Shown: positions 1-64,000 of the stretch, piece by piece | Layout of the letters: every line of letters begins with the position of its first letter | Numbering within the stretch: position 1 is the first letter of the stretch | IMG/VR virus record: IMGVR_UViG_3300020213_000001 | Source of the DNA: a virus | Length of the DNA stretch: 64,000 nt | Direction: 5' to 3' (one strand) | Made by a program: the position numbers and the translations under genes | Notes under the pieces: generated by a model | What the model was told of the DNA's origin: nothing | Seen by the model: only the letters and a program-made list of their open reading frames with translations | Database searches by the model: none

Positions 1-2976
1 AAAATTGTTAGAGTTTATCCCAGTAGTGTTGTTGGTTATGGCTCTTCTATATAGAGGAATAGAAAACGTCTTGTCAGAAGAATTTGAGTCTAAAATAACA
101 GTTAAACCATCGTTTGCCCCAAACTGATAGGTATCCGCAACATGGAATCTATCAGCTACCCTCAATCTGCGGATTAATTGACTGGAATCAATTTCAATAT
201 TGTTTGCCGTAATTGCGTCAATCTGAACAGACTCTCCAGAAGAGATGTTGTCTGGTATTAACCCAAACGGCTCTTCCATAGTAACCTGTGCGTTTGGATT
301 TATTCCAAGTGAGGATATGTCGGCGGCAGAATCAAAGTCCGAAACAGTAGAGTTTGGTGGGTCTGAAAAGCTATCGTCTGTAATCTTTTCGTGAATAAAC
401 AACGGAAACTCGTTATCAGACGCTTCACTAACTTGGAATGCAAACAAGGAAACTTGGCTGGATTGACGAGTGTTTTCTTCGAAGTTAATCAATTTACCGG
501 ACTCGTCAAAGGTTATTACGAAAACTTCGCCATCTAACCCCTCTGTCTGTGTTGTGACAGAGATGAATTCATCATTTTCAGCAACAGAAGTAGCCCCAAT
601 GATATTCTCGGACAATGAAGCGGCAATGCTGTTTATGTTATAAGAACCTGAAGCTATTTTTACTTTCTGAATAGCTTTTTTAGTTCTAACTACTGCAATA
701 CCTTCGCCCCAAACAATTGGACCCTCGATTACTGCAGAGCCGTATTCTGAAGGAGTTACCTTAAGTTCAATATAATTAGCTGCATTGGCGTATACTTTAG
801 CCTCAAGCCTGTTTGCCGTAGACAAGTCTGTAGACCATAGAATTACCCAGTCTCCTACTTCAACGTTATCAAAAGCAGTGGCATCGTTTGATGTATATCT
901 AATGACATTGACTGCTGGCTTGGTTACAGAAATTGTAGTGTCGGAAATCACACCAGTGTTTATATAAGAAGCGTCTTTATTGTCAATCAAAAACCATAGG
1001 TATGCGTCGTTGATCAGTGTTACTGTATTACTAACAAAGGGGCTACTTACGATGCTGCCTTTTGTAAATTCAGTTCCGGCAGTTAAGCTATCTCCAGCCT
1101 CAAGCGGCTCTATTAGTTTAAACTGAGCAGTGTTTCTAGACAGAATGAAGTCAGCCTCAAGACCACTTGCTTCAAGACCGATTAGGGCGGTAAATAAACC
1201 CTTGACTACTAGTGTTGAAGTGGGGTTAATAGAAAGACTTGCCCTAGAGCTTGATCCTAAATTTGAAGAAATAAAGATTTGATTGCCGTTAATGGATGCC
1301 GTAACACCTGTTATTTTTGTATTGAAAACATTAACCCAAGACTCAAGACTGTTGTTTTTAGATACAGAGGTATAGCTACCCTCTTCAAGGAAATCAGAAT
1401 TTGTAAAGGTATAGGTGATTTCTTGAGTACCATCTACAGACAATAGAATAGTGTCACCAGTTGTAATGGCGTTAGACCAATTAGACTGGTTTTCTGTAGT
1501 GATCTTAGCTGGACGGCCGTTTCTGTTTAGGGCTTTTTTGTTCTTATATAGCCGCAATGTCTGGATTTCTCCAACCGGCAACCCTAGTAGTTCACCGGCA
1601 TCGTTTCCAAAAGTAGGGACTGTTTTCTCTAGAAACTCACTCTCTTCTTCTCTAGAAAAAATAACCACTCTAGTTCTATTCTCTATAGTACTAGCTGAAT
1701 AGCTAGACGTTGGGTTTGCATTGATAGAAGATATAACCTCATCGGCAGTAGCATTTCCTGGAGATCTAAAGTCTTCATTTTCAAACGTATGTTGGGATAT
1801 TTCCCCACCAACAAGAATGGCCAACCTATCTCCGCCAGTAATCTGAAACGGTGCGGTAGCGTTGGATACTAGAAAAGCCTTAGCTACAGAAGTTTGTCTT
1901 CCGCCGGTGGCTAGTTGAAAATACTTTTCGCCACCTAGAGCGGAGTCGATGATAAACTCAAGACCCACACCATCTGTTTTTTCTTCGTAACCTTCACCAT
2001 CATCAATAAACATTGTAGTGGTAACGCCGTCTGAGAAAATCTCATTAGACTTAATTACGGCGTTTTCATCTGGAGCCTTTGCTCCCAACACTGCTGATTT
2101 TACAGCAATAGCAGTCCCCAACCCTCTAGAAATTCTGGCTAGCTTAATTCTAGTCCTAATTTCAGGATCGGTGTCTGCATTTTTTCCAGTAGTAAAGGGA
2201 CTATCGTTGGTTACACTAGCTCCCGAAAACGGGTTAGAGGAAAACTTCTTAATTCCATTTCTAGGTACGTTTCCATCCGAACCAGGATCTTGGGCGGCAA
2301 CAGGAACACTGGTGATTGAATTTTCTCCGTCTAGAATAACGGCTTGTTGAGTAAGTGTGAAATTAACATCTCCAGAAACGCCTGAAGTAGGTGATACCAC
2401 CACTTGACCAGCCGCAACAGTACGGACTCCGCCTTGAGCTAAAATAACAGACTCTGAAATATTGTGAAATTTAGAGGTAATAGATGTTAGGTTAATCTCG
2501 TAATATCCACCAACAGTTGTTATAGAGCTGTAAGCTAGCGGTCCCTCGACGTTTGGGGTACCTCGGCCGATATAGATTGATCCGGTGGCACTAAACAAGG
2601 AAGCTTCGGAAACCTTAATAACGTTAGAGCCAATATTGGGAGGATTGCCGCCTGCATAGATTTTAGTAGAAATCTTATCAAAAGATGTGTCCCTAATAGT
2701 AACAGTTCCTGTGGCTACCCTGTCTCCGTCTACTTTTACGAATTCTTCGCGGGCTATTCTTTTTAGTTTTTCACCAGAAGCCCTGTCTACGTTGAAATCC
2801 CTCAAGATAGAAAAGTTGTCGGCTGAAGCCCTATATACTGCCTGAGCCATTGCTTCAAAAAACGAAGTTACAGCAGAACCTGTATTTAGGTCTGAAATAC
2901 CTCTGGAAGCCATGTAGGAGGCTAACATGTCTGAGAGTATCTGCTCGTAACTTTTGGGTAAGGGTACACTGGCCAT
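1..2976 (-). CDS. Baseplate J-like (wedge) protein, large, 3' end outside window
   Basis: ATG at 2976 with AAGGA SD; N-terminus MASVPLPKSYEQILSDMLASYMASRGISDLNTGS...DRASGEKLKRIARE...ATGTVT is typical of baseplate J; absent from ORF track because it runs off the window. Confidence 0.75.
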   Translation of the reverse strand, partial: MASVPLPKSYEQILSDMLASYMASRGISDLNTGSAVTSFFEAMAQAVYRASADNFSILRDFNVDRASGEKLKRIAREEFVKVDGDRVATGTVTIRDTSFDKISTKIYAGGNPPNIGSNVIKVSEASLFSATGSIYIGRGTPNVEGPLAYSSITTVGGYYEINLTSITSKFHNISESVILAQGGVRTVAAGQVVVSPTSGVSGDVNFTLTQQAVILDGENSITSVPVAAQDPGSDGNVPRNGIKKFSSNPFSGASVTNDSPFTTGKNADTDPEIRTRIKLARISRGLGTAIAVKSAVLGAKAPDENAVIKSNEIFSDGVTTTMFIDDGEGYEEKTDGVGLEFIIDSALGGEKYFQLATGGRQTSVAKAFLVSNATAPFQITGGDRLAILVGGEISQHTFENEDFRSPGNATADEVISSINANPTSSYSASTIENRTRVVIFSREEESEFLEKTVPTFGNDAGELLGLPVGEIQTLRLYKNKKALNRNGRPAKITTENQSNWSNAITTGDTILLSVDGTQEITYTFTNSDFLEEGSYTSVSKNNSLESWVNVFNTKITGVTASINGNQIFISSNLGSSSRASLSINPTSTLVVKGLFTALIGLEASGLEADFILSRNTAQFKLIEPLEAGDSLTAGTEFTKGSIVSSPFVSNTVTLINDAYLWFLIDNKDASYINTGVISDTTISVTKPAVNVIRYTSNDATAFDNVEVGDWVILWSTDLSTANRLEAKVYANAANYIELKVTPSEYGSAVIEGPIVWGEGIAVVRTKKAIQKVKIASGSYNINSIAASLSENIIGATSVAENDEFISVTTQTEGLDGEVFVITFDESGKLINFEENTRQSSQVSLFAFQVSEASDNEFPLFIHEKITDDSFSDPPNSTVSDFDSAADISSLGINPNAQVTMEEPFGLIPDNISSGESVQIDAITANNIEIDSSQLIRRLRVADRFHVADTYQFGANDGLTVILDSNSSDKTFSIPLYRRAITNNTTGINSNNF

Positions 2977-3006
2977 AAAAATCCTTATCTTTTATAATAC
3001 CACAGA

Positions 3007-5673
3007 TTATACTTCGAACGTTATAGGGACTATTCCACTTCCACCAGCAATCTTTACAGACATATCAATAAATAAAGTGGGGCCGTTTAACCTGATACTG
3101 ATACTGTCAATAGCATCAAATCTGGGATCGTCTTGAACCATTTTATTCAAAGCACTGATTATTTCGCCGCTTTCTATGTCTGCTAGTGAAATACCCACAG
3201 ACAACCCTAGTCCAAACTCAAGGTGTCTTAGTAGGGTGCCCTTTTTTGTCCTAATTTTAAGCTTAAGGGCTTGAATTAGGTTTGTAAGACCGTTAGCTAG
3301 TTGAAACTCTCCAATATCATTTATAGCCAAATCGCCATTGTCGTCTAGCAAGAAATCGACCTTGGATACTTTGCTTAGATTGTCTTCGTCTAAATGACTA
3401 GGTGTTCTTATTCTGTCATCTGGGTCGGACGGGGCATCTACTGGGATATAAATTTGATTCTGACTATTTACAGTTCCCGGTAAATACCCCTGAATCTTTG
3501 CATTGCCAGCGGTAGTTAGAAGGGAAAGGTTATCCAACCCATCAAAACTAATTAAAAAATTGCCTTCACCTATCTTCTCGATATTGATGATTTTTCTAGT
3601 AAAAGCAGGCACAGTGTCACTTTTTAGGGTTATTTTCTGACCTATATAAAACCTACGTTCGGTGTCATCTACATTTATCTGCCTACCGTCTCCATTGGAT
3701 AGCAAGCTATATATAAATCCGACTTCATCTATGTAGGGAGAAGTTAGCTTGTTTAAGGTAGCTATTTCTACCCACTTGTCAGGGTTTCCTAAATATCTAG
3801 CCGCAATGGCTTCAATTGTTAATCCAAATGGAATGGGAACTAGTAGTTTTGACTCTGATTGATCAAAATCAATACCAGCTTCGCCAGCCAATCCGCCAAC
3901 GTATTCCATCGGGTCTTGTATAGACAAATCATCGAAGGCTTTTGTGGAAGTTAGTAGGTCATACATTTGAATCGTGTCAAACAATGATGCTAATAGTTCG
4001 TTTTCTTCAATAGACATCGGCAATGTTCTTGCTCTTGGGTCTGGACGACCGTAAACGTCCGAATACACTTGGCTTCCTGCTCCAAATACGTTTGACAAAT
4101 CAAGGGCAAGTGTCAATATTTCCTGTCTAAAATTTCTTAAGTCATTACTAGTAATCAACCTAGTACTGTCTATTTCGTCATCAATAGATTGCCGCTGCTC
4201 TGGAGAAATAGACAAACTATCAATGTCTACGGCATCAAATAAATCAAAATAAGTCTCTGGATTTTCAAAAAACTCATTAGTAGCACTAGTTCTTTGAGAC
4301 TGAGACGCCCCTAGCCCCAATGCGCCGCCAGAAACAGCATCGTTACTTAGACCTTCACTATATAGACTTTCAAACCTTATCTGATTGTAAGCTAGTCCAG
4401 CCTTGATTTCCTGGCTATCTGCCCGAATGGCTCCTGCTGTAAATAAACTGCCTGAAGAGCTTCCAGAACTGCCTCCAGGGCCTCTTTGAAACGAACTTCC
4501 AATGATGTTTAGAGAGTCCCTTATTGAAGACCTATAGTCACTGATAATCTGTCTAGGTAGGTCGGCAACACTTATTACCGCTCCCGACACATCCTTTATC
4601 AACAAAGCTGTTTGCCTTAGAACGTTCAAAGGAGCTTGAAAATCTGTTCTAACGGCTTTAATCAGATTAATACTATTCCCAACAAGCCTGCGACTTTCTT
4701 TAACAGTGCCCATAACTCGTTGAAATACGTTAGCATCTAGCTCGGGTAGTAGCTGTGACCCGGCGGCAGGTGCCTCTAGTTTAATTCTTTTCCAAGCCTT
4801 AAGCTGTAGATTCCACAGCATTTCCATGGGTTTCTCTTTGTTTTGCTCAAGAGAAAAACCCTGTGGAGTAACGATAAATGCTTGATTTTGCTTAGGAATA
4901 TCGAAAACTAAACGCCAATTCTTGTTTTTTGGGTTTCTTTTTGCGACAACATACCTTTCAAGGAACTGACCAAGAAGGAGTGCCTGGTAGTAACCTGTTG
5001 AAAACACTGTAGACCCATCATTAAATGGCTCAACCGCATCTGTAGTGGTAGCTGGATACGATCCAGAAAATGCCCTAGCAATTCTCTTAGAATCACCTAG
5101 AATATTGTTAAACTGACTAAGGCTTCCTGCGAATATACTGCCCAAAGAAGAGGGCGACCTGGGAATACCGCCTATAGAGGGCTTTTGGGGCCATATACCC
5201 GTGGTACCCTGAGCTGTAATGGTCTTAAACCTTACACCGCCGTGTTCTTCTACAATACCCCTCATTGTAGCGCTGGTGTTGATTGCAAATTCATCAGCAA
5301 TTCTAAGCATTTGAGGGGTTATTGGTAGGTTAAGCTCCCAAGATCCATTTCGGATTTCTTGGGTTAAAACATACTCAAAACCACCGTTTTCCTGTGGTCT
5401 GGAGGTTTTTCCTTGAGTTAAAGTACCGCGAGAAGAGCCTCCTCCTAGTATTTTATTAGGTTTAGTGATGTCTATAACCAATAGTCGGTATGGGTATAGC
5501 TTGTCCCACCTAGAAGGATCAATATCTAACGGCTTAAAAAAGGCCTCTTCTGGTTCGTTTAATTTCCAAGCAGAAGGCTGTATTCCGGTGGAATTACTGA
5601 CTTTATCACTACCCAACCCTAATTGTTTGGATACGAAATTCTGTCCGTTTTTTATCAGGCTATTGGATGCCAT
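3007..5673 (-). CDS. Multidomain baseplate protein (LysM/tail-X-like segment plus C-terminal gp25/GPW-like domain)
   Basis: TIEAIAARYLGNPDKWVEIATLN LysM-like motif; C-terminal GDLAI...NLIQALKLKIRTKKGTLLRHLEFG...DPRF is gp25/DUF2634-like; adjacent to baseplate J. Confidence 0.65.
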   Translation of the reverse strand: MASNSLIKNGQNFVSKQLGLGSDKVSNSTGIQPSAWKLNEPEEAFFKPLDIDPSRWDKLYPYRLLVIDITKPNKILGGGSSRGTLTQGKTSRPQENGGFEYVLTQEIRNGSWELNLPITPQMLRIADEFAINTSATMRGIVEEHGGVRFKTITAQGTTGIWPQKPSIGGIPRSPSSLGSIFAGSLSQFNNILGDSKRIARAFSGSYPATTTDAVEPFNDGSTVFSTGYYQALLLGQFLERYVVAKRNPKNKNWRLVFDIPKQNQAFIVTPQGFSLEQNKEKPMEMLWNLQLKAWKRIKLEAPAAGSQLLPELDANVFQRVMGTVKESRRLVGNSINLIKAVRTDFQAPLNVLRQTALLIKDVSGAVISVADLPRQIISDYRSSIRDSLNIIGSSFQRGPGGSSGSSSGSLFTAGAIRADSQEIKAGLAYNQIRFESLYSEGLSNDAVSGGALGLGASQSQRTSATNEFFENPETYFDLFDAVDIDSLSISPEQRQSIDDEIDSTRLITSNDLRNFRQEILTLALDLSNVFGAGSQVYSDVYGRPDPRARTLPMSIEENELLASLFDTIQMYDLLTSTKAFDDLSIQDPMEYVGGLAGEAGIDFDQSESKLLVPIPFGLTIEAIAARYLGNPDKWVEIATLNKLTSPYIDEVGFIYSLLSNGDGRQINVDDTERRFYIGQKITLKSDTVPAFTRKIINIEKIGEGNFLISFDGLDNLSLLTTAGNAKIQGYLPGTVNSQNQIYIPVDAPSDPDDRIRTPSHLDEDNLSKVSKVDFLLDDNGDLAINDIGEFQLANGLTNLIQALKLKIRTKKGTLLRHLEFGLGLSVGISLADIESGEIISALNKMVQDDPRFDAIDSISIRLNGPTLFIDMSVKIAGGSGIVPITFEV

Positions 5674-5774
5674 GTGGTTGAATTCTCGGGGTTTAAAAGA
5701 AGGGAAAAGAAGTGGTATTATAGGTAAAGATTGAGATTTAAAGCAATCTTTAGATAAACCATATAAAAGGCTGT

Positions 5775-5915
5775 ATGAATTTCAACTTTCTATTCGGCTC
5801 CATTATAGTCCTTGGCACTATCATTAGTGTAATTTATAACACAAAAAAAGCCATCCTAGCTAAAGAAAAGAAGTCACGACTAAAAATCGTACAAAACCAG
5901 TACAACAGGCAATGA
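5775..5915 (+). CDS. Small membrane protein (46 aa)
   Basis: MNFNFLFGSIIVLGTIISVIYN... one TM helix; ATGA overlap with 5912 ORF; below ORF-track cutoff. Confidence 0.5.
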   Translation: MNFNFLFGSIIVLGTIISVIYNTKKAILAKEKKSRLKIVQNQYNRQ

Positions 5916-6454
5916 GAACAGTTATTTTAATCCTTATCACGTTTTTCCATTCTGCATGTGTTGTACTTAGCATTGACAAACAACACCCAGACATTCACCC
6001 TGAATTAAGACCATATGTAGAGGAAATCGTAATGATGTCTAAGGGTAGGATAAGACCTATACATCTTCAAGGTCTTACAATGGGTTTTAAAAAGTTTGAT
6101 TCGAATGACAACGCCATAGGTCTGTATAAGCTCACATCTTACGAAATTGATATCAACATTGACTGGTGGATTAACACCCCTTCTCAAACAAAAAGGTTTG
6201 AGTTAATAGCTCACGAAATAGGCCACGCTGTTCTTAAAAGAGGACACACTAGTGGTACTGGTTACGAATCCATTGGTGGATGGCTGGAAAGAACATGTTT
6301 TTATTTTGGTTTTTGCAAAACAACCCCCTCTCTAGAGGACGGCTGTCCTGCATCTTTAATGCACCCGTATTCTATAGACGAACAGTGTCTTGACAGACAT
6401 CTATCTCATTACATAGAAGAGCTATTTGAAAGAGAAACAAGTGTCAATAATTGA
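5912..6454 (+). CDS. Exported metzincin-type zinc metallopeptidase (probable lipoprotein)
   Basis: HEIGHAVLKRGH zinc motif, SLMHP Met-turn, hydrophobic N-terminus ending SAC. Confidence 0.7.
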   Translation: MRTVILILITFFHSACVVLSIDKQHPDIHPELRPYVEEIVMMSKGRIRPIHLQGLTMGFKKFDSNDNAIGLYKLTSYEIDINIDWWINTPSQTKRFELIAHEIGHAVLKRGHTSGTGYESIGGWLERTCFYFGFCKTTPSLEDGCPASLMHPYSIDEQCLDRHLSHYIEELFERETSVNN

Positions 6455-6734
6455 CTTTAAAACTCACGTTGATGTAATAATGACCAGCCTAGAGTCTGTT
6501 ACTCATTATTTTGAAATCTCCACAGATGAAGTTGAAAGACGTATTCTTTTGCATCTTAAAAACGAGTATATGGGAAAGCTTAAAGAGCTAGGAACTGACG
6601 TAGATATAAATAATCCCGACATAATCCATATCTACAAACAAAAAATTGCCACTATTCAAGACTTTATCTCTGATATCTCAAGTGAGATGGCAAGGAATGG
6701 AACTGAAAAGTGTGATTACTACTACGAAGACTAG
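6426..6734 (+). CDS. Hypothetical protein
   Basis: ORF following the peptidase, converging on 6731 gene. Confidence 0.5.
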   Translation: MKEKQVSIIDFKTHVDVIMTSLESVTHYFEISTDEVERRILLHLKNEYMGKLKELGTDVDINNPDIIHIYKQKIATIQDFISDISSEMARNGTEKCDYYYED

Positions 6735-8035
6735 AGAGTTTTGTAAATCCTAGCGTGGTTTTCATTTGTATATTTAGCCGGTATCTTTACATTTAAAGTA
6801 ATAGAATTACCAGCAATAGCCACAATACTTCCTGCTATTTCTTCCTGTCTTTCAGCAACAACATAGATATTGTCCGATACGCTAAATAAAGAGCCATCTG
6901 TTACATGGATTGTGGTGGAATTCAAAGCAGGAGCCCTAAATTTTGAAGATTTTAATACTAACCCATACACCTCTAGAGCGTTATCGTTAGATGCTATTAG
7001 CTCATCTTGAACTGTTTTTCCAAGTTCTAGGCTGACTACATTGTTAAGCGTTCCAGTCAAAAGATTCAATCGTAAATCAATAGCTTTAAATCTCCTATCA
7101 TAAAGCCCACTACCTGTGTTGTTAATAACACCTGTTGTAAGGTTTTGACCAATAGTTCCTAGATTGGGGCTCAACTGAGATGCTCTGGTAATGATATAGG
7201 CTTGTCTTGCAATGATTTCAGTTTTAAGAACGTTAAACTCATTACTTCTAAACTTAGAAGAAGTGAAATCTGAAGCAATTAAGGCGTTATAGGCTGCCAC
7301 TGTTGCTGGCAATACCGTAGTGGTGTCAAATGTCGGATAAGCTATCCAGGCATCTAAAATAGCTATTGTGTTGGCAATATCCGCAATGGCAATATTGTTT
7401 TGAGACTGTCTAGCAATATCTGGGTCTGAGGCCAATATCTGAGCCTGTTCTAGTATTAAGAATGCCCTTAAATCGTTTATTTTTGTAATAAACAAAGGTG
7501 CCAGTGTCTGTATTGGGGCATATGGCGTATAAACCCCGTCAACCGTAGTCTTCTGTCCAGTAGATCTTTCAGGAACAGGATACCCATCAACTGTCGCAAA
7601 ATCATTAAAAATTGGAGTTAAATGGTCATCTTCTTTTGCTGTAGAGGTGGTTGCCTCTATGTAGGTTAAACCCTTTGCTTTAGAGCCACTGAAGGAAGGG
7701 AAAAACTTCCAAACCCCGTCAGCGATACTCGGCAGAACTACCTGAAAGTTGTTCGGAAAGAAGAAATTGTTGAGGATTTTTCTTGCTGAATCAATAAAAT
7801 CCTGTTCAAGCAGTGTAGTATACACCTCACCTGTTAGAAAGGAACGTTCTGATTGATACGCATTAATAATAGGAGTAATGTCGTCGGCTATTGACTTGTT
7901 GGCATTATCTTTGACTATAGCCTTAGCCCTCTCTAATTCAATCTGGTCCTTAATCATAGAAGCAGATGTGTTTTCAACGGGAATATCGATGATTTTCCTA
8001 GAAATGGCTATTCTATCTGATTGAGTCAATGGCAT
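6731..8035 (-). CDS. Hypothetical protein, probable virion structural protein
   Basis: 434 aa ORF with SD, preceded by GGGCAATCTTT putative late motif. Confidence 0.5.
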   Translation of the reverse strand: MPLTQSDRIAISRKIIDIPVENTSASMIKDQIELERAKAIVKDNANKSIADDITPIINAYQSERSFLTGEVYTTLLEQDFIDSARKILNNFFFPNNFQVVLPSIADGVWKFFPSFSGSKAKGLTYIEATTSTAKEDDHLTPIFNDFATVDGYPVPERSTGQKTTVDGVYTPYAPIQTLAPLFITKINDLRAFLILEQAQILASDPDIARQSQNNIAIADIANTIAILDAWIAYPTFDTTTVLPATVAAYNALIASDFTSSKFRSNEFNVLKTEIIARQAYIITRASQLSPNLGTIGQNLTTGVINNTGSGLYDRRFKAIDLRLNLLTGTLNNVVSLELGKTVQDELIASNDNALEVYGLVLKSSKFRAPALNSTTIHVTDGSLFSVSDNIYVVAERQEEIAGSIVAIAGNSITLNVKIPAKYTNENHARIYKTL

Positions 8036-8053
8036 TGTAAGTCCTTATACCTC

Positions 8054-8064
8054 AAAGATTGCCC
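8054..8064 (-). promoter_or_regulatory. Representative putative late promoter (GGG)CAATCTTT
   Basis: Intergenic copies at 5726(-), 5744(+), 8054(-), 21728(-), 43729(-), 58267(+). Confidence 0.55.
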
Positions 8065-8580
8065 TTATGAGCCTGACAGGAAGCTGTCTTTGTTCCAGCT
8101 AGGCCATCCGGCTATCTCTTTAGCGTCTTTATTCAGGATAGGGCTTGCCTGCTCTTTGAGGCCCGAGGAGCCGAAACCGCCACCACCACGGTCAGTGTCA
8201 TCTAGGCTGTTTACAACTTCAATTGTGACTTCTGGCTGTTTTTGTACTACCAATTGAAATAAACGTTCACCGATAGCGGGTTTGTTTTCTTCTTTATAGC
8301 TATTAGTCTTATAAAGAAGCCCAATCACCTCTCCTGAATAGTCACGATCAATCAAACCTACTGAATTGAACAACATTAGCCCTTTCTTGTGCAGGGAAGA
8401 TCTTGCAAGCAAAAAGCTGAAATGACCAGCGTCAGGCTGTACTGAAATGCCGGTGTAGACCTTAAAGTGATCTGAAAACTCCTCCACCTTGTCTGCATAT
8501 AGGTCTAATCCCGCTGCCTCTTTGGAACCTGCGGTAGGCAAGATAGCCGTATCTGACATTTTTTTTACCTTTAGCTTCAT
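8065..8580 (-). CDS. dut: dUTPase
   Basis: AAGLDL, ARSS, GLIDRDYSGE, DRGGGGFGSSG trimeric dUTPase motifs. Confidence 0.95.
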   Translation of the reverse strand: MKLKVKKMSDTAILPTAGSKEAAGLDLYADKVEEFSDHFKVYTGISVQPDAGHFSFLLARSSLHKKGLMLFNSVGLIDRDYSGEVIGLLYKTNSYKEENKPAIGERLFQLVVQKQPEVTIEVVNSLDDTDRGGGGFGSSGLKEQASPILNKDAKEIAGWPSWNKDSFLSGS

Positions 8581-9230
8581 ACTATCTCCCTGTCTAAAAT
8601 TGCTTTAACCTGTCTTTCTGTTTCACTCAAAGTTCCATTGTTATCTACCTTAAAGCACCTGTCTCTAAACTCAAAAACACATCGCTCAGACGGATGGGAG
8701 TTTTCTGTAATTACCTTTTCAGCTTCATCGCGTTGGATATAAATAGGAATGAATTTAATATCAGGCATTTTATAAAAATAATCAAACTCATTAGGGAACC
8801 TACAGTCAGAGACAATGGTGACCCCATGCTTTTTAATCTTTATTTGCCTGCAGTGGATGTCTTGATCACCACCCACCCTTAGAACTTCTGTGCCTACAAT
8901 CTGAGCGATATGGCGAGGTGAGTTTAGACTCATACCAATAAAGTCATATTTAGAGTCAATTTCTACTTTTGTCATATAGATATGAAACTCCTCTAGAACA
9001 CACTGAATATCCTCGTTAGTAAGAATCTTAGGGATTTCAAACGGAATTTCCTTAAGCTCTTGCTTGTCAAACTGATTGCGCTCTAGACCAAAGACTAAGC
9101 AGCATGTATTTTTAAGCTTATTTGCAAGGGCTGTTTCTGTAGCCTCAGGCTCAAACTCGTGAATCATATGTGAAACTGTAGACTTTCCAGAAGTTTTTAC
9201 ACCCACCAAACCAATAACAAAAGTGTTCAT
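8577..9230 (-). CDS. Deoxynucleoside monophosphate kinase
   Basis: GVKTSGKST P-loop, SPRHIAQIVGTE, VSDCRFPNE, HPSE motifs of T4 gp1-like dNMP kinases. Confidence 0.85.
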   Translation of the reverse strand: MNTFVIGLVGVKTSGKSTVSHMIHEFEPEATETALANKLKNTCCLVFGLERNQFDKQELKEIPFEIPKILTNEDIQCVLEEFHIYMTKVEIDSKYDFIGMSLNSPRHIAQIVGTEVLRVGGDQDIHCRQIKIKKHGVTIVSDCRFPNEFDYFYKMPDIKFIPIYIQRDEAEKVITENSHPSERCVFEFRDRCFKVDNNGTLSETERQVKAILDREIV

Positions 9231-9293
9231 CTATCCTCCCTTCTCAGTATCTTATTGCAATGCCCCACCAGACTAGGACAATCCATCTAATCA

Positions 9294-9965
9294 TCATGCG
9301 CTTTGTATAACCGTTTCTACTTCAACACTATTCTTAAAAGGCTGTACGTACATCTCATAAAGGCTTGATTTTAAACGATTTCTATAAGTAATCCCCATAG
9401 GCTGTAGTATGTCTTCGTATTTACGAATTACATTCATTGCTTCCTTTAATGTTAACTTACTAATGGTTTTCTCGTCAACCTCAATCTCAATAAAATGCTG
9501 TACAGAGTTATCTTCACCCCTAACTGTGTAGAATACCAAGGTAGTGTCGTCCTTCATCTTATAGATATGGCAGGCCTTCCAGATCGAGAAGTTGCGCTGA
9601 TACCCCATCATCTCCGCACCTGCGAAAATAGTTTCAGCGGGAGTTCCATCTACTCTCCAGTTGACTTCTTTACGTTTAATGTTAGACTTAGCACCTATGG
9701 GTTTCTCTTTCATAGTCACTTCTGCACGCTTTTCAGTTGTAGCCTTTCTAAAGCGTAGGAAAGATCCGTCTGGCTTAGTGAAATAGATATCCGGCCCTTC
9801 ACAGTAGGTAAATGTTTTATAGTCTAATTCGCTTACGATAGCCTTAAACCTGTACTGACTATCACCAGTTACTTTGTATTTTGCTTCAAACTCGGTGTGA
9901 TGTGGAAGCAATTCATTTTCTAAATTTTTCAATAACTCTTTTGAATCCATTTTCCAATACCTCAA
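9294..9965 (-). CDS. CYTH-domain protein (triphosphate tunnel metalloenzyme); likely start 9950
   Basis: EFEAK (ExExK), DIYF, LRFR, FIEIEV, SLYEM CYTH motifs. Confidence 0.8.
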   Translation of the reverse strand: MRYWKMDSKELLKNLENELLPHHTEFEAKYKVTGDSQYRFKAIVSELDYKTFTYCEGPDIYFTKPDGSFLRFRKATTEKRAEVTMKEKPIGAKSNIKRKEVNWRVDGTPAETIFAGAEMMGYQRNFSIWKACHIYKMKDDTTLVFYTVRGEDNSVQHFIEIEVDEKTISKLTLKEAMNVIRKYEDILQPMGITYRNRLKSSLYEMYVQPFKNSVEVETVIQSA

Positions 9966-10314
9966 TAATTATAATCATAACGCTAGTAAAAACAGCTTCA
10001 AAATACATATTAAGAGCACATAGACAGCCTATAGCAGCGCATATCCAGATTATTGCCGCTGAATTAAGGCCCTTGACTTTATTTCTGTCAAGTATAATAG
10101 CTCCACCGCCAACAAACCCAACACCACTTACTATTTGAGAAATAACCCTTCCTGCGTCAAAAACCTGAACTCCCATCAGCGTAAAAAGAGCAGCTCCAAC
10201 ACAGATTAGTGCAGAAGTCTTTAATCCTGCGTCTTTTTGCTTATACTCACGCTCCACCCCTATCAGAGTTCCACAAAATAGCGATGTCAATATAGGCAAT
10301 ACGAAGTCATTCAT
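9913..10314 (-). CDS. mgtC: MgtC/SapB family membrane protein
   Basis: IGVERE..QKDAGLKT, SQIVSGVGFVGGGAI, GLNSAAIIWICAAIG. Confidence 0.9.
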   Translation of the reverse strand: MNDFVLPILTSLFCGTLIGVEREYKQKDAGLKTSALICVGAALFTLMGVQVFDAGRVISQIVSGVGFVGGGAIILDRNKVKGLNSAAIIWICAAIGCLCALNMYFEAVFTSVMIIIIEVLENGFKRVIEKFRK

Positions 10315-10379
10315 TTACTACAGTCTCACAAGTAGTCTTTACCTAATAATACCACGGTTTTTAGATACTGGGCTCAGCT

Positions 10380-11489
10380 TCACTTAAGCTTTCCAAAGAT
10401 GAATACCCTCTCCCTGTTTTGAGCTAGTCCGAAGTTTTTACTATTTACCACTTCAAAATCTACATCATATCCCAAGCTACTCAAACCCTTCAATATTTCA
10501 ATGAAGGTTTCACCCTTATTATGGTTTAGCAGTCCTTTAACGTTTTCAGCTAAAATGTATTTTGGCTTATGTTTTTCAATAATATCAAAGACATTGAAGA
10601 TAAGCTTGCCCTTCTTCTCATCCCCAAACCCCTTACGTAGACCGGAAATTGAAAGGGCCTGACAGGGAAATCCGAACGTTAAAAGATCAAACTGTGGTAC
10701 ATCATCCCTTTCTACTAACTTGGTTGCATCGTGAAAATTGGGAATGTTTGGATAGTGGTATTTTAACACACTACTGGCATGTTTATCAAATTCACAGTGC
10801 CCAACTACCTTGAATCTATCTGTAAAGCCTAGCTCAGTCCCGCCGCACCCAGAGAAAAGAGACATAACTCTTATTTCCTCATTAGAAGGGAACATGGTTT
10901 TTAGTATGTGGGCAGATACGGGGCTGGATACGCCATTACCTGCCATTTTATATTTTTGATTATCCGAAATTTTAACTACTTCACCTTTTTGATCAATGCC
11001 ACTATCTAGATGGTTATCAGGGTAACCCTGAAGCCTACAGCATTCGGTAGGTGTAAGTTTGCGGATACGTAGTGTGTTGATTTTTAATGCTTTTTGACAG
11101 ACCTTTAACGCTGGAGCTAGATTGTTCTTATCATAGACCTGGTATCCGTCTCTATACCCGTTCCAGTTCAGGTCTTCATCGCCGTGTCTTGGGTCAACTG
11201 TTCCGGCTATCACTACCCTGGCTACAAAATTTTGAGTACTCTGGTTACTACATCCATCACCCGTACTAAGTGTGTTGGCCTCACCATTTACCTTACCTCT
11301 AACGTCTACATGCTTATCTCTAGTTGATTTAGAATAGGCTACGGTTTGCACAATATAAGCTTCTTTCGATATATTAGCACTTATGCAGTTTGAAACTTCA
11401 TCATTTCTTGGAACCAGCACCTTACCTCTTCTTGGACAAAAATCTTTGCCGTCTTTCATAGATTGTTTTCTTACTTTTTTTAGCTTCAT
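10380..11489 (-). CDS. DNA (cytosine-5) methyltransferase, circularly permuted (TRD-IX-X-I-IV-VI-VIII)
   Basis: RKLTPTECCRLQGYPD and MAGNGV precede SLFSGCGG, GFPCQ, ENVKG, QNRERVF. Confidence 0.9.
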   Translation of the reverse strand: MKLKKVRKQSMKDGKDFCPRRGKVLVPRNDEVSNCISANISKEAYIVQTVAYSKSTRDKHVDVRGKVNGEANTLSTGDGCSNQSTQNFVARVVIAGTVDPRHGDEDLNWNGYRDGYQVYDKNNLAPALKVCQKALKINTLRIRKLTPTECCRLQGYPDNHLDSGIDQKGEVVKISDNQKYKMAGNGVSSPVSAHILKTMFPSNEEIRVMSLFSGCGGTELGFTDRFKVVGHCEFDKHASSVLKYHYPNIPNFHDATKLVERDDVPQFDLLTFGFPCQALSISGLRKGFGDEKKGKLIFNVFDIIEKHKPKYILAENVKGLLNHNKGETFIEILKGLSSLGYDVDFEVVNSKNFGLAQNRERVFIFGKLK

Positions 11490-11525
11490 CTGTTCTGGTT
11501 TCGGTCAATGCTTTTGACTCTACCC

Positions 11526-11759
11526 TCACTTATCCTTCCTGAACGAAACCATACGCTCTTGAAATTTAGATTCTTTTATAATCTTCTCTACTACCTCATT
11601 TTTAAGGTAATATTTTTCATTAACATCAACTTCTAAGATATCCATCAACCTTGGTGTCGGTATTCCGTTGTCTAGCGGAATACTGAAATCAACTAGATTA
11701 ATTTCAGGGAAATTCTTTTTAATTTTATCTTTAATCTTTAAAACACACTTAATACTCAT
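11526..11759 (-). CDS. Small protein resembling the post-motif-VIII segment of C5 MTases
   Basis: FSIP...LMDILEVDVNEKYYL resembles the segment that normally follows motif VIII. Confidence 0.55.
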   Translation of the reverse strand: MSIKCVLKIKDKIKKNFPEINLVDFSIPLDNGIPTPRLMDILEVDVNEKYYLKNEVVEKIIKESKFQERMVSFRKDK

Positions 11760-11834
11760 TCATCACCATCAAGCATCAAACTAACTATACAAGCCACCAG
11801 CACAATTACAGGTGACCATAGAAGTAGAATCCAG

Positions 11835-12047
11835 TCAAAACGAGTCATTTACTTTAAATGTTGCTTGAATATTTAGGAATTTAATAGGACTATAAGATTC
11901 AAACTCAATATATAGTGTACCGTTTTCAATGTAATGTTTTTTTAAAACGCCTACTAGCTCTTCCTTATCGCCCGTACCAAAGTAAACCTTGTTTGATTTA
12001 TCACGCCTACAGCCGTTTATTTGAAGATATATATCTACTAAGTTCAT
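11835..12047 (-). CDS. Hypothetical protein
   Basis: ATGA-coupled ORF in small-gene run. Confidence 0.55.
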   Translation of the reverse strand: MNLVDIYLQINGCRRDKSNKVYFGTGDKEELVGVLKKHYIENGTLYIEFESYSPIKFLNIQATFKVNDSF

Positions 12048-12250
12048 CTCTTTTTCCCAAATATTCTCATGATTTTACTACAAACCTTCTTATACCCAGG
12101 ATCTGGCTTGTTTTCTTCTACTGGAGTATTTTTGTACGTCCTGTGTAGTGAATCACCCAAAGATGCTGAGTTTTGAAAGAAGTCGCCTTTACCTTCAGAA
12201 GACTCTTCCTCTACTTCCTTAACTCCGTCAGCGTGTATTTCATATTTCAT
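12044..12250 (-). CDS. Hypothetical protein
   Basis: ATGA-coupled ORF. Confidence 0.55.
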   Translation of the reverse strand: MKYEIHADGVKEVEEESSEGKGDFFQNSASLGDSLHRTYKNTPVEENKPDPGYKKVCSKIMRIFGKKR

Positions 12251-12501
12251 AGATCCTCTAAATCAATTGAATAATCTTTAAGGATGTCGTGAAACTTATC
12301 CTCCAACAGTCCGATAATTGCCGCTGTTTTTTCGTCTAGGTTTTGAAGCCCGTCTTCTGAATAACCGTGCTTCCTAGCCGGACGAAATACCTGAAGAAGT
12401 ATTTCGTTTAAAGCAAAAACAAGGTCTTGAGATTTTAGGCAACGGTTTAGGTTTGCCCGGTCTTCTGAACTATCTAGGTCAAACTCAAGCTTTGATTTCA
12501 T
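12247..12501 (-). CDS. Hypothetical protein
   Basis: 84 aa ORF with AAGG SD. Confidence 0.6.
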   Translation of the reverse strand: MKSKLEFDLDSSEDRANLNRCLKSQDLVFALNEILLQVFRPARKHGYSEDGLQNLDEKTAAIIGLLEDKFHDILKDYSIDLEDL

Positions 12502-12512
12502 TGGAATACCTT

Positions 12513-12590
12513 AAAATTGCCAGTCTATTCCTGGCTGTCACCCCACCTACCAACAAAAATTGTAGGTGAGTATTAGTAATCGCGTTACTA
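12513..12590 (-). ncRNA. Candidate structured intergenic RNA (three hairpins)
   Basis: TAGTAA/TTACTA, CTCACCTAC/GTAGGTGGG and GCCAG-GAATAGA-CTGGC stems in tandem. Confidence 0.4.
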
Positions 12591-12592
12591 TT

Positions 12593-12772
12593 TTAACGAA
12601 CCGACAAGGACAAGGATAGCTTTTCGGCTTTGCGACTAACGGATTTAACAGTACGACCTAGGCGGGCGGCAATTTTCTTGCTAGTCATTTTACCGGCATT
12701 GCTGAAGATAAAATTAACTGCAGCTTTTGTAAAAGGCTTTCCAGCGTTACGAACTTGGGTGGGCTTAGACAT
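12593..12772 (-). CDS. Small basic HTH DNA-binding protein (59 aa)
   Basis: MSKPTQVRNAGKPFT...MTSKKIAARLGRTVKSVSRKAEKL; AGGAGAG SD; below ORF-track cutoff. Confidence 0.7.
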   Translation of the reverse strand: MSKPTQVRNAGKPFTKAAVNFIFSNAGKMTSKKIAARLGRTVKSVSRKAEKLSLSLSVR

Positions 12773-12784
12773 GATTCTCTCCTA

Positions 12785-12808
12785 TAAAAAAAGCCTTAAT
12801 TGGCTTTT
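12785..12808 (-). terminator. Intrinsic terminator-like hairpin
   Basis: AAAAGCC-aattaa-GGCTTTTTTT on minus strand. Confidence 0.5.
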
Positions 12809-12831
12809 GTTGCTATTTTTATAATACCACG

Positions 12832-13110
12832 CTATTGTGTAATACCGATGTTTTCACCAGTTTCCATGTAGAATACCATTTCACCAGTGGTTTTTAGTTG
12901 ATGCCCGTCTTTATCATAAAACCTAACGATTTTAACGTCTTGCATTAGTATTAGCTCAACCGTTACTCTGTTGTTAAAGCCCATTTTCTCGTTAATTTTA
13001 AACAAATAACTTTCTACAGCTTCCCTTGGGTTTAGACTGTTCATTGCTAGTTTAATTGATTCTGTTAGATCTCTATTCATTATCGTCTTCCTCATAAATA
13101 TGTTCGTCAA
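12832..13110 (-). CDS. Hypothetical protein
   Basis: ORF in coupled small-gene run (likely start about 13080). Confidence 0.5.
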   Translation of the reverse strand: MTNIFMRKTIMNRDLTESIKLAMNSLNPREAVESYLFKINEKMGFNNRVTVELILMQDVKIVRFYDKDGHQLKTTGEMVFYMETGENIGITQ

Positions 13111-13288
13111 TAAGATTATTAATCAGTGCTTTAATTTCCGATTTCTGAAGATTATCAACAAAAGTTAAATCATAAATCTGTAAAAGTATAACCTTCAGCC
13201 TGTCTCCACAACGCTTTTCTAGCTTATAGTTAGAGCGGGTGTGTTTGTCGTCACCACAGGATTTTTGTTTACATACTGGACAACTCAT
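13073..13288 (-). CDS. Hypothetical protein with N-terminal CxxC
   Basis: MSCPVCKQKSC. Confidence 0.5.
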   Translation of the reverse strand: MSCPVCKQKSCGDDKHTRSNYKLEKRCGDRLKVILLQIYDLTFVDNLQKSEIKALINNLIDEHIYEEDDNE

Positions 13289-13451
13289 TACCGATACCTT
13301 TCGTAGATAGTGTTAATAAAAATAACACTCTTGGCGTCAAATTTCAAATCAATCATCTCTAATAGTGTCGCTTGATCTTTAAAGGACAGCTCTTCCCATT
13401 TGTTTGAAAGAATTTTATATTTCATTACATGGATGGTTTGGTTTGTTAAAA

Positions 13452-13778
13452 TCAAGACAACTTCCTGTTTTTACAGTAATCAAGGTGATAACTAGGTCTG
13501 CTGGTATACCTAGCTCCGCAAATGCAAGACACACTGTCGTTGCTGATTACTTTAGGTATTTTTGTAAATAACACCATCGGGCATTCCCCGAACACTCCCT
13601 CTAGTGTAATCATAGAGTAGTCAAAGTAGTTACCTGAGTTATTATAATACACATCTCTGCGAATTGACTCAATAATGTAAGTCATACTTTCGTCAATATT
13701 GTGAGGAACAACGCAGTCCTTAGATATAAAAACTGCGTCACCTACCTCAAACCCCTTTTCCATATAGCTGCTCTCCAA
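13452..13778 (-). CDS. Hypothetical protein with C-terminal CxC...H..C zinc motif
   Basis: CICGA...HLDYC. Confidence 0.55.
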   Translation of the reverse strand: MESSYMEKGFEVGDAVFISKDCVVPHNIDESMTYIIESIRRDVYYNNSGNYFDYSMITLEGVFGECPMVLFTKIPKVISNDSVSCICGARYTSRPSYHLDYCKNRKLS

Positions 13779-14121
13779 TTGTTTTTATTCTTTCGTCCGA
13801 ATTAATAACAGAACAGAATGAAACCGAACGAATCTCAAAAGAAGTGATTCTATTGCCTTCTTTATTTTTAATTACGCACTCAACAATGGGAGTCAAGTAT
13901 CTATAAGCTTTCATATTTTCTTTAAACATATCAATGTTTTCAATAAAAAGCTCGCTCCCTTCTTTTACCACCGTAGCGTTCCCAAGCAATTTGGGTAAAT
14001 CGCCTTTAAAGTCCTGAAAGATACAAATAGTATCGTTAACTTCGATACTTGCATTTTCAGGCAACATATCTCCATTTAAGTCAGTAAAATTATCATCTAA
14101 AATCAATACCTTAAGTCTCAC
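13747..14121 (-). CDS. Hypothetical protein
   Basis: 124 aa coupled ORF. Confidence 0.55.
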   Translation of the reverse strand: MRLKVLILDDNFTDLNGDMLPENASIEVNDTICIFQDFKGDLPKLLGNATVVKEGSELFIENIDMFKENMKAYRYLTPIVECVIKNKEGNRITSFEIRSVSFCSVINSDERIKTIGEQLYGKGV

Positions 14122-14303
14122 TTTTTCTCCGCATGTTTATGAATCTTATTAACTTTAATTCTATACCCAAGTAGCTCTACAGTCAACTGCCACATGCAAT
14201 AAAAATTAACCTTTTTAAATTTCAATAACTTACCAAAGGCTGGTTTATTGGTAGACACATAGTAACTCCCTATCCTTCTGTTCATTTCCTCTCCTCCCAG
14301 CAA
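14118..14303 (-). CDS. Hypothetical protein
   Basis: Small coupled ORF. Confidence 0.45.
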   Translation of the reverse strand: MLGGEEMNRRIGSYYVSTNKPAFGKLLKFKKVNFYCMWQLTVELLGYRIKVNKIHKHAEKK

Positions 14304-14599
14304 TCACCTACGTTTTCAAGAATTTCTTTATATGCTTGTTGGTATCCCATTCTGTAAGCCTTCCAGATGCTGATCTCCTCTACTTGCTTTACTTTGTGTC
14401 CATGTTTTGCCACTGTTTCTGCGTTTTTAAGTAGAAGTTTACTCCATAGGCTAGACTTTGCACTAAGCATTGCAAAAAAACGGTTTCTAGACTTCTCAAG
14501 TGTTTGCTCTGGAAACGGATCTTGAATTAGCATTGAATTCCTAATATGAGTAATCCTATCCTTTACGTTCCTTTTAGGGAGTTGTAGTAGGTTGTCCAC
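14282..14599 (-). CDS. Hypothetical protein
   Basis: 105 aa coupled ORF. Confidence 0.5.
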   Translation of the reverse strand: MDNLLQLPKRNVKDRITHIRNSMLIQDPFPEQTLEKSRNRFFAMLSAKSSLWSKLLLKNAETVAKHGHKVKQVEEISIWKAYRMGYQQAYKEILENVGDCWEERK

Positions 14600-14936
14600 C
14601 CTGTTCTCCTATAATCAAGTCGTTAATGTCATCCTCGCACTGATCTAGAGCCTGTTGATCATTTGGGAATCTATCACTGCAGTAGTTTGCAACAGCATCG
14701 GCGTCAACACCCACCTTTACTTGCAGGAAATTGCGATAATCTTTAAAACATTTCTCTGATTCCAGTGTCTTATAGCCGTATCGGTTATCACAAAATAGTG
14801 CAGCTTTTTCAAAGTCAGGGCCGACAAAGGTTTCAATCTTCCTAGGAAGGCTTTCTTTAATTTTGAAATCAATTCCGCACGCAGATGTAAGAATCAAGAC
14901 AACTAGCATTTTACAATTCATTTCCTTCTCCACCAC
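14574..14936 (-). CDS. Putative lipoprotein
   Basis: LVVLILTSAC lipobox-like signal; paired cysteines. Confidence 0.55.
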   Translation of the reverse strand: MVEKEMNCKMLVVLILTSACGIDFKIKESLPRKIETFVGPDFEKAALFCDNRYGYKTLESEKCFKDYRNFLQVKVGVDADAVANYCSDRFPNDQQALDQCEDDINDLIIGEQGGQPTTTP

Positions 14937-15175
14937 TTAAAATCTTCAGTTTTAATAACTACGTATTCTATTTGCATAAAAGGCTTACCTATATACTGCT
15001 CTACATTATCCTTCTTCCTCAGATAGCGCACCTTGCATTTAAGGCCAGTAGAGCATGGGTAAACTGCCAATATATGCAGGTAAAGATCTGCATTTGCAGC
15101 GATGTGTACCCAGTATCCGATGCCTAAGCTACTCATCGTTTTCATCAACAAAATCCAAAGAGACTTGGAAGTCAA
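14918..15175 (-). CDS. Hypothetical protein (likely start 15136)
   Basis: ORF overlapping neighbours by a few nt when started at MSSLG. Confidence 0.45.
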   Translation of the reverse strand: MTSKSLWILLMKTMSSLGIGYWVHIAANADLYLHILAVYPCSTGLKCKVRYLRKKDNVEQYIGKPFMQIEYVVIKTEDFKWWRRK

Positions 15176-15305
15176 AATCAGAAGCCCTTAGAAAGGTTTC
15201 CAGTTCTTCCAACACAGTCGTTAGAGTTGTTGTCTCAAAAGAAACTTCAACTGTAGAAATTTCAAGTGGATTACTAGGCTCTTTTTTAAGCGTATACTTG
15301 GCCAT
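15129..15305 (-). CDS. Small acidic hypothetical protein (58 aa)
   Basis: MAKYTLKKEPSNPLEISTVEVSFE...FVDENDE; AAGGA SD. Confidence 0.55.
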   Translation of the reverse strand: MAKYTLKKEPSNPLEISTVEVSFETTTLTTVLEELETFLRASDFDFQVSLDFVDENDE

Positions 15306-15313
15306 TTTTTTCC

Positions 15314-15439
15314 TTAGCGGTTATAGTTTATTTCTGAATCAGATTCAAATTCATCGTAAATTTGATCGTCTTTTTCGTCTTCTGAAAAGGTGTCACATTC
15401 TTCTGTTTCAAGGTCATCAATAAATTTTCCATACTTCAT
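15314..15439 (-). CDS. Very acidic peptide (41 aa)
   Basis: MKYGKFIDDLETEECDTFSEDEKDDQIYDEFESDSEINYNR, first ORF after a consensus promoter. Confidence 0.5.
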   Translation of the reverse strand: MKYGKFIDDLETEECDTFSEDEKDDQIYDEFESDSEINYNR

Positions 15440-15456
15440 AGTTACCCCTTATTACT

Positions 15457-15485
15457 ATATTAAATGATCACTGAGGGTATGTCAA
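15457..15485 (-). promoter_or_regulatory. Sigma70-type early promoter
   Basis: TTGACA-17 nt-TAATAT. Confidence 0.65.
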
Positions 15486-15488
15486 GCT

Positions 15489-15896
15489 TTAAATTGCAGA
15501 TAAACAGGTATCAACCACAATAACCCTTGTGCCATCTACTGAAAACGAGTTAATTCCGTTCCAAGGAGCTAGAATCACTACAGAAGTGACTCCTTCTTCA
15601 ACATACCTACGTACCTGCCTGTATACGTCTGCTAGAATTCTGTCGTATTCTTTAGATTTTTCGACTATCTGGACATATAGATTGTCTATAAAATCAACAG
15701 GGTAGCGTTCGGAAATCCATAGAATGTCCCTGCAAACGCTTAGGGTATTGGGTAGGGATATTGGTTTATGTGTAAAGAGGCCTTGAGAGCCGTAATTCCA
15801 GCCTTGTGTGAATAGAATGCGAATTCTAGCCATAACGTGAGGCTCAGCATCAATAATCAGTCTGTCTTCGTGTTTAAAAACCCTTCCTAAATTCAT
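15489..15896 (-). pseudogene. Truncated N-terminal fragment resembling phage SNF2-like helicases
   Basis: IIDAEPHVMARIRILF resembles (from recall) the N-terminus of a phage helicase family; no helicase motifs follow. Confidence 0.35.
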
Positions 15897-16052
15897 ACTA
15901 AAAATGAGTTTAGGATTTCGTATGATATGTAAAACCAGTGGTGTAAAAGTTCAGTTATAAAAAAAACAAAACTCAAAAAAATGTATAAAATGATTGTCCA
16001 GTATAAAAATCTCAAAAATAGTCCCTATAGTGTTTCTCTATAGTACCACGTA

Positions 16053-16196
16053 TTATTTTGACTCTTTTAACTGTCTCCTTACTTCTCTCTTGGCTCTTTG
16101 GCGCTCTGAAGAGTTCAGATTTTTTCTGATTTTGGTTGGTTTTTTGTCGATGGATTGCTCTTCTTTCAGACGCTTGCGCTTGTATTGTGCAGTCAT
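16053..16196 (-). CDS. Small highly basic protein (47 aa)
   Basis: MTAQYKRKRLKEEQ...KREVRRQLKESK directly after spike gene. Confidence 0.45.
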   Translation of the reverse strand: MTAQYKRKRLKEEQSIDKKPTKIRKNLNSSERQRAKREVRRQLKESK

Positions 16197-16202
16197 AGCA
16201 GC

Positions 16203-17393
16203 CTAGCTTATTAAAACAGAACTTGAAAAGGGCCCGAGAGAAGTCGAAATAACGGGTCCGCCCAGGTTTCCAATACCGATAAACTTGGTCAACATGTTGA
16301 CGGCAGGTAGTGGGGCGGGACCTATTAAAACCGTAGACCCCTTCAAAATCATCGATCCACCTGACACTAGCTGTATTAGTCCGTCTGATTTAACATCTAC
16401 CATGCTCTGCCCGATTATTTTAACCATGCTTTGAGCCTGCATTTCTATCATTGATTTAGAGTTTAGCTTAAACCCCTGTGTTTCAACCCCCATCTTACCT
16501 TCGTTTTTGATGTCGAATGTTTGTTTCACCATGTATAAAGCTTTGCCTGTAGCCTCTACTAACCAGTCTTTAGTTATCTTAGCGTTCATTGACTCTTTAG
16601 CTGTTATGTTGAAAGACTTGTCTGTTTTGAAGGAGGTGCTATCTCTAGACTGAACATCCACTGTTTTCTTTGTCTTATCAAGCCTAATGCCTTCATATTG
16701 AATACCCTCTGGAGCGGCTTCGGCGGCTTTAATCTTTTCAGATGCTAGATTAGACTGAGACAGCTCTCCTCTTAAAATATCATTATGTACTTGAAAAGAT
16801 CCATCCTTTTCTATTTTAATTTGAGTTCCACCAGCGGTTAGATTAGACGGCTTTCCTGTATCGTCTGTAGCCGAACGATAGGTTAGCGTGAATGCCCCGT
16901 CGTTGTTTACTTCAAATCTAAGACCGTTAAACTCTCCCTCTGCGTGATTTTTTTCAAGATCCGTTAGGGTTACACGCTTATTGGGGTTTGGCATAAACCC
17001 AACAATTACAGCCTTTTCGGAGTTTTTATCTAAACATAGGATTAGTGCAAGAGTGCCATTTTGGTCTTTAAAAGATAGCTGGGTCTTTACTTTTTTGGGA
17101 TTTTTTGTTGGTCTAAGCTTAAACTGAAAATAATCGGCTACTCCGCCAAATGAGTCAAAGGCTAGGCAACTCTTATAAATACTCGAATTGATACCATTTG
17201 TTTCGGCCTGTTCAATACACATTACGTCGTATTCAGGGCCTAGTTTTGATACATTCCTTTCGTCTGTAGTTTCAATGGTTTCTAATACAACCCCCAACTT
17301 AAGACCTGTATTGTCAAATATTTTCCTACCCTGGAGAGTACTGCTCTCATCTCTAGATGAAAGTAGTGAGGAGTTTAAAGTTGGTCTATACAT
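16203..17393 (-). CDS. Baseplate spike / gp5-gpV-like protein
   Basis: N-terminal OB-like region then repetitive beta-helix-like strands; follows hub gene. Confidence 0.6.
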   Translation of the reverse strand: MYRPTLNSSLLSSRDESSTLQGRKIFDNTGLKLGVVLETIETTDERNVSKLGPEYDVMCIEQAETNGINSSIYKSCLAFDSFGGVADYFQFKLRPTKNPKKVKTQLSFKDQNGTLALILCLDKNSEKAVIVGFMPNPNKRVTLTDLEKNHAEGEFNGLRFEVNNDGAFTLTYRSATDDTGKPSNLTAGGTQIKIEKDGSFQVHNDILRGELSQSNLASEKIKAAEAAPEGIQYEGIRLDKTKKTVDVQSRDSTSFKTDKSFNITAKESMNAKITKDWLVEATGKALYMVKQTFDIKNEGKMGVETQGFKLNSKSMIEMQAQSMVKIIGQSMVDVKSDGLIQLVSGGSMILKGSTVLIGPAPLPAVNMLTKFIGIGNLGGPVISTSLGPFSSSVLIS

Positions 17394-17463
17394 TTTTTAC
17401 TTTCTGTTTTTGGAGTTAGTTCGTCGTAGGTTTCTATGTAAATCTCTATTTTTTTCATTTTTC

Positions 17464-19284
17464 TCAGCTATCCTTAGAGGGCTTTTTTTCCTCTCCGGTA
17501 GGTAGTGTTGAACTTTTAGTAGCTTTCTTGTTTTTCGGGTTTAAAGTGAAAGAGTCTTGTTTGGTATTGGTAAGCTCTTCTCCACTTACCCTACCACGTA
17601 CATCCTGTGTATCTGAAAATCCTGGAAGGATTCTTTGGTTTTTCCAGTCTTCAATATCTTCTCTTAGTTGATCTGTATTTTCCATTTGAGGATAAACAGG
17701 GCGTTTACTGTTTGACCTTAGATCTACTCCAGATGATACCTGTATAGTTGTGCGCCATGTTTTAATGCCGTTAGCTCCAACAGACATCATATCCCTAACG
17801 CTTTCAATATGATATACAACGTTATCAAACTCCAGATTATCCCCAACACAAATGGGCTCCTGTATTCCCTGAAATACGAACGTTCCAGATTCCTTAAGAT
17901 GGCCGTCTATAACCCAATCAGAGACTATTTTTGCCCAGTCATTGGCTCTAAGCTTTTTATTAGTTTTAGTTGGAAAATCAAAGTTAGAGGTTACAACATA
18001 TGGTCTAAGCCCATTCCTCTGTATGTCTCCGTCGTCTACTATAAAGTTACCAGCCGCTATTTGCTGTGCAGCGTCTCCTTCAGAGCCTAGTATTTGATTG
18101 TTGGTGAATACCTGTACAAAGTTCATTCTAGCCGCTTCGTCTTTTCCTAGATCAAGCGAATAAAGGAGTGTAGGAGATACCTTCCACCTAGGTATATCGA
18201 AAAACTTAGTAGTGGAGTATCCAGCAGGTGCGTTAAAATGTTCTGTAGTGAAGGGTTTTTGTCTTAAAATAATAGTTGGCATAACATTGTTGTTTTGGTC
18301 TACCCTAAAACAAGTGTACATTTCATTCATCGTAGAGTTCATGTTGCTTTGAAGAATAGACCACGCGGTAACGTTGTTCCAAGATTCTGGCAATATTTCC
18401 TTGTTGCCCTGTATAGGGTATTTTCCTATATATGTTCCGGGTTTTTCCGTTTTAGAAAATCCGGGATTAAACAATATACCCAAATTCTTAGCATCAGTTG
18501 GTACTTCCTTAGAATTTCCCCACCCACCAATATAGTAGTTAAATAATTCTGTAGCGAATTCCATTTTTCTACCGAGCAGTGTGCTTAGTGTTTTAGGAAG
18601 TCTAAAGTGAACAGCTCCAAAGTTTTTTACTTTAACATTGTTTGATCTACGGTTTTTGCCTATTAAAATCTCAAACAGATCTTTCATAATTATCTGTACA
18701 TCTGAATTGGTTTTAATATTATCTGAATAGTAATCTCCAACCAGTGTGGGGAACATGAGTGTGCCAGCTTCCCTAAAAGCTGCGGCAATTGCTGGATTAA
18801 AATAGATAACGTTATTAAATTCAGTAAAACCGGCGGCATGGATGGTGTAGGTTAGGATTTTCTTATCTCCTGCCATTTGAAGATTTTTCCTTACGGTTTG
18901 AATCTTAAAAACACCCTTAAACCCGTCTTCATATCTATTAATTGACTGGTTATTCCCCACCCTGTCTCTAATTTTTTGAGCATCGGTTTCCCAATTTAAA
19001 AGGTTTACTAGAACAAAATCTCCAGGATGAACTGCGGTACTGTAGTTAATGTCTCCGCCCTTTAAGGTTGCGCTTAAAGTTGGACTTAGGCTACCCTTAG
19101 TGTTGCTGACAGACACATTGATTGCGTCTGAATAAACAACCATCGGTTTCCTAACATCGAGAGGGTCTTGAGATTCGTAATTATATGAACTCCTATTTTC
19201 CCAACGACAAAAAGTAAGCACGTAACCAGGGCTCGTTTGGTGAGAATCGCCTGTATTCTGTGTGATTGGTTTAACAAATCCCAT
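17464..19284 (-). CDS. Baseplate hub / tail protein (gp27-like)
   Basis: 606 aa between tape measure and spike; C-terminal SGTFVFQG...VGDNL...YHIESV typical of hubs. Confidence 0.6.
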   Translation of the reverse strand: MGFVKPITQNTGDSHQTSPGYVLTFCRWENRSSYNYESQDPLDVRKPMVVYSDAINVSVSNTKGSLSPTLSATLKGGDINYSTAVHPGDFVLVNLLNWETDAQKIRDRVGNNQSINRYEDGFKGVFKIQTVRKNLQMAGDKKILTYTIHAAGFTEFNNVIYFNPAIAAAFREAGTLMFPTLVGDYYSDNIKTNSDVQIIMKDLFEILIGKNRRSNNVKVKNFGAVHFRLPKTLSTLLGRKMEFATELFNYYIGGWGNSKEVPTDAKNLGILFNPGFSKTEKPGTYIGKYPIQGNKEILPESWNNVTAWSILQSNMNSTMNEMYTCFRVDQNNNVMPTIILRQKPFTTEHFNAPAGYSTTKFFDIPRWKVSPTLLYSLDLGKDEAARMNFVQVFTNNQILGSEGDAAQQIAAGNFIVDDGDIQRNGLRPYVVTSNFDFPTKTNKKLRANDWAKIVSDWVIDGHLKESGTFVFQGIQEPICVGDNLEFDNVVYHIESVRDMMSVGANGIKTWRTTIQVSSGVDLRSNSKRPVYPQMENTDQLREDIEDWKNQRILPGFSDTQDVRGRVSGEELTNTKQDSFTLNPKNKKATKSSTLPTGEEKKPSKDS

Positions 19285-19285
19285 C

Positions 19286-21631
19286 TTAATCTTTTGGTTG
19301 AGAGGCAGGAATACCGTTTTGTTCCATCATCTTAACCACCTGCTCTAGCTGTCCATTCATTTGTTGTAATGCGTCTCCAGAACTCTTGGCTGCTTTTACG
19401 AAAAAATCAAACTGTACGTTATACATTTCAGCAGCTTGGGTATGCTTAGAAGCTGCCGCCACTAGTCCATCTAAATGTTTATTAACTGCAGACAATTTGG
19501 CGGCATCGCCGATAGCTGCCGATCCTGCTATCCGTTCTGTTGGTGTTATATTTGCACCATCATCAGACCCGAGTTGTCCTGCTAGTCTAGATGAGAAATT
19601 GGCATCAACCCCCTCGCCGCTCATGCGCCTAGCTCTACCGACTGTTGCTGACCTACGGCTATCCGCACCCTTGCTTGATTCAGCCGTGCCAAAGGAATTG
19701 ATATCCTCAATAGAGGCATCGGTAAAAAGAGAAGCTCCTTCTGCCGTCTTTAGAAACTCTGCAATCTTATTTGGGGTCATTCCCCTTATTCCCTCCCCAA
19801 GGGCGGCTGTTGCTTCAGCTTGAGAGGAGGTTCTGGTTTGTTTAAACTCATCTTTTTGTCTCATTCCTGAAATTAATTCGCCAGTGGTGATACCCATCTT
19901 ATCAGCCAAACCCCTTGCCAGTTCTGGATCTTTTTCTAAATCCTCTGCTGAGTATTGGTTAAGGGCGTTCATTAATTTGGAATCAGACTTTATTTTGTCA
20001 AAACCTTTACCGAATGCTTTTTTACCGCCCGCGCCTTGAAGGAAACCCATTCCCATCTGTCCTTCAAGCCCACTAGCCGATTTTGACCTGTCAATCATTT
20101 CTCCATAGGTATCCCTAGCACCCTGCATACCGGACTGGGTTAGACTAGTTACACCTGCGCCGAAATTAGATAAAGCTGTTTCACTAAAACCGCCGCCGGA
20201 GCTAGCCAATTCTGCGGTGATGCTAACCATGCGTTTCATTTCCTGAGGCATAGTAGAAGAGTTAATACCAAGCTTCATAGCCTCTGACATTAATTTAATT
20301 ACAGCCTGGTCTGTCTGACTGGACTCCATGCCGGTACCTGACAGTTGTCCCATAACCTCTTGAGAGTTTCCTAACCTCAAATTGCGCTGGAATTGAAGAG
20401 CCGAGCCGGCCATAGCCCTTGCACCCTGCGACGTGGCTCCTGCGCCTATCAGCGATTGTGACGATGCTGAAACCTCGTCCTGTGTAAATCCAATCTTGGT
20501 ACCATAGGGGTTCATGGCGTTTGCCATCCACCCCTCTTTTCCAGACTCTCCGTATAACCCTCTACCGGTAATCCCCAAAGAACGTTCAAGTCCTTTGTTT
20601 CTATCCATAGACCCCTGCATTGAGCTATAAGCCATTGATTTTTGTGGATTTTTAAGCTCCTCCATTGCGAGGTTTTGCTCGTATTTCTCCATACCTTCTT
20701 TAGTCATCATCTGTCGGTAAGAGTCTTTATCAAAAACACGGTTTAATAGCTTCGGGCTTGACACCATAGCAGCACCAAAACCCACGCCCGCTCCCGTTGC
20801 TGCTCCCGCTGCTGCTCCCGCTAATGTTCCCGCTCCTGGAAGTACAGAGCCAGCTACAGCACCGGTGAGCATAGATGCTCCGATTTTAGCCCAATCAAGT
20901 CTTGCTTCGTTTTTCTGTTCTTTAGCAGCCAATCCCATAGCTCTTTGGCGCTCTTCTGCAAAAAACAACCCCTTAGATCCTTGACCGGAAAACTGTTCTT
21001 GAATTCCGCGACCAGATATCCTGGCAGTGATCCCTTGAGAAGCCAAAACGTTTCTCTCGTTTTCAATACGACCTGATGCAATGTTTAAAGCGCCGTTTAT
21101 GATTGCACCAACGCCGATTGACTTTAGAATTCCTGTAAACGCCGTAACACCCTTGCTTTGTTCGTCTGGAGTGCCCATTTTTGCCGGGCGATATCCTCCC
21201 GACTGAATATCGCCAATCCTTGAATTGATATCTTGTCTAGTGCTCTCCATTCCTATAACTTTTCTAGACATTAGATTGACTTCTCTATTTAATAGGTCGA
21301 TTTGCTTTTGTTTTTCAGCAGTTATACCACCTTCAGAGGTTTTAATCTTATCCAATTGAGCTTGTTTTCGTCCCAGAGCAATTGCTTCTTTACGCTGTTC
21401 AGACTCAATCTCCTGACTTTGTTTTCTTAGAATACTCTCAGATGATTGGTTATATTTACCCTGGGCATAGGAAGCTGCTGGAGACAGTGTGGAGCCGGAA
21501 CTGGCCATGTTGGTTATTTGATTGTTAGTTTTCTGCAATTGTTGAAGACGCGCAGTCATCTTTTGAATATCTTGATCAAAAGATGAAGTATCTAGCTGTG
21601 CTCTTATTTTTATTGACTTACCGTCTGACAT
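19286..21631 (-). CDS. Tape-measure-like tail protein
   Basis: 781 aa, Ala/Gly/Ser/Met-rich helical with GAAAGAATGA segment; upstream of hub and spike. Confidence 0.6.
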   Translation of the reverse strand: MSDGKSIKIRAQLDTSSFDQDIQKMTARLQQLQKTNNQITNMASSGSTLSPAASYAQGKYNQSSESILRKQSQEIESEQRKEAIALGRKQAQLDKIKTSEGGITAEKQKQIDLLNREVNLMSRKVIGMESTRQDINSRIGDIQSGGYRPAKMGTPDEQSKGVTAFTGILKSIGVGAIINGALNIASGRIENERNVLASQGITARISGRGIQEQFSGQGSKGLFFAEERQRAMGLAAKEQKNEARLDWAKIGASMLTGAVAGSVLPGAGTLAGAAAGAATGAGVGFGAAMVSSPKLLNRVFDKDSYRQMMTKEGMEKYEQNLAMEELKNPQKSMAYSSMQGSMDRNKGLERSLGITGRGLYGESGKEGWMANAMNPYGTKIGFTQDEVSASSQSLIGAGATSQGARAMAGSALQFQRNLRLGNSQEVMGQLSGTGMESSQTDQAVIKLMSEAMKLGINSSTMPQEMKRMVSITAELASSGGGFSETALSNFGAGVTSLTQSGMQGARDTYGEMIDRSKSASGLEGQMGMGFLQGAGGKKAFGKGFDKIKSDSKLMNALNQYSAEDLEKDPELARGLADKMGITTGELISGMRQKDEFKQTRTSSQAEATAALGEGIRGMTPNKIAEFLKTAEGASLFTDASIEDINSFGTAESSKGADSRRSATVGRARRMSGEGVDANFSSRLAGQLGSDDGANITPTERIAGSAAIGDAAKLSAVNKHLDGLVAAASKHTQAAEMYNVQFDFFVKAAKSSGDALQQMNGQLEQVVKMMEQNGIPASQPKD

Positions 21632-21748
21632 TTTGTTACCTAGGATCGATATTTACCAGTTAGCCTAACCCACTGAAATTAAAGGTAAATGGTTGATTTT
21701 TAAGGAGTTGATAGGCAGGAATAGCTTAAAGATTGTCATTTTAAACGG

Positions 21749-21964
21749 TTAAGGGTTGATTCTTTCCTCTAATTCACAATGATACTGTTGATATATATTA
21801 CCATCAATCAGTTTGTGGTCTATTAAAGTGCAGTTATCTCCTGAAAAATCAACATAATCGTGTGTACACGATGCGATAATCAAGAGAAACAGTGCAATTA
21901 CAAGTAGATAGGGAATTTGCTTAATCATTACCGCCTCCATAGAGTGAATTGATATTATAAACAA
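21749..21964 (-). CDS. Small putative lipoprotein
   Basis: LLVIALFLLIIASC lipobox. Confidence 0.5.
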   Translation of the reverse strand: MFIISIHSMEAVMIKQIPYLLVIALFLLIIASCTHDYVDFSGDNCTLIDHKLIDGNIYQQYHCELEERINP

Positions 21965-21979
21965 TAAAATCGTAAAAAA

Positions 21980-22255
21980 TCACATACACCCACTATAGTA
22001 ATCAAACCACATATCGCTCCAGTACTCATCCTGACTTTCTTGGCAAGTAGGACATAAAACACACCAGTTACGGCTTTCTTCTTCGTATTTAGTGTTCTGC
22101 AGTCTATTGGTGGCATTGTTGTTTCCGCAACAAATACACTCCAAGGAACCATCTTCAATTGCATCCAAAACCCTACTTGAATACCCCTTGCAAACCACGT
22201 TGGTGCACCTGCCGTCTTCCTTTATTTTTTTAGAACAAATAGGGCAACTTCTCAT
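21980..22255 (-). CDS. Cys-rich zinc-finger hypothetical protein
   Basis: Multiple CxxC pairs. Confidence 0.55.
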   Translation of the reverse strand: MRSCPICSKKIKEDGRCTNVVCKGYSSRVLDAIEDGSLECICCGNNNATNRLQNTKYEEESRNWCVLCPTCQESQDEYWSDMWFDYYSGCM

Positions 22256-22327
22256 ACCTCTTCCCTCTATATGGTTTATTTCCTAAACCAAAACCACCCA
22301 TTAGGTGTTTATTGCATTCATGGCAAT

Positions 22328-22633
22328 TCATTGTTTAACTTTAACCTCACCCTTCATCATAGCCTTGTGAGGCTGACAGTAGTATTTAAACCCCTTGTCT
22401 ACCTTTACCGTAAAAACCTGATCTTTCTTTAACATCTTTGATTCAATCTTGCCGTCTTCTGACACTACATTGTGAAGCATCGAGTCTTTATTGATGAATG
22501 TTATTGTTTCCCCCTTAGAAACCGTAATAGTAGAGGGGTTAAACTTCATGTTCTTGATTTCAACAACTTGCGAGTTTAACATAATGTAAAGCAGTAGACT
22601 AGACATTTTTAACTTCCTTTTTACTAGCGTCAA
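22328..22633 (-). CDS. Cupredoxin (plastocyanin/amicyanin-like blue copper protein)
   Basis: FNPSTITVSKGETITFIN, HNV, YYCQPH..MMKG type-1 copper ligands. Confidence 0.85.
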   Translation of the reverse strand: MTLVKRKLKMSSLLLYIMLNSQVVEIKNMKFNPSTITVSKGETITFINKDSMLHNVVSEDGKIESKMLKKDQVFTVKVDKGFKYYCQPHKAMMKGEVKVKQ

Positions 22634-22997
22634 TTCTCTCGTTAATCCTGATATTGTTTATATTAACAGCTTCTTCAGTGGGAACATAGTCCCTAAAAAA
22701 TCCATCTGGACAACGCTCGAAAATAGTAATATCTGTAAATTTTGGGCTATACCCACGATAGATCATCTCCTTAACTAGCATTTCAAATCTTTTCTGTAAA
22801 AACAACATTTTATTATAGAAGAACTTAACATGCCCCTTGCCTAGGGTGTAATTTTGCGGAATTTCATCAACACTAAATGGTTTTTTGCGCTTTAGAGATT
22901 TTTCAAGATTGCCAGGTAAGCGTGTGATTTCACGATACTCGGCAACAAGATGTTGTCTAATCAATTTACTTGGATCTATTACATTTATTCTGGTCAC
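22599..22997 (-). CDS. denV: Pyrimidine dimer DNA glycosylase / endonuclease V
   Basis: (M)TRIN...QHLVAEYREITR...YTLGKGHVKFFYNK; GTG start at 22997 with AGGAGG SD restores catalytic Thr2. Confidence 0.93.
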   Translation of the reverse strand: MTRINVIDPSKLIRQHLVAEYREITRLPGNLEKSLKRKKPFSVDEIPQNYTLGKGHVKFFYNKMLFLQKRFEMLVKEMIYRGYSPKFTDITIFERCPDGFFRDYVPTEEAVNINNIRINERIDASKKEVKNV

Positions 22998-23113
22998 TTT
23001 AACCTCCTGAAACACTCATAAGCATACCATGCCCAGACGATAATAGCAAGCAAAAGCAGTTTGATTTCATGGCTCATTTTGTACCTATTAGATCTACTCT
23101 AAAGACCACATAG

Positions 23114-23431
23114 CTATTCAAAGAAGTCTTCATTAACTTGCATAAGGAACTCCGAATGATCTTCCTCATGCTTTTCCTTACAGTGTGAACATCTCTTATC
23201 GTGATCCACCCCATACGGGTCTGAATTTTTATTACATCCGTCACACCCAAATACATCGCACAATTTTTCTGGAACTGGAGGAATGGTACTCTTCTCTGGC
23301 TCTGGCTCTGGCTCTTGCTTAATTATTACGTCAAAACTTTTACAGCACGTACCGCAAAAAACCCTACCGTTCTTTTTAGCCCAAGCAATGTCTATTTCTA
23401 TTAGTGAATTGCACAGCGGACACATGTTCAT
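23114..23431 (-). CDS. Zinc-ribbon hypothetical protein
   Basis: CPLC...CGTCC, EP repeat linker. Confidence 0.55.
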   Translation of the reverse strand: MNMCPLCNSLIEIDIAWAKKNGRVFCGTCCKSFDVIIKQEPEPEPEKSTIPPVPEKLCDVFGCDGCNKNSDPYGVDHDKRCSHCKEKHEEDHSEFLMQVNEDFFE

Positions 23432-23816
23432 TTATAACCCCCTAAGCTCTACATAGAAACCTACTAGTCCTAAATGGATAGGATTCCCCAATAAAAACCA
23501 CTCAAGATAGAAACCGTAAAACAGATAAGCAAGATTCCTAGTGCCTTTTTTTTGCCTATCTTTTCTAGATTGTATATGAAAATAAAACCACTCAATAGAC
23601 CAGTGATAGCTGGGTGTAATATGGAAATGAGTTTCACTTTATACCTCTCCGATGCATCATCCTATATTGCCAGTCATTACAATCCCAGGCAAACCCGAGT
23701 ATTCTAAACGCCCTCTTGTATTCCCCGTCAAAACATTCCCAGGTAAGAAAGGCCCAGTGTCTAATTGAGACACACCTTTTTGGTGATATGTATTGTAGTT
23801 TCACTGTTAACCCCCG

Positions 23817-24143
23817 TTAAAAAGAATAATCATGATAAGCGTTACGAATTCCAAAAGCTACTTTTGTGTATTCACCAGATTTGCGCCACTGACCGTCTTT
23901 TCTGATAGAAACTCGAATTAGCTGAGCATCTGTATTTGCGCTATATTCGTAATCCTGACTCTCACTCATACCGTTATTATCTATACGTTTCGCTGAATCC
24001 GGCTGAATCCACGCTGTCCGCCCTGATTTAGACACTCTAACTACGGTTGCAGCGTGTCGATCCGTATATAGATAGACTGTGGCACCATCACCTACTTCCG
24101 GGGCTTTACATTTAATCTTAAGGATGTTTGCAATTTGTGTCAT
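23817..24143 (-). CDS. Conserved phage hypothetical protein
   Basis: PEVGDGAT...TDRHAATV...R.AYHDYSF pattern; SD and upstream promoter. Confidence 0.65.
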   Translation of the reverse strand: MTQIANILKIKCKAPEVGDGATVYLYTDRHAATVVRVSKSGRTAWIQPDSAKRIDNNGMSESQDYEYSANTDAQLIRVSIRKDGQWRKSGEYTKVAFGIRNAYHDYSF

Positions 24144-24262
24144 AAAATCTCCTTAAACACACAATACCACATGGGAGGGTTTGTTGCAAGCTTATTGTTT
24201 ATCCCCAGAAAATCCCGTTCAGGCCCTTGGCAACTAGAAACTCATTGAATGTATGATCCATA

Positions 24263-24907
24263 CTACACCTTGCTAGTAGCACTCAGTACCCTGGCTATCC
24301 ATTTTTCAATTTGTGAAATAGATACCGGTGCATAGTTGTTTGCAGCCACACCAACGTCATATTGTCGTCCAAGTTCGCGTTTTTTATCGTTGTGGGGCCC
24401 GGAGTGTATGTGACCAGATAAATGGAATTGTCCTTCGTCCGCCACGCTATATTTACGATTCTTAATGTCACCGTGCCAGCATTCGTCACCTGTTGAATTT
24501 CTCATACCGTTGGTGTCTTCTCTAAACACGCCGGCCAATGGGCAATGACTCATTGTAATTCTATTCTCACCTAAATAGATAGTTGCGCCGTGCATTACAA
24601 CATCAAACCCCATTTCGTAGCAACTATTGTAGCCACGGTCATGGTTCCCCACTACTAGAACTTTAACCCCGTTCATTTGTGTAACCACTTCTCTAGTTAA
24701 ACTACTACTACCTAGTCCAATATCACCGAGAAAGTAGCAAATACCTCTTTCAGGTACGGTTGCGTTGTAGTTACTAATAAGAACATCGTGCATGTGTTCC
24801 AGGTCCCTAAAGGGCCGCCTATCAAACTCCAGTACGCTTTTATGCCCGATATGTAGGTCTGAGGTGAAAAATGTAGGTTTGCGTACTTCAGAAGTCATGT
24901 TTCTCAC
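24263..24907 (-). CDS. Calcineurin-like metallophosphoesterase
   Basis: SDLHIGH, LGDI, GNHD, GHIH, DVGV. Confidence 0.9.
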   Translation of the reverse strand: MRNMTSEVRKPTFFTSDLHIGHKSVLEFDRRPFRDLEHMHDVLISNYNATVPERGICYFLGDIGLGSSSLTREVVTQMNGVKVLVVGNHDRGYNSCYEMGFDVVMHGATIYLGENRITMSHCPLAGVFREDTNGMRNSTGDECWHGDIKNRKYSVADEGQFHLSGHIHSGPHNDKKRELGRQYDVGVAANNYAPVSISQIEKWIARVLSATSKV

Positions 24908-25127
24908 CCTGATATTTTAGCCGTTCTAAACTAATACGCTCTCCTTCACCATTCTTCAAAATAAATCCACCATCGCGCATGTCAATACGAAGCTCAATAT
25001 ATTTACATTCAGAATTTTTAAACCACTGCCAACCATCAGGGTTATCCCCCGTAGCAGTTTGAATGAAATCAAACACACCCTGTAGATTAGTATTCCATAC
25101 GTTGTCAGGTTTTAAATCTTTTTCCAT
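24888..25127 (-). CDS. Hypothetical protein
   Basis: 79 aa ORF abutting upstream gene. Confidence 0.55.
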   Translation of the reverse strand: MEKDLKPDNVWNTNLQGVFDFIQTATGDNPDGWQWFKNSECKYIELRIDMRDGGFILKNGEGERISLERLKYQGEKHDF

Positions 25128-25322
25128 TCAAAGCTCTCCGATGAATACGTTTTCGATGTAAAATAATGACGTGGCCGGACCTTCAAGCCAGCATCCGAAG
25201 TCCTCATCAAAATGGCAGAAGGCTGCGGTACCATTGGTTGAATGTTTAATGACGAACAAATAGTTGTCCTTGGGCACATACCAGAACCCTTCACGCGGGC
25301 GCAATGTTTGGTCATCTTTCAT
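25128..25322 (-). CDS. Hypothetical protein
   Basis: 64 aa ORF in GC-rich island. Confidence 0.45.
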   Translation of the reverse strand: MKDDQTLRPREGFWYVPKDNYLFVIKHSTNGTAAFCHFDEDFGCWLEGPATSLFYIENVFIGEL

Positions 25323-25500
25323 TCACCCCCCTTTCTTGCCGCAACTCGGTCCCTCCAATCCCCCACCCAATTACGACAGTTGCAATTATTGAACCCAGGG
25401 CGACACTAAGAATAATTGTTCCAGCCACTAAGTGGCGGGGTGTGGTGAAGATCATCGCCGCGATCGCAATAACTACTTCGATGATAAGAATTGTAATCAT
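25312..25500 (-). CDS. Small membrane protein
   Basis: Two hydrophobic helices; ATGA overlap with upstream ORF. Confidence 0.55.
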   Translation of the reverse strand: MITILIIEVVIAIAAMIFTTPRHLVAGTIILSVALGSIIATVVIGWGIGGTELRQERGVNER

Positions 25501-25619
25501 GTGCCGTCACCGCTGCCATCGCCGCCCTCGCCGCTGTGGCCATAGCCGCTACCGCTGCCGTAGCCACGGCCGTCGCCGTGCCCGATCATGCTGTGAGCGT
25601 CCTCTAGTTCTTTAGCCAT
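25497..25619 (-). CDS. Gly-rich repeat peptide, paralog 2 (40 aa)
   Basis: MAKELEDAHSMIGHGDGRGYGSGSGYGHSGEGGDGSGDGT; GGAGAG SD. Confidence 0.55.
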   Translation of the reverse strand: MAKELEDAHSMIGHGDGRGYGSGSGYGHSGEGGDGSGDGT

Positions 25620-25643
25620 TTGCTCTCCTTGGTTTTGCCGTGG

Positions 25644-25907
25644 TCATGCGCCGTCGCCGTAGCCGTCTCCATCGCCACCATCGCCGTCTCCATAACCATC
25701 CCCATCCCCATCTCCATCTCCGTCGCCTTCGCCGTCGCCGCTGTAGCCAAAGCCATAGCCGTCTCCAAAGCCGTCTCCGTAGCCGCCAAAGCCGTCTCCG
25801 CTGCCGTCGCCGTAGCGGTCGCCGTCGTCTCCGTAGCCGCGAAAGCCACTGCCCTTGCCGTCGCCGCGGCCGACAGCGCTGTAAGCGTTGTCTAGCTCTT
25901 TGGCCAC
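25644..25907 (-). CDS. Gly/Asp/Tyr-rich (GDGYG) repeat protein, paralog 1
   Basis: MAKELDNAYSAVG then (G-D/Y)n repeats. Confidence 0.6.
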   Translation of the reverse strand: MAKELDNAYSAVGRGDGKGSGFRGYGDDGDRYGDGSGDGFGGYGDGFGDGYGFGYSGDGEGDGDGDGDGDGYGDGDGGDGDGYGDGA

Positions 25908-26218
25908 TTGCTCTCCTCACAATCCAGCACAAGAACCTCGGCCCCCCGGTGAAAACGGCATGTGCCTGCGGGTTCCAAAATTGTGTCGTTGAGGGGGCCG
26001 CTGCTCGCCAGTTCGCCCAGGCCTTTGGTCGTGCCCCACCGGCGGATCACTGAAGAATCGAGTAACAAGCACTCGTCTCCCTCGCGCGAGTATGTGCCCA
26101 CGAGTACCCAGCCGCGCTGTAGCACTACAATTTTTCTACCCGTCGGTGACTGTGTGGGCGCAGGTGCGGATTTCTGCTGGAAGACCATCTCAATAATCGC
26201 TTTCTGAAACTCGTTCAT
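25892..26218 (-). CDS. DUF6948-like phage protein
   Basis: IVVLQRGWVLVG...VIRRWGTTKGLGELA..GP pattern (family name from recall). Confidence 0.65.
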   Translation of the reverse strand: MNEFQKAIIEMVFQQKSAPAPTQSPTGRKIVVLQRGWVLVGTYSREGDECLLLDSSVIRRWGTTKGLGELASSGPLNDTILEPAGTCRFHRGAEVLVLDCEESKWPKS

Positions 26219-26236
26219 ATATCTCCCCTGTGGGCA

Positions 26237-26476
26237 TCATTGCCCGGTTGTTAACTTCGCAAGATAGGCCCTTGCTGCTACCGTGGGGCAAGTACCCCCA
26301 ACGCCAATCCATCCGTGTGACTGGCAGCTTCCATGATGATCGAAGTGGCATTTTGTATCCTCGGCATCAACCATCGGCCCCAGGTACTCAATGAGGCGCT
26401 TAATGGTGGCATCCCGTTCGGCAATCTTTTCGAGAAGTTTTTTAACACTTTTATCTTTCTGTTCAATCTCTCTCAC
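26237..26476 (-). CDS. Hypothetical protein
   Basis: CHFDHHGSCQSHG metal-binding-like motif. Confidence 0.55.
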   Translation of the reverse strand: MREIEQKDKSVKKLLEKIAERDATIKRLIEYLGPMVDAEDTKCHFDHHGSCQSHGWIGVGGTCPTVAARAYLAKLTTGQ

Positions 26477-26503
26477 GGTTTCACCTCGGTTACGCGGTTT
26501 TAC

Positions 26504-26848
26504 TTATAGCTTCTCATAGTTTTTTTCAATGGCGTCTGCTATCTTATTGAAACTAGTAATAGCACGATCGTTTAAATTAATTAGACTAGTTTCACCATCA
26601 ACCTTCGAACCGTAACAACTAACCATTCCAGCCCACTCCATTACACTGTTTGGAAGGTGTGCAGACATTTCATCAAACCTACTAACATCGCGACTGCTAT
26701 CGTAGTCACAAACACCCTCAACCAGTGCTAGGTTGCACAGTACGCCCAAACAACAATTTGTCCCATCTTTCTCTAAGTTATTAAAACCTTGTTTAAACTC
26801 TCCAGACCTAAGAGCATCTACCCACATATCAGCAATTTGTTTTTTCAT
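26504..26848 (-). CDS. Conserved phage hypothetical protein
   Basis: WVDALRSGEFKQG...CCLGVLC...LND..SF..IAD.IE pattern. Confidence 0.7.
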   Translation of the reverse strand: MKKQIADMWVDALRSGEFKQGFNNLEKDGTNCCLGVLCNLALVEGVCDYDSSRDVSRFDEMSAHLPNSVMEWAGMVSCYGSKVDGETSLINLNDRAITSFNKIADAIEKNYEKL

Positions 26849-27242
26849 AAGCCTTCCTTATTCTATAGGTTAAATCTTTAATAGCTACCTTAGGGTCATA
26901 TCCGTAATCTATAAACAGTTGTGAGCCTTTCCTTATGTTACTATTTGCCCAGTACTCCATGCATTTGTCCTTGTAATTGCAAGAGTAGTCTATATTGCTT
27001 TTTTCTTTATGGTTAAACAAACTACCAAACCCCAATGCCAGGCACTCTTTATTACCTTTCCAGATATATACGTATAGTTCTAAATACTTACCTGCGGTAT
27101 CTTCTTGTTCTAAATACTTACCTGCGGTATCTTCTTGTTCTAATATAATAATAGGACTAGACTCAATAAGCTCTCCAGCTTTTATGTCTTTATTAGCGTA
27201 AAGACCGCGCCCATATTTTTTAGTAGTTCTAATTTCAATCAC
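26829..27242 (-). CDS. SET-domain protein (putative protein-lysine methyltransferase)
   Basis: GRGLYANKDIKAGE, SLFNH, I.KG.QLFIDYG. Confidence 0.88.
   Translation of the reverse strand: MIEIRTTKKYGRGLYANKDIKAGELIESSPIIILEQEDTAGKYLEQEDTAGKYLELYVYIWKGNKECLALGFGSLFNHKEKSNIDYSCNYKDKCMEYWANSNIRKGSQLFIDYGYDPKVAIKDLTYRIRKAYEKTNC
27077..27143. repeat. Perfect 30-bp tandem duplication (LEQEDTAGKY x2) in SET gene
   Basis: GTTCTAAATACTTACCTGCGGTATCTTCTT repeated directly. Confidence 0.95.
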
Positions 27243-27261
27243 TTACCGCTCCTCACAATAA

Positions 27262-27341
27262 TGGTACGACATCAGAGAATCGAACCCTGATTTCAAGTGT
27301 TTATAAGACACTTCCGGTAAACCACCAGCCCGCCATGTCGC
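27262..27341 (-). tRNA. tRNA-Ile(UAU)
   Basis: Acceptor GCGACAT/ATGTCGT-A-CCA, anticodon arm AGTGT-CTTATAA-ACACT, T arm CAGGG-TTCGATT-CTCTG; atypical position 8 and D arm. Confidence 0.8.
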
Positions 27342-27347
27342 ATAATC

Positions 27348-27376
27348 AGTATACCACGGTTTTAGTATTGAGTCAA
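27348..27376 (-). promoter_or_regulatory. Promoter for tRNA
   Basis: TTGACT-17 nt-TATACT with extended TG. Confidence 0.7.
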
Positions 27377-27454
27377 TTAAATCTCATATATTTTAAACAA
27401 CACAGTCAGCACAGGAAGCGTCACCAACCTCAACCGTTCTTATTCCACTTGGCA

Positions 27455-28423
27455 TTAGCTATTCCTAGTTCTTTTGCTTTTAGCGGCGACCTTTAGATCT
27501 GAAATCATCTTTTCCATTGTGCAATCCTCTGCATTTAAATCGTCACGAAAGCGGAAAAATGTAGGGTGGCGAAGTCTTGGTGGGCTGTTTTTTGTTTTTA
27601 AAACTTCCTGCGCCCAGACATCCAGAACTTTTCCTTCGTATTCATAAAAGTTTTTGCTCATTTTAATTCTTAACTCGTCGTCAAAGCCGGAGGCAAATCC
27701 CACTTCCACAAGGGAGCCATTCTGATATACCGAAAGCGCTAGTGAGCCAATCATTCCCTTGTACTTGTTGGTCCCCTCTTTCCAACCAGACACTACTACT
27801 GAAACGTCATAGGACTTCTTCATTTTTGACCAAAATTTTCCGTAACCCATTCGAATGTCTTTTATGATTAACCCTTCGCCTCCTGCTGCTACCACTTTAT
27901 TAAATTCTGCGGAGAATCCAGAAGTAATCCAAGGAATAGGCTTAACGAATTCGTTACCCATTTTTTTAACGACTGCTTCTAGTAATTTCCTGCGCTGCTC
28001 AAGTGGGAGATCTCTAACGTCTTTGCCCTGAAACATCATGATGTCGAAAACCATATAGGTTAGGTTTCCAAGTTCTTTCTGTTTACAAGACGCTTCTGCC
28101 GCGCCGGAGTTCATTATTGAATTAGTATTTAAAAAGTCGCTTGAAACTATTTCTCCATCAATCACAGTACCTTCTAGGCCCTCGTAATCAACCTTGGTGA
28201 TGTGTGGGATATTGTCAGTCTTGTCTACCAGCAAACCGTCAGACACAGAGCCGCGCCTAGAAAGAAGTGTATGTCCTGACTTTCTTCTTTCGTATGGGCA
28301 TGAGTCGAAATACATAACATATCGTGAGCCATCAATTTTTTCTTCAGCTATAAAATAAGGCTTATCAAAGTCTTCAGGAAGTTTTGCTGTACAACGGCTA
28401 GGGATACATAATTCTAATTTCAT
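27455..28423 (-). CDS. lig: ATP-dependent DNA ligase
   Basis: EEKIDGSR adenylation motif, IDGEIV, VFDI, EGLIIK, LRHPTFFRFRDD OB domain. Confidence 0.93.
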   Translation of the reverse strand: MKLELCIPSRCTAKLPEDFDKPYFIAEEKIDGSRYVMYFDSCPYERRKSGHTLLSRRGSVSDGLLVDKTDNIPHITKVDYEGLEGTVIDGEIVSSDFLNTNSIMNSGAAEASCKQKELGNLTYMVFDIMMFQGKDVRDLPLEQRRKLLEAVVKKMGNEFVKPIPWITSGFSAEFNKVVAAGGEGLIIKDIRMGYGKFWSKMKKSYDVSVVVSGWKEGTNKYKGMIGSLALSVYQNGSLVEVGFASGFDDELRIKMSKNFYEYEGKVLDVWAQEVLKTKNSPPRLRHPTFFRFRDDLNAEDCTMEKMISDLKVAAKSKRTRNS

Positions 28424-28441
28424 AGATCCATCTTTAGTTTC

Positions 28442-28513
28442 TTAAAATACACAGCGCGGCATTGGAGGCAGCCATGGGTAGAAAGAAAGATGTACGTCTT
28501 TATTATTTTGCAC
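28442..28513 (-). pseudogene. Collapsed relic of an eighth array paralog
   Basis: GTG CAA AAT AAT AAA GAC GTA (cf. MQINKDV) joined to a GCTGCCTCCAATGCC variable-region fragment. Confidence 0.55.
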
Positions 28514-28514
28514 G

Positions 28515-29105
28515 TTAAACCCCACCTATTACTTGGTTGAGAAATTTAAGATTCAAGGCTTGCTGTTTAAGCTTGGCAGCAATGTAAATAGCATCTTCAA
28601 CATCACTGGAAGCATTGGCGGCAGCAAAGGCAGCTTGGGCAGCACCTTCGACGGCATAGTGGGCAGCGGCGTTGGTAAAAAAGACATAGTCGGCATTAGT
28701 GGCAATGAATGCAATGGGGGAATCATCGGCAGCATCGCGGGTATAGCAGAAGGCAACACACTTCGCTTTTACACGCTTTTTAACCTCTAATATTTGAGCA
28801 TCTGTCAAGCTATCGAAATCATTAACAGTCTTAAGAAAATTGATGCAATTGCTAAGGCTCTTATCACCTTTATATTTTTCTTCAAAAATATGTACTACGC
28901 TTTCAATGCATAGCATTGCCCATTTAACTAGTTGATTCTTGGTTAATACCCTTTTTGCAACCCAAACTTTATCGTCGTAGTTGACATTAGGTAAGTACAG
29001 GAAATCACTAAAGCTTCCGTCAAAATCAGCATTGTAATTCAGAAAATGTTCATATCTGTCAGCACAAGGCTCTAGGTTTTTCAGTACTTCTTTATTGATT
29101 TGCAT
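28515..29105 (-). CDS. Imm5-like array paralog 1
   Basis: MQINKEVLKNLEPC...WAMLCIESVVHIFE...Ala-rich core...QQALNLKFL. Confidence 0.8.
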   Translation of the reverse strand: MQINKEVLKNLEPCADRYEHFLNYNADFDGSFSDFLYLPNVNYDDKVWVAKRVLTKNQLVKWAMLCIESVVHIFEEKYKGDKSLSNCINFLKTVNDFDSLTDAQILEVKKRVKAKCVAFCYTRDAADDSPIAFIATNADYVFFTNAAAHYAVEGAAQAAFAAANASSDVEDAIYIAAKLKQQALNLKFLNQVIGGV

Positions 29106-29116
29106 AAATATCCTGG

Positions 29117-29746
29117 TTAAGCACTGATTGCTTGTTTCAAAAACTGAAGGTTAAGGGCTTGCTGTTTAAGACTGGCAGCGGCAGCATCTTCACCGTAAAT
29201 GTCACAATAACCAAGGGTATCATCATAGGTAGCTTCGGCGGCGTAACACAAGACGTGGGAGGCAACATCGACAGCATAGGCGGCAGCATAGGAATCACAG
29301 TAGGAGACGTGGACAAGGGCGGCAACATGGGAAACATTGAGAGCGTGGGCAGCGTGGCCAACAAAGATGTCAGGGTCGGTAGAAGCACGGGCAACAGCAA
29401 GGGCGAGATCTCTGTGCTTTTTAAGCTCTAATGCTTGATCAATTGTCAAGTTATTAAAATCCTTAACTGTTTTAAGGTAATTGATACAATTAATAACATG
29501 TTTATAATCCGGGTGTTGTTCTTCAAAAATATGCACTACGCTTTCAGCGCATAGCGTTGCCCAGCTAATGGCTTGGTTCTTGTTTAATACCCTTTTTGCA
29601 ACCCAAATTTTATCGACATATTCAAGATTGGGTAATTCCATGAATTCGCTAAGACTTCCATCAAAATCAGCGTGATGTTTTAGAAAAACCTTATACCTGT
29701 AATAACAGGGTTTAAGGCTTTTCAAGAATTCTTTATTAATTTGCAT
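29117..29746 (-). CDS. Imm5-like array paralog 2
   Basis: Same architecture; start moved to MQINKE at 29746. Confidence 0.8.
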   Translation of the reverse strand: MQINKEFLKSLKPCYYRYKVFLKHHADFDGSLSEFMELPNLEYVDKIWVAKRVLNKNQAISWATLCAESVVHIFEEQHPDYKHVINCINYLKTVKDFNNLTIDQALELKKHRDLALAVARASTDPDIFVGHAAHALNVSHVAALVHVSYCDSYAAAYAVDVASHVLCYAAEATYDDTLGYCDIYGEDAAAASLKQQALNLQFLKQAISA

Positions 29747-29764
29747 AAATCCCTCTCTCAAGCC

Positions 29765-29793
29765 ATTATCCCATATAAGACTAAGCTTGTCAA
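29765..29793 (-). promoter_or_regulatory. Sigma70-type promoter before paralog 2
   Basis: TTGACA-17 nt-GATAAT. Confidence 0.65.
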
Positions 29794-29801
29794 GCTAAAT
29801 A

Positions 29802-30431
29802 CTAATTAATCACTTGCTTAAGAAACTGAAGATTTAAGGCTTCTTGATTTTCAAGAGCAGCAATTTTATTAGAATCACAGACGGCATGGGTGGCATAGGA
29901 AGCATAGATGGCAGCTTGGGCAGCATGGGCGGCATAGATGACAGCTTGGAAAGAGGTGGAGGCAAAGGTGGCAGAATGGGCGGCAGCATGGGCAGAGGTG
30001 GCGGCATAGTTGGCAGCATGGGCGGTGGCATTGGTAGAAAAGAGAGTAGCACTGGCGGCTGCATGGGCAGCATCGGTGGCAGCAGAGGTGGCTATTTTAT
30101 GCTTCTTAATCTCTAATGGTTGACAATTGATCAAGCGGTCGAAATCATTAATAGATTTAAGGTAGTTGATGCAATCACTAAGGCGCTTGTCATCTGGATA
30201 TTTTGCTTCAAACATATGTACAACACTTTCAGCGCATAGCGTTGCCCATTTAACGGCTTTATTTTTGTTTAAAATCTCCCTTGCAACCCAAATTTTATCG
30301 TCGTAGTTGACATTAGGTAAGTCAAGGAATTCACTAAAGCTTCCGTTAAACTCACCGTGATGTTTTATAAAATGCTCATACCTGTCGGTAAAAAGGTTAA
30401 TACTTTTCAAGAATTCTTTGTTAATTTGCAT
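29802..30431 (-). CDS. Imm5-like array paralog 3
   Basis: Same architecture, Ala/His/Thr-rich core. Confidence 0.8.
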   Translation of the reverse strand: MQINKEFLKSINLFTDRYEHFIKHHGEFNGSFSEFLDLPNVNYDDKIWVAREILNKNKAVKWATLCAESVVHMFEAKYPDDKRLSDCINYLKSINDFDRLINCQPLEIKKHKIATSAATDAAHAAASATLFSTNATAHAANYAATSAHAAAHSATFASTSFQAVIYAAHAAQAAIYASYATHAVCDSNKIAALENQEALNLQFLKQVIN

Positions 30432-30459
30432 AATTCACTCCTGTTTTTACTCTTAACCC

Positions 30460-30488
30460 ATTGTTACATATAAGACTAAACTTGTCAA
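30460..30488 (-). promoter_or_regulatory. Promoter-like element before paralog 3
   Basis: TTGACA-17 nt-AACAAT, homologous to other array spacers. Confidence 0.5.
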
Positions 30489-30498
30489 TATAATTCTA

Positions 30499-31152
30499 CT
30501 AATTAATCACTTGTTTTAGAAACTTAATATTTAAGGCTTCTTGACTTTCTTGAGCAGCAATTTTATTAGAATCACTAGCATCGGTGGTGGCATAGAAGGC
30601 AGCTTGGACAGCATAGCACTCAGTATCGGCGACATCAACATCGATGTCATAGGCAGCAAGGGTGGCATAGGCGGCTTCACGGACAGCGGCACGGACAGCG
30701 GCACCGACAGCATCGGCGGCACCGGCAGCATAGGGGGCACGGGAACAATAGGCGGTAAGAGAGACAGCATAGGGGCCACCAGCGGCAACGAAACAAGCAG
30801 CTCGGGAGGCTTCTTCATGTCTCTTAATCTCTGATGCTTGATCATTTGTCAAATTATCAAAATCCTTAACTGTTTTAAGGTAGCTAATGCAATCACTAAG
30901 ACTCTGGTTATCAGGGTATTCTTTCTCAAAAATATGAACAACGCTTTCAGCGCATAGCGTTGCCCACTTAACAGCTTGATTCTTGGTTAAAACTCTCCTT
31001 GCAATCCAGATTTTATCGACATATTCAAGATTGGGTAGGTCCAGGAAATCATTAAGACTTCCGCTAAACTCACCGTGATGTTCTAGGAAATGCTTATACC
31101 TGTTGTCGCAAGGGTTTAGGCTTTTCAATACGTCTTTGTTGATCTTCATCAT
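30499..31152 (-). CDS. Imm5-like array paralog 4
   Basis: MMKINKDVLKSLNPC...; start moved to 31152. Confidence 0.8.
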   Translation of the reverse strand: MMKINKDVLKSLNPCDNRYKHFLEHHGEFSGSLNDFLDLPNLEYVDKIWIARRVLTKNQAVKWATLCAESVVHIFEKEYPDNQSLSDCISYLKTVKDFDNLTNDQASEIKRHEEASRAACFVAAGGPYAVSLTAYCSRAPYAAGAADAVGAAVRAAVREAAYATLAAYDIDVDVADTECYAVQAAFYATTDASDSNKIAAQESQEALNIKFLKQVIN

Positions 31153-31161
31153 CTTTCCCTC

Positions 31162-31190
31162 ATTATCACATATAATACCAGACATGTCAA
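31162..31190 (-). promoter_or_regulatory. Sigma70-type promoter before paralog 4
   Basis: TTGACA-17 nt-GATAAT. Confidence 0.65.
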
Positions 31191-31200
31191 TATAATTCCA

Positions 31201-31857
31201 CTAATTAATCACTTGTTTAAGAAACTTAATGTTAAGAGCTTGTTGGTTATGCTTGGAAGCATCATCAATAGAATCCCGATCATCATAGGTGGCAGCATAG
31301 GTGGCATAGTCGGCAGCATAGTCGGCAGCATAGCTGGTAGCATAGGTGGCAACATCGACAGCATAGCGTACTTCACGAGCGGCAGCAAAGACGGCATAGT
31401 AGGCAGCACGAGCAGCATTGGTGGCACCGATGGCGGCGATGGCGGCACAACGGACAGCATAGGCAGCATCAGCGGCAGCTTCGATGGCAAAGCGGGCAGC
31501 ATGGACAGCTCGGGCATCACTTATATGTCTCTTAATCTCTGATGCTTGATCAACTGTCAAGTTATCGAAATCATTAACTGTTTTAAGGTAGTTGATGCAA
31601 TCTCTAATGCATCTTTCATCCGGGTATTCTTTTTCAAAAACATGTACTACGCTTTCAGCACAAAGAATTGCCCAGTTAATGGCTTGATTCCTTGTTAAAA
31701 CTCTCCCTGCAACCCAGATTTTATCATTGTAGTCAAGATTAGGTAAGTCAAGGAATTCACTAAAACTACCGCTAAAATCAGCGTGACGCTCTAGAAAATG
31801 CCTATATCTGTCAACACAAGGCTCTAGGTTTTTCAGTACTTCTTTGTTAATTTGCAT
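31201..31857 (-). CDS. Imm5-like array paralog 5
   Basis: Same architecture; YAAD 12-bp repeats. Confidence 0.8.
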   Translation of the reverse strand: MQINKEVLKNLEPCVDRYRHFLERHADFSGSFSEFLDLPNLDYNDKIWVAGRVLTRNQAINWAILCAESVVHVFEKEYPDERCIRDCINYLKTVNDFDNLTVDQASEIKRHISDARAVHAARFAIEAAADAAYAVRCAAIAAIGATNAARAAYYAVFAAAREVRYAVDVATYATSYAADYAADYATYAATYDDRDSIDDASKHNQQALNIKFLKQVIN

Positions 31858-31866
31858 CTTTCCCTC

Positions 31867-31895
31867 ATTGTTACATATAACCCTAAGCTTGTCAA
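31867..31895 (-). promoter_or_regulatory. Promoter-like element before paralog 5
   Basis: TTGACA-17 nt-AACAAT. Confidence 0.5.
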
Positions 31896-31898
31896 CCT

Positions 31899-32477
31899 TT
31901 ACAAACTACATGCCATTCTCAAAAACTGAATGTTAAGCTCTTGCTGGTTATTCCCGGCAGCGTCAGCATCTTCACCGGTATCAGCGGCTGCAAGGAGGGC
32001 AGCATAGACGGCATAGGAGGCAGAACGGGCGGCATAGTGGAAGGCATAATTGGCTGCATAGTTGACAGCATAGAGGGCATAATAGGCAGTATAGAGGGCA
32101 TAGTGGACAGCACTGGCGACATAGTTGACTCCGCTAATATCTTCATGTTTTTTTATTTCCCACTTTTCAGTATCAGTTAAGTTATTGAAATCCTTAATAG
32201 ACTTAAGGAAATTGATACATTTGCTAAGACGTTTATTGCCTGGATAATTAGCCTCAAAAATATACATAACACTTTCGGCACAGAGAATAGCCCAGCTAAC
32301 AGCTTGATTTTTAGTTAAAACCTTTTCTGCAATCAAAACTTTATCTTCATAACTAATAGTACCTAGGTCCAGGAATTCAATAAAATTACCATCAAAATCA
32401 GAGTGGTGTTCTAGAAAATGCTTATATCTATCATCACAAGGATTTAGGCTTTTCAAGAATTCTTTATTGATTTGCAT
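31899..32477 (-). CDS. Imm5-like array paralog 6
   Basis: Same architecture, Tyr-rich core. Confidence 0.8.
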   Translation of the reverse strand: MQINKEFLKSLNPCDDRYKHFLEHHSDFDGNFIEFLDLGTISYEDKVLIAEKVLTKNQAVSWAILCAESVMYIFEANYPGNKRLSKCINFLKSIKDFNNLTDTEKWEIKKHEDISGVNYVASAVHYALYTAYYALYAVNYAANYAFHYAARSASYAVYAALLAAADTGEDADAAGNNQQELNIQFLRMACSL

Positions 32478-32489
32478 ATGGAGTCCTTT

Positions 32490-33161
32490 TCAAACACTAG
32501 TTACTTGTTTAAGAAACTGAAGGTTAAGAGCTTGTTGGCTATACTTGGCAGCATAATTAATAGAATCCCGATCATCGTAGGTGGCAGCATAGTTGGTAGC
32601 AGAGGTGGCAGCATAGTTGGTAGCAGAGGTGGCAGCAGAGGTGGCATAGCGTGCTTCACGAGCGGCAGCACCGGCAGCATAGATGGCAGCTTGGACAGCA
32701 TTGGCGGCACCAGAGGCGGCATAGGCGGCACAGCGGACAGCATAGGCAGCATTGGCGGCGGCATAGGTGGCATTGGTGGCATAGACGGTGGCATTGGCAG
32801 AAAAGAAAGCAGCATTGGCGGCCATTCCATGCTTCTTAATCTCTAATGCCTGGGCATTTGTCAAGTTATTAAAATCATTAATAGATTTAAGGTAGCTGAT
32901 GCAATCACTAAGACGTTTATCGTCAGGACGCTTATCTTCAAAAATATGCACAACACTGTCAACACAAAGAACTGACCATTTAACTAGTTGATTCTTGGTT
33001 AAAACTCTCACAGCAACCCAGATTTTATCTTCATAGTCAAGATTAGGTAAGTCCATGAATTCGCTAAAGCTTCCGTTAAACTCACCGTGGTGTTTTAGAA
33101 AATGCTTATATCTATCAGTGCAAGGGTTAAGGCTTTTGAGTAATTCTTTATTGATTTGCAT
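32490..33161 (-). CDS. Imm5-like array paralog 7
   Basis: Same architecture; 24-bp ATSATNYA tandem repeat. Confidence 0.8.
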   Translation of the reverse strand: MQINKELLKSLNPCTDRYKHFLKHHGEFNGSFSEFMDLPNLDYEDKIWVAVRVLTKNQLVKWSVLCVDSVVHIFEDKRPDDKRLSDCISYLKSINDFNNLTNAQALEIKKHGMAANAAFFSANATVYATNATYAAANAAYAVRCAAYAASGAANAVQAAIYAAGAAAREARYATSAATSATNYAATSATNYAATYDDRDSINYAAKYSQQALNLQFLKQVTSV

Positions 33162-33170
33162 AAAAGCTTC

Positions 33171-33677
33171 CTAATACTTATTACTATTTATACCACTTCT
33201 AATAACTATATCAATTTCCTTGCGACAATAGCGAGTTACGTTTTCAAAAACCCTTATTTTTCCATCCATGAAGCTTTCTAGAGCAGTTAACATGTCAATT
33301 CTGTCTTGAGCAGATACATAGTTAATCTGACGCTGCAAAAAAGCCTCTCGAACGTGAGTGCTGTCTTTCATCTTACTTTCTTTCAAAAACAAGGGATATA
33401 GATCAAGAATAGTCTCTGACTTGGCTTCCAATAGGGCTTTTTTGGCTTTGGTTATCTCATACCCTATAAGACTCAGATGCTTCCTAGCTTGTCTATATCC
33501 CTCGTTAAATGTGTATTCAAGTTCAGAATAGGTCGCAGGGTTTACTACCTTTGCCTCAATCAATCTGTGTTCAGCCTCTCTAATAGAGCTGATATCAAGA
33601 CGTACTTCTGGCGTATTACCGAACGCTGGAATGGTTAGCTCTGCACGTTCGGTGTAATTAGAAGGTAGTGTTTGCAT
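33171..33677 (-). CDS. Helical protein, possibly UvsY-like recombination mediator
   Basis: 168 aa helical ORF directly after SSB; function is a positional inference only. Confidence 0.4.
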   Translation of the reverse strand: MQTLPSNYTERAELTIPAFGNTPEVRLDISSIREAEHRLIEAKVVNPATYSELEYTFNEGYRQARKHLSLIGYEITKAKKALLEAKSETILDLYPLFLKESKMKDSTHVREAFLQRQINYVSAQDRIDMLTALESFMDGKIRVFENVTRYCRKEIDIVIRSGINSNKY

Positions 33678-34756
33678 TATCCCTCAAGAGATTTCAAGAA
33701 ATCTTCATCACTCAAGCTATTAAGATCTTCCGCTGCCGGTGGAGCATCTTTCTTGGGAGTGTTTAGGACTTCTATTTTAGCCTTAGTGGCAGCTTTAGCT
33801 TCTAGGGCAGCTTTAGCTTCTAGGGCAGCCTTAGCTTCTAGGGCAGCTTTAGCCTTGCTTTCTGCGAGTGCCTGAGCCGCCTTGACGTAAGTATCTTCAG
33901 AATGATTAGACTGTTCTTCATCATCACCATTGTCTGAAGGTGTAGATCCATCTGAGTCTCCTAGGATTCGCTCCAAAACAATCGCGCCTTCCTGTTCGCT
34001 ACGCTCGTAAGCAGCTACCATTTCAGCCACTTGTTCAGGATTGGGCATAGGATACATAGTGCTAAGCTCATAGGCCTCATCTGCTAGACGAGATAGAATG
34101 GCGGGAGTAAGAATGTGAGGCTCTGATTTTTCAACAATGCCGTATTCTGCTGTTTTTACCTTTGTTTTAGATTCTGTTACTTGGTAAGCAGTGTCCCTGT
34201 CCATTCCAGAACGGTTGAAGTTAATAAAGCGTCCGTCTTCAACCGAAAGCGGGTCTACACCCTCTCCCTGAAGTTGTTTAACCAGTGCTTTAAATGCATT
34301 CATTGCACGAGAGCCAAGCTTTAGAAGACCGATCTTACCGGAGGAATCCATGCCATTTGCATGGTGTTTGCTATCAACGTTGAAACGCTTAGTAGACTCT
34401 TCTAGATCTTTCAATTGCTTTTTAAGAGACTCAGGGATGGGCGCTTTAGCTTCAAATAGCTGCCTGGCTTGTTTTTTAGCCTCATCTTTCTGAATCTTAA
34501 GACCTTCGGCTCGGTTATAGGCCGCACAGTCCCTTTCTACCATTTTACTCCTGAAGTTAACGTCACGAGGTGAAACGAAAGGGCGCTGCCTGCCTTTTGT
34601 GTCCTTATAACCCCATACAACGCGATAGTAGACACTCCAATAACCCTTGTCTGCTAGTTTACCCATAGGAGGTAGGACTCGGAATAGGTTATCCCCGTCT
34701 TTAAATTTAAACACTTCTTTTTTGTCACCTGAATACCTTGCTTTGCCGACTTTCAT
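33677..34756 (-). CDS. Single-stranded DNA-binding protein (gp32-like)
   Basis: FKFKDGDNLFRVLPP N-terminus, DPLSVEDGRF, acidic tail SDEDFLKSLEG. Confidence 0.7.
   Translation of the reverse strand: MKVGKARYSGDKKEVFKFKDGDNLFRVLPPMGKLADKGYWSVYYRVVWGYKDTKGRQRPFVSPRDVNFRSKMVERDCAAYNRAEGLKIQKDEAKKQARQLFEAKAPIPESLKKQLKDLEESTKRFNVDSKHHANGMDSSGKIGLLKLGSRAMNAFKALVKQLQGEGVDPLSVEDGRFINFNRSGMDRDTAYQVTESKTKVKTAEYGIVEKSEPHILTPAILSRLADEAYELSTMYPMPNPEQVAEMVAAYERSEQEGAIVLERILGDSDGSTPSDNGDDEEQSNHSEDTYVKAAQALAESKAKAALEAKAALEAKAALEAKAATKAKIEVLNTPKKDAPPAAEDLNSLSDEDFLKSLEG
33788..33854. repeat. 18-bp tandem repeat (AALEAK x3) in SSB linker
   Basis: GGCAGCTTTAGCTTCTAG repeats. Confidence 0.9.
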
Positions 34757-34788
34757 GGATTATCCTTTATTTTAGACCGTTATTGGGC

Positions 34789-35511
34789 TCAAATCTCAGA
34801 CTTAATTTTCAAAAATACTTTTTCTACAGATCCAGCAGTAGACACCTTAGTAGTATTCACCAAAAACACACGCTTTGTCAAGTTTTTTAGTGAATTTTCT
34901 AGATCAACTGAAAAATCTTTATTTTTTGTATAAAGAACTATTGCAACCGTATCGGTGTCAACCCCCTGCTCAAGACCTAGCTTGGCTACTTCGCTTACTG
35001 CGTAAATACCTGCAATCTCTGCTCCTACTTTTTCATTATATGCCTGCATTAGCAGGGATACAAGATCTTCCTTGTTATTCAACCTGCGAGAATATTTGCT
35101 TTCATAGTAAACAGAAGGTGCGGACTCTACTCCGATATCAGAGCAAACCTCAGCAAAGTTCCCCATAACAGTGTCAAAAAGCGCAGGTGAAGACTGGACG
35201 CCATTGTAATAACGACCGTCTACATCGTTTGCGATAGCTTCATAGAATAATTCCGCCCTTACATTGAAGCAACCAAATTTGGTGGCTAGGTCTGCAAACT
35301 GTTCTGCTTGAGGGCCCCTAGTAACAATAAAAACAGCTTGCTTGAGAAGAGATTTCTTATATTCAGATTCTAGCTCTTTAAGGTTTTCCTTAGCCCTGCG
35401 AATCTGATCTTGTCGAGAACGCCTAACACTAGGAAGCATTTCTGCTGTGATTTTAAAATCAGCGATTTCTCTTTCTTTTTTAATCTTCTCAACAATTTCT
35501 TTGATTTTCAT
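34789..35511 (-). CDS. Hypothetical protein
   Basis: 240 aa ORF in replication region. Confidence 0.65.
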   Translation of the reverse strand: MKIKEIVEKIKKEREIADFKITAEMLPSVRRSRQDQIRRAKENLKELESEYKKSLLKQAVFIVTRGPQAEQFADLATKFGCFNVRAELFYEAIANDVDGRYYNGVQSSPALFDTVMGNFAEVCSDIGVESAPSVYYESKYSRRLNNKEDLVSLLMQAYNEKVGAEIAGIYAVSEVAKLGLEQGVDTDTVAIVLYTKNKDFSVDLENSLKNLTKRVFLVNTTKVSTAGSVEKVFLKIKSEI

Positions 35512-35780
35512 AATTCCCCAATTTTGAAATATTTCCTTACCTTATACTCAGTATTAAAATAAACCTTAGCTGTTTTTAAATCAGAAACTCCGTCAAAAGT
35601 ATTTGGAAAGATTTTATGAGTAGAAAACTTCCCACCCATGTACCTTACATGTAAATACAGAACAGTGTTATCAAGACTAGCAGACTCAATCAAGGTCAGA
35701 CGCTCGTTTACTGTTTTTTCTCTTACAATTTTAGTTTGACTAAAAAAATCAATCATATTTGTCCTATTTGATATTACCAC
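35508..35780 (-). CDS. Hypothetical protein
   Basis: Coupled ORF. Confidence 0.5.
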   Translation of the reverse strand: MVISNRTNMIDFFSQTKIVREKTVNERLTLIESASLDNTVLYLHVRYMGGKFSTHKIFPNTFDGVSDLKTAKVYFNTEYKVRKYFKIGEL

Positions 35781-36468
35781 GTTTTAATATTTCTGCCATT
35801 ATCTGCGCAGTGGCTTGACTACTCCCTGAAAGCGCCCTTACACCTGGAATTTCAGGATCAACTAGGAGTCCAGATGCTTTATCTGTAACGATAGATCCGT
35901 AGTTAGATCCAAGATAAGCTCTAACTACATGGAAGTTTTCGCCAGGATATTCCTTTTTATAGCAAGCTGGATAGTAACCGCCATGTGTGTCTAGGTTTAT
36001 TCCGTCGTTTCCAGAGGCTACGGTTAGTGTCATGCCTTTTTTCAAAAACCCAAATAGATAAGATTTTTCCCTAGATTCGTAGGCATTTCCGCCTAGACTT
36101 AGGTTTAAATACTTTATTTGGGGATCTGAGTCAATATACTCCAGTGCCTTGTAATACGAGTTGGTATTTTCTATGATCGAGTCTTCGTTTTTGTAAAACT
36201 TAATGCTCACAATGCAGTGAGTTTTAGGGTTAATACCCTTAGATATAATCCCAACAATGTTAGAGCCGTGACCGTGGTTATCTTCTGTTTGTCCTAGTGT
36301 GTAGTTGATAACACCGTTCCTGCACATGTAGGGGCTTTTGTCTATGCTTTTAATCACACCCGTATCAATAACGGCTACTTTGATACGGGTTTCAAGACTT
36401 TCGCTTGTTGCCACCGTTTCGCAGCAGATAAGAAGAAGTGTAGAAAGTATGTATTTTAGACTGTTCAT
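35764..36468 (-). CDS. Exported S8 (subtilisin-like) serine peptidase
   Basis: VAVIDTG, HGHGSNIVGII, NLSLGG, VASGN, SGSSQATA; N-terminal signal-like segment. Confidence 0.85.
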   Translation of the reverse strand: MNSLKYILSTLLLICCETVATSESLETRIKVAVIDTGVIKSIDKSPYMCRNGVINYTLGQTEDNHGHGSNIVGIISKGINPKTHCIVSIKFYKNEDSIIENTNSYYKALEYIDSDPQIKYLNLSLGGNAYESREKSYLFGFLKKGMTLTVASGNDGINLDTHGGYYPACYKKEYPGENFHVVRAYLGSNYGSIVTDKASGLLVDPEIPGVRALSGSSQATAQIMAEILKRGNIK

Positions 36469-36511
36469 TTATACAGTGTACAGTATACTTTACGCATTGT
36501 CAACAAGTTAT

Positions 36512-39500
36512 TTAACACTCTACGTGAATTTCTGTAATGTTGGTATAACACTGTCCCTTGCCGTTTTTCTTGCGTTTATAGAAAAAGTATGCTATAGAGC
36601 CTTTTTTCAATGACTTAGGATACCTCAACTCTCCACTATCGTAATCAGGCCATAGTACTTTTTCAGACACATAGCCTGAGCTATCTATAATGATTTTAAG
36701 GGCTTTTTTGCTTCCATTAGAGTATTCAAACTCTTTACAATCAATAACATATCCAGCACATGCGGCGTATATTTCTTCTTCAGGCTCCATTAAATCAATT
36801 CTTTGAAGGTGTTCCCCGGTCACTAGAGGAAGCTCCCTAGCCCATTTGTTCATAACCCTACAGAAAGGCTTTCCTGGAAGCAGTTTTAGCTCTGAATCTT
36901 CCAACATAACCTTATGTAGGTCTAGATTCATAGTCGGAAATACAGCTTTTTTCATTAAGAAGTCTTTCTTAGGGGTAAGCATTACATATTCCGAATCAAC
37001 ATTACCCTTGGATGGCCCCTTGTCTTTTAGTTTCTGAATAGCTTTTTCTGATTTAACGTATTTTGCCCTGTCTGTCTCTATGCTTAGATTGTAAATGGCA
37101 TCTTTAACTTTTTCCTCATATTTAACAATCTCTACAAAGTCTTCATAAATTTGAAGTTTCTGTAACAATGTAGAGTCAGCCGGAAACAGAGAGTTAAGAA
37201 CACCTACGTGAATAAGTTTACAAGTAAGTCCTGGACCAGCTACTTTCTTAGATACAAAATCTTTAATGTCAACATACGGCCTTCCAGAAACAATCTTTTC
37301 GGCTGCCTTACCACCAACACCAGAAATCATGGAAAGTTTTGATCGAAGCTTACCTAAATTATAGTCAATTGATATCTCTTCAGTAGAAACGTTGATATCG
37401 GGAGGAAGAACTAGGTCTTTGACGTGTTTATAGTGGCTTTCCTTGATCTCCTTGTCTGTAGAGTTAGAAAGTACAGCCGCCCACCACTCAAGTGGGTAGT
37501 GATACTTAAGAAACGCACATGCGTAGGAAACAGTAGCATAGGCGGTAGCATGGCTAGCGTTAAATCCGTAAGAAGCAAACTTAATCATCATTTGCCATAT
37601 CTTTTCTGCGGTTTGAGCGTCAACGGTTTGACATGAACCTTCAATAAATTTAGGCTTTAAGCTGTCTAGTAGTTTAAACTTCTTCTTACCCATGGCAACA
37701 CGAACGTCTTCAGAATCTGCGACACTCATCTTACCCAACTCAGTAGCAATTTTTGAAACCTGCTCCTGGAAGCAGAGTACAGAGTAAGTTTCTGGAATTA
37801 GAGAGTTTAATATGGGAATATCGGTCTTTGAATGCCCGTTTTTACGTTCAATATATTCCTGCACCATGTTATTACCTGTAATTTCATCAATGAAACCTAG
37901 CGGTCCTGGACGAACCAGTGACGTTGTAACTGCGCAATCTACTATTGATGTGGGTTTAATCCGCATCAAGAAGGGAGTAACCGTTGAAGTGTTAAGCTGG
38001 AACACTGTCTCTGTTTTTCCATCGGATAGCATCTTGAATACTTTTTGATCTTCAGGCAAATCGTAAATATAAGTCTCTTTACCTTCGTGAATGAAATAGC
38101 CGGTTTTAAGCTTAATTCCATTTCTTTTATTGACACTTTCCATGCACATACGAATATCTTTAAGACACAACACAACTAGAAGGTCTAGCTTAACCAGTCC
38201 TGCATACTCGCAATCTTTAGCATCTGGCTGGGTTATGCGTTTAACTCCACCGACTTCAAAAACTGGTACGGTTTCCTCTATATCCACATCAGAAATAATA
38301 TACGCAGATGCGTGACGTGACATTTGTCTAGATAGAGATAGGGATTTTTTTACAATTTCCCACTCTTTTGGGCGAGTCTCTGTGTAATTCCTAAGATCTT
38401 TATTTATCTCCAAAAGGCCCCGTATGTGTTCACCATCGCTATTTTCATAACCAAACACCGAGTCATAGTCTGTTATCCCAGGAGGAGTATCTGGAAGGGT
38501 TTTAGACAGAGCCTGTATTTCCTGTTCTAGTGTTCCGTTGTTTACAAAACGATTTGCGTCAAGAATGGCAGATTTAATGCGAAGCAAGGTACGAGTAGAG
38601 CATTGGGCTACTTTATTGCCGTATTTTTCCTTTAAATACCCACCGTTACCATCTTTGCCAACCAGAGGCTCCCTGTCTTCAAAATCGGAATCAATATCCA
38701 TCCACGATCCCTGGCGAATACGGTCAATAGTGGCAAACCTGGCAGAGCTAAGCTTATATTTAATAGGGTCAATCTGTGTAATACCCATCAAATAAGCGAT
38801 CAGGAAACCACCAACAGAGCCGCGCCCTGGACCTACTAGATATCCATTGTCTTCATAGAATTTAAAGATATCAATCAAAGGTATGAAGTACGGGATGAGG
38901 TTTTTTACCCCATTGTTTTCTAGCAAATCCATTTCTTCATTAAACTGCTTTACATAAATAGGATTGTTCCAGTCCAGACGCCCCTGAGCTGCAATAGCGT
39001 CCATCATTTGTTTTTTGGGGTTTTCTCCTACATCCGGTAGTCTGTATTCATATTTTAGATTAAAGTCTTTAAACTTATCAGCCCAGTCGTGACTGTTTTT
39101 AACCATTTTAGTAATAAAAGAGTCTTCTAGACCAATTTTAGTGGTTAGGTATTCCCTAACATCGCTGGTACGGCGCATGAATTGACTCTTAATAACCCGT
39201 CTTTCCTCACCTAGGCGCATGTCCTGTACAACTTTATCGTCTCTGTCTGCGTAGTAGCTATAGTTGTTAATCAAAAGCCTGTCTAAGTCCCCATACCGTT
39301 TTGCCAGAGCAAGTATGAACTTATTAGCCTTAAGCTGTATGTCACCCTCTGGAATATCAACAAAATCATTGACTAGCTTAGCAGATAGCACTTCTGAGAG
39401 GCTCTCCTTGACACCGTAGAGCACTTTGTTGATACTAACATGTGTCAGGTGGCACGGCTTACCAAACTGCTTTTTACGGTATACCTCGAAGGCCTTGGAA

Positions 39501-40156
39501 CGCTTTTCTCCCTCTATGCCAACCCTGTCGTTTATCGGGATATGAACGGTATGGCCGGGTAGTTCGATTTTAACTAGACTATTCCAGTAGCGGTCATGCT
39601 CAAATGGTAAGATCGATGGATAAAAGTTTGAAGAGTCAAACAAATCCCTAAGCTTTTCGTAGTATTTCATTCCCAGGTCAGGACGCCCCACTAGTAGATG
39701 TTTACTAACCATGCACTGAGTGTCAGAGGTGCAAACGGTAAAGGAGTGTTTAGATAGCTCTTCTAGATCAGCCCAATCAAACAAAGGGTAGGAACTGTCG
39801 TTAATTACTACGTTTTTGTCGAAATTAGAGCATTTCTTAACTAGAACCTGATAGGATGCCTGGTCTTTAGCGTGAACTACAATTTTAAAATATTTAATTT
39901 GCTGACTTTCTGTGTTTCTGATTATTTTACAGTTGTTATCCTTAAAATACAGCTCAACCCCTGGAATTAGCTTGATTCCCTTCTTTTGACAGATTTGATA
40001 AGCCTTTAGAATCGCTGTAAGATAACCGTGGTCTGTGACTGCGAAATACCCAAGCCCCATTTCCTTAGTCTTGCTAACCATCGTATCAATAGTTGATCCG
40101 GTTATGGGGCTTTCAGAGTGATTTACAGGGCTAATGTGGTTAGTAAGATGATCCAT
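36512..40156 (-). CDS. dnaE: DNA polymerase III alpha subunit
   Basis: PHP (TDHG, GVE), GPGRGSVGG, DIDSDF, SRHASA, KLDLL, FASYGFNASHA; start placed at ATG 40156. Confidence 0.95.
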   Translation of the reverse strand: MDHLTNHISPVNHSESPITGSTIDTMVSKTKEMGLGYFAVTDHGYLTAILKAYQICQKKGIKLIPGVELYFKDNNCKIIRNTESQQIKYFKIVVHAKDQASYQVLVKKCSNFDKNVVINDSSYPLFDWADLEELSKHSFTVCTSDTQCMVSKHLLVGRPDLGMKYYEKLRDLFDSSNFYPSILPFEHDRYWNSLVKIELPGHTVHIPINDRVGIEGEKRSKAFEVYRKKQFGKPCHLTHVSINKVLYGVKESLSEVLSAKLVNDFVDIPEGDIQLKANKFILALAKRYGDLDRLLINNYSYYADRDDKVVQDMRLGEERRVIKSQFMRRTSDVREYLTTKIGLEDSFITKMVKNSHDWADKFKDFNLKYEYRLPDVGENPKKQMMDAIAAQGRLDWNNPIYVKQFNEEMDLLENNGVKNLIPYFIPLIDIFKFYEDNGYLVGPGRGSVGGFLIAYLMGITQIDPIKYKLSSARFATIDRIRQGSWMDIDSDFEDREPLVGKDGNGGYLKEKYGNKVAQCSTRTLLRIKSAILDANRFVNNGTLEQEIQALSKTLPDTPPGITDYDSVFGYENSDGEHIRGLLEINKDLRNYTETRPKEWEIVKKSLSLSRQMSRHASAYIISDVDIEETVPVFEVGGVKRITQPDAKDCEYAGLVKLDLLVVLCLKDIRMCMESVNKRNGIKLKTGYFIHEGKETYIYDLPEDQKVFKMLSDGKTETVFQLNTSTVTPFLMRIKPTSIVDCAVTTSLVRPGPLGFIDEITGNNMVQEYIERKNGHSKTDIPILNSLIPETYSVLCFQEQVSKIATELGKMSVADSEDVRVAMGKKKFKLLDSLKPKFIEGSCQTVDAQTAEKIWQMMIKFASYGFNASHATAYATVSYACAFLKYHYPLEWWAAVLSNSTDKEIKESHYKHVKDLVLPPDINVSTEEISIDYNLGKLRSKLSMISGVGGKAAEKIVSGRPYVDIKDFVSKKVAGPGLTCKLIHVGVLNSLFPADSTLLQKLQIYEDFVEIVKYEEKVKDAIYNLSIETDRAKYVKSEKAIQKLKDKGPSKGNVDSEYVMLTPKKDFLMKKAVFPTMNLDLHKVMLEDSELKLLPGKPFCRVMNKWARELPLVTGEHLQRIDLMEPEEEIYAACAGYVIDCKEFEYSNGSKKALKIIIDSSGYVSEKVLWPDYDSGELRYPKSLKKGSIAYFFYKRKKNGKGQCYTNITEIHVEC

Positions 40157-40199
40157 AAAATATACTACCACAGATTAAAACGTATAAAAATAGAGCTAT

Positions 40200-40832
40200 C
40201 TATTCCATCTCTACAATGTTCAAAAGTTCATGGTTGGAAATCCCAAGGATGGAAGTCTTTTTGTCCTTCATCATTTTCTTCATAGCTTGATAAACACTAA
40301 CGGTCATTTTAACATCTTGTTGTGCGTTGTGGGCTTCACCCTTAGGTACGTTAAAGTGCTCTACAAGGCTAGTTAGATTACCGAGATCGTCAGGTAAGTA
40401 TCCGATATCCTGCAGGAAGGTTGTGATATATAGAGTGTCAATGGGGCGATAGTGTACAGTGCCTTCCCACTCTTCTTGAGACATTAGCTGAGCAAAGATA
40501 AACCTTAGATCGAAGGTTATATTTTGTCCGAACGGTCTGTAATGCTTGCGTTTTCCCTTAATTTTGTGCTTTTGAAGTAACGCCGCTAGCTTTTTGCTAC
40601 CCTCAGACATGGTAACTGTTTTAGGGTTTTTCAAATGGTCTGCAATATTTATACCAGTAACAGCCAGGGCTTGAGCCTCCGCAACGATATCACCGCTATC
40701 TGGTTTCAAATAAAGATCCAATGAGTCCAACAACTTCCAGTTTTCATCGTAGACTTCAAAATAAGCCGTAAGAATAGAGTGGGTTTTCTCATTGAGGCCA
40801 GATGTTTCTGTATCAAAAGCTAAGAATTTCAT
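40200..40832 (-). CDS. dnaQ: DEDDh 3'-5' exonuclease (Pol III epsilon-like)
   Basis: FDTETSGL, GQNITFD, AHNAQQD. Confidence 0.88.
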   Translation of the reverse strand: MKFLAFDTETSGLNEKTHSILTAYFEVYDENWKLLDSLDLYLKPDSGDIVAEAQALAVTGINIADHLKNPKTVTMSEGSKKLAALLQKHKIKGKRKHYRPFGQNITFDLRFIFAQLMSQEEWEGTVHYRPIDTLYITTFLQDIGYLPDDLGNLTSLVEHFNVPKGEAHNAQQDVKMTVSVYQAMKKMMKDKKTSILGISNHELLNIVEME

Positions 40833-41044
40833 TAAATCTCCATTAACTCTCTGATTTTATTAACAGCACTTTCAAAAATTTCCCTGACTTCCTCTTCACT
40901 TAACAATAATACCTTCGCTATACGCGCATCGTCAACCCCGTCTGGGTTTTTTTCTATCAATTTTTTTAAACTATTGCCAAGACGTGGGCAATAGATGAAG
41001 TCTTCTTCGTTTGTAATTCTAAGTCTTATAGTATTAACGTCCAT
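40832..41044 (-). CDS. Small protein resembling sigma region 4.2 HTH
   Basis: DARIAKVLLLSEEEVREIFESAVNKIR vs sigma consensus EEIG..LGLSRERVRQIE..AL.KLR. Confidence 0.55.
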   Translation of the reverse strand: MDVNTIRLRITNEEDFIYCPRLGNSLKKLIEKNPDGVDDARIAKVLLLSEEEVREIFESAVNKIRELMEI

Positions 41045-41423
41045 TTCTTCCCTTGAAGGGTAAAACCCTCTCTTCTGCTACTTCTTCTATGTATATTGAT
41101 TCAAATTCATCTAATCTTTTTTCATATTGGTCTAATTTTATTTTCATTTCTTTCTTTAGGTTATCCCTAAAGTGTTCGTATTTTAAGATTTCACCGTCGG
41201 CTACACCTAGCTCTTCCATAGACCTTTTGTATTCTTTGATTACACTAATAGTAGAGCCGGATCTGTGTAGTTGAATGTTGTACTCCAAATCTCTCTTAAT
41301 TCTATTTAGATATATCAAATTACGGTCTATAATGCACAGGTCATCCTCCATTAGTTTGAGATTCATCTCAAGCCCTAACAGGATACCTCTTAATTTCCTT
41401 ATTTTATTTCTAAAAATGCTCAT
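41034..41423 (-). CDS. Coiled-coil hypothetical protein
   Basis: 129 aa ORF. Confidence 0.6.
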   Translation of the reverse strand: MSIFRNKIRKLRGILLGLEMNLKLMEDDLCIIDRNLIYLNRIKRDLEYNIQLHRSGSTISVIKEYKRSMEELGVADGEILKYEHFRDNLKKEMKIKLDQYEKRLDEFESIYIEEVAEERVLPFKGRNGR

Positions 41424-41823
41424 CTATTTTCTTTCTATGTCCACACTTACTATTCCCACAGGTATCAACTCTAAAGCCGTTGAATTTTAGCGTTTTAAAA
41501 TCGTCTCCACCACACTTAGGACATCTGTTCTTTGACTTCTTCAAGGGTCTTTCTTTGGCAGAAGTTTCCACCAATTCTTTTAGAGATCGATCCTCTACAA
41601 CTTCACTCAAGTAGTCTTTTGTCTTATCCCAAGCTGCCTCTAGTGTTGCTACTTCAGAGAGAAGATTCCTAATAGTTTTATCTTTCGCCCTTATTTGAGC
41701 CTTTAGGCTTTTTATTTCATCTTCAAGCTTAACGATTCTATCTTTATGGTTTTTTTTAGCCCAATCTCTTGGTTCCAAGTTTTTCTTCATTTTTTTCCTA
41801 CAGTATATAATACCACGAAACAA
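41410..41823 (-). CDS. Coiled-coil plus zinc-ribbon protein
   Basis: CPKCGG...CGNSKC; likely start 41790. Confidence 0.6.
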   Translation of the reverse strand: MFRGIIYCRKKMKKNLEPRDWAKKNHKDRIVKLEDEIKSLKAQIRAKDKTIRNLLSEVATLEAAWDKTKDYLSEVVEDRSLKELVETSAKERPLKKSKNRCPKCGGDDFKTLKFNGFRVDTCGNSKCGHRKKIDEHF

Positions 41824-41867
41824 TTACGATTGTTTTATAAAAAGGAACTAAGAATTTAGGCTTGTTT

Positions 41868-43703
41868 CTATTTCTTAGATTTATGCCAACTCATTCTGCC
41901 GTTTTTTGTGCGAATGATGTTGATTAGTTGGCGAGAGCCGTTGGGATATTGAATACACATTGTCTGTGTCCAGGAGGATGGTCCAGAATTGTAACTCAAT
42001 TTAAGTGTTGTTGATGTCCCTACTTGATAAACTTGACGCCAAATACCTGCGGTATGGGAGTGTCCAACAGTAGCCTTATGGTAAGCCTTCTCTATACCCC
42101 TCATAGAGCCTTTGCTTCCATTAGCCCCCTTGTCTCCATGGGCACCGTTTTCAACACCATAAACAATGTAGTCTTCGTCTCTGTCCAGCCATTTTACTGA
42201 ATCTGGAGAGTCTATACCTACCATTTCTACAATTAGGTGTTTTAAAACGTCTTTCTTCTCTATGAATTTCTTAACTAGATCAACTGCGTAGTATAGATTT
42301 TCAGCATCGTCTTTCCATCGCCCTTCGTCAATATAACGCTCTAGAGCCTCATCGTGATTGGATTTAACAATTGTAATGTTATCTACCCTGTTAGACCATA
42401 GATTTAGCCATTCGGCGGTTATCTTTGCCTCATACATCATAGAGCTTTTGCCAGCCATAGTGATTTGAGCGCGGGTAGCCTTCTTCGTCTGGTCATGGTG
42501 GTTATTGAATCTACAGTCAAAAATGTCGTGAACGATGATTTCTTTGCAGTTTGCTTTATCTGTAATCTCAGCCAAACACTGGTCAACTTCTAGATCATGT
42601 GAACCTACGTGAGTGTCTCCAAAAACACATACTGATTCGGTTACTTCACTGATTTTTCCATTGGGAGAGTATTTAACGCCTAGGTCAATGAAAGAGCCGT
42701 CTTCCTCTGCCTGAATTTGCCTAAAATGAAAAATATCCCCGTCTTCAATCTCAACTATGATGGCACCTACTAGGTGGTCAAAATCTGCAAGATAAGAAGT
42801 TCTTTGAGACATGTAGAAGTCTGTAGAGTAATCAGAAACAGTAATAGCGCCGGTAGTCATTAACGCTCTAGGAAGTTTTGTGTTGGAGTTGGCTATAAAT
42901 TCAAGATATTGTTTAGGAGAGGCTAGGATCATAGACCCTTTAGCTTGTGCTAGTCTCTGCAAACCTGTTAGAGGATTTATCTGCTTAGCACTTACCTTGA
43001 TACTAGATAGTAAGATGTTATTGTTTAGGTATAAATCTTTAAATGCAAATTCACAATCCTTAAGTCTAGGATCAAGTTCAAAAGAAAAGGAGGATTCTCT
43101 TTTAATAACATCTTCACACGGCTGAATGATGATTAGAGCGTCTCTTTCTTTTTTAAAGGTTTCTAGGCTGTTTAAAAAACCTTCATGTATTTTTTTATTA
43201 TTTACAGCAGTCGTAATAATAAAGGTAGATTTTTCATTAACCTTATTTTTAAGCAAGCTGAATGACTTTTCTGTAAATACAGAATCATTCACTAGTTTAG
43301 AAAAAATCTCTGGATACTCTTCAGAGGCTTCTGTGTATAGATTAGAAAAGTTTACAAAGACTTTGTTGACAGAGCTAGAGCTAAAGCCAAGGTCTTGTAG
43401 AATAGCCTGAGTTGGAGTGATGCCGTATTTAGATACATAGTTTCCGTAAGCCTTTAGGATATCCTGCCTAATATCGGAACTTTCTTCTATCTTTTTGGTT
43501 TCAACTTTAGGGAAAAACAATGCCTTAACAGTTCCGTATCCACCTAGCTCATTAAGCTGCTCTTTATTTAACCTGCTGATTTTATTGTCAATAGCAACTC
43601 TAATATACTCATCACGCTTGATTTCCGATGGTGATAGCTTAAGTACTTCAGAAACTTCTCTCATTGATTTTTTGAATAATTCAATGAGTGCCTTGTTTTT
43701 CAT
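41868..43703 (-). CDS. Large phage protein with C-terminal metallophosphoesterase fold
   Basis: GDTHVG, HDIFD, SNHD, HGD, GHSH. Confidence 0.75.
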   Translation of the reverse strand: MKNKALIELFKKSMREVSEVLKLSPSEIKRDEYIRVAIDNKISRLNKEQLNELGGYGTVKALFFPKVETKKIEESSDIRQDILKAYGNYVSKYGITPTQAILQDLGFSSSSVNKVFVNFSNLYTEASEEYPEIFSKLVNDSVFTEKSFSLLKNKVNEKSTFIITTAVNNKKIHEGFLNSLETFKKERDALIIIQPCEDVIKRESSFSFELDPRLKDCEFAFKDLYLNNNILLSSIKVSAKQINPLTGLQRLAQAKGSMILASPKQYLEFIANSNTKLPRALMTTGAITVSDYSTDFYMSQRTSYLADFDHLVGAIIVEIEDGDIFHFRQIQAEEDGSFIDLGVKYSPNGKISEVTESVCVFGDTHVGSHDLEVDQCLAEITDKANCKEIIVHDIFDCRFNNHHDQTKKATRAQITMAGKSSMMYEAKITAEWLNLWSNRVDNITIVKSNHDEALERYIDEGRWKDDAENLYYAVDLVKKFIEKKDVLKHLIVEMVGIDSPDSVKWLDRDEDYIVYGVENGAHGDKGANGSKGSMRGIEKAYHKATVGHSHTAGIWRQVYQVGTSTTLKLSYNSGPSSWTQTMCIQYPNGSRQLINIIRTKNGRMSWHKSKK

Positions 43704-43747
43704 CTATTTCCCTTGAAAAGCTTTATACAAAGATTGCCCTTATTGGG

Positions 43748-44335
43748 TTAATCTTGAGTGACGGCGTTTGGGTTTTTTTCAACACCTTCAGCAATACTAT
43801 ATACTTCCAAGATTTCAAGAGTGGTTCCGTCTGCATTGGTTACCGATTCTCCTGCTTTTTTACCCATAACTGAATGTCGGGCATCTTCAACGATAGCGGT
43901 TACTGCAAACTGAATACGCCCATTGATTACGTTTTTCTCTTCGTCTAGCTCACGGCCTACTACGAAAGAACGCTCCTCAATTTCTCCACTTTCTGACCTA
44001 AGTAGAACTCCGTTTTCTTGAAGGAAGGAAACCTGTGCCTTAAGTTCGTTAATGCTTTCTTCCACTAGGAGATTGTCGATCATTTCACCCTTCATTTGTC
44101 CTTGCTCACCAGCTTGAATTGTTGCATTTAGACGCTTGGCCAACGCCCTAAGTGTCTGTTTTAGCTCGTAAGAAGACTGCCTTAGCTCTTCGATTTCTTT
44201 CTTAAGCAAGTCAATGCTGTTGGCTAGAAATTTAGCGTTATGTGTTGACCTATCGTTAATCTGCAGCACAGCGTCTTCTAGACCTTCAATACGTTGGGCT
44301 GCGGTTAGTTTCTTGGCATTCTTGTCGGTTGTCAT
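43748..44335 (-). CDS. Hypothetical protein
   Basis: 195 aa, coiled-coil N-terminus, AGGAG SD. Confidence 0.65.
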   Translation of the reverse strand: MTTDKNAKKLTAAQRIEGLEDAVLQINDRSTHNAKFLANSIDLLKKEIEELRQSSYELKQTLRALAKRLNATIQAGEQGQMKGEMIDNLLVEESINELKAQVSFLQENGVLLRSESGEIEERSFVVGRELDEEKNVINGRIQFAVTAIVEDARHSVMGKKAGESVTNADGTTLEILEVYSIAEGVEKNPNAVTQD

Positions 44336-44342
44336 GGGACTC

Positions 44343-45287
44343 CTATTTGGTTAACATTGTTGATAGAATATTACCTAAAGCTGTATTCGAGTTACTATCG
44401 CCTCTGGATTGCGTAGACGGGGCACCTGAAACCCCTGTATAGGGTTGAATAGGAACATACCCGGGAGGCCTTTTCTTATTATTCATGGATACAATATCGG
44501 CCGCAGATAGGTTCTTTTCCTGCTCTCTCTGTACTTCTCTACGTTTTTCTCGTTTAATATCTTCCTTGGCCAACTCAATCGCTTCATCATCTGAGATTTC
44601 ATTAGACTTGAACTTACGCTTAATTCCATCTGTTTTTGGTGGTTTAGAGACTGGACTGCTTTTTACCTGTTTTTTCTCAAAAACTTTTTTATTTACCGGC
44701 TCTTTGCTCTTAGAGGGCTTAAATGGCTGAAACTCTTCTTCTTCGTCTTCCTGATCAAGCGCCTGAAGTCCCTGTTCTTCTTCAAACTCCTGTTCCTCGT
44801 CTTCTTCTGAAACCCTTAGCTGCTTAGTAGGTGCATTTAAAGATGCTCCCTTAGTTCCCTTAATAGACAGAGCTTTTAGGAATTCTACCTCTACATCATT
44901 GAATTGGGCTTCTACTGCTACTTTTTTAAGCGTTTCTGTCTTTTCTTTCTTAAGACCGAGTAGAATCTCAAGCCTTTGAACTATATAGCTTTTAAGCTCA
45001 TTCTGAACAGCCTGAATAGCCTTAGGATTAGCCTTAACCCCTTTAAACAGGTCATGCTTAATCAACATGTCATATAGCCTGGCTTGCTCTAGGCGAAGCA
45101 TTGCGCTATTAACTACGCTAGACTCACGGCTATCTAGGTCGTATACGGATTTCTTGCTAGAAGAAGGCTTATATACCTTTTCTTCCTCCTCAACCTCGTA
45201 TTCATCTAGTTCGTCAAGAATCTTCTGAGCACTATCCTCAACCCCATCTTCTTCGTTTTCTTTATTCCAAAATGTTTTATTACTCAT
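44343..45287 (-). CDS. Hypothetical acidic, partly disordered protein
   Basis: 314 aa ORF with promoter motif and SD. Confidence 0.65.
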   Translation of the reverse strand: MSNKTFWNKENEEDGVEDSAQKILDELDEYEVEEEEKVYKPSSSKKSVYDLDSRESSVVNSAMLRLEQARLYDMLIKHDLFKGVKANPKAIQAVQNELKSYIVQRLEILLGLKKEKTETLKKVAVEAQFNDVEVEFLKALSIKGTKGASLNAPTKQLRVSEEDEEQEFEEEQGLQALDQEDEEEEFQPFKPSKSKEPVNKKVFEKKQVKSSPVSKPPKTDGIKRKFKSNEISDDEAIELAKEDIKREKRREVQREQEKNLSAADIVSMNNKKRPPGYVPIQPYTGVSGAPSTQSRGDSNSNTALGNILSTMLTK

Positions 45288-45302
45288 AAATGCCCCTTAA
45301 AA

Positions 45303-45314
45303 TATAATACCACG
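45303..45314 (-). promoter_or_regulatory. Representative extended -10 promoter CGTGGTATTATA (about 16 near-copies in window)
   Basis: Copies at 2993, 5712(+), 10345, 12820, 16039, 24161, 27348, 40161, 41806, 45303, 48854, 51177, 52318, 56745, 58249, 60609, all at gene junctions. Confidence 0.75.
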
Positions 45315-47228
45315 TTATTTAATCGGGCAAACACCAGATGCACACTCGTCTATTCCTGAGACATCTTCTTCTTTAAACGAGACATCTGAAATAGGAGTGA
45401 TAGCCGCCGTTAGAGCATCAAACTGCTCTTTGGTGATCTCCTCTAGGGGAGCCTGTTGAAAACCATGGTCAGAATGAAGCAAAAACGATACTGACTTGAT
45501 GTTTTCGTTGTAATTATCAGAAAGCCACTGCCTTATTTTGCCTAGTTCTTCTTTTTTGTAGTAGACAGTGACCGATACTGCGTTGTCAGACCACTCCGTT
45601 TGAAGGCGCTTGACTACTTCAAGCTGATCAATGGCGGTCATATCCTTTACCAATGTAGTTCCTTCAGGAAAAGAGCACGGGAAGGATACTATTTGTGTGT
45701 TTTTATCGTCAGTTCCGTCAAAATTCCTTTGAAATTCAATAGGATATCCGTTTTTTTTGCAGATTTCAATCAGAGGGCTATTGGAGGCAATACGAATACG
45801 ACGCAAATGGTATTGAGAAAAACCACCATGGGCACCTGGGGTAACTCCAGGAAGCAAACTCATAGAGCCGCTAGGCTTAATAGTTGATAGCTTAATTGAC
45901 TCAGGAAAACCATGGGCTTTGCTGTATTCTTTGTCATACTGCCTGAGGGCCGGGTAAAGCTGTTTAAGCCACAGCTTTTTTTCTTCAGGACATTGTAGAT
46001 AGCCAGTTACACCGATACCCATGCGCATGTTTTTATGAACAATCTCTTCCGTCTCTTTTAGATGGCAGGGAAGACGTAGGGAGTGTTTATTGATGCGATA
46101 CAGAAGTTTTGTTACTTTTTCAAGCTCTTCATAAGATTCTATGTTTGGCAAGAAAATTTCAGCCAAGCAGCAAGTCTCTTTATCGACTAAGCTTTGTTCG
46201 CCACAGGGATTGAAACCGGCTACTTCGTAGTCTGTGTATTGAATTTCATTAACCCTGCCCATACGACGAGCGTTGTTTAGATTGATAAGCCCATAAGGCT
46301 CTCCATTCCCCTGATATCCTTCCCAAAAATAATCTGGAAGCCTTGAAAAGTCGTTGCAAACAACAGAGTTATTAGACATAGCACGCCAAGACGGTATATT
46401 CCCCAAGTCCCATCGTTTAGCGTTTAGAAACTGAAGGTCGTCCATGTCTCCTATGGCTATTTGAGCACTGCGCCTTACGTTTCCGGCCACCACTATAAAG
46501 CCAATGATATTCATAATATCCAGGCAGTCAATTGGACGTAGTTTTTTACCAGCGCGGGTATTCAGAACCTTGCTAATTTCGTTCATTCCCCAACAAAGCT
46601 CTTCAGGACCGGCGGCAGTACCGCCAAACCCCTTAATTGGAGTACCTTTGCCTCTAATACAAATAGTAGAATAGCTAAACCCTTTTCCTGTAACAAAGTG
46701 AGACTCTAAAACCCTTTGTAAGAGATCAACCCATCCTTGGCGACTATCTGGAACGATAAGATCGGCGTCCTTAGTGTCTTGGCGAATTATCTTAGCCTTT
46801 TTAGGCTTGGGGATTTCGTAAACATACTCTTTTTGAATGTTATAGCCCACTCCAGAGCCTAGCATTAGTGCATCCATAGTCCAGGTAAATGGTCGAATAG
46901 GCTCGTTTACAATAACAAAAGCACAGTTTTGTAGGCTTAGAAGACCTAGCTTGTCTACGGTTTTAGTTCCAAGCTGCCACAAAAATCTACCGGCAACGGT
47001 TCCCTTCAGGGTAAGCATAGTGTTTCGTAGATCTTCCTCTTCTTGTTCGGTAAACCCTACCTTAAGTTGTTTGTTGCAGGCTTTAACAACACGATCCACT
47101 GTTTCTGGAAACTCTTCAGTGCGTGAATTAGCGTCAGTTTCACTAATACGACGTGCATAGGTGCGTTTATAGACGATATATCCGACAGTTCCCCATGGAG
47201 TTTTGATGCCAGACTTAGTATTATCCAT
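45315..47228 (-). CDS. nrdJ: Class II (adenosylcobalamin-dependent) ribonucleotide reductase
   Basis: YKRTYAR, GRFLW, NCAF, GNVRRSA, NPCGE, TIKPSG, C-terminal CASGVCPIK. Confidence 0.93.
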   Translation of the reverse strand: MDNTKSGIKTPWGTVGYIVYKRTYARRISETDANSRTEEFPETVDRVVKACNKQLKVGFTEQEEEDLRNTMLTLKGTVAGRFLWQLGTKTVDKLGLLSLQNCAFVIVNEPIRPFTWTMDALMLGSGVGYNIQKEYVYEIPKPKKAKIIRQDTKDADLIVPDSRQGWVDLLQRVLESHFVTGKGFSYSTICIRGKGTPIKGFGGTAAGPEELCWGMNEISKVLNTRAGKKLRPIDCLDIMNIIGFIVVAGNVRRSAQIAIGDMDDLQFLNAKRWDLGNIPSWRAMSNNSVVCNDFSRLPDYFWEGYQGNGEPYGLINLNNARRMGRVNEIQYTDYEVAGFNPCGEQSLVDKETCCLAEIFLPNIESYEELEKVTKLLYRINKHSLRLPCHLKETEEIVHKNMRMGIGVTGYLQCPEEKKLWLKQLYPALRQYDKEYSKAHGFPESIKLSTIKPSGSMSLLPGVTPGAHGGFSQYHLRRIRIASNSPLIEICKKNGYPIEFQRNFDGTDDKNTQIVSFPCSFPEGTTLVKDMTAIDQLEVVKRLQTEWSDNAVSVTVYYKKEELGKIRQWLSDNYNENIKSVSFLLHSDHGFQQAPLEEITKEQFDALTAAITPISDVSFKEEDVSGIDECASGVCPIK

Positions 47229-47932
47229 TATCTTTTACCTTTCTTTAATAGTTTTAATAGTTTTAACGACTTACGTTCTTCTTTAGCTGCTTCTTCAATT
47301 CTTTTCTGTTCTAAATACTTAGTATACTCTTTTTCAAACATTGCATTATGTTTATTAATAAAATCAATATCAGAAGGGTCAACAACGTCGTATTCTGATT
47401 TATCTAATACAAAATCCCAGCACTCTACGTTATTTTTTTCAGCCAATTCCTTCCATTTTGCTCTAATAAACTTTTCTTGATTAGATTTTTTACCGTGGCA
47501 GCTTGCCTTACCCTTCTCTAAAAGCTTCTTAGGAGTTGAACAAAGCACCTGTAGGTTGTTTAACCTGCAGAAAATACGTCTAGCCTTACAGTCTAAAGAC
47601 ATGTCAGAGTCCCTCATCCAGGTCGGACAAACGGGGTTTTTGTGGTCTACCTGTACATTTTTTTGACTAAATAACTCACCGCAGTCTGCGCACTTATATC
47701 TGACCTGGTTTTTCTTACCTGTGGAGCCGTCTTTAAGAGTCTTTGGAGGAAGTTCTACCCTACCATCCTGGATGCATTTTTTAAAATCGGGATGAAGCCT
47801 ATAGCACCTACGCAAAGCACCTGTCCATCGCCCCTTTTCCTCTACCCACCGGCCGTTTTCATCATAAAGCGGTGCTTCCTTCTTCTTACTCTTGCCCATC
47901 TCTATACCCTGGCTCAAATCCTTCTTTTTCAT
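47228..47932 (-). CDS. HNH endonuclease
   Basis: CADC...QVDHKNPV...NNLQVLC...CH. Confidence 0.8.
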   Translation of the reverse strand: MKKKDLSQGIEMGKSKKKEAPLYDENGRWVEEKGRWTGALRRCYRLHPDFKKCIQDGRVELPPKTLKDGSTGKKNQVRYKCADCGELFSQKNVQVDHKNPVCPTWMRDSDMSLDCKARRIFCRLNNLQVLCSTPKKLLEKGKASCHGKKSNQEKFIRAKWKELAEKNNVECWDFVLDKSEYDVVDPSDIDFINKHNAMFEKEYTKYLEQKRIEEAAKEERKSLKLLKLLKKGKR

Positions 47933-48389
47933 TGATTAGGATATTCAAATAGGCAATTTTCAGGTTAAGTACGTTTTTAGCTTCAGTAAAGGGGCCCTTT
48001 AGGAGCTTAACCTCATCAGAGGCGTCTTTTACGGATTGATTGTCACTCATTCTGATTTTTTGATCTTCAGAGGCCAATGTATTAGTTACCATGTGGTTTT
48101 CAAGGTCCTCAGTACAAACACCGTCGTCTACGAATCTTTTAAGCTGTTTAATTTTATCCTTATGCTCTTTAATCTTATCTGTGAAGGGCTTTTTAGCCCC
48201 CTTAAGCCTAATCTCTGCGTCTTCGATTTCCCTACATGTCTTAACACTTGCTAGTGTTTCTTGGAGGTATTTTGAGTACATTAGAACGTTTTTACGTAGA
48301 TCAGCAACACTCAGTCCTTGAACTGAATCGTAAAAAACTGTATGTTTTTCCTGAATAGTATCCTTAATTTTACCTACTTTTTCTGACAT
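47886..48389 (-). CDS. Hypothetical protein with internal duplication
   Basis: Two K.PFT-containing helical repeats. Confidence 0.6.
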   Translation of the reverse strand: MSEKVGKIKDTIQEKHTVFYDSVQGLSVADLRKNVLMYSKYLQETLASVKTCREIEDAEIRLKGAKKPFTDKIKEHKDKIKQLKRFVDDGVCTEDLENHMVTNTLASEDQKIRMSDNQSVKDASDEVKLLKGPFTEAKNVLNLKIAYLNILINEKEGFEPGYRDGQE

Positions 48390-48490
48390 GGCTACTCCCC
48401 TCTATCGTTGTAAAAAATATAGAACTGCTAACAATGCTGTTAAAATAATTAAAATAGTATCAGTAGTAGTGTGATTTAAAAAGTATCCGA

Positions 48491-48838
48491 TCACGAATCT
48501 TCTCGGAAATCAAAACGAGGTAGTTTTTTAAAACACTCTTTATGGTTTAAATGCCTTACGGTTTCTTCAATTACACATAGATTGGCCTGTTCGTTCTGAT
48601 TAACCCTCTTTCTTTTGTCTCCTAAAAACATAGGGAAAGACTTGTTAGAAAAAAGTGTTTTTGCACAATTCACTATAGATTGTAAGTCATACCAATCCAT
48701 CATGTAGTCTGACTGGCTAATATGAGCGTATTTGTCTATAAGGTTTTTAAGAGTTTTTTGCTTATCGTTTGTATTTTGATTCTCAATTTGTTTAAAAAAA
48801 TTGATAATATCGGTGTCAATTTCATCTTTTACGCCCAT
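48491..48838 (-). CDS. Hypothetical protein
   Basis: 115 aa, promoter motif plus GGAGAG SD. Confidence 0.6.
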   Translation of the reverse strand: MGVKDEIDTDIINFFKQIENQNTNDKQKTLKNLIDKYAHISQSDYMMDWYDLQSIVNCAKTLFSNKSFPMFLGDKRKRVNQNEQANLCVIEETVRHLNHKECFKKLPRFDFREDS

Positions 48839-48865
48839 TTTCTCTCCATATAGTATAATACCACG

Positions 48866-50917
48866 CTATAAGACTACAGACTCTTCTCCAGTGCGCCCTA
48901 CGATAATTTTTTCTGTGATCATTTCGTTTATAATAGGATTATGGTCTACTATTATTATTCTCTTGTTAGAATCGATCTGCTTCAAAATCTCAAGACACTG
49001 GGTGATGCAAACCTCTTCAAGTCCATTAAAAGGCTCGTCCATGATGAAGAAGTCAACACCCTTACCAGTCTTGTCTTCAATCATGTCTATAACGGAAAGG
49101 TCTACGGCCATGTCTAGGGCTGTTCTTTCACCGCCTGAAAGTGTCTTGATGTTGATATCAGCGTAACCGTCTAGATTTACTATAGCGTTTACCTCATCTT
49201 TGATGCTTCCGCTTTGATTTTCACGACATCCTTCAAAGAATATTGTAGCGTTATGCATGTTTGGGATAGAGGAAAGCATATCAGTAGCGCGGGAGCCGAT
49301 ATAATCTAGCGTGTCCTGGAAAATCTGAAGGGTGTAGGATTTGATTAGTCTTTTAGATTCTTCAGCAATTGCTTGAGACTTTACACTGTTTTCTAAACTA
49401 GTGTTTAGACTGTCAAGTTCAGACTGTTTGGTGTTGATAAGAGCATTCAGGCTATCAATACGTGTCTTATAAGACTTTAGGCTTAATGCATAGGCGGCCA
49501 TTTGCTGTTTATTTGCCAAAAAATTAGACCTAGTCTCTACAAGACTGACATTTAGGCTGTTTAGTTTATCGGAGTAGGTGCGCTGGATAGAGTTAATACA
49601 CTCATCGTACTGGTTTAATTCTTTAAGATAGTTGTTTTCCAACTCTACCGCCATGTTTCTATACAGGGCGTTTTTTTGAGCTATTTCTTGATTTATCAGT
49701 TCTATCTGTTTATCGAAAACTTCTAGTGACGAATTTTGCTCTATACTTAACAAGGAGGACTTGTGCTCTTCCAGAGATGCTTTTAATAGCTCTTCTCCGT
49801 CTATGATTGCTTTGTTTTCAATAACTTCAGTCTTTAATGATGAAATAGCAGCGTTAATATGCTCTATTTTGGCCTGTCCAGTCACCCAGGACTGGTTACA
49901 GGTGGGGCACAGTCCTGACTCAATCTGAGTCCTTTCTGACATAAGAAGTTTTATTTTACTAACCCGCCCTGTCATTTCTGATCTTGCGTAAGACACCTTC
50001 CCTATGTCTTGTCTTGTCTTGTCTATTTTAGATTGAATTTCTTTTCTTGAAAGATTTAGAGAGGCTATGGCATTGTTTTTACTCTGTTTAATTACCTCAA
50101 GCTTTAAAGAAGACTCCGCATCTTTCTCTTGGGCTTCAACCTTCTGCCTTAGTGGTTTAACAATAGAACCAACCTTGCTGTTTTTTTCAAGATTTACACC
50201 ACGAATATCAGATTCAAGATTAGATATTTGGACTTCCATAGCATCAATATCGGACTGGTTAAAGTCAAATGGAACTTCGAATGAGGGGTCTTGCTCCACA
50301 TTCTTCATTGTTTTAAGGTCTTCCAGGTGTTTAGATGTGGAAACAACAAGCGGGGCTGCTGCGGAAACCCTTGAATTCAAAAGTTTTAAGTTGTCGTCAA
50401 TTTTAGAAACGTCACTGATTAGCGATTCTAGATTGAGAGCTTTCATTAGAAACTCATAGCTTTCTTTAGCCGTCAGGTTTAGGAAAAACCCAGGATCTTT
50501 CTGCTTTTTGTGGATGGTCTTTTTAAATAGTTTGGTGGGAATGCCGATAATCTGCTCTAGCCTTTCTTCAGCTAGTTTAATGTTGCCAGAAATCTCTTCA
50601 TCGCCGTGTTTTAGATAGAAACCGTCTTTTTTAGAGCGTTTTAGCACCAAAACAGTCCCATCTACGTCAAACTCACCTTCAACATATATGCTGTTCTTAG
50701 TAAGTCTTGACTGCAGGGCGGTAGTTGGAGTATCATTAATGCCCAATAGATAATCAATAGCGTTAAAAATAGTTGATTTAGATGCTCCAGAAGAGCCGCC
50801 GGTATTGTTGTTGACGCCTTTTATCTGAATTAGATTTCCAAATCCGGTAAAATCAATAGTTTGTTCGGTAACAAACCTGCCTATATTACAGAACGTAATA
50901 TTTTTAAACCTTAGCAT
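48866..50917 (-). CDS. sbcC: SbcC/Rad50 (gp46-like) ATPase
   Basis: GSSGASKST, CPTC hook, LSGGE, MDEPF, long coiled coils. Confidence 0.9.
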   Translation of the reverse strand: MLRFKNITFCNIGRFVTEQTIDFTGFGNLIQIKGVNNNTGGSSGASKSTIFNAIDYLLGINDTPTTALQSRLTKNSIYVEGEFDVDGTVLVLKRSKKDGFYLKHGDEEISGNIKLAEERLEQIIGIPTKLFKKTIHKKQKDPGFFLNLTAKESYEFLMKALNLESLISDVSKIDDNLKLLNSRVSAAAPLVVSTSKHLEDLKTMKNVEQDPSFEVPFDFNQSDIDAMEVQISNLESDIRGVNLEKNSKVGSIVKPLRQKVEAQEKDAESSLKLEVIKQSKNNAIASLNLSRKEIQSKIDKTRQDIGKVSYARSEMTGRVSKIKLLMSERTQIESGLCPTCNQSWVTGQAKIEHINAAISSLKTEVIENKAIIDGEELLKASLEEHKSSLLSIEQNSSLEVFDKQIELINQEIAQKNALYRNMAVELENNYLKELNQYDECINSIQRTYSDKLNSLNVSLVETRSNFLANKQQMAAYALSLKSYKTRIDSLNALINTKQSELDSLNTSLENSVKSQAIAEESKRLIKSYTLQIFQDTLDYIGSRATDMLSSIPNMHNATIFFEGCRENQSGSIKDEVNAIVNLDGYADINIKTLSGGERTALDMAVDLSVIDMIEDKTGKGVDFFIMDEPFNGLEEVCITQCLEILKQIDSNKRIIIVDHNPIINEMITEKIIVGRTGEESVVL

Positions 50918-51160
50918 TTAGCGATTCCCTTTATTCCGCTCTTTCTCCAGAACGTGGCTTGATATTTCAACTTTCCTAGACATAAGGCCGTTATCTATAA
51001 TCTGAGTAGATTTGGTACTAGGAGCGCCTAGCTGTCGCTCTAGTTTGCCGATTGAGCACTGGCCGCAGTCAATATAAGGAACGATATCCTTAGAGGTTTT
51101 GAAGTATTTTTCTATACAGTTATCACAGTCGCTATTGTTACAAGAGTATTTAATCATCAT
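50918..51160 (-). CDS. FmdB-like zinc-ribbon protein
   Basis: YSCNNSDC...CGQC...LERQLGAP. Confidence 0.55.
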   Translation of the reverse strand: MMIKYSCNNSDCDNCIEKYFKTSKDIVPYIDCGQCSIGKLERQLGAPSTKSTQIIDNGLMSRKVEISSHVLEKERNKGNR

Positions 51161-51193
51161 ATATCACCTCTAGATTATTATACCACAAAAATA

Positions 51194-51222
51194 AAAAGCC
51201 CGACAGAAAGTCGGGCTTAAAA
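51194..51222 (-). terminator. Intrinsic terminator
   Basis: AAGCCCGAC-tttct-GTCGGGCTT followed by TTTATTTTT on minus strand. Confidence 0.8.
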
Positions 51223-51245
51223 AGATAATTCTTTTTATTGATTTA

Positions 51246-52277
51246 TCAGTATGACTTAACAATCCTGTCGGAAATATTTTTACTGCGATCTTCTTTAAGT
51301 TTTTGAGTCTGTTCTTTGATTTTAGAAAGGGTAACCTCTGTATCTAGCATACAGTTTACGCTATTGTCACCCTCAGAAGCATTGATGGGTGATTGATTAC
51401 CACCAGTAGTGCTGGTAGTTTGACCATATCCATAATATGACGAGTCGCCAGTCTTCTCCAAGTGATTATCGTAACACTTTTGTCCGAACTGTCCGCCACT
51501 GGAAAGGAACTTTACCAACGAGACTTCTCCTCTGGTGGTTGATACATTTGCCTGAACACCTAGTACATTTGTATTAGTGGGGCATTTAGAGAGAAGGATA
51601 TCAAAAGACATACCGAAAAACTTAACGGTAATGCCCCTTTTTCCTTGCAAAGTAGCATCACATTTTACGGTTACAACTGCGTCAGCATAACCCTGAGCCA
51701 CAGCCTGTTTGCCCAAAAGCCACATTTCGTTTTCATAATGAGCGCGATATGTTTTAAGTGTCTGTTTACCACCAGTACGTTTAACGGTCTGATCATCCAT
51801 CTCTTTAATAATGGATAGCCACAAAGAGTAACGGGCATCCAACTGACTTTGGCCGTCTGAAAACTCACCAGTAAATCCTCCACGAGCCTTGTGTGACATA
51901 AGTACCCCATTCTCTAGGATATATCGCTCACCTAGCTGTTGTACGGTTTGGAAACCCATACTAGCAGCGAACAATGTAATCGTGTGTACTGGGCGATTAA
52001 GGCCTTTTAGGGCTTCGTAAAGCTCTAGTCCGTCTTGGATACTTCCACCAGGAGTGTATAGGAACAAATATAGAGGCTGTTTGCTCTCTAGTTTAGAGTC
52101 GAGTTGACGAGCACTTTCAATTAGGGCTGAAACACTAGCTCCGTCGAATTCCTGATCCAGAACTAGAGTGTTCTCTTCAGAGAGTACAATCTGACGTGGC
52201 TTGGTTTCTTCCTTAGCACTAACGAGGTTTGCTAGCATCAAAGCAGATAGCAGAGCCAGCAGAATGAACGTTTTCAT
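51246..52277 (-). CDS. ClpP/S14-like protease with signal peptide
   Basis: LYTPGGSI, FAASMG, LMSH, EMWL...AVAQGYAD; MKTFILLALLSALMLANLVSA signal. Confidence 0.8.
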   Translation of the reverse strand: MKTFILLALLSALMLANLVSAKEETKPRQIVLSEENTLVLDQEFDGASVSALIESARQLDSKLESKQPLYLFLYTPGGSIQDGLELYEALKGLNRPVHTITLFAASMGFQTVQQLGERYILENGVLMSHKARGGFTGEFSDGQSQLDARYSLWLSIIKEMDDQTVKRTGGKQTLKTYRAHYENEMWLLGKQAVAQGYADAVVTVKCDATLQGKRGITVKFFGMSFDILLSKCPTNTNVLGVQANVSTTRGEVSLVKFLSSGGQFGQKCYDNHLEKTGDSSYYGYGQTTSTTGGNQSPINASEGDNSVNCMLDTEVTLSKIKEQTQKLKEDRSKNISDRIVKSY

Positions 52278-52316
52278 GAATCTCCCTTATATAGACCCGA
52301 AATAGATCTATTTTAA

Positions 52317-52622
52317 TTATAATACCACGGTATTTTTGCATATCATTGAGTAAATAACCTTATTTCCATCTTTATCTCGAATAATAACGTAATCATCAAC
52401 CAGGTTGAAGTTGTTTAGGTCTTTTATAAAGAAATCATAGTTGAGATTAGAGCTTGCCTTGGAAGAAACTAAATTTTTATAAAAAATGCTGACGTTAAAT
52501 CTTTCGATCTTATCTACATTATATGCACATTTTATGTCTTTCTTAGGCAATACGGCAAATACTTTTTCTGTTAGAATAATCATAAAAAGCAACAAGATAA
52601 TCTTTTTCATTAAAACTCCCAA
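52317..52622 (-). CDS. Exported hypothetical protein
   Basis: MKKIILLLFMIIL...VFA signal-like. Confidence 0.5.
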   Translation of the reverse strand: MGVLMKKIILLLFMIILTEKVFAVLPKKDIKCAYNVDKIERFNVSIFYKNLVSSKASSNLNYDFFIKDLNNFNLVDDYVIIRDKDGNKVIYSMICKNTVVL

Positions 52623-52963
52623 CCGATATTGATGTTTGCAGAACTTTGTCTGTTTTCAAAATTATAGCTGACGTTAGGTTGTATTCTTGCCCCAAGTGAC
52701 TTGAATCTAATTTTAGCAAACTTATTGGAATCAATATTTTTGCTGTAAGCAATGGCGGCAACGGCCCCTACCGCCCCCATAGTTGACTTATCTACATTAA
52801 TGGCTTTTAAGGCTTTCCTTTCTGCCGTTTTCCTGTACTCTTTAACTTCACTATAGCCAAGAATAGCCCTGTAAATGCCCGAAAATGCTTCCCTTTTTTC
52901 GTCAGCGTTACAAGTAGTTGAAAACAGTATAAAGATAATAACCATCATGTAACCATTATACAC
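52610..52963 (-). CDS. Exported hypothetical protein with C-terminal aromatic beta-signal-like end
   Basis: Signal-like N-terminus; ends ANINIGWEF; likely start 52948. Confidence 0.5.
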   Translation of the reverse strand: MYNGYMMVIIFILFSTTCNADEKREAFSGIYRAILGYSEVKEYRKTAERKALKAINVDKSTMGAVGAVAAIAYSKNIDSNKFAKIRFKSLGARIQPNVSYNFENRQSSANINIGWEF

Positions 52964-52978
52964 CAGTATGGTTATTAG

Positions 52979-53644
52979 TCAAGTGTCTACTTTAGCCTTT
53001 ATCTTCTTAATTTTAGACAGTGTGGCTAGAATATCACCTATCTCTGTAGGCTCTACGTTTAATTCTATAGTGTTGCCGTCAACATGCTTCATAGTGCCTG
53101 AATTCATATTGATATTCACCAGTGGTTGGTTTATAGACCCCGGCTTACCTGAAATAGTATCTTGCATTAGTCCGTCTACAATTTCTATAGATTTAAGGTA
53201 TTGTCCAAACATCTTTTGATCAAAGTTCTTGATAATACTAGCGTCTTTAGTTTTGTGGTACCTGTAGCCTTCTTTTTTAAAAAAGTCGTTCATAGCTGAC
53301 AACAGCAACATCATAGTATCTACAGTTTCTAGTTTTGATTTCTGATATTTTTGAAGAGAGTGTGATGCTAACTCGCTGTAATAACTGATGCGTTTTTCAA
53401 ACCAGTTGTGTTTCTCACTTACAAAAAGTACTATTTCTTTCCTTACGCTGACTATTTTTGATATCTCTGAATATGTTTTGCCGGACATATATAGGTCAAA
53501 ACAGGTTAGAAAAATCTCCTCACCCTCTCCCACTATTTTAGCAAGGCCAGGGCACCCCTCCCTTCTGAAATTAGCCAACAAACCCAAATCTTCTTGGCTA
53601 AAGTCTTTCTCAACAACTTGTACTGGTGTTATACCTTTTTCCAC
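52979..53644 (-). CDS. HTH protein, possibly terminase small subunit
   Basis: FDLYMSGKTYSEISKIVSV...HNWFEKR resembles TerS N-termini. Confidence 0.45.
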   Translation of the reverse strand: MEKGITPVQVVEKDFSQEDLGLLANFRREGCPGLAKIVGEGEEIFLTCFDLYMSGKTYSEISKIVSVRKEIVLFVSEKHNWFEKRISYYSELASHSLQKYQKSKLETVDTMMLLLSAMNDFFKKEGYRYHKTKDASIIKNFDQKMFGQYLKSIEIVDGLMQDTISGKPGSINQPLVNINMNSGTMKHVDGNTIELNVEPTEIGDILATLSKIKKIKAKVDT

Positions 53645-53958
53645 TCTTTACCATCTTTGTTTACGAACACTTCTGTTTCTGACCAAAACAGCATCTTAGT
53701 AGAGATTGCCAGTCGGTCTACTCCTAACTGGAATTCTTCCCCTGAAACTTCTTCTTTTAGTTTGATATCAAACGTAACACTTCCTGCAAAGAAATTATGG
53801 CTATTGTCAATAAAATTCCACTCAACCTTAGCCTCATCAACATTGGAGAAGAAGATAAAGGGCCATGTCTTGAGGTTTTCTTTTTGAAAATCAGACAAGT
53901 TCTTAGACAGGGATAGCATATTCCTGTGGTCATCTACGATGCTGTTTTTAGCTTTCAT
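53629..53958 (-). CDS. Hypothetical protein
   Basis: 109 aa coupled ORF. Confidence 0.55.
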   Translation of the reverse strand: MKAKNSIVDDHRNMLSLSKNLSDFQKENLKTWPFIFFSNVDEAKVEWNFIDNSHNFFAGSVTFDIKLKEEVSGEEFQLGVDRLAISTKMLFWSETEVFVNKDGKEWKKV

Positions 53959-54940
53959 TTAGTGTCCTGAGGTATGTTTCTATATCTGCCTTGCTCACGT
54001 TATTGGTGGGATTAAAACAGTTGTTTAGAAAATCGTGAACCGATTGTAAATTGCTCTTATCTGTTTTTGCAGATCTCCTGTCAGTAGGTCTTGCTTTAAT
54101 CTGAGCTAACCCCTTGTATTTCTTTTTTAATTTAGTTATCCAAGCCGCTTGTCCGCACAATTCAAGATAGTTTCTAGCCTCTGGAACTAGGGTGGGCTCT
54201 TCGTCACCCTCATTGACTGTAAATTTATAAATAGGAGATACAATTTCTTTAGTAGAGAAGAATTCTACACTAGAGACGGAGCCGTCTTCATTGTGTTTGA
54301 ATATATGTACCCCTTTCTCTTCATTTGCGTCTGAAATAGTATCCCATTTAGCTGTACCTACATAAAAACACTTACCAACCTGTTGTTTTTTATGAATATG
54401 TCCTGAAATGATAGATTTTTGTGGAATTTTATCTGGATCGATGCCGTATGGATCGTAAAATCCATTTTCATACTGAGCACCTGTGAAAGGCTGATGGGCT
54501 ATGATCAGCTCGGTACAACCACTTTCGTATAGTTTTTTTGCTGAATCTATAAAATCTTCCTCCGTGTGTTTGTAGGAGATATAGCCGATTCCATCTAGTA
54601 TCATGTCTTTATCTGCAACCCAGATACGATTAGTCAAACCTGTCCACTCTGAAAATGGCCCCATTGCATTCATGTTTGATTTTTCTTTTGATCCTTGCAT
54701 GTCGTGATTTCCCAACAAAAACAACACCCTGCAAAGTTCACTGAATTTTTTTATATTTTCAGACCAGAAGTCTTGAACCTCAATGCGAATAACCGCATGA
54801 GTGTCAAATTGATCACCCATGAATTCAATGCGGTCTACTTTGTGTTCCTTAGCTAGAGCATAGACGTAGTCCATCAATTTCTGACTATCTTTCAGGTTAG
54901 AAACTTTAGTATGCGGATCGCCAACTCTAATGATTTTCAC
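53948..54940 (-). CDS. sbcD: SbcD/Mre11 (gp47-like) nuclease
   Basis: GDPH, GDQFD, GNHD, AHQ, SGHIH. Confidence 0.85.
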   Translation of the reverse strand: MKIIRVGDPHTKVSNLKDSQKLMDYVYALAKEHKVDRIEFMGDQFDTHAVIRIEVQDFWSENIKKFSELCRVLFLLGNHDMQGSKEKSNMNAMGPFSEWTGLTNRIWVADKDMILDGIGYISYKHTEEDFIDSAKKLYESGCTELIIAHQPFTGAQYENGFYDPYGIDPDKIPQKSIISGHIHKKQQVGKCFYVGTAKWDTISDANEEKGVHIFKHNEDGSVSSVEFFSTKEIVSPIYKFTVNEGDEEPTLVPEARNYLELCGQAAWITKLKKKYKGLAQIKARPTDRRSAKTDKSNLQSVHDFLNNCFNPTNNVSKADIETYLRTLNES

Positions 54941-54943
54941 TAT

Positions 54944-55411
54944 TTAAACCCCTCTTCCATCTTTGCGGCTCATATCTAATCTAGTATATTCTCCCTCTTT
55001 TGATATTACCACACTTATATCTGGTAATTTTGAATAGAATTCGACACTACCAAATGCGGTATATAGCTTATCAAAATAAATAGTCTTTACCTTTGATCTA
55101 AAACAAGCCCTGAGACACTCTAAACAGGGAGATAGAGTACATATTACGGTAGACCCCTTAGTCCCAATAGACTCTGCGTTACAGTTGTAAAGCATGTTGC
55201 GCTCTGCATGTTGAATCAATTCATACTTTAAAGGCCTGGTACAAGGCAGGTCTTCATCTGGAGCGCCTTGGCAAAAACCATTAAAACTACCTGCTATTAA
55301 ATTGCCGTCTGAACTTAGTAATATTGCTCCCACTTTTGTCTCAGTATCTGGAGACAGTTTTTTAATCACATGGGCAATTTCCATGAAAATATTGAGTTTA
55401 CTTAGCTTCAT
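54944..55411 (-). CDS. dCMP deaminase
   Basis: SPD..TKVGA, FNG, HAERN, PCLEC. Confidence 0.9.
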   Translation of the reverse strand: MKLSKLNIFMEIAHVIKKLSPDTETKVGAILLSSDGNLIAGSFNGFCQGAPDEDLPCTRPLKYELIQHAERNMLYNCNAESIGTKGSTVICTLSPCLECLRACFRSKVKTIYFDKLYTAFGSVEFYSKLPDISVVISKEGEYTRLDMSRKDGRGV

Positions 55412-55712
55412 GTTCTACAAACAAAACGGAATTGTAGTCTACCACTACGTATGACCCTTCAATGTTTTCAGTAGTGAAGGACATGTTTTCGTGATAGGTT
55501 TTATTGGAGTAAACGACATCTTCTTTCAAATAAACGGTATCACCAGCCTTGATTACAACCCCACCATCAATCTTAGCGTCTTTAAGCACCTTAAGTCCCA
55601 CGATTTGTGATTTCTGAGTAATCATAGCAACACCGCCGCGAATTTCTGACTTAAGCTCTTTCTTACCCTGATAGGGCTTACAAATGATGTTTTTCCCGTA
55701 ACTAACGATCAT
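55398..55712 (-). CDS. GroES-like co-chaperonin
   Basis: About 100 aa, IICKP...RGGV mobile loop, IKAGDTVY, YVVVD...VL. Confidence 0.5.
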   Translation of the reverse strand: MIVSYGKNIICKPYQGKKELKSEIRGGVAMITQKSQIVGLKVLKDAKIDGGVVIKAGDTVYLKEDVVYSNKTYHENMSFTTENIEGSYVVVDYNSVLFVEHEAK

Positions 55713-56740
55713 ACATCGACTCCCTTTAATTTAATAATTTTTTTCTCGATCAAATTTAAACTTTGTGCAGCATTATAGACGTGGTTCATGGTATCGTGTT
55801 TTTCTAAATTTTCTTCAATATTCATATCTGGACACTCTGTAGCGTCGTAGATTCCTCCATATTTTGCGTCTTCTTTGTCTAAATTAGCATTGGCGTTTGT
55901 ATACCCAGAACTATTTAAAAGAGATTCAATATGCTCCATTGAAATTGGCAGCTTAGGAGAAGATCTTCCTGCCTCTATGTCTTTTTGAAAGCTTTCGTTT
56001 ACTACTTCAGCAAGTACTTTAATATCGTCAATCCCCATCCTACCTCGCAATGCATTTGAACGATATAGGATTTTACGATCACTAGGGTATAGGCGTATAA
56101 AAGTTTTTGAATACTCTTCAATCAAAAACCCAACCATTCTGCCAATACCTACGGAACGCCAAACTGTGCTGTAATCCCCGGTGTACTTGTCAACGCCGGA
56201 AATAAGACCATAGGTGCATATTCCAATAAAATCAAGCAGGGTGTGGTGTGATTTTGGAGTTTTGTTGTAGAATATCTTAGCCTGATTTACAACCTGCGGT
56301 AGGTTGTTTTCAATAAGAATTCTTCTTGTTTCAACTAATTCATCAAAATACTGTTTTGATTTTCCCGGGAGAGCTTGATCGTAATTATTTACTATGAAAT
56401 TTGCAAACTGATAGTTTATATTTAGGGACATCAGAGATTTTACGTTTTTAGTTCTAATGGCTACAGAAAGTCCCTTTAGAGATGAAGACATTTCTCTAAA
56501 ATATGTTTGAGCACTTAGTATGTTTCCTAGATCATTGTTTACGTAATCAATAAACTTAAGGTAGACTTCTTCAGATTTCGCATACTTGCAGATTTCATTG
56601 CGAAACCTACGTTCGCATTTAACTAAACTTTCAACCTGTTTTTGCTGATCTCCTATCAATCCCTCATTAGCATCAAGGACAAGTCTAATGCCCTGAGCTA
56701 GTTTTTGGAATCCTCGATCAACAAAAAATTTCTTCGCCAT
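55709..56740 (-). CDS. Phage sigma-70 family factor lacking region 4.2
   Basis: RRILIENNLPQVVNQAK, DFIGICTYGLISGVDKY (region 2); ends at LNLIEKKIIKLK (region 4.1). Confidence 0.75.
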   Translation of the reverse strand: MAKKFFVDRGFQKLAQGIRLVLDANEGLIGDQQKQVESLVKCERRFRNEICKYAKSEEVYLKFIDYVNNDLGNILSAQTYFREMSSSLKGLSVAIRTKNVKSLMSLNINYQFANFIVNNYDQALPGKSKQYFDELVETRRILIENNLPQVVNQAKIFYNKTPKSHHTLLDFIGICTYGLISGVDKYTGDYSTVWRSVGIGRMVGFLIEEYSKTFIRLYPSDRKILYRSNALRGRMGIDDIKVLAEVVNESFQKDIEAGRSSPKLPISMEHIESLLNSSGYTNANANLDKEDAKYGGIYDATECPDMNIEENLEKHDTMNHVYNAAQSLNLIEKKIIKLKGVDV

Positions 56741-56759
56741 ATACTATATTACCACAGTG

Positions 56760-58244
56760 TTATCCAACTATTTTGACCGTTTCGCCCGTTTCTTCATAAT
56801 ACTCAATACGCTTTTTTAAATGGTTTTCTAGAATGTGATGTCCCTTTACGTCAAAATCATAGATAAGACTATGAGGCTTTGGTTTATGAAACTGTCTGTA
56901 TTTTGATATTTCAAGCTTACGAGTGCTTCGGCCCATGGTACCTTGCTTTGTTACTATCTCAGAACTACCACCAGCCCAATTGATTGTATTGTGGGTGGGA
57001 TAAAAATTTACGCCGGTTGATACGCTTCTAGTTCCGATAAGAACGCGCACTTGGCCACTATTGAAACGTTCGATTTCATCCTGTGCGTTAACCTTCTCCA
57101 AACCCTCTTCAGCAGCGTCTTTTTTGGAGCCAGAGTGTACATAGGTGAAAGGGACTGTCAGCAAATCTTTAAGCATCTTAATTTGAGAAAGCTCTTCTAC
57201 TAGGATTAGTGTGCTCTCTTGTTTCATGCTCCATGAAGCGTTGGCAATCTTAGCGGCTATTTTTGCAATTTCTTTGTTTCTTAAAAAATGTACTCGCTTT
57301 ACCTCCATTGGGTCTTTAATCTTACGAGCAGAGGGAGAGAAAGTGTTGATTATTTTGAATTTAAGAGGGCACAGGAACTTTCCCTCTATCCCTTGTTTAA
57401 TGGTCATCTTGTAAACACACTTTCCAATTATTGAATCGTGAAGTTTTTGACCAGTAGAGCGTATCTGAGTACCGGAAACAAAGAAACGGTAAGGTACATT
57501 GTATAGAACGCCGTGACAAGCATCGCTTAGAGTGTCTGAACTAAAGGAATGTGCTTCGTCAACCGCTATAACTTCTTTTTCCTTAAAGAATTTGTATGCG
57601 GGTGTATCCTTCTTAATCATTGCAATGCTTTTAGAGATGGCTACGGTGACTTGTTTTGTTATATCTTTTTTGCCGTCTCCAAAGCCGCCCACTTTGTTTT
57701 TTCCTAAGTAAGTTTCAAAAAGGTCTAACAGTTCACAAAAAATACTTTGACTTGGAGTTACTATTACAGTTTTTAGCCCAAGGCGCTGGGTTACCATTAG
57801 CAAAACATTCGATTTACCCAATCCTGTAGATAAATCTATATGACCATGGCGTTCTTCGATCAAGCCGTCTACACTTGCTGCCTGGTAGTAGTACGGCTGG
57901 AATTCCAACGGTTTAGCCCACTTGATCGGGCTGGCCTTGGGATAAATCACCTCGGTCTTAACAGTGTATTGGAGGCCAACGATAAAGGGAATTGATCCGG
58001 GTCTGATTATCCACTGACCATCTTCAAACCTAACCACATTAGTCCACAATTTATCTTTAAGATCTTCATATGCAGCTTCATAGCCGCTAGGATTATTTCT
58101 ACGAAACCATTGGTTGTTCCTAAGACGAGTCATGTTGTTCTCAACTACTCCGTCCTTATATCTAAACTGACTCTCAAGTCTAGATAGCTCTTCAGTTGTA
58201 CCTGAAACATGAGCTACACTAGGGTTTTTAATGATTATCTCCAT
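56760..58244 (-). CDS. uvsW: SF2 DNA helicase (UvsW-like)
   Basis: YYYQ Q-motif, STGLGKS, DEAH, SGT, GRSTR. Confidence 0.8.
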   Translation of the reverse strand: MEIIIKNPSVAHVSGTTEELSRLESQFRYKDGVVENNMTRLRNNQWFRRNNPSGYEAAYEDLKDKLWTNVVRFEDGQWIIRPGSIPFIVGLQYTVKTEVIYPKASPIKWAKPLEFQPYYYQAASVDGLIEERHGHIDLSTGLGKSNVLLMVTQRLGLKTVIVTPSQSIFCELLDLFETYLGKNKVGGFGDGKKDITKQVTVAISKSIAMIKKDTPAYKFFKEKEVIAVDEAHSFSSDTLSDACHGVLYNVPYRFFVSGTQIRSTGQKLHDSIIGKCVYKMTIKQGIEGKFLCPLKFKIINTFSPSARKIKDPMEVKRVHFLRNKEIAKIAAKIANASWSMKQESTLILVEELSQIKMLKDLLTVPFTYVHSGSKKDAAEEGLEKVNAQDEIERFNSGQVRVLIGTRSVSTGVNFYPTHNTINWAGGSSEIVTKQGTMGRSTRKLEISKYRQFHKPKPHSLIYDFDVKGHHILENHLKKRIEYYEETGETVKIVG

Positions 58245-58282
58245 CCACTATAATACCACGCCATTAGGGCAATCTTTGTTGT

Positions 58283-59050
58283 ATGAATGAAAATAACTAC
58301 ATACACACCAACTACGGACTTTCTCTTTACCCTAACGCTACTGAGCCAGATAATGAGAATGGAATATACTTTTTAATTTTATTTTATATACTTAAAAATG
58401 CAAACAAGTCTCTAGTGGACGCAGATGTTGAAAATTTCAAAGAAACCGTAGAAAATTTGACAACTTACAGCCCATACGGTAGAATTAAGGGTCTGTATGA
58501 TAGGGTAGCTGGAGATTCACTAGATATCGAAAAATCCAATGTTAATAAAATTTCTCACGACAATTTATCTGCTATCTCTGCATTTTCGCGTCTTTTTAGT
58601 GACAAAATGTCATTCCACAAAGAACTAGCCAGCTATGGTTATAAAAAACTAATGAAATACGACAACGGCTACCCAGATAGTCCTAGGTGGATTTACAAGC
58701 AAAAGAGCGGTCAAACTAGCACATCTTTTCAGTGGCATCCTAGGGATTGGTTTTTTTGGTTAACAAATGGTGGGTATTGGTGGGCTTGGGTTTTCTTTCC
58801 TGTTTTCTTTTTTGCTAACATCATCTCTTGTTTTAGCCCAAAAGAGAAAACCTCTGGGAAACTCCTAATGTTTATGCGTCTTGAATCTGGTAGCAATTGG
58901 TCTAGTCTCATGTGGCTTAATAAGAAAATATGCTATTGGGTGTTGCGTAAGAAATACGGAAAAGACTGGCTAAATCAAGTATGCTCTATTTATTTCTGGC
59001 AAGAAGAAACATCGCCTATTAGAGAGTTGGCTAAGGGTTTAGACCTGTAG
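58283..59050 (+). CDS. Hypothetical Trp-rich protein with membrane segment, upstream of peptidoglycan peptidase
   Basis: 255 aa, WWAWVFFPVFFFANII hydrophobic stretch. Confidence 0.6.
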   Translation: MNENNYIHTNYGLSLYPNATEPDNENGIYFLILFYILKNANKSLVDADVENFKETVENLTTYSPYGRIKGLYDRVAGDSLDIEKSNVNKISHDNLSAISAFSRLFSDKMSFHKELASYGYKKLMKYDNGYPDSPRWIYKQKSGQTSTSFQWHPRDWFFWLTNGGYWWAWVFFPVFFFANIISCFSPKEKTSGKLLMFMRLESGSNWSSLMWLNKKICYWVLRKKYGKDWLNQVCSIYFWQEETSPIRELAKGLDL

Positions 59051-59067
59051 ACTTCCTTGGAGTAATC

Positions 59068-59532
59068 ATGATTGACTGGACTAATTCAGAACAAAAAATC
59101 TCTAAATACTTTAAAGTCAAGGAAGTTCTTCTTCTTCCTAGTTGGGGCGTTTACCATGTTCCATCTGAACAGGAAAAAGAAGAAATTGTAAAGCTAGCCC
59201 AAATAATGGACATCATTAGAGAGAAATTTAATGCAAGCATATCGGTGCATTGCTGGATAAGACCTACATCTGCAAACTGCCCTGGATCACGGTATCACGG
59301 TAAAAACTACAACCTAGAGGTAGGAAGTACTAGTACTAAGTCAGGCCATATATTCGGAATGGCGATTGATTTCCACGTAAAGGGTTACGAAGGTAAAGAC
59401 GGCTGTGCTAAAGTCAGAGCAGCTTTAGAGCCTATTTTAGAAAGTCTAGATATTCGTATGGAAGACATAGACGGAAGCTGGGTCCATGTTGATACAAAAC
59501 CAGTGATAAGTAAGAGGTTTTTTAAGCCCTAG
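59068..59532 (+). CDS. Peptidase M15A, probable endolysin
   Basis: ISKYF, R...N..VG, SGHIFGMAID, WVHVD. Confidence 0.85.
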   Translation: MIDWTNSEQKISKYFKVKEVLLLPSWGVYHVPSEQEKEEIVKLAQIMDIIREKFNASISVHCWIRPTSANCPGSRYHGKNYNLEVGSTSTKSGHIFGMAIDFHVKGYEGKDGCAKVRAALEPILESLDIRMEDIDGSWVHVDTKPVISKRFFKP

Positions 59533-59565
59533 AGTCGCTTACAATCGCACTAATTGATATCCTAA

Positions 59566-60603
59566 TCATTTCCCACTATATCCAACGTATACTTCCCTAT
59601 CCATCAAGTCAACAAGATTTTGAAGCATAATCACTTCATTGTTGTAGTTTTCAACACCTGTGACTGATAGGTAGGCTTTTTTAATACCCAAGGGGTGTTT
59701 TCTAAGGACACGAGCAAAAAGCTGATTGCGATTGTCTAAGTCATTGCTTTTCTTCATATCTACCAGACAAGTGATACTTTCATCTGAAAATCCCAACACT
59801 CCCTTACCGACTACAATCAACACACCAGCACTAGCCTTCTTAAAGGCCTCTATTTGCTCATTAGAGGCATCGTTGTGACTAGTGCTAAGAAAGGTATGAT
59901 TACCCAGCTCTAGCAGCTTATTGTTGATTTTACGGGCTTGAGCAATCGTTTTACATGCCCACATCACCTTACGCATGTCATACCCTTGTTTTTTAGCGTG
60001 AGCATATACCGCTCCAACATCACTGTCTTCAGCCTTAACAACATCTAGGTCTACAGCACTGAACACATCGTTATCCACTAGATCAGAAGCCGCAATGAAG
60101 TAAATCCCGAATTTCTTGGTGTTTTCGTAGGAGCTATCCACTTCGTTGTTATAATTAATGAAACAAGAAGGGCTGCCTGTCATGAGTATTTGATGCTTAG
60201 GCTTATGTTTAGAGATGATTGAGTTAACCATAGGTGCAGAGTAATACTGGTGAGCCTCATCTATTACCAGAAGATCGATGGAATCAATTTTGCTAGCATT
60301 GACTGGAATGCCAACTTCAACCTGTGAGTTAGATGCGAATAAACCGAATGTGAAGTTTGGCTTAACATGAGCGTTGGTGAAGTTTTCAATCAACTGAGAC
60401 TTAAGACAGGTTTGATTGTGAGCTAGAACTTTACACTTAGCATTTGGGAAAAGCTTAAAAAAATCATTCAGGATCAGGATCAGGATAGTACTTTTACCAC
60501 TACCCGGGCACGCTCCAAGAACAGCGGCTTCGTACTTATTTGAAAGCGCCATGCTAAGAGTGGCTTTTGCGGCTTTAATCTGGAAGTCATAGTTACCTTT
60601 CAT
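59566..60603 (-). CDS. DEAD/DEAH-box SF2 helicase
   Basis: YDFQ, CPGSGKS, DEAH, MTGSP, Q..ARVLR. Confidence 0.85.
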   Translation of the reverse strand: MKGNYDFQIKAAKATLSMALSNKYEAAVLGACPGSGKSTILILILNDFFKLFPNAKCKVLAHNQTCLKSQLIENFTNAHVKPNFTFGLFASNSQVEVGIPVNASKIDSIDLLVIDEAHQYYSAPMVNSIISKHKPKHQILMTGSPSCFINYNNEVDSSYENTKKFGIYFIAASDLVDNDVFSAVDLDVVKAEDSDVGAVYAHAKKQGYDMRKVMWACKTIAQARKINNKLLELGNHTFLSTSHNDASNEQIEAFKKASAGVLIVVGKGVLGFSDESITCLVDMKKSNDLDNRNQLFARVLRKHPLGIKKAYLSVTGVENYNNEVIMLQNLVDLMDREVYVGYSGK

Positions 60604-60677
60604 GTTATTATAATAGCACGATTTTACAGATAGTGGTATCTGTATTTGTAACTACTACTTAGCGTAAGTAGTTGTAT

Positions 60678-61499
60678 TCATACATTTTTTTTGTTTTTCT
60701 TGCTGCGGCTTATTTTAGCTGGGACATTGGGAAGTCCGTATTTTCCACGCTGTTCTTCAAACCCGTCGTAGTCTGGAGAAATATAGCTTATCTTACCATC
60801 AACATGTCCGAAACCCTTAGCTAAGTACGTGATACGACAGCGGCAATTAATATGGAGTCCACATAGACTTGGAAACTGTCCACCTGGAGTGTAATAGGAA
60901 GACGTAATTTCGGATAGTTTCCAGTACCTAGGTGTTATCCTGTCCGGCAGCGTATGCAGGATGTATTCATAAGGTCCTGTAACCTCGTCGTGTACAACAA
61001 TGAAAAACACCGTTGGGTCATTGTTTCCTGCCACTTTTCCAATTTTAGAGATATTAAGGGCGGTACCTGTGTTTCCAGAGCGTTGTGACTCTGCATTTGC
61101 TATCAATCTTACGTGATTGTTGGATAAATCCAACTCCTTTTGTACGATTTCCTTAATATCACTAGCTTTTAGTGACTTGTTCCCCATCACTAGCTCCTGA
61201 GAGTGAGCAGTTACTTCGTTTACAACTCTAGCTACGGTTTTAGTTTTAATAGCTTCCATGTAACTATTGGCTACATTCAAAAGCCCTTTAAGAACTTCTT
61301 CTTCGTCTCTGTCAGCCTTGCGATCACCCAAGGCTTGAAAAAAAAGAGAGGTTAAGCTGTTTTTGTTGCTTGAAATAGTTAGTTTTTTGTCTTTAGATAT
61401 TTTAGGGATAATCCCTAGAAAATCCATAGTAACGCTATCAAATTTAGCGCCCACTAGCTGAGCTATTTTTTGAATAAGGTCGAAGGAGATGTTTCTCAT
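60678..61499 (-). CDS. Head morphogenesis protein (MuF/SPP1 gp7-like)
   Basis: LIANAE...N; GLHINCRC; downstream of portal. Confidence 0.7.
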   Translation of the reverse strand: MRNISFDLIQKIAQLVGAKFDSVTMDFLGIIPKISKDKKLTISSNKNSLTSLFFQALGDRKADRDEEEVLKGLLNVANSYMEAIKTKTVARVVNEVTAHSQELVMGNKSLKASDIKEIVQKELDLSNNHVRLIANAESQRSGNTGTALNISKIGKVAGNNDPTVFFIVVHDEVTGPYEYILHTLPDRITPRYWKLSEITSSYYTPGGQFPSLCGLHINCRCRITYLAKGFGHVDGKISYISPDYDGFEEQRGKYGLPNVPAKISRSKKNKKNV

Positions 61500-62077
61500 T
61501 ATTTGATTTCAATATTAAGACCAGAATCTTCAATCAACTTGTCAATACCGGAGCCAGCACTTGAGGACTCTTTAGCCCATTTATCAAGAATACTATTTAC
61601 TAATGTTTTCTGAGCAGAGATAACCTTTGTGGAATTGTCTTTAAACGCTCTTTCTTTTTGAGTTTTGCGCAAAATAGCAATTGCCTCTACTGCTTTACGC
61701 ATATCAATAACCGAAGGCTTTTCGCCTTTTTGAACTAAGCTGGCTAGTTCATTAATATGCTGATCAAGTTCGCTCTGACCTTCTTCCGTAGGCATTTCTT
61801 CGCCGGACATTTCCTGCCCTTCTTCCATAGGAGCGCCCTGAGCATTTGGATCTTGAGCATTTGGATCTTGACTAGGATCAATAGGTTGACCGTTTTCGTC
61901 AACCTGCTGTCCCATCATGGCAGCTTCCTGTGCGGCTTGCTGCTGCATTTGCTGCTGCATTTGCTGCATTTGAGAGTCTTTCATTCCCTGCTCATAGCCC
62001 AAACGGAATGCAACGTCTTTTACTTCAAGAAATTGACCACGAATGTCCATGTACTTTTTTTTCCAATCCGCTGACAT
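61499..62077 (-). CDS. Gln-rich hypothetical head-region protein
   Basis: QMQQ and DPNAQ repeats; between portal and MuF. Confidence 0.6.
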   Translation of the reverse strand: MSADWKKKYMDIRGQFLEVKDVAFRLGYEQGMKDSQMQQMQQQMQQQAAQEAAMMGQQVDENGQPIDPSQDPNAQDPNAQGAPMEEGQEMSGEEMPTEEGQSELDQHINELASLVQKGEKPSVIDMRKAVEAIAILRKTQKERAFKDNSTKVISAQKTLVNSILDKWAKESSSAGSGIDKLIEDSGLNIEIK

Positions 62078-62092
62078 ATTAGCTCCTATTTA

Positions 62093-63856
62093 TTAATTTT
62101 CTGTATCGTCCATCATATCTTTTATTAACATATCCAAAATCTCCATAGCGTCTGGACGAGTAGCATAGTAAGCTGCGACAGCCGCTGGATTATACTGAGT
62201 CAGAGCTTGCATGTTTGTACTCCAGAACTGATCACGCCTATATCTTAGGGTAGGATCAACACCGGCGGCTGGAGATTCATTGAAAGTATGAATAATATCA
62301 GAAACATTGTTGTAAGCGTCTAACGTTTGTCTATATCCGGGGTTAAGTGGGATTTTAGGAGACAGACCTGGAGAAATCGGATCTTTTTGAACTTCACTAA
62401 GAACATCTGCATAGCTCATGTGTATGCTCATTTCTGAAGTAATTCGTTGTGATTCCTTTTCTCTGCTTTCGGCATCTAATCCAGACAGCGTAATTTCGCA
62501 AATTTCTGCCAATTCTGGGTCGATGAGTGGAAGGATTTTGTAGTTAAGGAATGTTTGCCAATGATTAATAAGGGGTTTTAGGGAAATATCACGGGCGGCG
62601 GTTAGTTTCCATTCATTGTTACTCTCAGACATTGACTGATTGTTTGTACCCTTGGATAAGTGTGCAAATCCAGGCAACTCGTCTGGAGACATGCCGAATG
62701 CTGAAAGGATATTTCTTGTAGTTTGATCAAATAGATATTCAAACTCTCCGTCTTTCTTGTTGGGAGTAGTTTGTATCCATTCAACGTTCTCTTCTTTTCC
62801 TACGCCAAAGATAGGTGTTCTGAAAGAATTGTCTACGTTGTTAATGCTTGCTTGAAAATTCTGCTTAATATCTTCAATATCTTCCTTATTGATATCGTCA
62901 GACTTAATAACAAGCATACCCTTGGCTGCCTTGCCGTTCTGAAAGTAAAGCTTATTGTAAACTTCAATAGAACTGTGAGTAGTAACGGCTGTGATAATAG
63001 TGTCTAGCGGAGTGACTGGGTAGCCGTTATGCTCAATATCTGTGCTTGGGTATAGATTGTGAACTACCATCTCATCAGGTGAAAATGCCTGTGTTGGAAT
63101 TCCTTCAATAACCTGTACCCAGTCATACTGGTCTTTTTCAATCATTTCAGGATTAATCTTTACACCAGTTAGGTTTTGCAACAGTGCTATTGAGCCTCTT
63201 CTGATACTGGTATGAGCGTCACTGCTTTTTACAGCGTGATAGATTGTTCCCGCATCTACAGGGCGAAACCTGTTAAATACTTTATTTTCTGTATCTGAAT
63301 AGATGATCTCTGTAGAGAACTGACCAAAACTAAGACCGTTTATAGTTTGCGAATAGAAGAATTCAGAAAGAGTCATCTTCTCTTTCTCTCCGAGTCCTTC
63401 TGTAAGTCCGCAATTCAAGAGAATTTTATTAGCTCTATCAATTCTTTCTTGAATCTTAATCATCTGTTCTGGTTCAACTATCTTTTTAAACTCTTCCCTC
63501 AAAACAGTTCTAATACCTACATCAAACCTATCCGCTTGGATTTTACCAAACATGCTCATTACGTTTCCGCGAGCGCGCATGATACCTGCGATTAACAGGT
63601 TACCAACCCTGATTTGCTTGATAACATAGGGAGGAAGTAGCCTGCGCCTTATCTTATAAACACCAGCATAACTATCGTTTTGCCTAGGGTTTTCTGTAAC
63701 CGATAGCCTTGGAACTTTACGGCTTTTGTTGGCAGACCCCATTGCGTTTTTTATAAGGTCGTTATAAAAAGCAGGAGACTGAGCAATGGGCATATTCATA
63801 GTATCAGCACTATTAAATATGATTGGTTTTCTTACTGTTTTAGTTTCGTCAGTCAT
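62093..63856 (-). CDS. Portal protein
   Basis: FRPVDAGTI, GYPVTPLD, NKLYFQNG..AKG, AFGMSPDEL, LKPL. Confidence 0.85.
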   Translation of the reverse strand: MTDETKTVRKPIIFNSADTMNMPIAQSPAFYNDLIKNAMGSANKSRKVPRLSVTENPRQNDSYAGVYKIRRRLLPPYVIKQIRVGNLLIAGIMRARGNVMSMFGKIQADRFDVGIRTVLREEFKKIVEPEQMIKIQERIDRANKILLNCGLTEGLGEKEKMTLSEFFYSQTINGLSFGQFSTEIIYSDTENKVFNRFRPVDAGTIYHAVKSSDAHTSIRRGSIALLQNLTGVKINPEMIEKDQYDWVQVIEGIPTQAFSPDEMVVHNLYPSTDIEHNGYPVTPLDTIITAVTTHSSIEVYNKLYFQNGKAAKGMLVIKSDDINKEDIEDIKQNFQASINNVDNSFRTPIFGVGKEENVEWIQTTPNKKDGEFEYLFDQTTRNILSAFGMSPDELPGFAHLSKGTNNQSMSESNNEWKLTAARDISLKPLINHWQTFLNYKILPLIDPELAEICEITLSGLDAESREKESQRITSEMSIHMSYADVLSEVQKDPISPGLSPKIPLNPGYRQTLDAYNNVSDIIHTFNESPAAGVDPTLRYRRDQFWSTNMQALTQYNPAAVAAYYATRPDAMEILDMLIKDMMDDTEN

Positions 63857-63859
63857 ATT

Positions 63860-64000
63860 TTACTCTGCGCTTGTATAAAATACAGATGCTACGTCTGTAG
63901 ATTTATTAGTAATACTGGCACTAAAGGTTTCGCCGCTTTTTAGGAAAACACCCTTTTTTGCCTTAATACCGGCGCGCATTGGGTTAATTTCAATAGCGGC
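63860..64000 (-). CDS. 3' end of hypothetical protein (partial)
   Basis: Open frame from window end to TAA at 63860. Confidence 0.5.
   Translation of the reverse strand, partial: AAIEINPMRAGIKAKKGVFLKSGETFSASITNKSTDVASVFYTSAE

What the first reader, a model, noticed from the sequence alone, without database searches (positions are those of the whole stretch)
28515..33161. Tandem array of seven Imm5-like paralogs with a fixed scaffold and hypervariable Ala/Tyr core
Seen: seven adjacent 190-225 aa genes share an ~110 aa N-terminal scaffold (MQINKE..PC.DRY.HFL...DKIWVA...WA.LCAESVVHIFE...EIKKH) and a short C-terminal cap (QQALNLQFLKQVI). The 60-95 aa between them differs in length and sequence in every copy. 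Knowledge (from recall): the W A.CAE.V..IFE..P.D.R pattern resembles Imm5-like immunity domains. Inference: a diversified repertoire of binders, such as anti-defence proteins, antitoxin or immunity mimics, or superinfection factors, built like an accordion next to ligase, SSB and a possible recombination mediator. This is the best candidate for an undescribed system in the window.
Basis: partly seen in the sequence, partly recalled or inferred. Interest (0 to 1): 0.88.

Follow-up and report, generated by a model that had tools for sequence, protein, structure and literature searches.

The report
Phage array of Imm5-like immunity paralogs
A large phage carries seven neighbouring copies of a helical protein that folds like a bacterial toxin-immunity protein; each copy has a different alanine-rich middle part written almost only in codons ending in C or T, so it is probably a set of toxin or defence blockers, though no target is known.

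Summary
Seven intact minus-strand genes (192-223 aa) lie at 28515-33161. Each has a 111-aa conserved N-terminal scaffold, a 66-97 aa Ala/Tyr-rich core and a conserved C-terminal helix.

The Imm5-like recall is correct. Three of the seven pass Pfam's Imm5_like cut-off, and 107 of 144 relatives match the family. Two AlphaFold models (pLDDT 82 and 95) both best match SsdAI, the proven immunity protein of a DYW-clade deaminase toxin (Z 11.9 and 12.3; next unrelated fold 6.4). They match DUF416 about equally well.

This clade is large (1025 clusters) and almost entirely phage-borne. No toxin gene lies nearby.

The cores are in-frame heptad-like repeats that form long helices. They are not hypermutating: copies 1-4 are identical, or differ by one scaffold residue, wherever they are present on five related contigs. 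Diversity comes from 3-4 aa repeat indels, chimeric recombination between paralogs, and copy-number change (9 versus 7).

One feature is unexplained: 91% of core codons end in C or T. This holds family-wide (94% versus 60% in scaffolds).

Best reading (about 0.5): an early-expressed phage "polyimmunity" array that neutralises toxic effector domains. First-stage notes of this scan report more arrays of the family elsewhere in this genome; I could not check them.

The parts
28515..29105 (-). Copy 1, 196 aa, core 69 aa. It lies 11 nt after copy 2 and has no promoter of its own.
   Evidence: Imm5_like 27.6 bits, above the cut-off of 25. The protein is identical on five other contigs.
29117..29746 (-). 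Copy 2, 209 aa from the ATG, core 83 aa.
   Evidence: Imm5_like 33.2 bits. 78 of 83 core codons are NNY.
29765..29793 (-). Sigma-70-like promoter upstream of copy 2: TTGACA, 17 nt, GATAAT, with a TG extension (11 of 12 matches).
   Evidence: gap sequence.
29802..30431 (-). Copy 3, 209 aa, core 84 aa.
   Evidence: Imm5_like 23.4 bits, just below the cut-off.
30460..30488 (-). Promoter-like site upstream of copy 3: TTGACA, 17 nt, AACAAT, with TG.
30499..31152 (-). Copy 4, 217 aa from the MMKINK start (228 aa from the ATG at 31185), core 91 aa.
   Evidence: Imm5_like 23.7 bits. A +3-aa core variant occurs in L009 and L010.
31162..31190 (-). Promoter-like site upstream of copy 4: TTGACA, 17 nt, GATAAT, with TG. 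It overlaps the upstream ATG at 31185, which favours the 31152 start.
31201..31857 (-). Copy 5, 218 aa, core 93 aa.
   Evidence: Imm5_like 25.2 bits. AF2 model: pLDDT 81.6, pTM 0.77. A +4-aa core variant occurs in L007 and L009.
31867..31895 (-). Promoter-like site upstream of copy 5: TTGACA, 17 nt, AACAAT, with TG.
31899..32477 (-). Copy 6, 192 aa, core 66 aa (17% Tyr). It lies 12 nt after copy 7.
   Evidence: AF2 model: pLDDT 95.2, pTM 0.90. The gene at the same position in L007 is a chimera with its breakpoint inside the core.
32490..33161 (-). Copy 7, 223 aa, core 97 aa, containing a 24-nt repeat in 2.8 copies. It lies 9 nt after ORF 33171-33677.
   Evidence: Absent from this position in L007; present in L014.
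27455..28423 (-). ATP-dependent DNA ligase, the fixed downstream boundary of the array.
   Evidence: phrog_114, E 4.5e-44. It holds the same position in L007-L011.
33171..33677 (-). 168-aa ORF of unknown function, the upstream boundary of the array in this genome.
   Evidence: No hit in Pfam, PHROGs or NCBIfam. The flank at this position in L007 is different.

Best explanation
The locus is a phage-borne equivalent of a bacterial polyimmunity locus: seven paralogous, cytoplasmic, all-helical proteins of the Imm5/Imm5_like superfamily with an SsdAI-like fold.

Shown:
- Each protein has a conserved N-terminal domain, including the family's W-x-x-x-C-A-E-S-V...F-E...P-x-D-x-R motif, and a conserved C-terminal helix.
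- Between them lies a pair or trio of long antiparallel helices. One face is alanine, which allows tight packing. The other positions carry mostly Tyr, Asp, Asn, Thr, Ser and His, and differ in every copy.
- All seven genes are kept under purifying selection.

Inferred:
- Each copy binds and blocks a different toxic effector domain. The target could be a nucleic-acid deaminase or another polymorphic-toxin or abortive-infection effector, made by the host or injected by neighbouring cells. Blocking it would keep the infected cell alive long enough for replication.
- The genes are transcribed by host RNA polymerase early in infection. Four of them have their own near-consensus sigma-70 promoter, and the array sits among replication genes.

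How the repertoire changes (shown by comparison with related contigs):
- slippage of short in-frame repeat units in the core;
- homologous recombination between paralogs through the conserved flanks, with breakpoints also inside cores;
- gain and loss of whole promoter-plus-gene cassettes.
It does not change by targeted hypermutation.
For: Family:
- Imm5_like hits on all seven copies, 21.4-33.2 bits, three above the cut-off.
- 107 of 144 relatives match Imm5_like and 37 match Imm5.
- The nearest ESM Atlas clusters are named Imm5_like and are 88-100% viral.
- The top BFVD match is an 'Imm-5-like domain-containing protein' of an uncultured phage (TM 0.64).

Fold:
- Two independent models both rank 7jtu_B (SsdAI) first: Z 11.9 over 158 residues and Z 12.3 over 153 of 193 residues.
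- For the high-confidence model the next unrelated chain scores 6.4. Foldseek also ranks 7jtu_B first (probability 0.94).

Literature:
- Imm5 was defined as the predicted immunity protein of DYW-clade deaminase toxins and CdiA-CT toxins, and as a scaffold likely to bind several toxin types (PMC3239186, PMC3482391).
- SsdA is a DYW-subgroup toxin and SsdAI is its all-helical immunity protein (PMC7901873).
- Polyimmunity loci and polyimmunity proteins usually lack adjacent toxins.
- A 2410-aa protein with 11 Imm5_like modules lies in a phage-like contig.

Selection:
- Scaffold dN/dS is 0.09-0.36 at dS 0.6-2.6.

Expression signals:
- TTGACA, 17 nt, GATAAT or AACAAT with a TG extension, in all four intergenic gaps longer than 40 nt.

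Dynamics:
- TRF periods are multiples of three: 9, 12, 21, 24, 42, 51.
- Indel variants of 3 and 4 aa occur in cores.
- Some gene pairs have identical scaffolds but cores 58% identical. Others have scaffolds 80-86% identical but cores 100% identical.
- One orthologue is a chimera.
- Related contigs carry 9 copies against 7, and another carries 11 copies within 16 kb.
Against: - No toxin, deaminase or other candidate partner lies next to the array, either in the window or in any related locus examined.
- The host is unknown.
- Four of the seven copies fall below Pfam's cut-off.
- Sequence searches against solved structures do not recover SsdAI.
- DUF416, whose function is unknown, matches the fold as well as SsdAI does (Z 11.6-12.2).
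- The VIA tool warns that helical bundles can reach Z of about 13 without being related.
- No member of this phage clade has been tested experimentally in any paper I could find.
- Expression is inferred only from promoter-like sequences. The overall number of promoter-like hits in the region is no higher than in shuffled sequence (20 against 20.7); only their placement is telling.
Confidence: 0.5

Rival explanations
1. The proteins specifically inhibit nucleic-acid cytosine deaminases, either DYW/BaDTF2-type toxins or deaminase-based anti-phage effectors. This is a narrower form of the best explanation. Each paralog would match a different deaminase variant and protect replicating phage DNA from C-to-U damage.
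For: The best structural match for both models is SsdAI, the immunity protein of the ssDNA deaminase SsdA. Imm5 was originally linked to DYW deaminase toxins. The array sits among DNA replication genes (ligase, gp32-like SSB, polymerase), where ssDNA is exposed. In related contigs, arrays of the family lie within a few kb of a small CDA-type deaminase gene.
Against: Imm5 is also linked to CdiA-CT and was proposed to be a multi-toxin scaffold. The match to SsdAI is structural only, at 7-9% identity. In SsdAI the contact is made by a loop-rich protrusion, and I could not map that onto the Ala-rich helices. No deaminase homologue is present in the window. The phage deaminase seen in relatives looks like an ordinary nucleotide-metabolism enzyme.
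Confidence: 0.2
2. The proteins form a helical scaffold family whose role has nothing to do with toxin neutralisation, for example an adaptor, chaperone or regulator of host or phage machinery, as DUF416/YjaG-like proteins may be. The Ala-rich helices would be structural spacers whose sequence drifts freely.
For: DUF416 structures match as well as SsdAI (Z 11.6-12.2). No toxin neighbour is found anywhere. The cores show elevated dN/dS of about 1.5 nominal, against 0.25 for scaffolds (my own sum over eight pairs). That is compatible with relaxed constraint rather than positive selection once the third-position constraint is allowed for.
Against: A single housekeeping role would not explain maintaining 7 diverged paralogs here (9-11 on related contigs), several with their own promoter, nor the cassette turnover between closely related phages. 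Free drift would not keep third codon positions 94% pyrimidine across the family. The sequence family is Imm5_like, not DUF416; no DUF416 Pfam hit appeared at E up to 1.
Confidence: 0.2
3. The cores are targets of a programmed diversification mechanism, either DGR-like mutagenic retrohoming or another hypermutator. The constant C-terminal cap would act as the homing signal.
For: The layout is constant, then variable, then a short constant 3' end. The cores are written almost only in NNY codons, as DGR variable regions are. The amino-acid alphabet is the one NNY allows.
Against: Cores of copies 1-4 are identical, letter for letter, on contigs from several independent samples, apart from one 3-aa indel variant of copy 4. 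Cores differ in length and in the positions of their Ala codons, which one template could not produce. No core-like template sequence exists outside the array in the window. No ORF of 150 aa or more carries a reverse-transcriptase Y-x-DD motif. Only 64 kb of the roughly 155-kb genome was searched.
Confidence: 0.03
4. The array is non-functional repetitive DNA, or a set of decaying duplicates.
For: The core is of low complexity, and open 'shadow' frames occur on both strands.
Against: All seven frames are intact. Scaffold dN/dS is 0.09-0.36 although synonymous divergence is near saturation. The fold prediction is very confident (pLDDT 95). Protein sequences are identical across samples. The shadow ORFs follow automatically from NNY coding.
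Confidence: 0.02

Closest known systems
Imm5 / Imm5_like (Pfam PF14423, PF21805): predicted immunity proteins of polymorphic toxin systems (Iyer 2011, Zhang 2012)
   Same: They share the central motif region and the Ala-rich helices. Pfam matches run from about residue 55 to 162-171. The fold is mostly alpha-helical. Both tend to be multiplied in tandem or fused.
   Different: This clade adds a conserved N-terminal extension of about 50 aa (nearly invariant P-C at residues 13-14) and a conserved C-terminal cap helix. It is almost entirely phage-borne (contexts). It is never next to a toxin gene in the loci examined. Individual scores straddle the Pfam cut-off.
SsdAI (PDB 7JTU chain B), immunity protein of the T6SS ssDNA deaminase toxin SsdA of Pseudomonas syringae
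   Same: It is the best structural match for both models: Z 11.9 and 12.3, 153-158 aligned residues out of 193, spanning model residues 29 to the C-terminus. It is all-helical and of similar size. Its toxin belongs to the DYW subgroup, with which Imm5 was first associated.
   Different: Sequence identity is 7-9%, and profile searches against solved structures do not detect it. SsdAI is encoded next to its toxin in a bacterial chromosome. Its binding surface is a loop-rich protrusion, whereas here the variable part is a set of long Ala-rich helices.
Homogeneous polyimmunity loci and polyimmunity proteins (Zhang et al. 2012, PMC3482391)
   Same: Both are tandem arrays of non-identical paralogous immunity genes with no toxin gene in the operon. 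The fused multi-module form also exists for this family (P0174, 11 modules).
   Different: Those were described in bacterial chromosomes. Here the array is in a virulent-type large phage, among replication genes, with a promoter on most cassettes. First-stage notes of this scan report further arrays elsewhere in the genome (unchecked).
esaG and tipC strings of T7SS immunity genes, which evolve by recombination between tandem paralogues (Garrett et al. 2022, PMC9484751)
   Same: Conserved 5' and 3' blocks flank a variable middle. Recombination between paralogs produces chimeras and changes copy number between close strains (compared with the abstract).
   Different: The protein family and fold are unrelated, and the setting is bacterial rather than phage. 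No repeat-slippage component and no codon-position rule is mentioned in that paper's abstract; I did not read the full text.
DUF416 (YjaG-like) proteins, PDB 2Q9R and 3F7C
   Same: They match the fold as well as SsdAI does (Z 11.6-12.2, 142-155 aligned residues).
   Different: There was no Pfam DUF416 hit at E up to 1. The function of DUF416 is unknown, so the match adds nothing on mechanism.
DGR variable regions and antibody CDR codon bias (from my own knowledge)
   Same: In each case a variable binding segment is encoded in a codon subset that cannot mutate to a stop at the varied positions (AAY in DGR templates).
   Different: There is no reverse transcriptase, no template repeat, no adenine-specific pattern and no population-level hypervariation here. 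This is an analogy of coding logic only.

Membership tests
Pfam Imm5_like (PF21805) | The whole-protein score reaches the curated gathering cut-off of 25 bits. | tested here: inconclusive
   copies 1, 2 and 5 pass (27.6, 33.2, 25.2 bits). Copies 3, 4, 6 and 7 fall just short (23.4, 23.7, 22.4, 21.4 bits; E 5e-5 to 2e-4).
Pfam Imm5_like (PF21805) | Relatives of the query, taken as a family, match the model. | tested here: met
   107 of 144 aligned relatives match at E<=1e-3 (best 7.7e-13). 37 also match Imm5 and 11 match DUF6931; the nearest Atlas clusters carry PF21805 in 64-90% of members.
Imm5 (PF14423) as defined by Iyer 2011 / Zhang 2012 | A mostly alpha-helical fold. | tested here: met
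   all helices apart from two 3-residue strands.
Imm5 (PF14423) as defined by Iyer 2011 / Zhang 2012 | Immediate gene neighbourhood with a polymorphic toxin (DYW deaminase, CdiA-CT). | tested here: not met
   No toxin-like gene lies next to the array in the window or in any related locus examined. None of the seven copies hits PF14423 itself at E up to 1.
SsdAI-like immunity fold (PDB 7JTU_B) | Structural superposition over most of the chain, standing clear of unrelated folds. | tested here: met
   Z 12.3, rmsd 4.0, 153 of 193 residues; the next unrelated chain scores 6.4. Z 11.9, rmsd 3.7, 158 residues. DUF416 ties with it, and helical bundles can give middling Z by chance.
SsdAI-like immunity fold (PDB 7JTU_B) | Binds and neutralises a cognate deaminase toxin. 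| not testable with these tools
   No candidate partner sequence is known and the host is unidentified.
Polyimmunity locus (Zhang et al. 2012) | Tandem non-identical paralogs of one immunity family, in one orientation, with no toxin gene in the cluster. | tested here: met
   seven co-oriented paralogs with gaps of 11-67 nt and no other gene between them.
Diversity-generating retroelement target | A reverse transcriptase and a template repeat nearby, with adenine-specific differences and variation between individuals. | tested here: not met
   No core-like DNA outside the array. No Y-x-DD ORF. Cores are identical across samples. Only this 64-kb window was searched.
DNA-mimic anti-restriction proteins (Ocr/ArdA-like) | A strongly acidic protein with a surface array of carboxylates. 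| tested here: not met
   pI 5.1-8.2, net charge +2 to -8.

The most novel reading that the evidence does not exclude
The variable core may be a naturally encoded, stop-proof 'library' segment. Because almost every codon ends in C or T, no change at codon positions 1 or 2 can create a stop, and every C/T change at position 3 is silent. Combined with in-frame repeat slippage and recombination between many promoter-bearing cassettes, this would give phages a retroelement-free way to evolve new helical binding surfaces quickly. Those surfaces are rich in Tyr, Asp, Asn, His, Ser and Thr, like minimalist synthetic binders. The family-wide third-position rule would then be a signature of second-order selection for evolvability, not a by-product of how the repeats arose.
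Probability: 0.2. Interest if true: 0.85.

Novelty: new variant of a known kind. Interest (0 to 1): 0.62.

Why it matters
If these proteins are toxin or defence-effector blockers, phages can carry large, fast-changing collections of 'immunity' genes. Until now such collections have been viewed as a bacterial adaptation to warfare between bacteria. The family is abundant (about 1000 sequence clusters, almost all viral) and wholly uncharacterised, so it could hold many inhibitors of deaminases and other toxic enzymes. Some of those enzymes are used as base editors, so specific inhibitors could be useful tools. The codon rule in the core is a clean, quantifiable anomaly. It may be an example of coding that favours evolvability outside antibodies and retroelement systems.

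Tried and rejected
- Cultured phages. Megablast of the locus and tblastn of copy 7 against 50,697 phage records found no match. PHROG families 38757, 21347 and 18326 do match weakly.
- Whole genome. None is held for this window.
- Bacterial genomes. The pattern-based scan of genome contigs found no confirmed relative. The 144-sequence alignment was too diverse to seed a scan. I therefore cannot say how common the clade is in cellular genomes.
- Metagenome scan. It gave 30 loci but not the window's own contig.
- Exact look-ups of P0005 and P0021, family members on a 154,932-nt contig, found no record. The further arrays reported by other first-stage notes could not be verified.
There is therefore no read pile-up and no expression evidence.
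- Sequence search of solved structures with the family profile gave nothing significant (best E 0.025, a homing endonuclease).
- NCBIfam and PADLOC gave no hits.
- DGR, DNA mimicry and junk DNA were considered and rejected (see rival explanations and membership test).
- Antisense and +1-frame 'shadow ORFs' of 68-124 aa across every core were judged to be automatic consequences of NNY coding, not genes.
- The test of whether third-position constraint or recent ancestry explains the low synonymous divergence of cores was underpowered. Four-fold sites changed at 17 of 274 positions in scaffolds and 8 of 389 in cores (p 0.007), but the transition/transversion split was uninformative.
- E. coli Chi sites: one reverse-strand match inside the array (30776) among six in the window. 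This is not informative.
- The 'ExpertTwins' preprint that mentions Imm5 is irrelevant; the term is a seat label there.
- Complex prediction was not used, because no candidate partner exists.

Full report
**1. The observation**

Seven intact ORFs lie head to tail on the minus strand between 28515 and 33161, separated by gaps of 11-67 nt. The aligned proteins share a 111-residue N-terminal part and a cap of about 15 residues at the C-terminus. The stretch between them measures 66-97 residues and cannot be aligned between copies.

An HMM built from the scaffolds finds exactly these seven copies in the 64-kb window. Scaffolds are 59-74% identical in protein. Synonymous divergence is near saturation (dS 0.6-2.6) and dN/dS is 0.09-0.36. 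These are therefore old duplicates, each kept by purifying selection. They are not a recent amplification and not decaying copies.

**2. Family**

- Pfam Imm5_like (PF21805) is the top hit for all seven copies, at 21.4-33.2 bits against a cut-off of 25. Three copies pass.
- A profile of the scaffold, searched against 1.84 billion representative proteins, finds 1025 clusters at E<=1e-3 and 343 at E<=1e-10.
- Of 144 aligned relatives, 107 match Imm5_like, 37 match Imm5 proper and 11 match DUF6931.
- NCBIfam and PADLOC have nothing. PHROGs has only families of unknown function.

The clade is overwhelmingly viral.
- The nearest ESM Atlas clusters are 88-100% viruses.
- The best BFVD structural matches are proteins of uncultured phages.
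- Every genomic context I fetched for close or distant members looks like phage DNA: runs of small ORFs, homing endonucleases, replication genes.
- No cultured phage in INPHARED matched.

The window itself is part of a large myovirus-like genome. It carries a baseplate J-like protein, a portal protein, a ribonucleotide reductase, a DNA polymerase, a gp32-like SSB, an SbcC-like protein, a helicase and a ligase.

**3. Structure**

- AlphaFold2 with the family alignment gives pLDDT 81.6 and pTM 0.77 for copy 5, and pLDDT 95.2 and pTM 0.90 for copy 6.
- Both models show a compact N-terminal helical domain with two tiny strands. After it come long antiparallel helices made from the Ala-rich core, and then the cap helix.
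- Alanine recurs with a period of 3.5-3.7 residues. One face of each core helix is therefore alanine, and the variable residues fall on the other positions.
- An exhaustive structural comparison ranks the same three chains first for both models. These are SsdAI (7jtu_B; Z 11.9 and 12.3) and two DUF416 proteins (Z 11.6-12.2). Each covers residues of about 29-35 to the C-terminus.
- For the confident model the next chain scores only 6.4. Foldseek agrees on the order but is weak.
- Sequence profiles do not reach SsdAI.

SsdAI is the experimentally validated immunity protein of SsdA, a T6SS ssDNA cytosine deaminase of the DYW subgroup (PMC7901873). Imm5 was defined by Aravind's group as the predicted immunity protein of DYW-clade deaminase toxins and of CdiA-CT toxins. 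They proposed it as a scaffold able to bind several structurally distinct toxins (PMC3239186, PMC3482391).

So a sequence family assignment, a structural match and the literature converge on 'toxin-immunity-type binder'. DUF416, of unknown function, is an equally good structural match. That, and the tool's caution about helical bundles, keeps this short of proof.

**4. What the 'hypervariable core' is**

It is not peculiar to this array. Relatives across the family have the same layout: scaffold, then an Ala-rich stretch of variable length, then the cap. In some the core is an almost perfect repeat of four- to seven-residue units made of Ala plus Tyr, Asp, Thr, Val or Asn.

In the window, Tandem Repeats Finder detects degenerate repeats inside every core. 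Almost all periods are multiples of three, among them 9, 12, 21, 24, 42 and 51 nt.

The cores are not mutating rapidly in the sampled population.
- On five contigs from other samples that share the ligase flank, copies 1-4 are identical to the window's, or differ by one scaffold residue, wherever they are present.
- The core differences seen are a 3-aa indel in copy 4 and a 4-aa indel in copy 5.
- The distal end differs wholesale. L007 is collinear with the window at 97% identity from the ligase up to copy 6. It then continues with three different paralogs where the window has copy 7, giving 9 copies against 7. L014 supports the window's arrangement.
- The L007 gene at the copy-6 position is a chimera. 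Its last 40 or so residues are identical to copy 6, including the end of the core. The rest is only about 70% identical.
- Across the wider set, some gene pairs have identical scaffolds but cores 58% identical. Others have scaffolds 80-86% identical but cores 100% identical, with no synonymous difference.

Scaffold and core therefore have separate histories, which is the signature of recombination between paralogs. The esaG and tipC immunity-gene strings evolve the same way (PMC9484751).

A DGR-type mechanism is rejected for four reasons:
- cores are identical across samples;
- core lengths differ;
- no template-like DNA occurs elsewhere in the window;
- no RT-like ORF is present.

**5. An unexplained codon rule**

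I followed a lead from another first-stage note.
- 532 of 583 core codons end in C or T. Only 397 are expected from the amino-acid composition and the codon usage of 21 other genes in the window.
- Alanine is GCY in 196 of 202 cases, against 59-63% in the scaffolds and in other genes. Val, Thr, Ser and Leu four-fold codons behave the same way.
- The rule holds in 71 distinct family members, including distant ones. In cores, 3149 of 3348 four-fold codons end in a pyrimidine (94%). In the scaffolds of the same genes the figure is 60%.
- It appears more weakly in the Ala-rich parts of the 11-module protein P0174 (84% against 63%).
- It is absent from Ala-rich stretches of unrelated window genes (53 of 95).
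- One divergent member, whose core is made of repeats of four to six Ala followed by Gly-Trp, uses purine-ending codons instead.

The rule has three consequences.
- No substitution at codon positions 1 or 2 can create a stop codon.
- C/T changes at position 3 are always silent.
- The antisense same-frame and the +1 sense frame stay open, which explains the shadow ORFs.

Three causes are possible: repeated regeneration of cores from GCY-GCY-NAY units, second-order selection for a stop-free mutational neighbourhood, or a nucleic-acid-level constraint. My tests could not separate them. Four-fold sites changed at 2.1% in cores against 6.2% in scaffolds (p 0.007), but recombination confounds that comparison.

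**6. Expression signals**

All four intergenic gaps longer than 40 nt, upstream of copies 2-5, contain TTGACA, a 17-nt spacer, a TG extension and GATAAT or AACAAT, followed by a purine-rich ribosome-binding site. Copies 1, 6 and 7 sit 9-12 nt behind the preceding gene and would be co-transcribed with it.

The count of promoter-like hits in the region is no higher than in shuffled sequence. The argument therefore rests on position and on the near-identical architecture of the four sites. Early transcription by host RNA polymerase is an inference. No read data could be obtained.

**7. Interpretation**

The most likely reading (about 0.5) is a phage polyimmunity-type array. It would be a set of early proteins with a common SsdAI/Imm5 scaffold. 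Their variable helical surfaces would each neutralise a different toxic effector domain of the host or of neighbouring bacteria. Deaminases are one specific possibility (about 0.2 within that). The repertoire would be renewed by repeat slippage, recombination between paralogs and cassette turnover.

The main rival (about 0.2) is a helical scaffold protein with an unrelated role. DGR-like diversification and junk DNA are effectively excluded.

**8. Novelty**

The domain family, the idea of polyimmunity loci, and recombination-driven evolution of immunity strings are all known. Four things are new:
- the family's main home appears to be phages;
- phages multiply it heavily, with 7 copies here, 9-11 on related contigs, and an 11-module fusion elsewhere;
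- most cassettes carry their own promoter;
- there is a family-wide third-position codon rule.

Other first-stage notes of this scan report further arrays in this same genome: seven plus one upstream of the window and twelve downstream. I could not verify them. Four family members listed on a 154,932-nt contig are not encoded in the window, which is consistent with those notes.

Noticed in passing
window 28533-32846, + strand and other minus-strand frames: Every core is covered by open 'shadow' frames. The antisense frames read as Gly/Ser/Ile-rich (85-124 aa) and the +1 sense frames as Leu/Pro/Met-rich (68-109 aa). They follow automatically from NNY coding and are probably not genes.
   Followed up: partly
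window 27262-27341 (-): A tRNA-Ile gene with anticodon TAT, which reads AUA, lies between the ligase and the SET-domain gene. A promoter-like site (TTGACT, 17 nt, TATACT) sits just upstream at 27376-27348.
   Followed up: no
window 26829-27242 (-): A phage-encoded SET-domain protein (PF00856, 50.8 bits) with an internal duplicated 10-residue segment. In L007 and L010 the orthologue is 127 aa instead of 137 aa, so the duplication is polymorphic.
   Followed up: no
window 33677-34756 (-): The gp32-like SSB (26.2 bits against a cut-off of 26.8) ends in a tandem A-K-A-A-L-E repeat before an acidic tail.
   Followed up: no
window 24001-26000: A local GC peak (0.49, against about 0.40 for the window), with overlapping Arg/His-rich spurious-looking ORFs on both strands around 25600-26200.
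   Followed up: no
L044:6001-13233 (P0174) and L044:4484-5851: A 2410-aa protein made of 11 Imm5_like modules (263 bits) follows a 455-aa protein with the same domain, in a phage-like contig. This is a fused 'polyimmunity protein' form of the family.
   Followed up: partly
L042:1171-1872 (+): A divergent member with a long N-terminal extension. Its core is made of repeats of four to six Ala followed by Gly-Trp, written in purine-ending codons (2 of 41 four-fold codons end in Y). It is the only clear exception to the NNY rule.
   Followed up: partly
L003:4448-4810 (-) and L006:2911-3273 (+): In related contigs, a 120-aa CDA/dCMP-deaminase-like gene with H-A-E and P-C-x-x-C motifs lies within a few kb of arrays of the family. 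No homologue is present in this window.
   Followed up: partly
L006:3800-16160: A related 41-kb contig carries at least 11 family copies on both strands within about 12 kb. Its flanks share no similarity with this window, so it probably corresponds to a different array of the same or a related phage.
   Followed up: partly
window 35764-36468 (-): A 234-aa subtilisin-like protease with an N-terminal hydrophobic segment (phrog_3677, E 1.5e-11) lies between the DNA polymerase and the replication-accessory genes.
   Followed up: no

Follow-up and report, generated by a model that had tools for sequence, protein, structure and literature searches.

C- and T-ending codons dominate the variable cores of a phage array of Imm5-like genes

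The seven-gene array and its products

The window, i.e., the whole 64-kb stretch of DNA analysed here, is part of a large phage genome. Its phage genes encode DnaE, an ATP-dependent ligase, a gp32-like protein, ribonucleotide reductase, SbcC/D-like proteins and a portal protein as well as one tRNA-Ile(UAU). The longest database contig with the window's proteins measures 154,932 bp, i.e., the window covers 64 kb of a phage genome of about 155 kb.

Between positions 28515 and 33161, seven genes are arranged head to tail on the minus strand. They share one layout: a conserved N-terminal scaffold of 111 residues is followed by a core of 66-97 residues and a conserved C-terminal cap (QQALNLQFLKQVI-like). 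The cores are unalignable among most of the seven paralogs. Paralog 1 spans 28515-29105 (core 28566-28772) and paralog 2 spans 29117-29761 (core 29165-29413), with the likely ATG start of the latter at 29746. They are followed by paralog 3 (29802-30431, core 29847-30098), paralog 4 (30499-31185, start likely at 31149, core 30544-30816), paralog 5 (31201-31857, core 31246-31524), paralog 6 (31899-32477, core 31947-32144) and paralog 7 (32490-33161, core 32538-32828). At least seven further paralogs are found on the database contig of the same phage. A tRNA-Ile gene with anticodon UAU (27262-27341, minus strand) is located just downstream of the array.

The Imm5_like profile PF21805, which has a gathering score of 25 bits, matches paralogs 1, 2 and 5 with 27.6, 33.1 and 25.2 bits, respectively. 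Paralogs 3, 4, 6 and 7 reach 18-23 bits, short of this score, yet share 48-58% identity with the others. Homologues in the databases carry PF21805 and some of them PF14423 (Imm5). The AlphaFold2 model of paralog 2, for which 43 homologues were available, is all-alpha. Here, the scaffold is predicted with pLDDT >90, the core forms three helices with a pLDDT of about 60, and the cap is a confident helix. Ala and Tyr co-occur in the cores at lags 3, 4, 7, 11 and 14, which points to heptad-like helices. No PDB entry matched the model significantly in a Foldseek comparison; the top-ranked one was the DUF416 protein 2q9r (probability 0.89, TM about 0.5).

In PHROGs, the Imm5-like phage family is listed as of unknown function. 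The array's neighbours are replication genes (ligase, gp32-like, DnaE) and unannotated genes, and no toxin domain was found among the ORFs scanned for domains. Imm5 has been described as a helical scaffold that is tied to deaminase and other toxin domains and possibly binds structurally different toxins (PMC3239186). The phage proteins resemble the Imm5 and Imm5_like immunity proteins (PF14423, PF21805) in their profile matches and in being mainly alpha-helical. On the other hand, they differ in their arrangement in phage tandem arrays of at least seven genes with no toxin gene seen adjoining, in their hypervariable repeat core and in the conserved C-terminal cap. Judged from sequence, they may reasonably be taken for a repertoire of variable binders, e.g., of host or competitor toxins.

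Third-base usage in the cores

Within paralog 2, 78 of the 81 codons between 29168 and 29410 (minus strand) end in C or T, i.e., are NNY codons, the exceptions being TTG, GAA and GAA exactly as counted in an earlier note on this DNA. The binomial probability of this stretch is P = 2.9e-18 given the phage-wide NNY share of 0.53, and P = 8e-15 given the scaffold share of 0.59. The note had read the cores of paralogs 1 and 7 as similar and expected the same of the remainder. All seven cores are indeed alike, with 59/69, 78/83, 77/84, 82/91, 86/93, 60/66 and 90/97 NNY codons for paralogs 1 to 7, which amounts to 532/583 codons compared to 519/880 in the scaffolds. It also holds that four-fold sites rarely carry A or G: we count 342 pyrimidines (Y) vs 15 purines (R) in the cores and 150 Y vs 88 R in the scaffolds (Fisher P 2e-25). 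This is reflected in the Ala codons, for which the seven cores use GCC 116, GCT 80, GCA 5 and GCG 1 times, while the scaffolds show GCA 18, GCC 9 and GCT 17. Whether C or T is found at the third base of a core codon goes with the following base, i.e., T stands before G (1328 T vs 413 C) and mostly C otherwise.

To locate comparable regions, we scanned all six frames of the whole 64 kb for 40-codon segments with at least 90% NNY. The matches are the seven cores, a Gly/Asp/Tyr repeat at about 25.6-25.9 kb and a 123-bp stretch at 52730-52852 on the plus strand. From the residues of the cores and the codon usage of the phage, an NNY share of 68% is predicted, while 91% is observed. Thus, both residue choice and synonymous choice contribute: about one third of the NNY excess stems from residue choice (few K/E/Q/M/W) and the rest from synonymous choice. 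The cores of the window are complex; they use at least 16 codon types, only 39% of their residues are Ala, and they are mutually unalignable, yet 96% of their four-fold sites are pyrimidines. An A-A-R-E-A/V-R-Y-A motif is conserved within the variable cores (around 32649-32660 in core 7 and likewise in cores 4 and 5) and accounts for most of the purine-ending codons (GAA, GCA/GTA) in the interior of these cores.

Codon positions 1 and 2 vary, including by transversions, as had been described. Six cores contain the frame GCC-NNC-TAT-GCC with nine different middle codons, namely CAC, AAC, GAC, TAC, ACC, TCC, GCC, TTC and AAT. The note's remark that NNY codons keep alternative frames open was also right, given that none of the seven cores has a stop in the in-register antisense frame and that the +1 sense frame shows 0-1 per core. 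Such open frames follow automatically from NNY coding, which accounts for the shadow ORFs. For instance, the ORF at 29132-29431 on the plus strand is the in-register antisense frame of core 2. As no stop codon is of the RNN type, this ORF is a side effect of NNY coding rather than a gene.

Sequence change across strains, paralogs and relatives

A strain locus (L006), which shares 99.1% identity with the window across 5.1 kb, covers four of the cores. In these, it differs only by three in-frame indels (9, 12 and 9 bp) and one TCC-to-AAC doublet. In core 7 of L006, 9 bp (32722-32730) are deleted between two copies of TGCCGCC, and 12 bp are perfectly duplicated in tandem at 32614. The 9-bp insertion in core 4 (about 30717-30722), which is found in L006 as well as in run X6, is a 7/9 copy of the neighbouring unit. 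Two of the L006 core indels are also present in X6. As expected for tandem-repeat slippage, the indels are multiples of 3, and two of them are bounded by direct repeats or duplicate one. For the doublet, which is located in core 6 (32017-32018), an exact 12-mer with AAC occurs in paralog 3 as a possible donor. Together, the in-frame indels at direct repeats and the doublet support the shuffling of repeat units that the earlier note had considered. The observed core indels, all of which are multiples of 3 and leave the genes open, speak against a phase-variation contingency locus.

Contigs from four sequencing runs carry cores identical to those of the window except for two 9-bp indels and one SNP, as far as population variation can be read from assembled contigs, in which rare variants are invisible. 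Many 'joints' between paralogs in contigs of public runs were excluded as evidence because they may be assembly-graph ambiguities. Outside the cores, the differences between window and L006 are clustered, as expected from gene conversion between paralogs. Cores 5 and 7 are recognisably homologous with about 80% nucleotide identity and show replacements of whole codons, e.g., ATC/TAT and GAT/TCT. Two further observations concern single paralogs. At both ends of paralog 6, L006 shows clustered substitutions and 1-nt indels relative to the window (31807, 31926-31944, 32456-32481), and its C-terminal cap is altered from …LNIQFLRMACSL to …LNLQFFENGM, which looks like conversion from another paralog or decay. 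In another contig (L003, positions 1-1655), the scaffold of paralog 4 is joined to the core of paralog 3 (window positions 30946/30227) with a loss of 718 bp while the sequence is otherwise identical; this junction stems from either natural unequal crossing-over or chimeric assembly.

Searches of isolated phages returned no more than a 127-bp low-complexity match by blastn, in Burkholderia phage BcepB1A, and no match by tblastn. A single-sequence scan of IMG/VR and a first scan of genome contigs likewise returned no homologues. Further IMG/VR and metagenome scans yielded 30 loci with about 57 homologues, mostly from microbial-mat samples and many in similar tandem arrays. Their 51 unique cores show Y at 95.6% of four-fold sites (2273/2378) compared to 62.8% in the scaffolds. 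The restriction is again evident for Ala (GCC 712, GCT 594, GCA 45, GCG 2), and other codon families are Y-ending as well, i.e., Val (GTC 121), Thr (ACC 230), Leu (CTY 61 vs 9), Arg (CGY 84 vs 25) and also Pro. In composition, the cores are dominated by Ala (39%), followed by Tyr (10%), Thr (8%), Ser (7%) and Asp (7%), while K+E+Q+M+W make up 3.4% of the core residues and 22.5% of the scaffold residues. The NNY pattern is also found in relatives whose scaffolds are only about 44% identical.

We then searched IMG/VR again using a profile built from distant members, which added 80 loci. About 130 homologues were examined overall. When 72 unique Ala-rich cores are arranged by their four-fold Y share, 47 show at least 80%, 4 less than 20% and 16 between 40 and 60%. 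The distribution is strongly multimodal (histogram 3,1,0,2,11,5,1,2,14,33), while that of the scaffolds is unimodal around 0.5. In every lineage the vocabulary is restricted to 1-2 codons per residue, and it differs between lineages. The core of L104 uses GCA for 21/21 Ala and TCA for 13/13 Ser together with TGG, GGG and AGG (NNY 5%), the core of L103 uses GCG for 42/43 Ala together with GAG and TGG, and that of L073 is written in GCG, TGG, CGG, TCG and ACG. The vocabulary of L040 comprises GCT, GTT and AGG. Three further lineages (L049, L045, L095) repeat GCG-GCT-NAT, i.e., a regular mix of G- and T-ending Ala codons, so that purity of the third-base class is not universal. The Ala/Trp/Ser/Glu/Arg cores of L104 (2832-3321), L103 (2703-3333) and L073 (2928-3447), with an NNY share of 5-8%, are a mirror image of the cores of the window.

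We also related the four-fold third-base class to the use of residues with NNY codons only (Tyr, Asp, Asn, His, Cys, Phe) or NNR codons only (Trp, Glu, Lys, Gln, Met), and the former tracks the latter (Spearman 0.47, P 4e-5). Given that more distant relatives use different but similarly small vocabularies, C/T is not obligatory. What holds in general is that a lineage inherits its third base along with the repeat unit while positions 1 and 2 vary.

Rates of change at the third base were compared in gene pairs. In pairs chosen for alignable, i.e., similar cores, which may be younger than their scaffolds via recombination, dN/dS is about 1-3 in the cores and 0.15-0.3 in the scaffolds. At four-fold sites of unchanged residues in ten such pairs, transitions are equally frequent in cores (18/280, 6.4%) and scaffolds (20/263, 7.6%), with CpG-type C-to-T change at the many C|G codon junctions possibly inflating the core value. 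Transversions, on the other hand, are about six-fold rarer in the cores (6/280, 2.1%) than in the scaffolds of the same pairs (33/263, 12.5%), such that the synonymous ts:tv counts of 18:6 and 20:33 differ significantly (Fisher P 0.003). A younger age of the cores through recombination would lower all synonymous change. With its deficit of transversions, the third position departs from neutral behaviour, in agreement with the earlier note, which had called the pattern the reverse of neutral drift.

In addition, we simulated slippage and ordinary mutation starting from an Ala/Tyr/Asp repeat until the observed Ala content of 39% was reached. The note had named such a simulation as the finding that could overturn its reading, and the outcome is divided. 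The observed level of 4.4% four-fold purines is indeed attained, but only at a dN/dS of about 3-10; at dN/dS = 1 the simulation yields 10-17%, and the measured values are about 1-3. Inheritance alone is probably not quite sufficient for the scarcity of purines. Third-position transversions and purines lie about 3-5-fold below the neutral expectation.

Predicted self-pairing and the probable source of the third-base restriction

The predicted folding energies of the real cores range from -25 to -61 kcal/mol, while synonymous recodings with the codon usage of the phage reach -54 to -96 kcal/mol. The respective z-scores are 3.4-7.7 in six of the seven cores; for core 7, the real sequence is at -46.7 and its recodings at -91.6 +/- 5.8 kcal/mol. 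According to these predictions, C/T-only coding would halve the self-pairing of the GC-rich repeats. Scanning single changes by their MFE effect, we observe that cores are stabilised on average by 1.55 kcal/mol for Y-to-A, 2.69 for Y-to-G and 0.19 for C/T swaps, while the same three classes are all near 0 in the scaffolds. The large effects of A and G and the small effect of C/T exchange mirror the substitution pattern of the cores. The same holds for cores of other dialects, 12/13 of which fold less stably than their recodings, among them the purine-only L104; the exception is the G-ending L073. Weaker folding is partly an automatic result of any restricted vocabulary. Furthermore, existing four-fold purines are not milder than random new ones (-1.27 vs -1.74 kcal/mol, P 0.12), and there is therefore no sign of structural filtering by selection. 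Based on these modelled energies, selection against self-pairing is a plausible reinforcement of C/T coding.

With regard to the earlier note, its NNY observation is real and stronger than first claimed, while its interpretation was half right: repeat-unit shuffling is supported, DGR-like mutagenesis is not. NNY codons with variation limited to positions 1 and 2 are the classic signature of a diversity-generating retroelement (DGR), and variable regions made up of NNY codons alone are routinely taken for the footprint of a DGR. A DGR or a similar templated mutator would rewrite AAY codons of a template to NNY codons in the cores. The cores do resemble DGR variable regions of the Bordetella phage BPP-1 Mtd type in their NNY coding, in the variation of positions 1 and 2 (nine middle codons in a fixed GCC-NNC-TAT-GCC frame), in stop-proof codons, in their phage context and in a probable ligand-binding surface. 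However, no reverse transcriptase domain (RVT_1) was found among the 20 window ORFs of at least 230 aa, nor in any of the virus records of seven relatives, six of which are at least 92% complete and include 41.8-kb and complete 157-kb genomes with terminal repeats. An adenine-tolerant scan of both strands of the window found no template repeat either. Its best candidates are other cores with at least 8 non-A mismatches per 60 nt, i.e., the mismatches are not adenine-specific. Here, it speaks for the DGR that the search in the phage itself covered the 64-kb window, with about 91 kb of its genome lying beyond.

Near-identical genomes, i.e., the contigs from the four runs and of the 99.1% strain, show no variable-region differences of the DGR kind; the cores are stable across the four samples apart from the few changes given above and nearly so in the strain. 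In addition, the entire block of 66-97 codons is NNY instead of scattered sites, and the modelled all-alpha fold would be neither a C-type lectin nor an Ig fold. Related lineages have NNR cores, which are not stop-proof and cannot be derived from AAY templates; neither the DGR logic nor stop avoidance as a cause agrees well with them. The DGR reading is largely refuted, and we rate it as extremely unlikely. 

Instead, we consider it moderately probable that the NNY coding of the cores arises from in-frame slippage and copy-and-paste within a small inherited codon set, combined with a constraint on third-base purines and without a reverse-transcriptase mutator. The core would be an in-frame, Ala/Tyr-rich helical repeat with heptad periodicity that evolves mainly as DNA units. 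Slippage between short direct repeats would add or remove 3-4 codons, and short patches would be copied between units and between paralogs, such that all core codons come from a small closed vocabulary descended from GCY/TAY/GAY-type units. Changes at positions 1 and 2 would then create new residues, which a surface either free or driven to vary would tolerate or favour, while the third base would merely be inherited and thus stay a pyrimidine (T before G, mostly C otherwise). Third-position purines would be held about 3-5-fold under the neutral expectation, most likely because each of them lets the GC-rich repeat self-pair as RNA or single-stranded DNA. Reverse transcriptase and template would play no part. 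Beyond what is directly observed, we infer inheritance and residue selection as the main cause, self-pairing as the property selected against, and the role as variable binders.

The closest competitor is a pure founder effect, in which the cores are worn GCY-type triplet or heptad repeats whose third positions, through youth or frequent resetting by expansion, have had too little time to drift and are not under selection. In its favour, the vocabulary of each lineage is tiny and often gives a residue a single codon, as in the GCA-only and GCG-only cores, slippage and conversion are directly seen, existing purines are structurally no milder than random ones, and simulations with heavy slippage or dN/dS of at least 3 often attain the observed purine level. 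What speaks against it is that the complex, unalignable cores with at least 16 codon types and 39% Ala are still 96% Y at four-fold sites, that the measured core dN/dS of about 1-3 lies where the simulation predicts 7-17% purines, and that synonymous ts:tv differs between cores and scaffolds (18:6 vs 20:33). Moreover, the NNY dialect persists across relatives with saturated synonymous sites in their scaffolds, and Y-dialect cores outnumber R-dialect cores by 47 to 4. We thus regard the founder effect as possible, if doubtful. The existence of the R dialect, in the form of NNR-only cores in relatives, speaks in turn against translational selection, i.e., the idea that the cores fit the G34/Q34/I34 tRNAs reading NNY, e.g., because NNR-reading tRNAs are scarce or attacked in infection. 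In favour of it, wobble decoding naturally divides third bases into purines and pyrimidines, the bias is seen in all codon families, AT-rich ones among them (Leu CTY 61 vs TTR/CTR 9; Arg CGY 84 vs 25), and a phage tRNA-Ile(UAU) adjoins the array. But the scaffold of the same mRNA has 41% NNR codons and 22-24% K/E/Q/M/W, so translation would stall anyway, and C vs T is set by the next base and not by the codon family alone; this makes translational selection highly improbable.

Selection for open alternative frames, be it for an overlapping antisense or +1 gene or for an invertible cassette readable both ways, would fit the absence of in-register antisense stops from the seven cores, the 0-1 stops in the +1 frame and the reduced synonymous change, which is the usual signature of overlapping genes. 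Third-base C/T changes, however, alter residues in both alternative frames, yet they are equally frequent in cores and scaffolds. An inverted (RNN) core between scaffolds is found in none of about 60 close homologues, NNR-dialect cores do not keep the frames open, and open frames are automatic from NNY anyway, such that this reading is hardly credible. One could also think of a codon-phase process, independent of reverse transcriptase, that rewrites positions 1 and 2 and copies the third base, with templated patch repair from in-phase neighbours as candidate. We judge this to be quite improbable. If true, phages free of retroelements would diversify binders by a built-in mechanism of their own, whose design rule would be the all-Y/all-R purity of the third base. 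Restriction-site or Shine-Dalgarno avoidance, out-of-phase microhomology, R-loops and Rho loading were set aside by reasoning alone, since none of them explains the avoidance of both A and G across all codon families.

With the slippage and copy-and-paste reading, an NNY footprint can arise without a retroelement, from in-frame repeat turnover in a closed codon vocabulary. Discriminators from a DGR would be a whole block vs scattered sites, sister cores in an NNR dialect, cores that stay the same between samples and indels in multiples of 3. Which residues can be reached (Tyr/Asp/Asn vs Trp/Glu/Arg) would be decided by the third-base class that the repeat was founded with, and this would link repeat DNA dynamics to the protein alphabet. 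The phage Imm5-like proteins form a large unstudied set, in arrays of at least seven per genome and with cores varying like a restricted-alphabet binder library, and such arrays are candidate phage repertoires for counter-defence or against toxins.

Restricted third bases are also known from silk genes. For spidroin repeats, a third-position bias and suppressed synonymous change have been attributed to mRNA structure or concerted evolution (PMC3563967). Spidroins and fibroins share with the phage cores the Ala-rich, GC-rich in-frame repeats, the restricted third base and fewer synonymous changes than in the termini. In contrast, silk repeats are uniform, biased to A/T and part of eukaryotic structural genes, while the phage cores diversify at positions 1 and 2 and keep to one purine/pyrimidine class. 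In functional analogy only, the cores also resemble synthetic binder libraries. Fellouse, Wiesmann and Sidhu (2004) reportedly built such libraries from Tyr, Ser, Ala and Asp using the degenerate codon KMT. The simplest natural cores share nearly the same alphabet (Ala, Tyr, Asp, with Ser/Thr/Asn) and are written in G/T-A/C-Y codons.

Two other repeats of the window are of note for their codon usage. The gp32-like protein (33677-34756, minus strand) ends in C-terminal AKAALE repeats, in which the Ala codons obey the GCT-GCC rule while Lys, Glu and Leu codons are purine-ending. At 25500-25907 (minus strand), two small ORFs with Gly/Asp/Tyr repeats (GDGYGDG...) and about 80% NNY lie in a GC-rich island (GC 0.49). 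Their Gly codons are GGC 24, GGA 8, GGT 2 and GGG 2, and a similar repeat is present in a relative (L002, about 11967-12134).
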